30,014 bases of DNA from an uncultured Bacteroidia bacterium. GTDB lineage: Bacteria; Bacteroidota; Bacteroidia; J057. The notes below the pieces were generated by a model. It worked only from the letters and a program-made list of their open reading frames with translations, searched no databases and was not told the DNA's origin. This document shows, one piece after another, positions 1 through 30,014 of the stretch. The stretch is from positions 1 through 30,014 of the forward strand of contig CAYVAP010000003.1 of the NCBI GenBank assembly GCA_964449365.1, written 5' to 3'. The first letter of the stretch is position 1. Each line of letters opens with the position of its first letter. The translations under genes and the position numbers were made by a program.

Positions 1-90
1 GAATCGACCCCGGCCCCTTGCTCTAAAAAAACCGAGGGACTCAATCCTATTCGGACGAATCGACCCCGGCCCCTTGCTCTAAAAAACCGA
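1..90. repeat. Direct repeat, 34-35 bp core, period 56 bp (2 copies visible; may continue left of the window)
   Basis: gaatcgaccccggccccttgctct-A7-ccga at 1-35 and the same sequence with A6 at 57-90, separated by 21 bp (36-56). Confidence 0.9.
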
Positions 91-478
91 AGAGACCAGA
101 CACTTCGCGCCTTATCTACTCCGGCCCATTGACTTACCTAAGAAAGAAAGGCGAGCAGTTAGTGGGCGGTAGCGAGTATTCCGTATGTCAAATAACATCC
201 GTTGACGATACAATAATACGGCTCAGATTTAGCGAATCGTTGGTCGGTGGAATCAACGGTTATTTTTAGGGAAGGAACGGTTGATGGCTATGGACGAATT
301 GCTTTGGGAGTGTTTTCGCTGATTAAAATAGGTAAGAAAAAATGGATCTATTTACCTGTAGAAGTACTTGGGCCAGCCTGCGCAAGCGGCACAAAAGGGA
401 AGTTTTGTGATCGTGAGGTGGGGTGAACGGTCGAGTAGTTTATTTTAATGGCTGGAATGTTATGAGACAAAAGCAGTA

Positions 479-501
479 AGACCCATCTTAAAGATGGGTC
501 T
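479..501. repeat. Perfect inverted repeat (11-bp arms, 1-nt centre)
   Basis: agacccatctt-a-aagatgggtct; the arms are exact reverse complements. It lies in non-coding DNA. Confidence 0.85.
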
Positions 502-626
502 AGCGTAGATCATCAACTTTCGCAGTAAATAGTCGAGGGTGATGATCGGTGGGCGATAAATTAAAAGGTAAGATTTTTGTAAGGTAAAGGTAGGGAATGC
601 TCAAGCTTCAGGAGTATTCGCTCAAG

Positions 627-673
627 CAAAACACCTCTCTTCGCACAGGCCAGGACAGGCTGCGAAGAGGAGG
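627..673 (-). terminator. Possible intrinsic terminator of the 757-1599 gene
   Basis: Stem ctcttcgca (637-645) / tgcgaagag (661-669), with a further cct/agg pair. On the minus strand it is followed by a short GUGUUUU tract, ~85 nt after the stop codon. The loop is long (15 nt), so this is a weak candidate. Confidence 0.35.
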
Positions 674-756
674 CAAAGACCATACCGAAGGAGAGTAAGG
701 TTGGGGCTATGTGCGAAGAAATTCAGAGGTGATCATGCAAGGCTAAGGACGGGAAA

Positions 757-1599
757 TCAGTTGAAGAGGAGCCCTCGCTGACGGAGTTCGTCGGTCAATT
801 CCTGGTAATAGGCGTCAAATTCAGCCCGCTGTTTGGGGTGGGGGTGTTTGGATGGCTGCACGCTTTGATAGAGCAACTGCTGAATGATCTCAAAGACTGG
901 CGCACGCATCTCGCTGGGCCAGGTGCAGTTGCGACGTAGGGCCTCCTCCATGTACAAGGCCGAAGACCGAGAGTGAGGTTTGCCACCGTGGTGTACATTG
1001 TACATTTTGAGGCGGGTATCCTGGCAAGCGATTGACATAAAGTGTCCTTGGATAAAGATGCCATGTAGGTCGATCCCCACGCGCTTGCCCACGAGCAGAG
1101 CCACACAGTTGAGCGCCATTTGACTACCCACTCCATGCTGCACGATGTGAAAGAGCAGATCATGATGGTACAGCTGCCGATACTCTGAGATGCAGGTGAG
1201 GCGGTCGCCGCCTAAGAGGTACTGCATCAGGGTGAGCGAGGTCGGCGTACCCGCTTGAGCCAGAAAGTGCTCGGCCAGCAAATCGAGCCAGTCGCTAGAA
1301 AACTGAGCCACTGGCCCAAACTCGATCTCAGAGAGCACGATGAGGGCTTGCTCTAGGGCCTGGTAAAAGTCTTCCTGATTTAGCCAAGCCAATCGATCGT
1401 TGGTGTACTTCAGGGACTCTAGTTCTGTGAAGACGGCTTCGAGAACCTGGCGCTGTGGCTCGGTCAGCTCGGTCCAGTAGGGTTGCGTGAGCTGCCTCAG
1501 CCTGGGGCCCAGAGCTTTCAACTCGGCGATGACTGCGCTGCGCACGATGGGCGTTTCGTCGTCTAGCAGGGCCAAAAGGAATGGTAAATCTTGTGGCAT
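757..1599 (-). CDS. SirB1-like / transglutaminase-like (Transglut_core2) family protein, divergent
   Basis: 280 aa. The N-terminal 'LLALLDDE...V...V...L' resembles Bacteroidota SirB1 homologues. 'ALNCVALLVGKRVGIDLHGIFIQGHFM' resembles the family 'SL..LY..VA.RLG..L.GV..PGHF' motif. Confidence 0.55.
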   Translation of the reverse strand: MPQDLPFLLALLDDETPIVRSAVIAELKALGPRLRQLTQPYWTELTEPQRQVLEAVFTELESLKYTNDRLAWLNQEDFYQALEQALIVLSEIEFGPVAQFSSDWLDLLAEHFLAQAGTPTSLTLMQYLLGGDRLTCISEYRQLYHHDLLFHIVQHGVGSQMALNCVALLVGKRVGIDLHGIFIQGHFMSIACQDTRLKMYNVHHGGKPHSRSSALYMEEALRRNCTWPSEMRAPVFEIIQQLLYQSVQPSKHPHPKQRAEFDAYYQELTDELRQRGLLFN

Positions 1600-2000
1600 A
1601 CGATCAGTTGAATCCTGTTTGTATCAAGAGCAAATTTGACCGCACGGTGGCTACTAATGCTTTCAAAACGAGATAAGTAACCACTTTGCCTAGTCCTGAT
1701 CAGCTGTCTATCAGCTATTCCAAACTATGAACAAATGACTACGAACTTCGAACTCGTTCCACTAGAGGGTCAAATAGGCGGGAAATCCGAAGGCAGAGAC
1801 CTGTGAAAAGGGAAAAAGTAACTTTTTGCTACTGACGTCGTACTAATCGCTCAATATAACATCAAGCGAGGCAGATGGCCAAATCATGGGTCAGCTAATC
1901 GCAATGATCGATGGCGTGGCAAAGCAACATTTCTTGGTTTCGAGCAGTTAGCTTCATTTGGATTAACTTCTAGCGTCCTATCAGCCATCTGCTTTTAGCT

Positions 2001-2534
2001 ATGCAATCTTCTGGACACAGCGATGCCTACCAATTCAATGGGAAAGTGGGAATGTGGCTGCTCATGATCACCATCGTGATTCTGTTTGGTGCCTTGAGCC
2101 TGGCCTACATGAGCGTCGAGCCGCTCCCCCAGCAATTTTCCATCCCTTGGGGCTTTTATTCCAATACCGCAATTCTGGTCCTCAGCTCAGTCTTGCTCCA
2201 TGTGGGCTGGGTCCGGCGCCATCAGACCGGAAAAAATTTGATCCTCCGCCCGGCTGTGCTACTTGGCTCCCTGTTTTTGTTGAGCCAGGCCTTTGCCTGG
2301 TATCAGCTTTACACCCATGGCATGGACCTGAGCCACTCTGGGCAAAAAGTCTCCTTCTTGTATTTACTCAGCGGCTTGCACGCTGCCCACCTGATCGGTG
2401 GGATTTTATTTTTGATCTACGTCTGGGCTACCTATCAGCGCAAAGGGCACCGCTACCTGGAGTCGGCGGTGTATTTCTGGCATTTCCTTGGAATCTTGTG
2501 GGTGTACCTACTCTGCGTGTTGGTGGCCAATTAG
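2001..2534 (+). CDS. Heme-copper (cytochrome c) oxidase subunit III family protein, short form
   Basis: 177 aa with ~5 hydrophobic segments. Motifs 'GMWLLMIT..ILFGAL..AY', 'LSGLHAAHLIGG' and 'YFWHFLGILW' match the subunit III pattern TG.HG.HV..G / YWHFVD..W. Confidence 0.85.
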   Translation: MQSSGHSDAYQFNGKVGMWLLMITIVILFGALSLAYMSVEPLPQQFSIPWGFYSNTAILVLSSVLLHVGWVRRHQTGKNLILRPAVLLGSLFLLSQAFAWYQLYTHGMDLSHSGQKVSFLYLLSGLHAAHLIGGILFLIYVWATYQRKGHRYLESAVYFWHFLGILWVYLLCVLVAN

Positions 2535-2896
2535 TCATTAGTTTCGCGGTTCAACATTCAGCGCTGAACGTGCGCAGGGTTGCCTCGAGGTGCAACCCCT
2601 GAGTAAACAAATATGGGGGACTGGTGAGGCATTACTTGGTAAGCCCATACCGTATTCCGATGACCGTTTGTATAGGTGAGTGAGCCAATATGTAGGGGCT
2701 GGCCTGTGCCGAAGTCCTCCATGCCCCTTTTCATACAGATACAGATGAGTGAGGTCCAGAGTTGATCTAAAGCATCCCAGTGGCTAACTTACTGCCTCGT
2801 GTGTTCTCCTTCACTTGGATGATCGTAAAACTTACGCGGCCACCGAGAAGGAAAACACGAGGAAGATCCCCTTGCCTTTATGCCCCTTTCATAATT

Positions 2897-3757
2897 ATGC
2901 CCCTTACCCCCCAATCAGTAGCCATCATTACCGGATCTAGCCAAGGGATCGGCAAAGCCCTGGCGCGCGAGTTGGGGCGTCATGGCCTGCGCGTGGTCCT
3001 TAATGGGCGTCGGGCCACTCGCCTGGAAGAGACACGCGCGGAGTTGGCGGCAGAAGGCTTGTCGGTGGTCGCACTGGCTGGCGACATCAGCGATCCGACC
3101 TTCGCACAAGCATTGGTAGCCTTTAGCATCGAAACCTTTGGTCGCCTCGACATCTTGGTCAACAACGCAGGGGCGGCCAACCGAGGGCCACTGGCCGAGG
3201 TAGCTGCCGAAAGTGTGCAGACCCTCATCGGGGTCAATCTGATGGGGAGTATTTTTTCTACTCAGGCTGCCCTGCCGCATTTGCGCCGACAACAGGGCAG
3301 TGTGTTGTTCATCGGTAGCCTGGCCGGGTTGCATGGCTTGCCTTACAATGGCCTCTACAGCAGTACCAAGCAGGCGCTGACTGCGCTTTCGGAATCGCTG
3401 CGCATCGAGGAGTCGCCCAACGGCGTACACGTGGGGCTAGCCTACGTGGGCTTTACCGAAAACGATCCTCGCAAGGTGATCCTCGACACCGACGGCAAGC
3501 CAGTGTATCTGCCTCGCCGCGAAGGGATGCGCCTCCAATCGTCGGCCAAAGTGGCGACTAAGCTGCGTCGTATGCTGGAAACCCGCCGCAAGCGAGAGGT
3601 CTTCACCGCCATGGGAAAGGGGCTTTACTGGGCGCAGCGCGTGGCTCCTGGCCTGATCGATTGGGTGTTGACTCGCAACCTCAGCCGGGTCCAGGCCCAA
3701 TCTTCTGGTGAGGCCGCCTCGGCAGCGCATGAGTTTCGGAGCGCTTCGCGAGGGTAG
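2897..3757 (+). CDS. Classical SDR family NAD(P)-dependent oxidoreductase
   Basis: TGSSQGIG Rossmann motif, NNAG and catalytic YSSTK. The start was moved from the track's 2780 to ATG 2897 (MPLTPQSVAIITG), just before the Rossmann strand. Confidence 0.9.
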   Translation: MPLTPQSVAIITGSSQGIGKALARELGRHGLRVVLNGRRATRLEETRAELAAEGLSVVALAGDISDPTFAQALVAFSIETFGRLDILVNNAGAANRGPLAEVAAESVQTLIGVNLMGSIFSTQAALPHLRRQQGSVLFIGSLAGLHGLPYNGLYSSTKQALTALSESLRIEESPNGVHVGLAYVGFTENDPRKVILDTDGKPVYLPRREGMRLQSSAKVATKLRRMLETRRKREVFTAMGKGLYWAQRVAPGLIDWVLTRNLSRVQAQSSGEAASAAHEFRSASRG

Positions 3758-3774
3758 GGGAGTGGCCCTGACCA

Positions 3775-4746
3775 TCAACTCTGCCCAGGCTCCTCCTCTG
3801 CGGGATCGTAGCTGTGATCGGCCCAAGTGGCCAGATATGCTCGGTCGGAACTGAGCAGGAGCGCCGCCATCAGCAAAAAGGCCAAAATACCTGCCAAGCC
3901 TGCTGGGCCACCGATCAGGGCATTGGCGTCGTGTACGAAAATGAGCACCGCCCCAGCGATGGCATTCATCACCCCATGAAAAGCCGAGGCTCCCACGATG
4001 GTACCGCTACGCATGGCTAGCCAGTTTATCACCAGAGAGCCGGCGATGCAAAACAAGATCATCATGCCCACGCCCCAGTAGGGCGACGCTGGGTAGTTGA
4101 GGCCCATCAAAATGATGGGAGCGTGCCACAAGCCCCAAGCGGTACCGATCACCAGGGCAGAGCGCCAGTAGCCAAGGTGTCTGGTTTCGGCCAGCATCAG
4201 GCCGCGCCAGCCTAGTTCTTCGCCGAAGGCAAAAATGAGGTTGATGGTCACCCCCGGAATTACGCTCACAATGAGCATCAAGGGCAACAGCATCCAGCCA
4301 GGTACCGGCAAGTTGGTGAACAAATCCCCTGATTCTTCCAACTGGGCAGGATCTTGGCCTGCCTGGATGATCAGCTCTTCTACCCGCAGCAGGATCCCCG
4401 CTTTGGTGAGATCGCCCCGGCCAAAGCCATCGATTCCGAGCAAGTTGCCAAGCAGGTAGATCACGCCCAAGGTCATGAGGGTAACTGCCAGCGGGATCAG
4501 GGCATTGGAGAGTAGCCATCGCCAGCGGATGCGTTCGAACTGCCAGCCGTAGGACCGCAGCTTTTGCTTGTAAAAGCCTAGTTGTAGGATGATCACCGCC
4601 ACGGCTGGCCCCCACATAAATAGTCCGCCCAGCCAGAAGTTGCCGGCGGGGCCATCGATTTCTAGGGGAGAAAACCAAATCACTCCCGCACAAGCCCAAC
4701 TAAGGGTGTAGCTGAGAAGAAGATAGTGGAAGAGTTTGCGGGACAT
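3775..4746 (-). CDS. CPBP family (CAAX protease/Abi-type) intramembrane glutamic endopeptidase
   Basis: Polytopic membrane protein with EELGWRG (EExxxR), WGLWH and FHGVMN (HxxxN). The start is taken at ATG 4746 (MSRKLF); the track's 4773 is an upstream alternative. Confidence 0.88.
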   Translation of the reverse strand: MSRKLFHYLLLSYTLSWACAGVIWFSPLEIDGPAGNFWLGGLFMWGPAVAVIILQLGFYKQKLRSYGWQFERIRWRWLLSNALIPLAVTLMTLGVIYLLGNLLGIDGFGRGDLTKAGILLRVEELIIQAGQDPAQLEESGDLFTNLPVPGWMLLPLMLIVSVIPGVTINLIFAFGEELGWRGLMLAETRHLGYWRSALVIGTAWGLWHAPIILMGLNYPASPYWGVGMMILFCIAGSLVINWLAMRSGTIVGASAFHGVMNAIAGAVLIFVHDANALIGGPAGLAGILAFLLMAALLLSSDRAYLATWADHSYDPAEEEPGQS

Positions 4747-4801
4747 GGGAAATCCAGGATTTTGGCGTACCAATGGATACGAATAAGTAGCTGAAAGATG
4801 C

Positions 4802-4809
4802 TATATTTG
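4802..4809 (+). promoter_or_regulatory. Putative Bacteroidota sigma-A -7 element (TATATTTG) upstream of the glycan cluster
   Basis: Exact match to TAnnTTTG in the short divergent intergenic region. No clear -33 TTG at canonical spacing. Confidence 0.5.
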
Positions 4810-4814
4810 TGTGT

Positions 4815-5840
4815 ATGATCAAAAAAGTACTTCCAACCAGGTGGGAAAAAAGGCTGAGGCGCAGCCTGAACATGCAGGTCGAACCTGACCCGGTGGAGTT
4901 TCCAGCCCCGCTTTTTATTACCGGGTGTATGCGGAGTGGAACCTCGGTGTTGGTGGAAAAGCTTTGTCGACATCCGCAGTTGCTGCGCATGGGCATGGAA
5001 CTGAACGATATCTGGACGACCATCGGGGGTGCTTCCTGCAAAAGGGTTTGTGAGCACAAAACAGAAGATGATGTCAGCAGCGAAGCCACCGCCAACATGG
5101 TGGCGTACATGACGCGATATATCGAGCTGGCCCAGCGCCCACAGCGTTATTTGATGCGAATTCGCAATCGGTATCTGAGTGGTGGCAACTCAGTGTTCAA
5201 AGATTTTGATCGGATCATCCCTGTCAACAAATCTCCGCATTTGATGAACAAGCTGCGCTATGTGCATGGGATGTTTCCGCAGGCCAAATTCGTCTTTATC
5301 ATCCGCTCAATCGAGGGACACAGTGCGAGCATCAAAGCGTTTTTTGATCGAGAGTATCAACGGACAGGCCTAAAAAACTATTTTCCTAGGGACGACCAAG
5401 GCTGCTATGCGCGCTTTTATCCTTGGCAAAAGGTGCGCAGGGCCGATCTTGACCGCTGCTACCCGGGTGATTTTTCTATCATCCCAGAGATGTGGATTCG
5501 CCTCAATGCCCTCGCTCTGGAGGAGCTTCAACAGCTCCCACCTGACCAGGTAATGATCGTTTCCTACGAAGATTTTATTACCCGGCAGGTGGAAACCCTG
5601 CGAGATGTGTTTGCCTTTATCGATACCGATCCTCGCCACCGCGCCAAGACTCAGAAGATCATCCACGCGCCCATGAAGGTGTTCAACACCACGACCAAAG
5701 GAAATCCCCTGGACAAGTGGCGACGAATGCTGTCTGATGATGAGCTAAAGGTGATTGAGTCGGTGAAAGCGCGGTATCCTGGCTGGCTGGGCTACATCCA
5801 TCGGCAGTTGGCGGCGCGAGAGGTCCCTCATTACATTTAA
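4815..5840 (+). CDS. Sulfotransferase family protein (PAPS-dependent, Sulfotransfer_3-like)
   Basis: 5'-PSB loop 'FITGCMRSGTSVL', 'VNKSPH', 'KFVFIIRS' and 'VSYEDF'. The start is uncertain (GTG 4809, ATG 4815 or ATG 4872). Confidence 0.85.
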   Translation: MIKKVLPTRWEKRLRRSLNMQVEPDPVEFPAPLFITGCMRSGTSVLVEKLCRHPQLLRMGMELNDIWTTIGGASCKRVCEHKTEDDVSSEATANMVAYMTRYIELAQRPQRYLMRIRNRYLSGGNSVFKDFDRIIPVNKSPHLMNKLRYVHGMFPQAKFVFIIRSIEGHSASIKAFFDREYQRTGLKNYFPRDDQGCYARFYPWQKVRRADLDRCYPGDFSIIPEMWIRLNALALEELQQLPPDQVMIVSYEDFITRQVETLRDVFAFIDTDPRHRAKTQKIIHAPMKVFNTTTKGNPLDKWRRMLSDDELKVIESVKARYPGWLGYIHRQLAAREVPHYI

Positions 5841-5961
5841 TCGGGCAAGTGATCGAGGTAGGGCCTTGCCCTGTATGGTTGGTAGCCGACAAGCGGTCTA
5901 GGCCGAAACCTGAGGGCCTGTACAAACCAGGATCAAGGTAGGGAAATCCGGCTCGAGGCCA

Positions 5962-5969
5962 TATATTTG
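5962..5969 (+). promoter_or_regulatory. Putative internal -7 element (TATATTTG) upstream of the glycosyltransferase
   Basis: Exact TAnnTTTG followed by C in the 176-bp gap between sulfotransferase 1 and the GT, ~48 nt before the TTG start. Confidence 0.5.
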
Positions 5970-6016
5970 CTTGCCCCTTACTCGATGGGGGCTTTTGGGC
6001 CCATTGGCACCTTTGG

Positions 6017-7273
6017 TTGTATTTGACTTTCAGCTCGTTGTACAAGCTCAAGCTCATCTGGCAAAAAAATCTCCTGCGGTTGGAAATCGTATGGCGTACC
6101 ATTGTCGATTGGTTGCAATATTATCTAGCGCCCACTCGGGAATTGCGTCCGTCCAATTTGGAGCGCCCGGTGGTCCTCTTCCTGGGAGAAATGCTGCAGG
6201 CCCGCATCCCGCGCTTGGCCAAGTGGCTCAAGCGCAGTGGCGAGATAGACTGCATTTTGCTGGTCAAGGAAGGAAAGGCTTTTGAAGTGTTTGACACTGA
6301 AGCATTTTCTGAACGGTGGACCTACCGTAGCCGCTGGCATCTGCGCAAGCTGCTAAAAGGGCTCCGAGATATTCATGTGATCCACGCTTTTTCTATGCCG
6401 AGCTACCAGATTCGGTTGGCCATTACCATGACTTCTATCCCCGTAGTGATGGACATTCAGGACATGGCGGTGAGCTACTTTGGGCTGAATAGCCCCAAGC
6501 TGTATATGCGGCTGGACATGCCAGACGAGTCTTTTTCCATCAAAAGGGCCGATGGCATTGTATCGCAGAGCATCGAGCTGGTGAATGCCTGCCAAGAATA
6601 CGAGATCAAGCAACGACCGCCTACCCTGATGTTTCCGGTTTACTGTGACGACGATCAATTGCTGACCCCGGAGGAAGTGCCTTCCATGGGCGAGATTCAC
6701 CTGGTATACGCTGGTAGTATCGCGGGGTCTTTTCAAGAGGATGCCAATTTTGGTAGTATGAAACTCTTTCGGCTGATTGATACCTTTACTCAGCAGCGTA
6801 TTCATTTTCATATCTACCCCTCGCCCACCATGCGTTTTCGTGATCTGATCCTAGCGGAGTACCAAGCTCTCTCGGATTGGTATGAGTATTTTCACTTGCA
6901 TGAATCCGTGCCTCAGAAGGTGTTGGCCGAAGAACTGACCCGCTACCATTTTGGGCTGTTACCCTTTTTTTTATCGGATACCTCCCGCTCTGCCCACAAG
7001 TTGGGTCGCGGGAGCAGTCAAAAGCTATATAACTATATTGAGTCAGGGCTTCCAGTAATCATCTCGCGAGATCTGACTTTTCAGAGTTGGATGGCCAGCC
7101 GATACCGAGCCGGCATTCCCATCGACAAGCCTGACCTTGCACACTTGCGCGAGATGATCGAGGGGATCGATTATGCTGCGTTTAGGCAGAATTTGTTGCA
7201 GCAACGCGAGAAAATCCTTCTTAGTCAGCACATCCCTCGTTTGTTGGCTTTTTACCACCAAATCCAGCCCTGA
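6017..7273 (+). CDS. GT-B fold glycosyltransferase (GT4-like)
   Basis: 418 aa. C-terminal 'LVYAGSI', 'YHFGLLPF' and 'KLYNYIESGLPVIIS' resemble the GT4 'KL.EY...GLPVI' signature. The TTG start is uncertain. Confidence 0.75.
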   Translation: MYLTFSSLYKLKLIWQKNLLRLEIVWRTIVDWLQYYLAPTRELRPSNLERPVVLFLGEMLQARIPRLAKWLKRSGEIDCILLVKEGKAFEVFDTEAFSERWTYRSRWHLRKLLKGLRDIHVIHAFSMPSYQIRLAITMTSIPVVMDIQDMAVSYFGLNSPKLYMRLDMPDESFSIKRADGIVSQSIELVNACQEYEIKQRPPTLMFPVYCDDDQLLTPEEVPSMGEIHLVYAGSIAGSFQEDANFGSMKLFRLIDTFTQQRIHFHIYPSPTMRFRDLILAEYQALSDWYEYFHLHESVPQKVLAEELTRYHFGLLPFFLSDTSRSAHKLGRGSSQKLYNYIESGLPVIISRDLTFQSWMASRYRAGIPIDKPDLAHLREMIEGIDYAAFRQNLLQQREKILLSQHIPRLLAFYHQIQP

Positions 7274-7291
7274 ACCCCATAATGGAAGAGT

Positions 7292-7311
7292 TGGATAATC
7301 CTGGATAATCC
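7292..7311. repeat. 10-bp tandem duplication (tggataatcc)x2
   Basis: Two adjacent exact copies in the gap between the GT and sulfotransferase 2. Confidence 0.8.
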
Positions 7312-7363
7312 CGTTCATTTGTAGCGCTTTAATGCCTAGGATATATACTTCTACGAAACGCTT

Positions 7364-8155
7364 ATGTCTGTCACATCTCCCACTCTGCTAGGTATTGTCT
7401 GGTGGCCTCACTCCGGAGGACGTTGGCTGTGCCGAAGTCTGATCAAGCCACACAAGCAGGTATATGAGACAGCATTCGTGCATCCCTGGTTGTTTTTTTC
7501 CACTGACATGACTATGGAGGTGGACATTACCGCCCAGGTACACAAAGCACGCTCTATGCCCGACCTGAAGGAACACTTGGTGGCGCTGAAGGGTAGCATC
7601 GATCACGGACGGATTGAGGGCTTGCGTGCGTATTTTCATCGCATTCGCCAACACTACTTAGCCACAGATGCACCCGAAACGGTCATTGCTGGGGAGATGT
7701 GTTTAGGCTCGCCCATCCCACGCGCCATTGATCTGACTGCGCTGTTTGAGGCCGTGCCAGATTTTCGCTTGCTGCACTTGGTACGTAATCCCGTGCATAG
7801 CTTTCCCTCTTTTGCGGTACGCCATGAGATGGATGGCGACCCGGTCAAGGTGGCAGGCAGTTGGCTGACCCTCAACGCACAGATCCGCGTGTTTTTTGAG
7901 CAGCACCCGGATTTGCGCCAGCAGTACCTGATGGTGCGTTATGAGGACTTGATACAGCAGCCCGAAGCAGAGCTGGCCCGCATTTTTGCCTTTGCGGGCT
8001 TACCCAACGCGTCCGAGGTAATAGCCAACCAAGGCGAGCGCTGGGGGCGCAACACCCGCCCGGAGGTGTCGCCGCAGTTGCGTACCCTGATCGAAACCAT
8101 TGCAGGGCCTGAACTGCAACGCCATGGTTACGCCCTCTCCGCGCAGGTGTCCTGA
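7364..8155 (+). CDS. Sulfotransferase-fold protein with a non-canonical PAPS-binding loop
   Basis: 263 aa. The 3'-PB-like 'LLHLVRNPVHSFPS' and 'VRYEDLIQQPEAELARIFAFAGL' are typical of sulfotransferases, but the N-terminal loop reads 'WWPHSGGRWL'. Confidence 0.72.
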   Translation: MSVTSPTLLGIVWWPHSGGRWLCRSLIKPHKQVYETAFVHPWLFFSTDMTMEVDITAQVHKARSMPDLKEHLVALKGSIDHGRIEGLRAYFHRIRQHYLATDAPETVIAGEMCLGSPIPRAIDLTALFEAVPDFRLLHLVRNPVHSFPSFAVRHEMDGDPVKVAGSWLTLNAQIRVFFEQHPDLRQQYLMVRYEDLIQQPEAELARIFAFAGLPNASEVIANQGERWGRNTRPEVSPQLRTLIETIAGPELQRHGYALSAQVS

Positions 8156-8209
8156 GGCGCCCTGCCACCGAATGATTTCTTCTTATCCCGAACTCCTCGA
8201 TTTTCATCC

Positions 8210-9205
8210 ATGTCTAATTCGCTTTTTTCTCGTGTGTATGTGACCGGCGGGGCTGGCTACGTAGGGGCGGTCTTGGTGCCCAAGCTGCTCAATGTCGGCT
8301 ACGCTGTCACCGTCCTGGATCTGATGATCTATGGCGAGGACGTACTGCCCGAACATCCGCAACTGACCAAGGTCAAAGGCGACATCCGCGATCGGGATTT
8401 GCTCCAGCAGACCATTCCCGGCCACGATGCCCTCATCCACTTGGCCTGCATCAGCAACGACCCGAGCTTCGATCTCAACCCTGAATTGGGAAAAAGCATC
8501 AACCTCGATGCCTTCGAGCCGATGGTGCAGGTTGCGAAAGAAGCTGGAGTAAAGCGTTTCATCTACGCCTCCTCCTCCAGTGTGTATGGTATCAAAGATG
8601 AGCCCAATGTAACCGAAGACATGAGCCTGGAGCCACTCACGGATTACTCCAAGTTCAAGGCCATGTGTGAGGAGATCCTGGCCAAGTATCAGAGTCCCGA
8701 TTTCACTACGGTGACCATCCGTCCTTCCACGGTGTGTGGTTATTCGCCGCGTCAGCGCCTGGATCTGGTGGTCAACATCCTCACCAACCTAGCCATCAAC
8801 AAAGGCGAGATCACCGTCTTTGGCGGTACCCAAAAGCGCCCCAATCTTCACATCGAAGACATGACCGACCTATACCTGCTACTGCTGGAGCTGCCCGATG
8901 AGAAGGTCGCTGGCAAGGTGTACAATGCGGGCTATGAAAATCACCCGGTGGCCGAGCTAGCCGAGATCGTGAAAAAAGAGGTCGGCCCGCAAGTAAAGAT
9001 CTCTACCTCACCCACCGACGACCTGCGTAGCTACCACGTATCTTCGCAAAAGATCAAAGAAGAGCTAGGCTTCGAAGCCAAGCACACCATTGACCAGGCG
9101 GTAGCTGACCTCAAAAAAGCTTTCGAAGCAGGAAAGTTGCCCGAGTCTCTGGCCGATCCCAAATATTTCAACGTCAAGCTGATGCAGCTGATCGAGTTGA
9201 AGTAA
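8210..9205 (+). CDS. NAD-dependent epimerase/dehydratase (extended SDR)
   Basis: VTGGAGYVG, HLA, YASSSSVYG, catalytic YSKFK and 'GYSPRQRLDLVVN'. Confidence 0.92.
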   Translation: MSNSLFSRVYVTGGAGYVGAVLVPKLLNVGYAVTVLDLMIYGEDVLPEHPQLTKVKGDIRDRDLLQQTIPGHDALIHLACISNDPSFDLNPELGKSINLDAFEPMVQVAKEAGVKRFIYASSSSVYGIKDEPNVTEDMSLEPLTDYSKFKAMCEEILAKYQSPDFTTVTIRPSTVCGYSPRQRLDLVVNILTNLAINKGEITVFGGTQKRPNLHIEDMTDLYLLLLELPDEKVAGKVYNAGYENHPVAELAEIVKKEVGPQVKISTSPTDDLRSYHVSSQKIKEELGFEAKHTIDQAVADLKKAFEAGKLPESLADPKYFNVKLMQLIELK

Positions 9206-9229
9206 GCCCGAATTTCACCTATTTGCCTC

Positions 9230-10066
9230 ATGAACCCTTCTGACGTAAAAGAACATCAGCCTCTTCCGTTCGATCGCGAGACCATGCTGGCGCAGATCCG
9301 GGAGCGTAGGGACTTTTTCCTGAACAACGTCCGGATTTTGCGGCAGCGCGATCCCAATGATCATTACTGGCGAAATTTCGACGATCTATCGCAGCAGGAG
9401 CGGGACGGGCAGCTATTCGAAACCGGCATGGTACAAATCTGGATCGGTAGTCATTTGCGCCCTAAGCGTATTCTGGAAATCGGCACCCGCACGGGAGGCT
9501 CCTTGGTCAACCTGCTCTCCCCCTACTGCCGCTCTGATCTGGAAGAGGTAAAGGTGGTGTCTTTCGACCTGTGGCGCGAGTATTTTAGCGTGACCTGGTT
9601 CTCCCGCCTGCTGACGCGTCTGAAATACGGCCCTCAGGCAGGGCCCGGCTCGCAGATAAACATCTCACGCCGCTATATGCAGTACTTCGATGGCCTGATC
9701 CAGACCTTGGCTACTGGCAAAGTGAAGCGCAACCTGCGCCATTTCAATTTGCCGACCCACTCGTTGCTCTTCATCTCGGGCGATTCGAAGCAGACGGTGC
9801 CTGCCTATTTCAAGCGTCATCCCGAAGCTACTTTCGATTATGTATTGGTGGACGGGGCACACGATGAAGAAACGGCGCTTATCGACTTGGAAAACGTTGC
9901 GCCTTATGTAGCCCCAGGCGGGGTACTGGTGTTCGATGACATCGGCCCCGAGAGCTATCGCCTGGGCGGGGTCTGGGATGCGTTCAAAGCTAAGCATAAG
10001 AACGAATTTGCCTTCGTCGAAGTTTACCACCGCAAAGGGGTGGCTTGGGCGTTTCGACGTGCTTAG
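9230..10066 (+). CDS. Class I SAM-dependent methyltransferase (Methyltransf_24-like)
   Basis: 'ILEIGTRTGGS' motif I, 'FDYVLVDGAH' and 'PGGVLVFDD'. Confidence 0.85.
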   Translation: MNPSDVKEHQPLPFDRETMLAQIRERRDFFLNNVRILRQRDPNDHYWRNFDDLSQQERDGQLFETGMVQIWIGSHLRPKRILEIGTRTGGSLVNLLSPYCRSDLEEVKVVSFDLWREYFSVTWFSRLLTRLKYGPQAGPGSQINISRRYMQYFDGLIQTLATGKVKRNLRHFNLPTHSLLFISGDSKQTVPAYFKRHPEATFDYVLVDGAHDEETALIDLENVAPYVAPGGVLVFDDIGPESYRLGGVWDAFKAKHKNEFAFVEVYHRKGVAWAFRRA

Positions 10067-10147
10067 GGCCAGGCCATCGAAGAGAAGGATGAGCCAATAT
10101 GTACCCACCACAGTCAGCTATGAATGCTGATCTTATTCAATTTATCT

Positions 10148-11275
10148 ATGCCACAAACCAAACTCCGCGTACCTTACGTCGATCTGGGCGGTCAATACGG
10201 CTCAATCAAGCAGGAAGTGATGGAAGCGATCAGCCGAACCTTGGACTCGGGCTGGTTTATCTTGGGGAAAGAAGTGGAGGCTTTTGAGGCAGCCTTTGCT
10301 GAGATGCACGGTGTGCCTTACGCCGTAGGGGTGAATAGCGGCACCGACGCGCTGATCTTGGTGATGCAGGCCCTAGGCATCGGGGCTGGCGATGAGGCCA
10401 TCGTGCCGCCCAACTCATACCTGGCTTCTGCTTCGGCAGTAGCGCTGGTCGGAGCCACGCCGGTATTCGTGGATGTGGCCGAGGATTACAACCTCGACCC
10501 GGCCAAGATCGAGGCGGCTATCACCCCCCGCACCAAGGCCATCGTGGCGGTTCACTTGACGGGGCGGCCAGCCAACATGGAGGCCATCATGGCCATTGCT
10601 GACAAGCATGGCTTGCACGTGCTCGAAGACGCGGCCCAAGCCGTAGGGGCCCGCTATCAGGGGAAACCCGTGGGCTCTTTCGGTACCGCCGGCGGCTTCA
10701 GCCTGCATCCGCTCAAAAACCTCAGCGCCGCTGGCGACGGTGGCGTCATCACCACCCACGACGAGGCACTTTACCGTCGATTGCTCAAGGCCCGTACCCA
10801 CGGCCACCCCAACCGCGACGAGTGCGAGTTTTGGTCGATGAACTCGCGCCTCGACGCCTTACAGGCTGCCATTCTCAACGTGAAGATAAAGCACGTGGAA
10901 GGCTGGAACGCACGCCGCCGCGAGATCGCTGAGATCTATCAGGCGCGCATCGCTGACTATGTATGGGTGCCGCAGGACAAGCCCGGCGAATATGCTGTTT
11001 ACCACACCTTTATTGTCCAGACGGAGCAGCGTGATGCTTTGCAGCAGTATCTCAAGGAGGCTGGGGTAGATACCAAAATTCACTACCCGATTCCGATCCA
11101 CTTGCAGCAATCAGCCGCTTACCTGGGCTACCAAGAGGGGGACATGCCTGTTACGGAGCGACAGACTGAGACCATTCTGAGCCTACCCGTGTTCCCTGAG
11201 CTAAACGATGAGCAGATATACTACGTCTGCGAGGTCATCGCTGAATTTTTCGCCTCATCTGCATCGCATGACTGA
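10148..11275 (+). CDS. DegT/DnrJ/EryC1/StrS family PLP-dependent sugar aminotransferase
   Basis: 'VPYVDL', 'GVNSGTDAL', 'EDAAQA.GA', 'FSLHPLKNL..AGDGG' (PLP lysine), 'NSRLDALQAA' and 'IHYP.P.H.Q'. The start is taken at ATG 10148 (MPQTKL). Confidence 0.95.
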   Translation: MPQTKLRVPYVDLGGQYGSIKQEVMEAISRTLDSGWFILGKEVEAFEAAFAEMHGVPYAVGVNSGTDALILVMQALGIGAGDEAIVPPNSYLASASAVALVGATPVFVDVAEDYNLDPAKIEAAITPRTKAIVAVHLTGRPANMEAIMAIADKHGLHVLEDAAQAVGARYQGKPVGSFGTAGGFSLHPLKNLSAAGDGGVITTHDEALYRRLLKARTHGHPNRDECEFWSMNSRLDALQAAILNVKIKHVEGWNARRREIAEIYQARIADYVWVPQDKPGEYAVYHTFIVQTEQRDALQQYLKEAGVDTKIHYPIPIHLQQSAAYLGYQEGDMPVTERQTETILSLPVFPELNDEQIYYVCEVIAEFFASSASHD

Positions 11276-12317
11276 CTCCACCCTCTCTGCTCACCCCTTT
11301 GTGGCCGATTTTGAAGCGGCCATCCATCGCGATCGTGCGCATATTGCCTCTTGGATGGTCTCGTGGGCTTACCAAGACCAGCGTAGCCGACTGGATAAGC
11401 GCTACAACTCCACTTTCCCGCAAGATTTTTATGCTTTTTCAGGTCCGGAAGATCTGGCCCAATGGGTGAACTGGAACCTGAGTTTTCCTCATCCAGATTA
11501 TTTCCTAGATGAAACTGGGCAAGACCTGATCGAGCAAGCGGCGCAGGTAGATCTGCCTCTTTTTGGGAAAAATGGCATAGAAGTGGATTCCGATAAGTAC
11601 CGCGCGGTGCTAGGGCGGCGCAACATGCAAGACTATCGCCTGGCCCATTTCTATCCCGTGCCGGAACGCTACGAGGTTCGGTCGGTGCTGGATTTTGGGG
11701 CAGGATACGGGCGGCAGGCCAACTTGTGGACCCAGCAACCGGATATTCGCTTTCTGAGCATGGATGCCATCCCCAAGGCATACTGCCTGCAGCGTTTTTA
11801 CTACGAACAACTGGATGTGCCTCTGCGCGAGTACTGCGCCGACCCGACCCATTTTGCGATTGACGATGATCCCGGTATCTATCACCTGCCAACCTGGCGC
11901 TTTGATCTGATTCCTGATCGTTCGCTAGACCTCATTTTGTGCATCCAGGTGCTACCGGAGCTAAGCAATAAATTGGTTCGCTACCTCATTCAGCAGTTTC
12001 GACGAGTACTCAAGCCTGGTGGCGCCCTCCTTCTGCGAGACGGAGGTAGCTGGTTGCGCTGGGGGCCAGGCTTTTCGCAGCCGTCATACCTGCGTCGCCA
12101 CGGGTTTGTGCTGGAATTTTGTCCCCACACGCTACATGGCGAAGACATGCATGGAGTTACGCGCATTTGGCGCCAAACCGATCCGCGCATCTTGGCGCAA
12201 CGGCAGCGTAGCCCGAAACAACAGGCCTGGGCTTGGGCCAACTATGTTGATTCTCTCGCTGGTGGCGTGATGAGCCGTACAGCTAAACGCTTTATTTCCA
12301 AGAAATCCCCCTCATGA
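11268..12317 (+). CDS. Class I SAM-dependent methyltransferase (putative sugar O-methyltransferase)
   Basis: 'VLDFGAGYGRQA' motif I, 'LDLILCIQVLPEL' and 'RRVLKPGGALLLRD'. ATG 11268 overlaps the upstream stop (ATGACTGA), which supports this start over the track's 11208. Confidence 0.82.
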   Translation: MTDSTLSAHPFVADFEAAIHRDRAHIASWMVSWAYQDQRSRLDKRYNSTFPQDFYAFSGPEDLAQWVNWNLSFPHPDYFLDETGQDLIEQAAQVDLPLFGKNGIEVDSDKYRAVLGRRNMQDYRLAHFYPVPERYEVRSVLDFGAGYGRQANLWTQQPDIRFLSMDAIPKAYCLQRFYYEQLDVPLREYCADPTHFAIDDDPGIYHLPTWRFDLIPDRSLDLILCIQVLPELSNKLVRYLIQQFRRVLKPGGALLLRDGGSWLRWGPGFSQPSYLRRHGFVLEFCPHTLHGEDMHGVTRIWRQTDPRILAQRQRSPKQQAWAWANYVDSLAGGVMSRTAKRFISKKSPS

Positions 12318-13312
12318 AATCTCTCGTAACCGGCGGCTGTGGCTTCATCGGTAGTCATCTGGTCGACGCACTCTTAGCCCAAGGCGACGAGGTCGTGGTC
12401 TTGGACAATTTTTCCACCGGACGCCCCCAAAATCTGGACCACCAGAAAGGCCATCCCCAGCTGAGGTTGCATCAGGTGGATATCGGAGAATACGGGGCCA
12501 TCGATGGCCTCTTCGAGGGGGTTGACCGGGTGTTTCATATCGCGGCCCTAGCCGATATTGTGCCCTCCATTCAGAATCCTATTCAGTACCATCGCTCCAA
12601 CGTGGATGGTACCATCAACGTGCTGGAAGCCTCGCGCCACGCCGGGGTCAAGCGGCTGATCTACGCCGCCTCTTCGTCTTGCTATGGCATCCCCGATCAC
12701 TATCCTACGCCCGAGACGGCAGAGATTCGCCCGGAATATCCCTACGCCACCACCAAGTGGATCGGCGAGCAGTACGTGCTCAATTGGCACAAGGTCTACA
12801 AGCTGCCGACGACTTCGCTGCGCTTCTTCAACGTCTATGGGCCGCGCAGCCGCACCTCTGGTACCTATGGAGCCGTGTTTGGGGTGTTTTTGGCTCAAAA
12901 GCTCAATGGCGAACCCTACACTGTGGTGGGCGACGGCACCCAAACCCGCGACTTCACCTTCGTGACCGATGTGGCGGCGGCCTGCATCGCGGCGGCAGAA
13001 CATGACGCAGCCATCGGTGAGGTGATGAATATCGGCAGCGGTGGTACCTACAGTGTCAATCGATTGGTGGAACTGTTAGGCGGCGAAAAGACGTACATCC
13101 CCAAGCGACCGGGAGAGCCCGATTGTACCTTTGCCGATACCAGTAAGATCAAGCGCCTGATCGGGTGGGAGCCTAAGGTATCCTTCGAAGAAGGCGTAGC
13201 CAGGATGCTGGAAAACATCGACTACTGGCGCGAAGCGCCGCTGTGGACCCCCGACAAGATCGCCGAGGCCACCAAAGATTGGTTCAAATACCTCGGAGAC
13301 GAGCCAAGCTGA
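12314..13312 (+). CDS. NAD-dependent epimerase/dehydratase (extended SDR, UDP-glucose 4-epimerase-like fold)
   Basis: VTGGCGFIGSH, 'FHIAALA', 'YAASSSCYG', catalytic YATTK, 'LRFFNVYGPR' and 'GDGTQTRDF'. ATGA overlap with the upstream stop. Confidence 0.93.
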   Translation: MKSLVTGGCGFIGSHLVDALLAQGDEVVVLDNFSTGRPQNLDHQKGHPQLRLHQVDIGEYGAIDGLFEGVDRVFHIAALADIVPSIQNPIQYHRSNVDGTINVLEASRHAGVKRLIYAASSSCYGIPDHYPTPETAEIRPEYPYATTKWIGEQYVLNWHKVYKLPTTSLRFFNVYGPRSRTSGTYGAVFGVFLAQKLNGEPYTVVGDGTQTRDFTFVTDVAAACIAAAEHDAAIGEVMNIGSGGTYSVNRLVELLGGEKTYIPKRPGEPDCTFADTSKIKRLIGWEPKVSFEEGVARMLENIDYWREAPLWTPDKIAEATKDWFKYLGDEPS

Positions 13313-13353
13313 TCGATTGCTATGGCTCGATCATGGTTCCCTCACACTTGCAC

Positions 13354-14871
13354 ATGAAAGACAAAATCGTATCGCTAGAATTGCTGGCCGATCGCATCGC
13401 AGAGCTCAAAGCGCAAGGAAAAAAAGTTGCTCACTGCCATGGGTGCTTTGACCTGTTGCACCTCGGACACATCAAGCATTTTGAAGCGGCGCGCGAAGCA
13501 GCCGACGCGCTGGTGGTTACTATCACCCCGGATCACCACGTCAATAAGGGGCCCGGTCGGCCTGTTTTCAACGAGCAGATGCGCCTCGAAACCTTGGCTT
13601 CGCTGGAGGTAGTAGACTTCGTGGCCCTCAACCGCTGGCCGACGGCTATCGAATTGCTCAAGCTCGTCAAGCCGACCTACTACGTCAAGGGGCAGGACTA
13701 CCGCGACTTTGGGGAGGACCTGACGGGCAACATCGCCAAAGAAGTGGCCGCAGTGCGCTCGGTGGGCGGGGATGTGTACTTCACCGACGAGGTAACCTTT
13801 TCTTCCTCCAAGCTGATCAACGAAAACTTTAGCCCTCTCAGCGAAACGGCTCAGGAGTTCCTCTACCAGTTCAAGGAAAAACACAGCCCTGATGATATCA
13901 TTGCGCAGATCGAGTCGCTCTCTGAGGTACGGGTGCTGGTGATCGGGGATACCATCATCGATGAGTATCACTACGTACACCCGCTGGGAAAATCATCAAA
14001 GTCGCCGACCTTGTCGACCAAGTTTCACCGGGCGCAGAACTTCGCGGGCGGGGTGTTGGCCATCGCCAATCACTTAAACGAATTTGCCGGAAAGGCCGAA
14101 ATGATCTCTGTCCTGGGCCGCGAAAATGATCAGATAGAGGTGATCGCGCCCAACTTACACACCGACATCGAGACGCGTTTTTTTTACCGTGAGGATGGGC
14201 CTACCCCCACCAAGCGTCGCTACCTGACGCAGTTTCAGAACAGCAAGATTTTTGAAGTCACCTTTATGAATGATCAATATCTCCCCCCTGAGGTAGAGGA
14301 TCAGATCATTCAGTATCTAGAGAGCCGCTTACCCGAGCTAGATGTGGTGATGATCGCGGATTTTGGGCATGGGTTGATCACGCCGCGTATCCAGCAATTT
14401 TTGGCTGAAGCGGACATCTTCGTAGCCGTGAATGCCCAGACCAATTCCAACAATTTCGGCTACAACTACATCACCAAGTACCTGGGCTGCGACTACATCT
14501 CCATCGACGAAAACGAGCTGCGGCTCCCCTTTGGTGAGCGCTATGGCGAATTGGAAACCCTGGTCCAGCGCTTGACGGATATTACTGGCTGTCAAAACGT
14601 TACGATCACTCTCGGGGGCGAAGGCGCTTTGTACTATCACGCGAAGGAGTTTTACCGGGTGCCAGCCATGGCCACCAGTGTGGTAGATTCGGTGGGGGCG
14701 GGCGATGCCGTGCTATCGGTCAGCTCGCTATTGGCCTATCAGGGATGTTCGCCTGAGATTTTGCCCTACATTGGCAATTGCGTAGGTGCACTCGCGGTGC
14801 AGATCATCGGCAACCAGCGCCCCGTTAACAAGGTTGAATTGAACAAGATGATCAGCCACATGCTTAAATAA
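13354..14871 (+). CDS. Bifunctional nucleotidyltransferase (cytidylyltransferase-like, N-terminal) / PfkB-family sugar kinase (C-terminal); HldE/RfaE-related with reversed domain order
   Basis: N-terminal 'HGCFDLLHLGHIKHF' (HxGH), 'NKGPGRP' and 'YVKGQDY'. C-terminal 'VLVIGDTIIDEY', 'DFGHG', 'ITLGGEG' and 'VDSVGAGD' (PfkB signature). The start is taken at ATG 13354 (ATG 13333 is an alternative); the track's 13243 overlaps the upstream gene. Confidence 0.88.
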   Translation: MKDKIVSLELLADRIAELKAQGKKVAHCHGCFDLLHLGHIKHFEAAREAADALVVTITPDHHVNKGPGRPVFNEQMRLETLASLEVVDFVALNRWPTAIELLKLVKPTYYVKGQDYRDFGEDLTGNIAKEVAAVRSVGGDVYFTDEVTFSSSKLINENFSPLSETAQEFLYQFKEKHSPDDIIAQIESLSEVRVLVIGDTIIDEYHYVHPLGKSSKSPTLSTKFHRAQNFAGGVLAIANHLNEFAGKAEMISVLGRENDQIEVIAPNLHTDIETRFFYREDGPTPTKRRYLTQFQNSKIFEVTFMNDQYLPPEVEDQIIQYLESRLPELDVVMIADFGHGLITPRIQQFLAEADIFVAVNAQTNSNNFGYNYITKYLGCDYISIDENELRLPFGERYGELETLVQRLTDITGCQNVTITLGGEGALYYHAKEFYRVPAMATSVVDSVGAGDAVLSVSSLLAYQGCSPEILPYIGNCVGALAVQIIGNQRPVNKVELNKMISHMLK

Positions 14872-14914
14872 TGGCGCTTCACCGCCGTTTTTTACCCGGA
14901 AAAAATCACTCCTC

Positions 14915-15556
14915 ATGCAAGAGACTCAGGCCTTCTTCCAGCGATACCTTCAAGATTTTACCGATGCGATGATGAGCATCGAAGCCAGCCAGTCAGACCA
15001 AGCCTATCTGCCCGCTAAAGCTCTGGAAGAGATCAGGCAGTGGCTGCTGCAACTGCAAGCCTCTGGCCAAAAAATCATGATCATCGGCAACGGTGGCAGT
15101 GCCGGGGTAGCTAGCCACATGGGCATCGATTTCTGGAAAAATGGGAACGTGCGCTGCCTGACCTTTAACGATGGGGCCTTGCTTACCTGTCTTTCAAACG
15201 ACTACAGCTACGAAGAAGCCTTCGCCGCAGCGGTGAACCAGTTTGGCGATCAAGGCGACCTGTTGATCGCCATCAGCAGCTCGGGTAGCTCACGCAACAT
15301 CCTCAACGCGGCTGAGCTAGCGGCGAAAAAAGGCATCCGGGTGATTACCTGCTCGGGTTTTCAGCCTGACAATCCGCTGCGCAAAATAGGAGACGTCAAT
15401 TTTTACGTCCCCTCCTTTTCTTATGGCTTCGTAGAAACCATCCATCAGCTCATCATCCATGCGATGCTCGACGTCAAGCTGTATCACGACGATCAGTTGG
15501 ATATCTTTTATCGCAACTTGCCCATGAACGCCGAAGCAGATTCCCACCCATCATAA
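14915..15556 (+). CDS. SIS-domain sugar-phosphate isomerase, GmhA (phosphoheptose isomerase)-like
   Basis: 'IIGNGGSAGVASH', 'LTCLSNDY.YE..FA', 'GDLLIAISSSG.S.NI' and 'YGFVETIH'. Substrate not established. Confidence 0.85.
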   Translation: MQETQAFFQRYLQDFTDAMMSIEASQSDQAYLPAKALEEIRQWLLQLQASGQKIMIIGNGGSAGVASHMGIDFWKNGNVRCLTFNDGALLTCLSNDYSYEEAFAAAVNQFGDQGDLLIAISSSGSSRNILNAAELAAKKGIRVITCSGFQPDNPLRKIGDVNFYVPSFSYGFVETIHQLIIHAMLDVKLYHDDQLDIFYRNLPMNAEADSHPS

Positions 15557-15607
15557 ATGGAACCTAGGGGTCGTAAGGGCTACGGGGGAGAGAGTTAAGA
15601 ACTGGAT

Positions 15608-15645
15608 AAAATAAAAAGGGACGCTTCCTAGTGGAAGTCGTCCCT
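15608..15645 (-). terminator. Intrinsic terminator for the convergent minus-strand START operon (possibly bidirectional)
   Basis: Stem agggacgcttcc (15617-15628), loop tagt, ggaag-t-cgtccct (15633-15645), preceded on + by aaaataaaa, which is the U-tract on the minus strand. Confidence 0.7.
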
Positions 15646-15724
15646 ACAGCACAACCATGAAAACACGATGTAAATCTAAGGGTCTGCAGGGACTTGTGCA
15701 AGGGCTATTCATAATTTTTTTCAA

Positions 15725-16444
15725 TTAATTGTGAGTGCTGTCCCTCTGACTGGCCGCAGGGGCATGGGGCGTGGCGGGAGTCGGCTCCTGGATATACGGT
15801 AGCCGGAGCCGCTGGTAAAAAGGAGATTCGACCCGCTCCAAAAAAAGCTTTAAGCTCTGCACCGGGCCTACGTTGATAGCTGCCCGAGTGAGCCAGGCGG
15901 GAATTGATCCACCCGCGTCGGCGAAGAGGTAATACGTGATATGAACCCGGCCCGCCTCTAGGGGGCGCACCGTCCAGCGCGAAAAGGCCTTTTGCACACG
16001 CACCACTCCCTCTATGGGAGGAAGGTACTGCGGGATCGCCCTCGCATCGAGATATACAGTCAGGGTGCGAGGGTCTTGCCGGGTGGTGGCGGCCAGCACA
16101 AAGTCTCGATCATCGAACCAAAGCGGAAAGTCGCTGCGAGTGTGATAAAGGTACTGCCCTGGCCCTTGAGTCTCGATCACCCGACTGCTCTCACAAGCAT
16201 ACACCCACTCAGAAAAATGCTCAGCATCGTTGATCACTGATACAGCCCCAGAGATGGAAGTCTCAGCCTCCAGGGTGATTTTCAACTCTGGCACCCGGCT
16301 GCTGTCGGCATAATGGTGATACACCTCGATATGATCGACTGACTTGACCAGTTCCCAAGCTCTGGTTTCAGTCTGTGCGCTTACCTGGCCGCTCAGCATG
16401 AGCGCGGCTGCGGCGAGATACCATGGCCATGGCTTACTCGGCAT
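15725..16444 (-). CDS. START domain (lipid-binding) secreted protein
   Basis: Signal peptide ending VSA|Q, followed by 'WELVK..D.IEVY', 'EWVY.C..S', 'FPLWFDDRDFV', 'W...P...G...ITY....D.GGSIPAWL' (START/polyketide cyclase-like fold). Confidence 0.85.
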   Translation of the reverse strand: MPSKPWPWYLAAAALMLSGQVSAQTETRAWELVKSVDHIEVYHHYADSSRVPELKITLEAETSISGAVSVINDAEHFSEWVYACESSRVIETQGPGQYLYHTRSDFPLWFDDRDFVLAATTRQDPRTLTVYLDARAIPQYLPPIEGVVRVQKAFSRWTVRPLEAGRVHITYYLFADAGGSIPAWLTRAAINVGPVQSLKLFLERVESPFYQRLRLPYIQEPTPATPHAPAASQRDSTHN

Positions 16445-16799
16445 GCTTGCTCTCTTGAGTCTGTGAAGTGGTGGCGCTCTCTGCTTCTGGCTGCTGCTCG
16501 ACCCGCACGAACAACTCGCGCCCTTCGCCGATGTCGATCACCTCACCGAATGCATCTCGCGCGCCGCTATAAAACTCCTGCGCGATCGACTTGGGAACGA
16601 ATATCCGCAACTCGTTGGCCATCAACGTCACGTGCATCCGCTCATAGGAATGGCTGTGCTGCAGGGCGTACACCAGCTTGTCGCCAAAAGATTCGCCGAA
16701 GGTCACGGCTTCTTCTACTTCTCCATGTTCAGAAAAGCGTTTGACATCATCTGCATCGCAGCGGACGAGAATCTGATTGGTTTCGAGGATCAGACGCAT
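16434..16799 (-). CDS. Conserved hypothetical protein (DUF7009-like)
   Basis: 'MRL....N....R....DV..F.E.G.V.E...FG......L.Y.L' pattern recalled from a small conserved family. Its stop overlaps the START gene's start by 11 bp. The start is taken at ATG 16799. Confidence 0.55.
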   Translation of the reverse strand: MRLILETNQILVRCDADDVKRFSEHGEVEEAVTFGESFGDKLVYALQHSHSYERMHVTLMANELRIFVPKSIAQEFYSGARDAFGEVIDIGEGRELFVRVEQQPEAESATTSQTQESKHAE

Positions 16800-17060
16800 A
16801 AGTTGAAAAGGTTGGTAGCGTGGTGACATCATCAATTTCCTTCACAAGGTAGCCAAAAACCCGTAGACCCCAGGGAGATTTCTGGATAAGACGAGAGGTT
16901 ATTTATTGTTGAGTTAAAATATTACATTGTTATAGGCGGCTGCTGTGCCACTCAGCGGATATCATTCGAAATCTTGCGCTGAGCGAAGCCAAAGGGTGAG
17001 CAACTCGATATGCCTTGCCTAAAGCAGCGAAGTTATGTATCATGCCGACCAAAAATCGTG

Positions 17061-18395
17061 ATGCCAATGCGTCTGTTTTTAGGGTTGATGATGGGGCTGC
17101 TGATCAGCCTGATTGTGTGGGCCTGCACCGCTACCTCTGGGTCGGGCTATCAGAATGGTTCTCGTTACCAGGAGCGTCCCGCTATGCTGTACCAGGACTA
17201 CATTTATCGTCGCAATGTGCGAGCGGTGCAGTTTTATCGCGGGCCCTACGATGAGTCGTACCCCGTACTGTATCTCAGTCAAAGTAGCGATCGGCTGATC
17301 TTGGAGTTCGATGAGCTATTGCCTGAGACCGAGCGAGAAACGGATTTTTTCGTAGATATTATCAGTTGTACGGCAGATTGGGAGCCGAGCGGGGTGCTGC
17401 CTATCGAGTTTTACCAAGGCTTTACCAGCCACCGCATCGACGAGTTTCAGCGCTCCAATTTCACCAAAATCCCCTACGTCCATTACACCTATGCCTTCCC
17501 GCGAGAGGATGAGGGATTTAAGCGCAGTGGCAACTACCTGCTCAAGGTCTATCGCAACAATAATCCCGAAGATGTGGTCATCACCCGGCGGTTTGTGGTG
17601 GTAGATCGGCGCATTCGGGTGCAGTCCAAGTACGAGCTTTCGGCTCGCGTCGAGCGGCAGGAGTTTCGTAGCTTTTCTTTCGTCGTATTTTATCAGGGAA
17701 TGAACCTCTTCGATCCCAGTACGGATCTGCGGGTGCAGGTGCTACAAAACTTCCGTTGGGACAATGCCCTGCGGCTGAGTCGCCCTCGCTTCATGAACGA
17801 TGCATCGATGGAGTATTTCGTCGACGTAAATGAAGCCTATCAGAGCGGACAGGAGTTTCGGTTTCATGGCATCGAGAGTGTCCGCCTGCTCAGCCGCTCG
17901 GTGCAGGACGTGGAGGAGCGCGAAGACCTTACCGACATCTACCTCTTCCCCGACAAGGTCATTCAGCGAAACGAGGTCAGCAGCCCGCGCGACCGCAATG
18001 GGAGCTTTACCATTCGCGTCGACGAATTTCAGCAAAACGACCTTCAAGCCGACTATATCCAAAACTTCTTCTTCCTAAAGCGCAGTCGCCCCTTTGGCGA
18101 TGGCGCGCGGGTCTATCTTTTCGGCGAATTTACAGACTGGCACTGCCTCCCCGACTACGAGATGACCTGGGACAGTACCTATCAGCGCTACATGGGGCGG
18201 GCCCTGCTCAAGCAAGGGGTCTATGACTATCAATACGTGATCAAGCGCCCAGATCAGGAGTTGCCGGATCCGACCCCCATCGAAGGCACTCGCCGCCTGA
18301 CGGAGAATTTCTACACTATCATGGTCTACTTTCGTCCCCCAGGCGAGCGATCAGATCTTTTGATTGGCTATCAGCCGATCAATTATCTTGAGTAG
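17061..18395 (+). CDS. DUF5103 domain protein / type IX secretion system plug-like protein
   Basis: Lipobox-like 'IVWA|C'. Motifs 'L.LEFD.L', 'C.ADW.PS', 'T...Y.HY...FP', 'SGNYLLKVY', 'RFVV', 'V.QN.RWDN', 'GEFTDW' and 'LLKQGVYDYQY', 'TEN.Y...VY.RP.G.R.D.LIG' are as recalled for DUF5103 proteins. Start ATG 17061 or 17067. Confidence 0.75.
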   Translation: MPMRLFLGLMMGLLISLIVWACTATSGSGYQNGSRYQERPAMLYQDYIYRRNVRAVQFYRGPYDESYPVLYLSQSSDRLILEFDELLPETERETDFFVDIISCTADWEPSGVLPIEFYQGFTSHRIDEFQRSNFTKIPYVHYTYAFPREDEGFKRSGNYLLKVYRNNNPEDVVITRRFVVVDRRIRVQSKYELSARVERQEFRSFSFVVFYQGMNLFDPSTDLRVQVLQNFRWDNALRLSRPRFMNDASMEYFVDVNEAYQSGQEFRFHGIESVRLLSRSVQDVEEREDLTDIYLFPDKVIQRNEVSSPRDRNGSFTIRVDEFQQNDLQADYIQNFFFLKRSRPFGDGARVYLFGEFTDWHCLPDYEMTWDSTYQRYMGRALLKQGVYDYQYVIKRPDQELPDPTPIEGTRRLTENFYTIMVYFRPPGERSDLLIGYQPINYLE

Positions 18396-18430
18396 CGAGA
18401 CGCCCAGTAAAGAAGGTGCCAATTTCCCAC

Positions 18431-18844
18431 TTATAGTTCCCTATCCATAAACTCCTGTAACATGATTACTGCCGAAGTCTGGTCGATCAGCGACTTGTCG
18501 CGGCGCTTCTTTTTGGACATGCCGCTCTCTAGCATGGCACGAAAGGCGATTTTGGAGGTGAAGCGCTCATCCCACAGGTGAAGCTTCACTTGGGGATAAT
18601 CGCGGCGAAGCTGCTCGGCAAGCGTCCGCACGGCTTGGGTGGCGTGGGTATCGCTACCATCGCTGCGGGTAGGATAGCCCAACACGATGGCCTCGATCTC
18701 AGCTTGGGCAAAAAGGGCCTTCAGCTTATCGGGTAGGGTATCGGTCGGCTCGGTGCCAATGCCCGTAGCGATGATTTGCTGAGGATCGGTCCAGGCCATA
18801 CCAGTGCGTTTGAGGCCGTAATCTAGCGCGAGGATGCGGGACAT
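18431..18844 (-). CDS. ruvX: Holliday junction resolvase RuvX (YqgF) / pre-16S rRNA nuclease
   Basis: 'ILALDYGLKRTGMA.TD', 'IVLGYP', 'WDERFTS' and 'ID..SA..MLQ'. Start ATG 18844. Confidence 0.95.
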   Translation of the reverse strand: MSRILALDYGLKRTGMAWTDPQQIIATGIGTEPTDTLPDKLKALFAQAEIEAIVLGYPTRSDGSDTHATQAVRTLAEQLRRDYPQVKLHLWDERFTSKIAFRAMLESGMSKKKRRDKSLIDQTSAVIMLQEFMDREL

Positions 18845-18862
18845 AAAGGATGATTTGTACCC

Positions 18863-18870
18863 CAAAGGTA
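18863..18870 (-). promoter_or_regulatory. Putative -7 element (TACCTTTG) for ruvX
   Basis: CAAAGGTA on + reads TACCTTTG on -, an exact TAnnTTTG match ~19 nt upstream of the ruvX ATG. Confidence 0.55.
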
Positions 18871-19059
18871 CGAACGAGGGGGTTGCTTAAACAGAATGAA
18901 CAAAATATAACAGAATGAACGATTGATAACCAGGGACTCTTAATGCTGCATAAGGGGAATGAAGGGGGTGGTTTCGGCATATACCAGTCCCTCCCACTAA
19001 ATTGCGAAAGTGCGGTATAGGTACTACCTTTACTTTTAACCCAATCAACTTGTCAAGTT

Positions 19060-19446
19060 ATGCGAATCTTTACCTTGGGTGTGATTCTATTGGGAGGGTT
19101 GCATCTGGTTTCGGCTCAGGCACCCTTCACAGGTGGGGCAGGTGATGGCTATGACCGGGCGACGTTGGCCCTTAGCACCCATCTGCGACCGGCTGCGGTT
19201 CAAAGTTGGAGGGCCTATCCGCAACCTGCGCAGGTGGGGCAGGCCATAGAGCTGAGCGATGCTTCGGAGCAACCCGCTAGCTGGGAGCTGTTTGACCTAC
19301 AAGGAAAGTCGTGGCAAAGGGGAGAGTCTGCCTCCGGCCAAAGGGCTCGCCTGGAGACCGAGGGCCTACTCCCAGGGCAGTATTTCCTGCGGGTGAGCAC
19401 TGAGCAGGGCACCACAAGCCACTCGATCACCCTGCTGCCTCGCTGA
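19060..19446 (+). CDS. Small T9SS type A sorting domain (CTD)-containing protein
   Basis: 128 aa. Signal peptide residues 1-19 (VSA|Q), then a CTD with YPQP (cf. YPNP), 'LFDLQGK' and 'GLLPGQYFLRV', ending in a beta-strand 'SHSITLLPR'. Confidence 0.8.
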   Translation: MRIFTLGVILLGGLHLVSAQAPFTGGAGDGYDRATLALSTHLRPAAVQSWRAYPQPAQVGQAIELSDASEQPASWELFDLQGKSWQRGESASGQRARLETEGLLPGQYFLRVSTEQGTTSHSITLLPR

Positions 19447-19475
19447 CCATCATTTCTTACCCAACCAACACCTCC

Positions 19476-20513
19476 ATGCGAGCTTATGTCTTTCTAGGAG
19501 CGATCTGTCTGCTCACCGCCATCGGTTGTAAGCCAGACGAAACCACTCCTTTGCCCGAGCCGATAGAAACCACCGAGCGCACCGTCTTCGTCAGCAATGA
19601 AGGGCAATTTCAGGTTGGCAACGCCAGCCTGACCCTGTATGATCCCGAAAGCATGACTGCCCAGGAAAATGCTTTTGAGGCCACCAACGGCACCATACTA
19701 GGCGATATTTTCCAATCGATTACCTTTCACCAAGCGCTCGCTTACCTGGTGATCAACAACTCCAACAAGGTGGAAGTGATCGACCCGCTGAGTCTGGAAA
19801 GCCGAGGGACCATCACGGGGCTGACCTCGCCGCGCTATCTGTTGCCGCTAGGCGATGGCCGCGCTTACCTGAGCGATCTATACGCTGGGGCCATCAGCAT
19901 CATCGACCTGGAGGCGCAGTCAGTAGCTGGGCAAATCACTACCCCCGGTGCCTGGACCGAACAATTGGTGGCTAGCCAGGGAGTGGTTTTCACGACCTGT
20001 TATCAGCGGCCTTACCTCTACGTGATCAATCCCCGTTCTGACCAGATCAGCGATAGCATCGCCATTCAGGCGCGAGGGTTGTACGTACAGGAGGATGCCA
20101 ATGGCCACCTGTGGGTGAGTGCCGGAGCCAGCATCAGCCACGATGAGCCAGGTGCACTCTTCGAGATCGACCCAGTCAGCCGGGCCGTGCTGCACCGTTT
20201 TGATTTTCCAGCAGGCGAAGGCCCCGGCGAATTGGCCTTCAACGTGGGGCGTGATACGCTCCTCTACCTGGCGGGCGACCTCTACGCCCTGCCCATTCAG
20301 GCCAGCGACCTGCCAGATGAGCCGTTTATCCAAGCCGAAGCCGGGTCATTTTACGGCATTGGCGTCGATGTCAACACGGGGGAGATTTACCTGACCGATC
20401 CGATCGACTTCGTGCAGCGGGGTGAGGTGCTGCGTTTTACTGCGAATGGCAGCCCGGTGGATACCTTTCGGGCGGGCGTAGGACCTGGGGCGGTGTATGT
20501 TCAGACCGAGTAA
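19476..20513 (+). CDS. Surface lipoprotein, YncE/DUF5074 seven-bladed beta-propeller (BtuG-like)
   Basis: Lipobox TAIG|C18 followed by acidic KPDE. Motifs 'VFVSNEGQF..GNASLT.YD', 'NG..LGD..QS', 'AYLVINNSNKVEVID', 'SPRY' and 'FYG.GVD...G.IY..D..DFVQRG.V'. Confidence 0.78.
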   Translation: MRAYVFLGAICLLTAIGCKPDETTPLPEPIETTERTVFVSNEGQFQVGNASLTLYDPESMTAQENAFEATNGTILGDIFQSITFHQALAYLVINNSNKVEVIDPLSLESRGTITGLTSPRYLLPLGDGRAYLSDLYAGAISIIDLEAQSVAGQITTPGAWTEQLVASQGVVFTTCYQRPYLYVINPRSDQISDSIAIQARGLYVQEDANGHLWVSAGASISHDEPGALFEIDPVSRAVLHRFDFPAGEGPGELAFNVGRDTLLYLAGDLYALPIQASDLPDEPFIQAEAGSFYGIGVDVNTGEIYLTDPIDFVQRGEVLRFTANGSPVDTFRAGVGPGAVYVQTE

Positions 20514-20564
20514 AGGTGGATCTTGGTTTTCGCTCTCCGCCATCGGTGCGACCTTTCTATCGCG

Positions 20565-20660
20565 AGGCAGGCTCACCACGAAAGTCGTCCCAGTGTGAAG
20601 GGTACTTGTGACCTCGATCTTGCCTCCCATGGATTCCTCCTGGGTTTTGACTAAATACAA
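20565..20660 (-). pseudogene. Remnant of a sensor histidine kinase HATPase_c C-terminus
   Basis: Translates to LYLVKTQEESMGGKIEVTSTLHTGTTFVVSLP, matching the conserved HK tail (GLG)LYLVK..VE.MGG.I.V.S....GTTF...LP. The upstream G2 box and the rest of the gene are absent. Confidence 0.7.
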
Positions 20661-20815
20661 TTTCGAATGGTTAATTACTTAATTCCGAAGGCACTAGAAT
20701 CCCCCCAAAAAGTAGCTTGCCCTGCCAATCCACCCAACGTCGAGGGTTTGACGGCCAACCTACGGGTGGCTCTCCTTCTTACAGAGAGTGGATCTATTTT
20801 GTGCCCAGGGCGAGG

Positions 20816-22066
20816 CTATCCCCCCACGCTGACTCGCATAAGTTCGGCGCAAACGATGGCCCCGTAGGTACCGAGCGCATAGCCCAGCACCGCCAGCAAG
20901 GCCCCTACCGGAGCCAGCACCGGATTGAAGGCCGAGGCTACCACCGGGGCCGAAGCCGCTCCGCCGACGTTGGCTTGGGAGCCCACCGCTACGAAGAAGA
21001 AAGGGGCTTTGACCAATTTGGCTACCAGCAGCAGCAGCAACACGTGGACGCTCATCCAGATCAGTCCCACGGCAAAGATACCGAGGTTGTCGAGGATGTC
21101 GGCCAAGTTGATTTTGGCCCCGATGGTGGCCACTAGGATATAGATAAACACCGAGCCCCAGCGGGAAGCCCCCACCCCTTCGAGGGCGCGCGCTCGCGTG
21201 AAGGATAGCCCCACTCCGATGGTAGTAGCCAGCACGATGAGCCAGAAAAAGCCGCTCAGCAGCGAGCTGAGGCCCAGGCTATCTAGGGTGGCTCGGGATG
21301 GTTCCAGCAGCGGTACGATCAGGTCGCTACCCCAGTGGGCCAGGGCAGTAGCTCCAAAGGCAACCCCCAGTACCACAAATACATCGGTGGTGCTGGGAAT
21401 ACGCATGATGCTAGCCCGGTAATCTTCCACTTGCTTGACCAAGGCCTCGATCGCGGAGCTATCAGCCTTGAGCCAGCGATCAAGGCGCTCGCGGCGCTCG
21501 GCCCCCGCCAGCAAAAAGGCCATCCAGAGATTGGCCACCGAGACGTCGACCAGCACCATGGAGGCAAATACCTCGTCGCTCACTTCGTAGACCTCTTTCA
21601 TGGCCGCCTGATTGGCCCCACCACCGATCCAGCTACCGGCCACGGTGGAGAGGCCGCGCCACAGTTGGTCGACTGAGGCCGGGATCAGATCGGGAAACAG
21701 CTCGATGGTCAGCCACAAGGCAAAGGGCCCGCCCAATATAATGCCCAGGGTAGCGGTAAAAAACATGATCAGCGCCTTGGGGCCCAGGTTGATGATGCCC
21801 TTGAAATCGATGCTCAAGGTGAGCAGCACCAAACTAGCTGGCAGCAGATAGCGCGAGGCCACGAAATATAGCTGCGAAACTTCGCCAGAAATCAGCCCCA
21901 GGGTATTCCAGGTGGCCGGGATGAAGTAGCAAAGCAGCAAGGCTGGTACGACGCTATAAAATTTCTTCCAAAAAGAATTTTCGCTGTGCGAGGTCGCAAA
22001 CACAAAGGCCAAAGAGGCGATCAAGATGCCCAATACGATGGCGTCATTGGTAAAAACTGGCGTCAT
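20816..22066 (-). CDS. DUF819 family integral membrane protein
   Basis: 416-aa polytopic protein with 'LLCYFIP..', 'YLLPASLVLL.LS.D', 'GSWIGGGANQAAM' and 'VGSQANVGGAASAPVVA'. Confidence 0.85.
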   Translation of the reverse strand: MTPVFTNDAIVLGILIASLAFVFATSHSENSFWKKFYSVVPALLLCYFIPATWNTLGLISGEVSQLYFVASRYLLPASLVLLTLSIDFKGIINLGPKALIMFFTATLGIILGGPFALWLTIELFPDLIPASVDQLWRGLSTVAGSWIGGGANQAAMKEVYEVSDEVFASMVLVDVSVANLWMAFLLAGAERRERLDRWLKADSSAIEALVKQVEDYRASIMRIPSTTDVFVVLGVAFGATALAHWGSDLIVPLLEPSRATLDSLGLSSLLSGFFWLIVLATTIGVGLSFTRARALEGVGASRWGSVFIYILVATIGAKINLADILDNLGIFAVGLIWMSVHVLLLLLVAKLVKAPFFFVAVGSQANVGGAASAPVVASAFNPVLAPVGALLAVLGYALGTYGAIVCAELMRVSVGG

Positions 22067-22345
22067 ACGAGCTTGAAAGTCAAAAAGTGGGAAATGCTTC
22101 TATGCCGACCCCTCCTCTCAAGGCAGATCATCAGGTAAGAAGTGGATTTTTTCGAAGTAACGAAACACAACGCAGTAGGCAAAACGCAGAGCCGTTTTCT
22201 ACGGCTCACTTGGTGGGTTTGTGCTCCCCTCCCTGCGCTCAATCGACAGGCTCTGGCGAATCTTCGAACAGGATCAATAAGTGCCGCCTGATGGCGTTAC
22301 CTTTGCGCGGTCTACTCATCCTACGATCGAGATTAAACGCTCATT

Positions 22346-22915
22346 ATGCCCAAACTTCTCATTCTTGTCCTGCTGCTGAGCAGCCTAGCCTGCCAGCCTA
22401 GCCACCGTTCGCATCGCTCCGTTTCTGCGCCCTCCACTTGGCTCGTAGTACCAGTGGCTTTGGCGCAGGCACCTGTCTGGCAGCCCGAGCCGCAACCGAA
22501 CGAGAGCTACCGCTTTTTTTTGAAGCTGGTACGCAGTGGGATCGAGCTACCGCATGCGCTCGTGAGGCAGCATACCCTCATCGCCCAGCCCTACGGGCAA
22601 TTTGAGGGGGTCGAGATTCGGGCCCTCAACCCGGACCTACACCTGATCGTGTTGCGCCAGACCGACGAAGAATGCATCCGTCATTTTTTGCTCACTGGCA
22701 GCCGCTTCAAGACCATCGATCAAGTTCTCTTCGAAGAAAACTGCCCTCAAGAAGCCCCAACTACCCAGTTGGGGATGACCTATCGCTTTCGGGGAGAGCG
22801 CGAGGTGGAGCAGCTAGAAGTGCTCGATCCTAAGAGCGCCACCCGGGGCAAAGTAGAGCAAGCCTTTGGCTGGACCGCAGAAGGACGCATTCACCGCCTA
22901 ACCCAAGATCAGTGA
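22346..22915 (+). CDS. Hypothetical lipoprotein
   Basis: 189 aa with hydrophobic N-terminus and lipobox 'SSLA|C16'. No recognisable domain. Confidence 0.6.
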   Translation: MPKLLILVLLLSSLACQPSHRSHRSVSAPSTWLVVPVALAQAPVWQPEPQPNESYRFFLKLVRSGIELPHALVRQHTLIAQPYGQFEGVEIRALNPDLHLIVLRQTDEECIRHFLLTGSRFKTIDQVLFEENCPQEAPTTQLGMTYRFRGEREVEQLEVLDPKSATRGKVEQAFGWTAEGRIHRLTQDQ

Positions 22916-22960
22916 GCAGATGAACAAGACCCTGGTCTGGTAGTTAGCAGTAAAAATGAT

Positions 22961-23491
22961 ATGATACCACGTCCCTATCTGTTCGTCTCTCTGCTCATGG
23001 TCATCGTAACGGGGAGTATACTTTTTTGGACGCGCCCCCAGGCCCAGGCCGCCGTAAGTGTTCCCTCGCCAGCTATGTCGTCTCCCCAGCAAGGTACTCT
23101 GCCGCAACCCAAACCGGGGCTTACGCCCAGTCAGGTGGTGCGCATTCAGCTCGATGCATTGCAGCGCAATGATGAGCCCAAGCCCGAAAGTGGCACCGAA
23201 ACCGCGTGGAATTTTGCCTCGCCTGGCAACAAGCGGTCCACAGGCCCCCTGCCACGCTTTATCCGCATGGTACACAACCCTACCTATGAGCCGATGATCA
23301 ACCATCGCTCTTACCGCCTGGGGCAAGTCAAGCTCGTCAATCAGCGCACTGCCGTGATCAATGCGGCCCTCAATAGCGCTGATGGTACCCCCGTTTTCTA
23401 TCGGTTCCAACTTTCACGCCAACAGGGTGGTCCTTACGACGGCTGTTGGATGACGGATGCGGTAACTCCACTCGATGGAGACTTCATCTAA
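22961..23491 (+). CDS. DUF4864 domain protein (NTF2-like), N-terminal membrane anchor/signal
   Basis: 'P.QVV..QL.ALQ.ND', 'AWNFASP.NK...GPL.RF..MV....Y.PM.NH' and 'CWMTDAV'. Confidence 0.75.
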   Translation: MIPRPYLFVSLLMVIVTGSILFWTRPQAQAAVSVPSPAMSSPQQGTLPQPKPGLTPSQVVRIQLDALQRNDEPKPESGTETAWNFASPGNKRSTGPLPRFIRMVHNPTYEPMINHRSYRLGQVKLVNQRTAVINAALNSADGTPVFYRFQLSRQQGGPYDGCWMTDAVTPLDGDFI

Positions 23492-23579
23492 CCTCGGGCC
23501 GCAATTTCCGTATCAATAGCCGATTTGAGCGTTACTTAGCCCCATATCCGGTGCTAATGGACCATTGCTTCTTTTTCCC

Positions 23580-23611
23580 TTGGTAAGAAAGAAGTAGAAA
23601 AATATCTTTCG
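23580..23611 (+). promoter_or_regulatory. Possible Bacteroidota promoter for lemA (TTG-N20-TATCTTTCG)
   Basis: TTG at 23580-23582 and a near-consensus -7 box (TATCTTTC, one mismatch to TAnnTTTG) at 23603-23610. Confidence 0.4.
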
Positions 23612-23664
23612 AACCACAACGTCTCTTATCTATCCCTAGCTAACCCACAAGTAATTATCAAACC

Positions 23665-24267
23665 ATGCGTAGAGCATTTTGGATCATCATCATCTCCCTC
23701 CTAGTTTTAGGTGGATGTGGTTATGTGAACGTCAAGGGTACCCAAAACGACCTGGTCAAGTTGGAGGAAAGCGTCAACGGACAGTTTGGCGACCTACAAA
23801 GCTCTTACCAGCGCCGGGCGGATCTGATTCCGAACTTGGTGGAAACGGCCAAGGCTGCGGCCAACTTCGAGCAGCAAACCCTGACCCAGGTATCGCAGGC
23901 CCGTCGGCAGGTGTCCGACATCAAGGTAACCAAGGAAGTGCTGGAAGATCCACAGGCGTTTCAAAAATTTCAACAGGCTCAGGGCGAGCTTACCCAGGCG
24001 CTCTCTCGCTTCTTGTCGGTATCTGAGCGCTATCCCGACCTGAAGGCCAATGAGAATTTTCAGCGCCTAATGGCCCAACTAGAGGGGACCGAAAACCGCA
24101 TCAATAACGAGCGGATGCGCTACAACAATGCGGTGCAAGCCTACAACACTGAGGTCAAGCAGTTTCCGACCAGCATATATGCTAGTATATTAGGCTTCGA
24201 AGAGAAAGCCTATTTCGAAGCAGAGGCCGCAGCCCAATCTGCCCCCAAAGTAAACTTTGACTCCTGA
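23665..24267 (+). CDS. lemA: LemA family protein
   Basis: 'YQRRADLIPNLVET.K', 'ERYPDLKANENF..L..QLEGTENRI..ER.RYN.AV..YN' and 'GF..K.YF'. Confidence 0.95.
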   Translation: MRRAFWIIIISLLVLGGCGYVNVKGTQNDLVKLEESVNGQFGDLQSSYQRRADLIPNLVETAKAAANFEQQTLTQVSQARRQVSDIKVTKEVLEDPQAFQKFQQAQGELTQALSRFLSVSERYPDLKANENFQRLMAQLEGTENRINNERMRYNNAVQAYNTEVKQFPTSIYASILGFEEKAYFEAEAAAQSAPKVNFDS

Positions 24268-24475
24268 GGCCACTTGGAAGGAGAAGTTTGCCATTCGTAA
24301 TTACTTCCGAATATCGAATCTCAAGTTGCCAACCTAGCTACCCGCGCCAACAGACCATGCGACAGGCATCCTGCTGCTGGCTGGTTGGCGCGGTTCTTTT
24401 GCGGCACATCATGAAGATGGAAATGATCACCGTCTCCGCGGTGAATCACAAACCCAGAACTTCGAATGCTTTCTC

Positions 24476-24931
24476 ATGGGACTATTTTCCAATCCGGCCA
24501 AACGCTTTTTCAGTGAAGAGGAGGGCCGACAGATCGTAGCCGCGATTCAGGCCGCTGAAAATCACACCTCGGGCGAGATCCGGGTACACCTCGCGAATAA
24601 GGTAAAAAAGGGCAAGAACATCATGGAACAGGCCGCTAAGGTGTTTCAACGCCTAGGCATGGACGATACGGAGCTGCGCAACGGGGTGCTGATCTTTTTT
24701 GCCGTCGAGGACCATCGGTTTGCCATCCTAGCCGATCAGGGCATCAATCAGGTGGTTCCTGAAGGCTTTTGGGATGAAATCGCCCGCAACATGAGCACCA
24801 AGTTCAAGGAAAAGCAATTTTTGGTCGGCCTCACGGAGGGCATCCACGCCATCGGGCAGCAGCTCAAGCAGTACTTTCCCTATCAAAGCGACGACACCAA
24901 TGAATTACCCGACGAAATATCTTTTGGCTGA
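24476..24931 (+). CDS. TPM domain protein (short, DUF477-like)
   Basis: 'IV.AI..AE..TSGEIRVH', 'F..LGM..T..RNGVLIF.A..DH.FAILAD.GI' and 'FP.Q.DD.NELPD.IS'. Confidence 0.9.
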   Translation: MGLFSNPAKRFFSEEEGRQIVAAIQAAENHTSGEIRVHLANKVKKGKNIMEQAAKVFQRLGMDDTELRNGVLIFFAVEDHRFAILADQGINQVVPEGFWDEIARNMSTKFKEKQFLVGLTEGIHAIGQQLKQYFPYQSDDTNELPDEISFG

Positions 24932-25808
24932 GCATGCTGAGCAGCAACCCCGGCAGGGTGAACGAAACGCCTCTTACCTGTGGCGAGGATTGACCTTGGC
25001 CTTGCTGCTTTTGCTGAGTGTGACCGGTTGGGGACAGGGCTTTGGCTACATGGAGCAGATCCCCGAAGAGCAGGGCTTCGTGAATGACTACGTGGGCCTG
25101 CTCTCACGACAGCAAAAGCTACAGTTGGAATCTTTTCTCACCCAAAACGCGCAGCAGACCAGCAATGAGGTCGCCATCGCGATCATGAACCTGCCTGAAG
25201 GGGCTTCGGTTTCGGACTTTACCAACGATGCCGCTCGCAAATGGGGCATCGGTGGCTCCGACAACAACAATGGGGTGCTCATCGCAGTCTACCCCAACGC
25301 GCGCAAGATGCGCATCGAGGTAGGCTACGGGCTCGAACCAGTGATCACCGATGCCCTTTCCGATCAGATCATCCGTGAGCAGATGAAGCCAGCCTTTCAG
25401 CGCGGCGATTATTACAACGGACTGGTGCTGGCCGCCAAAAGCCTCACCGAAGCGGCCAGAGGCGAATACGACCAAAGAACAGGCCGCACCTATCGCAATC
25501 GATCTCGACAGGGCGACGGCGGCGGTGGCTTCAACCTGATCGTGCTGGTGCTGATCATCGTGGCGGTGATCGCGCTGATTCGTCGCGGCGGTGGCGGCGG
25601 CGGGGGTGGCTACGGCGGGGGTGGCTGGAGCTGGTTTCCGCTCTTTTGGCTCATGGGCAGTGGCTGGGGTGGCGGCGGCGGTCATCACCACGGCGGTGGC
25701 TTTGGTGGCGGTTTCGGTGGCGGCTCTGATGGCGGCTTCGGCGGCGGCGACTTCGGTGGCTTTGGCGGCGGCGACTTCGGCGGCGGTGGCGCCATGGGAG
25801 ATTGGTAA
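24900..25808 (+). CDS. TPM domain protein (YgcG-like) with TM helix and Gly-rich C-terminal tail
   Basis: 'VNDY.GLLS', 'WGIG....NNGVLI', 'RIEVGYGLE..ITD', a TM segment and a GGGF/GGGDF tail ending GGGGAMGDW. The start is uncertain (32-bp overlap with the upstream gene). Confidence 0.88.
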   Translation: MNYPTKYLLAEHAEQQPRQGERNASYLWRGLTLALLLLLSVTGWGQGFGYMEQIPEEQGFVNDYVGLLSRQQKLQLESFLTQNAQQTSNEVAIAIMNLPEGASVSDFTNDAARKWGIGGSDNNNGVLIAVYPNARKMRIEVGYGLEPVITDALSDQIIREQMKPAFQRGDYYNGLVLAAKSLTEAARGEYDQRTGRTYRNRSRQGDGGGGFNLIVLVLIIVAVIALIRRGGGGGGGGYGGGGWSWFPLFWLMGSGWGGGGGHHHGGGFGGGFGGGSDGGFGGGDFGGFGGGDFGGGGAMGDW

Positions 25809-25852
25809 GCCCCATGAAGTGTGATCCTTTATCCCCCTAATCCTACTTCCTG

Positions 25853-26473
25853 ATGCAACTTCCTCCTGAAGCCTTTCGGCGCGTCGATGAGAGCAGCGAC
25901 CTGGATTTTTATCGCGTACCGCGCCTGGTCACGCACATCGATGAGGCGGCCATTGCCGCCGTTACACAGCTATACCGCGAGTACTTTCCGGCTAATGGAT
26001 CTATCCTCGATCTGATGAGCAGTTGGGTGAGCCATCTGCCCCCTGAAGGTAGCTATCGGGAAGTGGTGGGCCTGGGTATGAATGAAGAGGAGCTGCGCCA
26101 AAATCCACGCCTCACTGAATGGGTGGTGCAGGACCTCAACCAAACCCCCGCCTTACCCTTGGCCGATCAGCGCTTTGACGGCGCGGGTTGCTGCGTCTCT
26201 ATCGACTACCTGACCCAACCCATAGGCGTACTACGCGACCTGGCGCGGGTGATGAAGCCGGGCGCGCCCGTGGTCATCACCTTTTCTAATCGCTGCTTTC
26301 CCACCAAAGCCGTGGCCATCTGGCACAGCCTCGACGACGCCGGGCACCTCAAGCTGGTACAGCATTACCTGCTAGCAGCAGGGGGATGGACTGAGGTCGA
26401 AGCTCTAGACCGAAGCCCCGCGCAGGGAAAAGATCCCTTGTACGCCGTGGTGGCCCGTCGAGCTACCGACTGA
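25853..26473 (+). CDS. Class I SAM-dependent methyltransferase (Methyltransf_11-like)
   Basis: 'F.R.DE..D..FY..PRLVTHID', 'ILDLMSSWVSHLP', 'GLGMN.EEL..N' and 'SIDYLTQP', 'FSNRCFPTKA'. Confidence 0.88.
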   Translation: MQLPPEAFRRVDESSDLDFYRVPRLVTHIDEAAIAAVTQLYREYFPANGSILDLMSSWVSHLPPEGSYREVVGLGMNEEELRQNPRLTEWVVQDLNQTPALPLADQRFDGAGCCVSIDYLTQPIGVLRDLARVMKPGAPVVITFSNRCFPTKAVAIWHSLDDAGHLKLVQHYLLAAGGWTEVEALDRSPAQGKDPLYAVVARRATD

Positions 26474-26610
26474 GCAGTGGCCGACCGCGCGGGTATCTTG
26501 GTCGACGAGAATAGCATAAACCTTGGCCAAGGCCAAGAAATCACGTACTTTGGCTCTCCATTTGGGCCGATGCCTTCGCAAAGGCATGGGCCAACTTAGA
26601 GGCCAAATTT

Positions 26611-28176
26611 ATGATGCTGAATCGCTCCCTTCTCCTGTTGCTGTGTTTTCGTATGGCGTTAGCCGCTTTTGCCCAATCTCAGCCTGCCCCAGCGGATGAT
26701 CCCAAGCAGCGCTACCTCGAGACCATCACCACCCAAGACATCGAGGGCCATCTATACTTTCTGGCCGATGATTTGTTAGAAGGCCGCGAAACCGGTCAGC
26801 GCGGGCAACATCTGGCGGGTCTTTACATTCGCAGCCAATTTATGCGCATGGGCCTACAGCCTGGCAACCCCGCAACGGGTGGTTACTACCAAGCTTTTTA
26901 CCTCAATCGTGCCACCATCGACGACGGGCAGATGGTGCTCGGTAAGCAGATCTATCGCTACGGCAAAGATTTTCTCAATGCTACCGCTGGTCTACTACCG
27001 GATGGAAAAGTCGATCTCGCCTTTGTCGGATACGGCCTCAGTGGCCCCGATGACGATAACCTGAGTGAGCTACCACTCGACGGTCGCGTAGCACTCATGC
27101 TGGCGGGGGAGCCTGAGGCTACTGACCCGGACGAGCGGCTCATCGACCGCATTAGTGGCTGGAAAGCTCGCGCTGAGCGCCTTGCCGAGCAGGGAGCGGC
27201 AGGTATAGTGCTAGTCATGCCTGATTCGGTATTTAAGATTTTGAAACGCTATACCCGCAACTCAGCCGTCAGCATCGATGCGGAGCCGACTCCTCCTATG
27301 CCCATCGTTTATGTGTCGGAGAAAATGGGTCAAGCCCTCTTCGAAGCGGGCAAAAGCAGCCTGGAAAAGGTAAAATCCTCGCTGCAAGCATCTGCGGAGC
27401 TGCCTGAGATCAAAACCAATAAGATCAAATTAGAAGCTAGCACCCAAAGCAGCTTCGAATCCGAATGGGCCACCAATGTTCTGGGCTTTTTATCTGGCCG
27501 CGAGCAGCCAGAAGAACTGCTAGTCATCACCGGGCACTACGATCACGTGGGCGTCAACCAAAAGGGGGTGGTCTTCAATGGAGCCGATGACGACGCCTCG
27601 GGTACCTCGACGGTGATGGCAGTGGCCGAAGCCTTTATGCGCGCCGCCCATGACGGCTATCGCCCGCGCCGTAGCATCCTCTTCATGACCGTATCGGGCG
27701 AGGAAAAAGGGCTGCTAGGCTCGGAATTTTACACTGATCATCCTCTCTATCCCCTCGAAAACACGGTTTGTAACCTCAACATCGACATGGTGGGCCGCAT
27801 CGATCCTACCTACGAAAAGCGGGAAGATTCTCTCCGCTACATCTATCTCATTGGCTCGGATCGCCTTAGCACCGAGCTGCATCAGATCAGCGAGCAGGCC
27901 AACGAGCAATACACTCAGCTCACCCTCGACTATCAATACAACGCTGAGGGTGATCCCAACCGATTTTACTACCGCAGCGACCACTACAACTTCGCCAAAA
28001 ACGGAATTCCGGTGATCTTCTATTTCAACGGTACCCACGAAGACTACCACGGACCCGGCGATGATCCGCAGAAGATTCGCTATGAGAAAATCGCTCGGAT
28101 CGCTAAGTTGGTGTTTGCCACTGCTTGGGAAGTTGCCAATCGCCCCGAGCGGCTGGTGGTGGACAGGGGTCAGTGA
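26611..28176 (+). CDS. M28 family Zn-metallo aminopeptidase with PA-like insert, secreted
   Basis: Signal peptide AFA|Q; 'LADD.LEGRETG', 'GHYDH', 'GADDDASG', 'GEEKGLLGS', 'NIDM', 'RSDHYNF' and 'EDYH'. Confidence 0.92.
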   Translation: MMLNRSLLLLLCFRMALAAFAQSQPAPADDPKQRYLETITTQDIEGHLYFLADDLLEGRETGQRGQHLAGLYIRSQFMRMGLQPGNPATGGYYQAFYLNRATIDDGQMVLGKQIYRYGKDFLNATAGLLPDGKVDLAFVGYGLSGPDDDNLSELPLDGRVALMLAGEPEATDPDERLIDRISGWKARAERLAEQGAAGIVLVMPDSVFKILKRYTRNSAVSIDAEPTPPMPIVYVSEKMGQALFEAGKSSLEKVKSSLQASAELPEIKTNKIKLEASTQSSFESEWATNVLGFLSGREQPEELLVITGHYDHVGVNQKGVVFNGADDDASGTSTVMAVAEAFMRAAHDGYRPRRSILFMTVSGEEKGLLGSEFYTDHPLYPLENTVCNLNIDMVGRIDPTYEKREDSLRYIYLIGSDRLSTELHQISEQANEQYTQLTLDYQYNAEGDPNRFYYRSDHYNFAKNGIPVIFYFNGTHEDYHGPGDDPQKIRYEKIARIAKLVFATAWEVANRPERLVVDRGQ

Positions 28177-28324
28177 TCAATGAACAGTGGTCAGTGAAAA
28201 CAGTGGTCAGTGGTCAATGAACAGTGATCAGTAAAAACAGTGATCAGTGAAAACAGTGATTAGTGAACAGTGGTCAGTAAAAACAGTGATCAGTGATCAA
28301 TGAACAGTAAAAACAGGGATACAG
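28171..28324. repeat. Modular short tandem repeat array of CAGT-based 7- and 9-bp units
   Basis: 15 exact CAGT plus TAGT and CAGG variants, at spacings of 7, 9 or 14 bp. Units are CAGTGRT, CARTGAA and CAGTRAAAA. The first unit provides the M28 gene's TGA stop. Confidence 0.92.
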
Positions 28325-28421
28325 GGGGGTCGAGCAGTCTCTACGTGGAATTTTGACCTACCTCCAGATTGTGATTGGGAATCTTCCTTAGTTCTACATT
28401 ATATACCGCATACCGTACTCC

Positions 28422-29438
28422 ATGCCCCGTTTGAAGGAACATGTCTCGCTGCAACCTTTGCATACCTTTGGCCTTTCAGTCTCGGCTCGCTGGTACATAG
28501 AGATCAGTAGTCAGCGGGCTGCTTTGGAGTTTTTGATGGATAATCTTCATCCGCCTGCTCCGATGCTGGTGTTAGGCGGGGGCAGCAATGTTTTGTTCAC
28601 GCAAGACGTAGAGCGGCTGGTGCTGCACAACCGCATCTTGGGACGAGAAGTAGTCGACGAAGACGCACGACACGTGTGGCTGCGGGTCGGGGCCGGTGAA
28701 AACTGGCATCAGATCGTGCAGTTTGCCCTACAAAACGATTGGGGCGGCCTCGAAAACCTTTCGCTGATCCCTGGCTCGATGGGGGCTGCGCCTATCCAAA
28801 ACATCGGAGCCTACGGGGTGGAGCTAAAGGAGGTCTTTCACGCGCTGGAAGCCATCGCCTTGGACACTGGGCAGGTACGTACCTTTACCGGTAAAGAATG
28901 CGAATTTGGCTATCGCGATAGGATCTTCAAGCGCTGGGCCAAAGGCAAATACCTCATCACCCACGTCACCATGCGCCTAGACAAGCAGCCTCGCCTCAAC
29001 ACCAGCTACGGCGCGATCGCGACGGAGCTGCAACGCCTGGGCAAAGCTCCTAGCATCCACAGCATCAGCGAGGCAGTGATCAACATCCGCCGGAGCAAGC
29101 TGCCCGACCCCAGCGAGATCGGCAACGCGGGCAGCTTCTTCAAAAATCCCATCGTCAGTCAGACGCAGTTTGAGCAGATCCAAGCCGAATACCCTCGGGC
29201 CCCCCACTATCCGGCGGGCGACGATCAGGTCAAAGTTCCGGCAGGCTGGCTGATCGAAACCTGCGGCTGGAAAGGCCACCGCCTCAACCAGCATGGCGTG
29301 CATGCCAAGCAAGCCCTGGTGCTGGTCAACTATGGCGGTGCCACCGGACAGGAGCTCTACCAGCTCTCAGAAGACATCCTGCATTCAGTGCGCGAGCGCT
29401 TCGGCATCGAGCTCGAGCGGGAGGTGAATGTGGTGTAG
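28422..29438 (+). CDS. murB: UDP-N-acetylenolpyruvoylglucosamine reductase
   Basis: 'LGGGSN.LF', 'GAGENWH', 'GLENLSLIPG..GAAPIQNIGAYG', 'GYRD..FK', 'GNAGSFFKNP', 'QALVLVN' and 'LEREV'. Confidence 0.97.
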   Translation: MPRLKEHVSLQPLHTFGLSVSARWYIEISSQRAALEFLMDNLHPPAPMLVLGGGSNVLFTQDVERLVLHNRILGREVVDEDARHVWLRVGAGENWHQIVQFALQNDWGGLENLSLIPGSMGAAPIQNIGAYGVELKEVFHALEAIALDTGQVRTFTGKECEFGYRDRIFKRWAKGKYLITHVTMRLDKQPRLNTSYGAIATELQRLGKAPSIHSISEAVINIRRSKLPDPSEIGNAGSFFKNPIVSQTQFEQIQAEYPRAPHYPAGDDQVKVPAGWLIETCGWKGHRLNQHGVHAKQALVLVNYGGATGQELYQLSEDILHSVRERFGIELEREVNVV

Positions 29439-29443
29439 GGGGG

Positions 29444-29474
29444 AGTTTGGGGTTAAAAGTTTGGGGTTAAAAGT
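29444..29474. repeat. 14-bp tandem duplication (agtttggggttaaa)x2 directly after the murB stop
   Basis: Exact copies at 29444-29457 and 29458-29471, plus a partial third (agt). Confidence 0.85.
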
Positions 29475-29581
29475 AAATTTAGCCGCTTGGGCGGCCACTG
29501 AGTGAGCCAAGAGGAACGGTTTCGGCACAGATTGCCTCACCAGCAGGGGTAAATGCTGTGCCTGACCACCTTATATCCTTG

Positions 29582-29623
29582 TACCCCCTGACCGTGCATA
29601 TATACCCCCTGACCGTGCATATA
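29582..29623. repeat. 21-bp tandem duplication (taccccctgaccgtgcatata)x2
   Basis: Exact copies at 29582-29602 and 29603-29623, with a degenerate cctgacc...atat just upstream. Confidence 0.88.
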
Positions 29624-29639
29624 GGTGAGCCACAAACTT

Positions 29640-30014
29640 TCAACTTCCCCTTTTCTGGTGCTTCCATCGCTTGTGTGACCATAGCCAGTACTGCGGATCA
29701 TGACAGATGTCTCGCTCGAGGATGCGGGTATGGGCTTCAGTGATCTCGCCTTCGGCAGTCTGGCTAGGGGTATCGGTGATGAGTTCGAATTCAGCCTCGT
29801 AATAGCCGCGTTTGACCTTGTACATGTGGCCAAAGACCACAGGGTAATCGTACTGCCGGGCGTAGCGCTCAGTGCCGGTCATCACTGCCGTTTCGGTGCC
29901 AAGGAAACTGGTCCAATGGACGTTTTTGAGGCGGCGCGGCGACTGATCGCCCGCGAAGAGCATGGCCATAGGCTGCTGGTAACTAGCAAAAAAGTCGCGA
30001 ACCTCTCGCACGTG
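29640..30014 (-). CDS. Lipid A / lysophospholipid acyltransferase (LpxL/HtrB family), C-terminal part; 5' end beyond the window
   Basis: 'DQSP', 'FLG..T....G.E..A......V', 'GYY...F' and 'LE..I...PQYWLWSHKRWK'. The frame is open to the window edge. Confidence 0.88.
   Translation of the reverse strand, partial: HVREVRDFFASYQQPMAMLFAGDQSPRRLKNVHWTSFLGTETAVMTGTERYARQYDYPVVFGHMYKVKRGYYEAEFELITDTPSQTAEGEITEAHTRILERDICHDPQYWLWSHKRWKHQKRGS

Follow-up and report, generated by a model that had tools for sequence, protein, structure and literature searches.

The window analyzed here, the whole stretch of 30,014 nt, contains a cluster of ten genes on the forward (+) strand, spaced by gaps of -68 to 176 nt and conserved in their order in relatives. 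Two of them are central to this work. One (13354..14871) encodes a 505-residue nucleotidyltransferase-kinase fusion, here called NTkin, which is HldE-like with the two domains in reversed order (Pfam PF01467 plus PF00294). An upstream start is possible at 13333, 21 nt earlier, giving the 512-residue gene call P0001; NTkin homologues start at MKDK, i.e., at 13354. The other gene (14915..15556) encodes a divergent GmhA-like SIS isomerase of 213 residues, which scores 93 bits against TIGR00441 (cut-off, 209.45).

The remaining eight genes look like a sugar-tailoring and transfer set. They encode sulfotransferase 1 (4809..5840); a GT4/Gtf3-like glycosyltransferase, the only glycosyltransferase in the cluster (6017..7273; weak GT4 match, with orthologues carrying PF26337 Gtf3_C); a second sulfotransferase-fold protein (7364..8155); an extended SDR, SDR1 (8210..9205); a Methyltransf_24 methyltransferase (9230..10066); a DegT-family sugar aminotransferase (10124..11275; PF01041, 387 bits), whose best PDB matches include DesV (2oga), QdtB and WbpE; a class I methyltransferase resembling sugar O-methyltransferases (11208..12317); and an epimerase-type extended SDR, SDR2 (12314..13312; Pfam Epimerase), whose best PDB matches are GalE, WbpP and UXS. 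Since the open reading frame of the class I methyltransferase overlaps DegT by 68 nt, its true start probably lies later than 11208. SDR2 is always directly upstream of NTkin, and in relatives it is 76 to 88% identical and adjoins NTkin there as well. Among PDB entries, 6vo6 matches SDR1 best (133.8 bits; runner-up, 98.9); we take it to be Campylobacter jejuni Cj1427, a GDP-heptose C4-dehydrogenase. The function of Cj1427 has been described (PMC10680097). A Wzx-like flippase gene lies between NTkin and the SIS gene in relatives and on a separate contig (C417) in the source genome. SDR, aminotransferase, methyltransferase, sulfotransferase, glycosyltransferase and flippase genes are the constant partners of NTkin. 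A promoter and terminator scan gave matches at chance level only.

Domain order and motifs of the fusion protein

An earlier, sequence-only reading had placed the nucleotidyltransferase at the N terminus and the PfkB kinase at the C terminus. This is correct: Pfam assigns residues 29 to 154 to PF01467 (CTP_transf_like) and residues 194 to 490 to PF00294 (PfkB), and in BLASTP the two halves are swapped relative to Escherichia coli HldE, with NTkin 5-133 aligning to HldE 322-448 (34% identity) and NTkin 194-500 to HldE 13-312 (22% identity). The order of HldE, PfkB kinase followed by adenylyltransferase, is thus reversed, and NTkin scores 152.4 bits against the NCBIfam HldE model (NF008454), below its cut-off of 521. 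The presence of a reversed-order fusion next to a GmhA-like gene is therefore confirmed. The AF2 model of NTkin (pLDDT, 94.4; pTM, 0.82) was compared by Foldseek with Swiss-Prot models and with AFDB clusters. Only the kinase domain found matches there (TM score by query, at most 0.59), and none was a full-length protein with the domains in this order.

The nucleotidyltransferase domain (13399..13821) scores about 105 to 108 bits against TIGR02199 (cut-off, 181.5), and rfaE_dom_II outscores TagD by 105 to 27.5 bits. It keeps the HxGH motif (HLGH at residues 36 to 39; among 81 sequences H36 and G38 are invariant and H39 is present in at least 90%), KGPGRP, and FSSS; [FI]SS[ST] occurs generally in the superfamily. 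Four motifs of HldC, (F/L)xxGxSTT, TNG, NSD and ExTP (PMC7993394, PMC11461863), are not kept, and NTkin reads DEVTFSSS, CHG, TPD and WPTA in their place. The earlier remark that the domain ends in 'VTFSSSKLI' rather than the usual 'G.STT' holds family-wide by alignment: the segment occupies the (F/L)xxGxSTT site, with a family consensus of [DE]-x-x-x-[FYH]-S-S-[ST], and the altered HldC-type motifs are conserved in altered form across the NTkin family. In HldC, a Phe is predicted to stack against adenine and the Asn residues of TNG and NSD are predicted to contact the sugar (PMC7993394). Because NTkin has replaced that Phe, it may use a non-adenine nucleotide, as was also raised earlier. As a pointer to nucleotide preference, the aromatic 'R5' residue discussed below is only suggestive.

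The kinase domain (13909..14853) scores about 121 to 122 bits against TIGR02198 (cut-off, 345); rfaE_dom_I reaches 121 bits where the next PfkB family reaches 46. In Foldseek it is closest to HldA (4e84; E of about 1e-25; TM, 0.86); the top seven matches are all Burkholderia cenocepacia HldA (TM by target, 0.80 to 0.86), and ribokinases are weaker (1e-18). The alignment shows both catalytic motifs, GG and GAGD, to be preserved: G232 is invariant, G233 is present in at least 90% of sequences, and D445, G448, G450 and D451 are invariant or nearly so. By contrast, three motifs common to E. coli HldE and the bacterial family's own HldA (ISPEAPVP, SDYxKG and DPKG) have become GKSSKSPT, ADFGHG and NAQTNSNN, and these changed signatures are conserved as such in the NTkin family.

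In HMM searches, then, no other family comes near the heptose enzymes as a match for the two halves of NTkin or for the SIS protein, and yet all three fall well short of the curated cut-offs set for those nearest families. That the three activities are paralogues of heptose-pathway enzymes is borne out by the top-scoring HMMs (GmhA and both halves of HldE) and by the best structural match of the kinase, which is HldA.

The isomerase and the phosphatase

In place of the 'GNGGSAADAQH' of canonical GmhA from the same bacterial family, the SIS protein has 'GNGGSAGVASH', a difference that had been noted from the window alone and that is real and maintained across the family. We take the zinc-binding and catalytic positions of GmhA to be His61, Glu65, Gln172 and His180 (E. 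coli numbering); at these the SIS protein has H, D, E and H, and with its SSSGSS phosphate loop it is chemically compatible with GmhA, albeit not identical. It is the sole GmhA-like gene found in the source genome (G000). That genome is 83% complete and a canonical gmhA may be unassembled; two genomes of the same genus, 97 to 98% complete, are likewise without one. Of the 15 NTkin genomes in the bacterial family, 14 have the divergent SIS gene. Six NTkin-free genomes bearing HldA or HldC (HldA was found in five) have it too; these six, together with an assembly of 80% completeness that has neither isomerase, are the only HldA/HldC-carrying genomes without canonical GmhA. Since several genomes bearing HldA/HldC have no other GmhA-like gene, the SIS protein is probably a true sedoheptulose-7-phosphate isomerase. 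In this bacterial family the SIS gene accompanies the flippase gene even where NTkin is absent, so its link to NTkin here could be partly positional.

A tblastn search of the window with five GmhB-type HAD queries found no HAD phosphatase, in agreement with the sequence-only reading. The unlinked phosphatase which that reading had suggested does have a candidate: a GmhB-like HAD-IIIA gene on contig C776, unlinked to NTkin. Its scores lie below both relevant cut-offs (TIGR00213, 98.6 bits against 149.6; NF006506, 130.5 against 178), and its product shares 48% identity with the GmhB encoded in a relative's hddA-gmhA-hddC-gmhB operon, and 35% with E. coli GmhB. Elsewhere in the NTkin family the association is closer. 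One member, P0153, is a HAD-IIIA(GmhB-like)-nucleotidyltransferase-PfkB fusion; at two other loci (L076 and L040) GmhB-like genes lie 2 to 4 kb from NTkin; and one genome (G189) has a second GmhB-like copy within the NTkin cluster.

Distribution of the family and of the canonical heptose genes

The source genome also contains unlinked canonical HldA (contig C438), HldC (C155) and HldD genes, each above its NCBIfam cut-off, and a GT9 (heptosyltransferase family) glycosyltransferase. Canonical HldA and HldC were found in 43 to 45 of the 52 genomes of the bacterial family, and we therefore reject the earlier idea of a heptose pathway in an unexpected lineage. NTkin and canonical HldA/HldC occurred together in all 20 carrier genomes examined, comprising 15 of 15 from the bacterial family (with HldA matches fragmentary in two) and 5 of 5 distant ones.

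The NTkin family comprises at least 150 collinear clusters at 50% identity in several phyla. NTkin adjoins a SIS gene in distant Bacteroidota, in Patescibacteria and in others, and P0134 is a nucleotidyltransferase-PfkB-SIS fusion whose SIS domain is 46% identical to the SIS protein of the window. In Patescibacteria and one other lineage, the module is found together with transketolase- or E1-like genes. Some sources annotate family members as 'bifunctional ADP-heptose synthase'. A full-text literature search found no biochemical study of a nucleotidyltransferase-first HldE-like enzyme.

Discussion

We favor, with somewhat better than even confidence, a model in which NTkin works with the SIS protein as an additional NDP-heptose module, dedicated to a tailored surface sugar and running beside the ordinary ADP-L-glycero-D-manno-heptose pathway. 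In this model, the SIS protein would convert sedoheptulose-7-phosphate to D-glycero-D-manno-heptose-7-phosphate, probably also supplying canonical HldA in the source genome. The C-terminal PfkB domain of NTkin would then phosphorylate O-1, the unlinked GmhB-like HAD-IIIA protein of C776 would remove the 7-phosphate, and the N-terminal domain of NTkin would form the NDP-heptose, with a nucleotide, and possibly a fine sugar specificity, differing from that of HldC. The resulting separate pool may be tailored by the presumably co-transcribed SDR1, SDR2, DegT and two methyltransferases; the sugar would presumably be transferred by the single GT4/Gtf3-like glycosyltransferase, sulfated, and exported by the Wzx-like flippase. 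The proposal of a distinct NTkin product rests on the co-existence with HldA/HldC in every carrier genome examined and on the absence of HldA- and HldC-specific substrate motifs. Several observations count against the model, among them the low scores of all three proteins, the replaced motifs and the possibly positional link of the SIS gene; in addition, SDR2 and DegT resemble enzymes acting on UDP- or dTDP-sugars, and the transketolase- and E1-like genes of relatives hint at other carbon skeletons.

One alternative, which we consider unlikely, is that NTkin is simply a cluster-dedicated copy making ordinary ADP-heptose and raising flux for the glycan. The HldE halves are, after all, the closest families of NTkin, its catalytic motifs are intact, and the ADP-heptose synthase label is already on some family members. 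The sequence-only reading had itself set ordinary ADP-heptose, with a gmhB elsewhere, against its own proposals; the second part stands, in that a GmhB-like gene is available elsewhere in the genome, whereas the first is rendered less likely by the constant presence of canonical HldA/HldC. NTkin was never seen to replace HldA or HldC (both were kept in 20 of 20 genomes), while the SIS paralogue, in contrast, appears to replace GmhA. Moreover, the predicted adenine-stacking Phe and the sugar Asn of HldC and the HldA signatures have all changed, and the changes are conserved.

We give as little weight to the possibility that the product is not D-glycero-D-manno-heptose at all but another higher-carbon sugar derived from a ketose phosphate, e.g., a branched sugar or an octose like that of the lincosamide LmbN/P/K/O route. 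All three proteins have altered substrate-lining motifs, and given the replaced TNG/NSD Asn of HldC and the three replaced HldA motifs, the substrate could indeed be another ketose-derived sugar; the transketolase- and E1-like neighbors in Patescibacteria and another lineage fit this. However, no transketolase or transaldolase gene is present in the cluster of the window or of family-level relatives, and the divergent SIS protein appears to stand in for GmhA in genomes whose other heptose genes are only canonical HldA/HldC, which need heptose-7-phosphate. Lastly, the phosphatase-free route proposed earlier, in which the transferase would act on the 1,7-bisphosphate to give NDP-heptose-7-phosphate or the kinase on an unphosphorylated sugar, fits the lack of a HAD gene in the window and in family-level clusters but is rejected as very improbable, because GmhB-type HAD-IIIA phosphatases are fused to NTkin or clustered with it in relatives and the source genome has its own GmhB-like gene.

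The dedicated NDP-heptose module that we favor can be set against known systems. Like E. coli HldE, NTkin has the two folds and the catalytic motifs (HxGH; GG and GAGD), and its gene is linked to that of a GmhA-like isomerase and, in relatives, also to one for a GmhB-like phosphatase. Its identity to HldE (34% for the nucleotidyltransferase, 22% for the kinase) is lower than that of the source genome's own HldC (47%) and HldA (41%), and it differs from HldE in its domain order, in its replaced HldC and HldA motifs, and in always standing beside canonical HldA/HldC. Two commentaries (PMC11461863, PMC11573728) on the heptose nucleotidyltransferases (HENases) of Tang et al. 2024 (Science 385:678) describe them as monodomain, kinase/nucleotidyltransferase or isomerase/kinase/nucleotidyltransferase proteins. 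NTkin shares with these a heptose-pathway nucleotidyltransferase fused to partner activities; its nucleotidyltransferase-first order is absent from the types given there. The residue before the STT motif is proposed to tune NTP choice; the corresponding 'R5' position is aromatic (F, Y or H) in the NTkin family, and the Gly and Phe of the motif are lost.

The SIS protein, which probably fills the role of GmhA in several genomes, keeps the SIS fold, the GNGGS loop, the Ser-rich phosphate loop, His61 and His180; it is 31% identical to E. coli GmhA, with E65 changed to D, Q172 changed to E, and six residues deleted after position 67. The GDP-heptose system of C. jejuni likewise oxidizes and remodels an NDP-heptose by SDR-family enzymes before transfer. 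Unlike NTkin, however, that system activates heptose by a GHMP kinase (HddA) and a guanylyltransferase (HddC), and it is without the aminotransferase and sulfotransferase of the NTkin cluster.

Heptose nucleotides serve as building blocks of the bacterial envelope, and the vertebrate receptor ALPK1 recognizes them as ligands. The first description of CDP- and UDP-heptoses dates only from 2024, and what they do in the producing bacteria is unknown (PMC11573728). A broader and more tentative idea, possible though less probable than the model itself, is that the nucleotidyltransferase-first family is the committed entry to widespread, uncharacterized tailored heptoses (amino, methylated, sulfated or branched), by way of a non-ADP NDP-beta-heptose such as CDP- or UDP-heptose whose pool is kept apart from the ADP-heptose of the LPS core; the SIS protein would then represent a novel subclass of GmhA whose metal site is of the Asp/Glu type. 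Being parallel to HldA/HldC and hard-wired to sugar-tailoring genes, the NTkin family is a concrete candidate for the source and use of alternative heptose nucleotides, and the non-ADP reading, if true, would assign a physiological function to CDP- and UDP-heptoses, themselves a recent discovery.

RESULTS AND DISCUSSION

In the uncultured Bacteroidia genome carrying this contig, we characterized an HldE-like fusion protein of 505 aa (NTkin; 13354-14871, plus strand) in which Pfam places a nucleotidyltransferase (CTP_transf_like, PF01467) at residues 29-154 and a PfkB kinase (PF00294) at residues 194-490. Because its N terminus aligns with residues 322-448 of E. coli HldE (34% identity) and its C terminus with residues 13-312 (22% identity), the domain order is truly reversed. 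The sequence-only reading was thus right in its observations: the motifs that it quoted were recovered in NTkin and in the GmhA-like SIS protein (213 aa; 14915-15556, same strand), and our search found no GmhB-type HAD gene in the 30-kb window. Its interpretation was supported only in part. The top NCBIfam matches, by a wide margin, were both HldE halves for NTkin and gmhA for the SIS protein, although all fell far under their cut-offs (rfaE_dom_II, 105 bits against 181.5; rfaE_dom_I, 121 against 345; gmhA, 93 against 209). Against Swiss-Prot models, NTkin gave no full-length match; its matches, to HldE and HldA, were confined to the kinase domain.

The NTkin family is large and generically named. 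In a word-indexed search, the same architecture was seen in all of the best 120 of more than 5000 matches, mostly from Bacteroidota MAGs, and those listed were called “PfkB family carbohydrate kinase” or “rfaE ... nucleotidyltransferase chain/domain.” When 50%-identity representatives were searched exhaustively, 1284 proteins reached an E value of ≤1e-30; full-length collinear alignments were obtained for almost all of the top 150 (nine were split into two stretches, and a few matches were fragments). Members also occur in Sumerlaeota and Patescibacteria. The distribution is patchy: a phylum-wide sample of 301 genomes yielded eight carriers of NTkin (identity 35% at most), the host's own bacterial family 15 among 52, and its genus none among two. 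We found no characterization of this nucleotidyltransferase-first family in the literature searched. Commentaries on Tang et al. give three heptose nucleotidyltransferase architectures, and the order seen in NTkin falls outside these (PMC11461863).

The suggestion of a heptose pathway in an unexpected lineage was not borne out, since canonical HldA and HldC are present in the host genome and, like a GmhB-like gene, in 43 to 45 of the 52 family genomes. The host encodes HldC (contig C155; 209.6 bits, cut-off 181.5), HldA (C438; 355.6 bits, cut-off 345), HldD (C917; 374.9 bits, cut-off 274.6), a GT9 glycosyltransferase of the heptosyltransferase family (C442), and a GmhB-like protein, all as single unlinked genes scattered over contigs; neither canonical gmhA nor HddA was found there. 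Identity to E. coli HldE is 41% for the host's HldA and 47% for its HldC, far above the values for NTkin. In some relatives, canonical gmhA is housed in an hddA-gmhA-hddC-gmhB operon of the GDP-alpha-heptose type (L067, G320:C2:711500-715500; L070, in G334); these relatives also carry HldA/HldC and NTkin and therefore possess three heptose-activation sets per genome. Canonical HldA and HldC accompany NTkin in all 15 family carriers (HldA matches being fragmentary in two) and in all five distant carriers, which are at least 97% complete. One relative's canonical HldA contains an in-frame TGA (G307:C70:10335-11270), which may be a sequencing error or mark a pseudogene.

What, then, does NTkin make? 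Its catalytic machinery is intact, with the HxGH, KGPGRP, GG, and GAGD motifs kept; in a confident AF2 model (pLDDT, 94.4), the kinase most resembles HldA. The HldC motifs TNG, NSD, and ExTP, predicted by docking to contact heptose-1-phosphate (PMC7993394), read CHG, TPD, and WPTA in NTkin. The Phe of FxxGxSTT, predicted to stack on adenine (PMC7993394), is replaced by an acidic residue in most aligned family members (the window has Asp), and the motif's Gly is absent. The “R5” position, which commentaries on Tang et al. tie to NTP promiscuity (PMC11461863), is aromatic, and the HldA motifs ISPEAPVP, SDYxKG, and DPKG are replaced. Together with the constant coexistence of HldA/HldC, these changes argue for a distinct nucleotide and/or sugar, and the product is probably something other than plain ADP-heptose. 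In Patescibacteria and another lineage, E1/transketolase-like genes adjoin an NTkin-SIS-SDR core (L074, 12005-14054; L075, 10976-12880), and L075 further holds a NUDIX gene, an inositol-monophosphatase-like gene, and an S6PP-like HAD gene; these neighbors hint at C2 branching or a dedicated precursor supply.

By distribution and residues, the SIS protein appears to behave like a GmhA. It is the sole GmhA-like gene found in the host genome, and orthologues (52 to 65% identity) occur in 14 of the 15 NTkin genomes and in six NTkin-less ones (G307, G308, G309, G312, G346, and G352). Among family genomes bearing HldA or HldC, canonical GmhA is missing only from those six and from G341, an 80%-complete assembly with neither isomerase, and divergent SIS was found in none of the 25 genomes with canonical GmhA but without NTkin; as the genomes are related, this is a pattern rather than a statistic. 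The protein keeps His61, His180, the GNGGS loop, and the Ser-rich phosphate loop (E. coli numbering); Asp replaces Glu65, Glu replaces Gln172, and a six-residue deletion follows position 67. All of these features, retained or changed, are conserved throughout the subfamily. In GmhA, His61, Glu65, Gln172, and His180 are Zn/catalytic residues.

A phosphatase-free route, the other suggestion, is unlikely given what relatives encode. A HAD-IIIA-NT-PfkB fusion (P0153) has GmhB as its HAD domain's top match (147.6 bits) and, with an NT-PfkB-SIS fusion (P0134; SIS domain 46% identical to that of the window), links all four pathway activities. GmhB-like genes lie 2 to 4 kb from NTkin in L040 and L076 (41 to 46% identical to E. 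coli GmhB), and G189 has a second copy within its NTkin cluster. The proposed genome search located a GmhB-like HAD-IIIA gene on C776 (98.6 and 130.5 bits, below cut-off), so the host's candidate phosphatase is simply unlinked. The L076 set of NTkin, SIS, and GmhB (10531-17536 of a 333-kb metagenome contig) sits amid several radical-SAM/SPASM genes and two DegT genes.

NTkin and SIS end a run of ten same-strand genes (gaps of -68 to 176 nt): sulfotransferase, GT4/Gtf3-like glycosyltransferase, sulfotransferase-like, SDR1, Methyltransf_24, DegT, methyltransferase, SDR2, NTkin, and SIS. The methyltransferase ORF, read from its first ATG, overlaps the DegT end by 68 nt (11208-11275); its true start probably lies further downstream. 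Gene order is kept in family-level relatives (45 to 88% identity), 7 of the 10 examined having a Wzx/MATE-like flippase of roughly 495 aa between NTkin and SIS (L028:8478-9968). The window has just 43 nt there (14872-14914), and the host's flippase orthologue (40% identity; L059/L072) sits on contig C417. The flippase-SIS pair is also kept in NTkin-less genomes (L052 and L055). More distant loci share a core of SDR, NTkin, and SIS, often with DegT, methyltransferases, and GT added. Past SIS (15725-18395) lie genes for a secreted START-domain protein and a DUF7009 protein (minus strand) and then a T9SS plug (PorV-associated) protein (plus strand); in L063, sugar-cluster genes are interspersed with T9SS cargo genes.

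The nearest solved entries to DegT include DesV (2oga), QdtB, and WbpE, which we take to be sugar 3-aminotransferases. SDR2 belongs with epimerases of the GalE/WbpP/UXS type; it carries the motif SSSCYG and lacks the Asp-Glu pair that marks 4,6-dehydratases among SDRs. The closest structure to SDR1 is 6vo6 (133.8 bits; next, 98.9), presumably Cj1427. Cj1427 is a GDP-heptose C4-dehydrogenase (PMC10680097). A plausible chain, each step of which we infer, would convert NDP-heptose to a keto-heptose and then an amino-heptose, followed by methylation, transfer by the single glycosyltransferase, sulfation, and flipping.

What the window newly brings to this family is a Bacteroidota sulfotransferase/methyltransferase form of the NTkin cassette; the presence of NTkin beside a canonical ADP-L,D-heptose gene set in which canonical gmhA was not detected; the pattern of GmhA replacement by the SIS subfamily; and the HAD and SIS fusions of NTkin.
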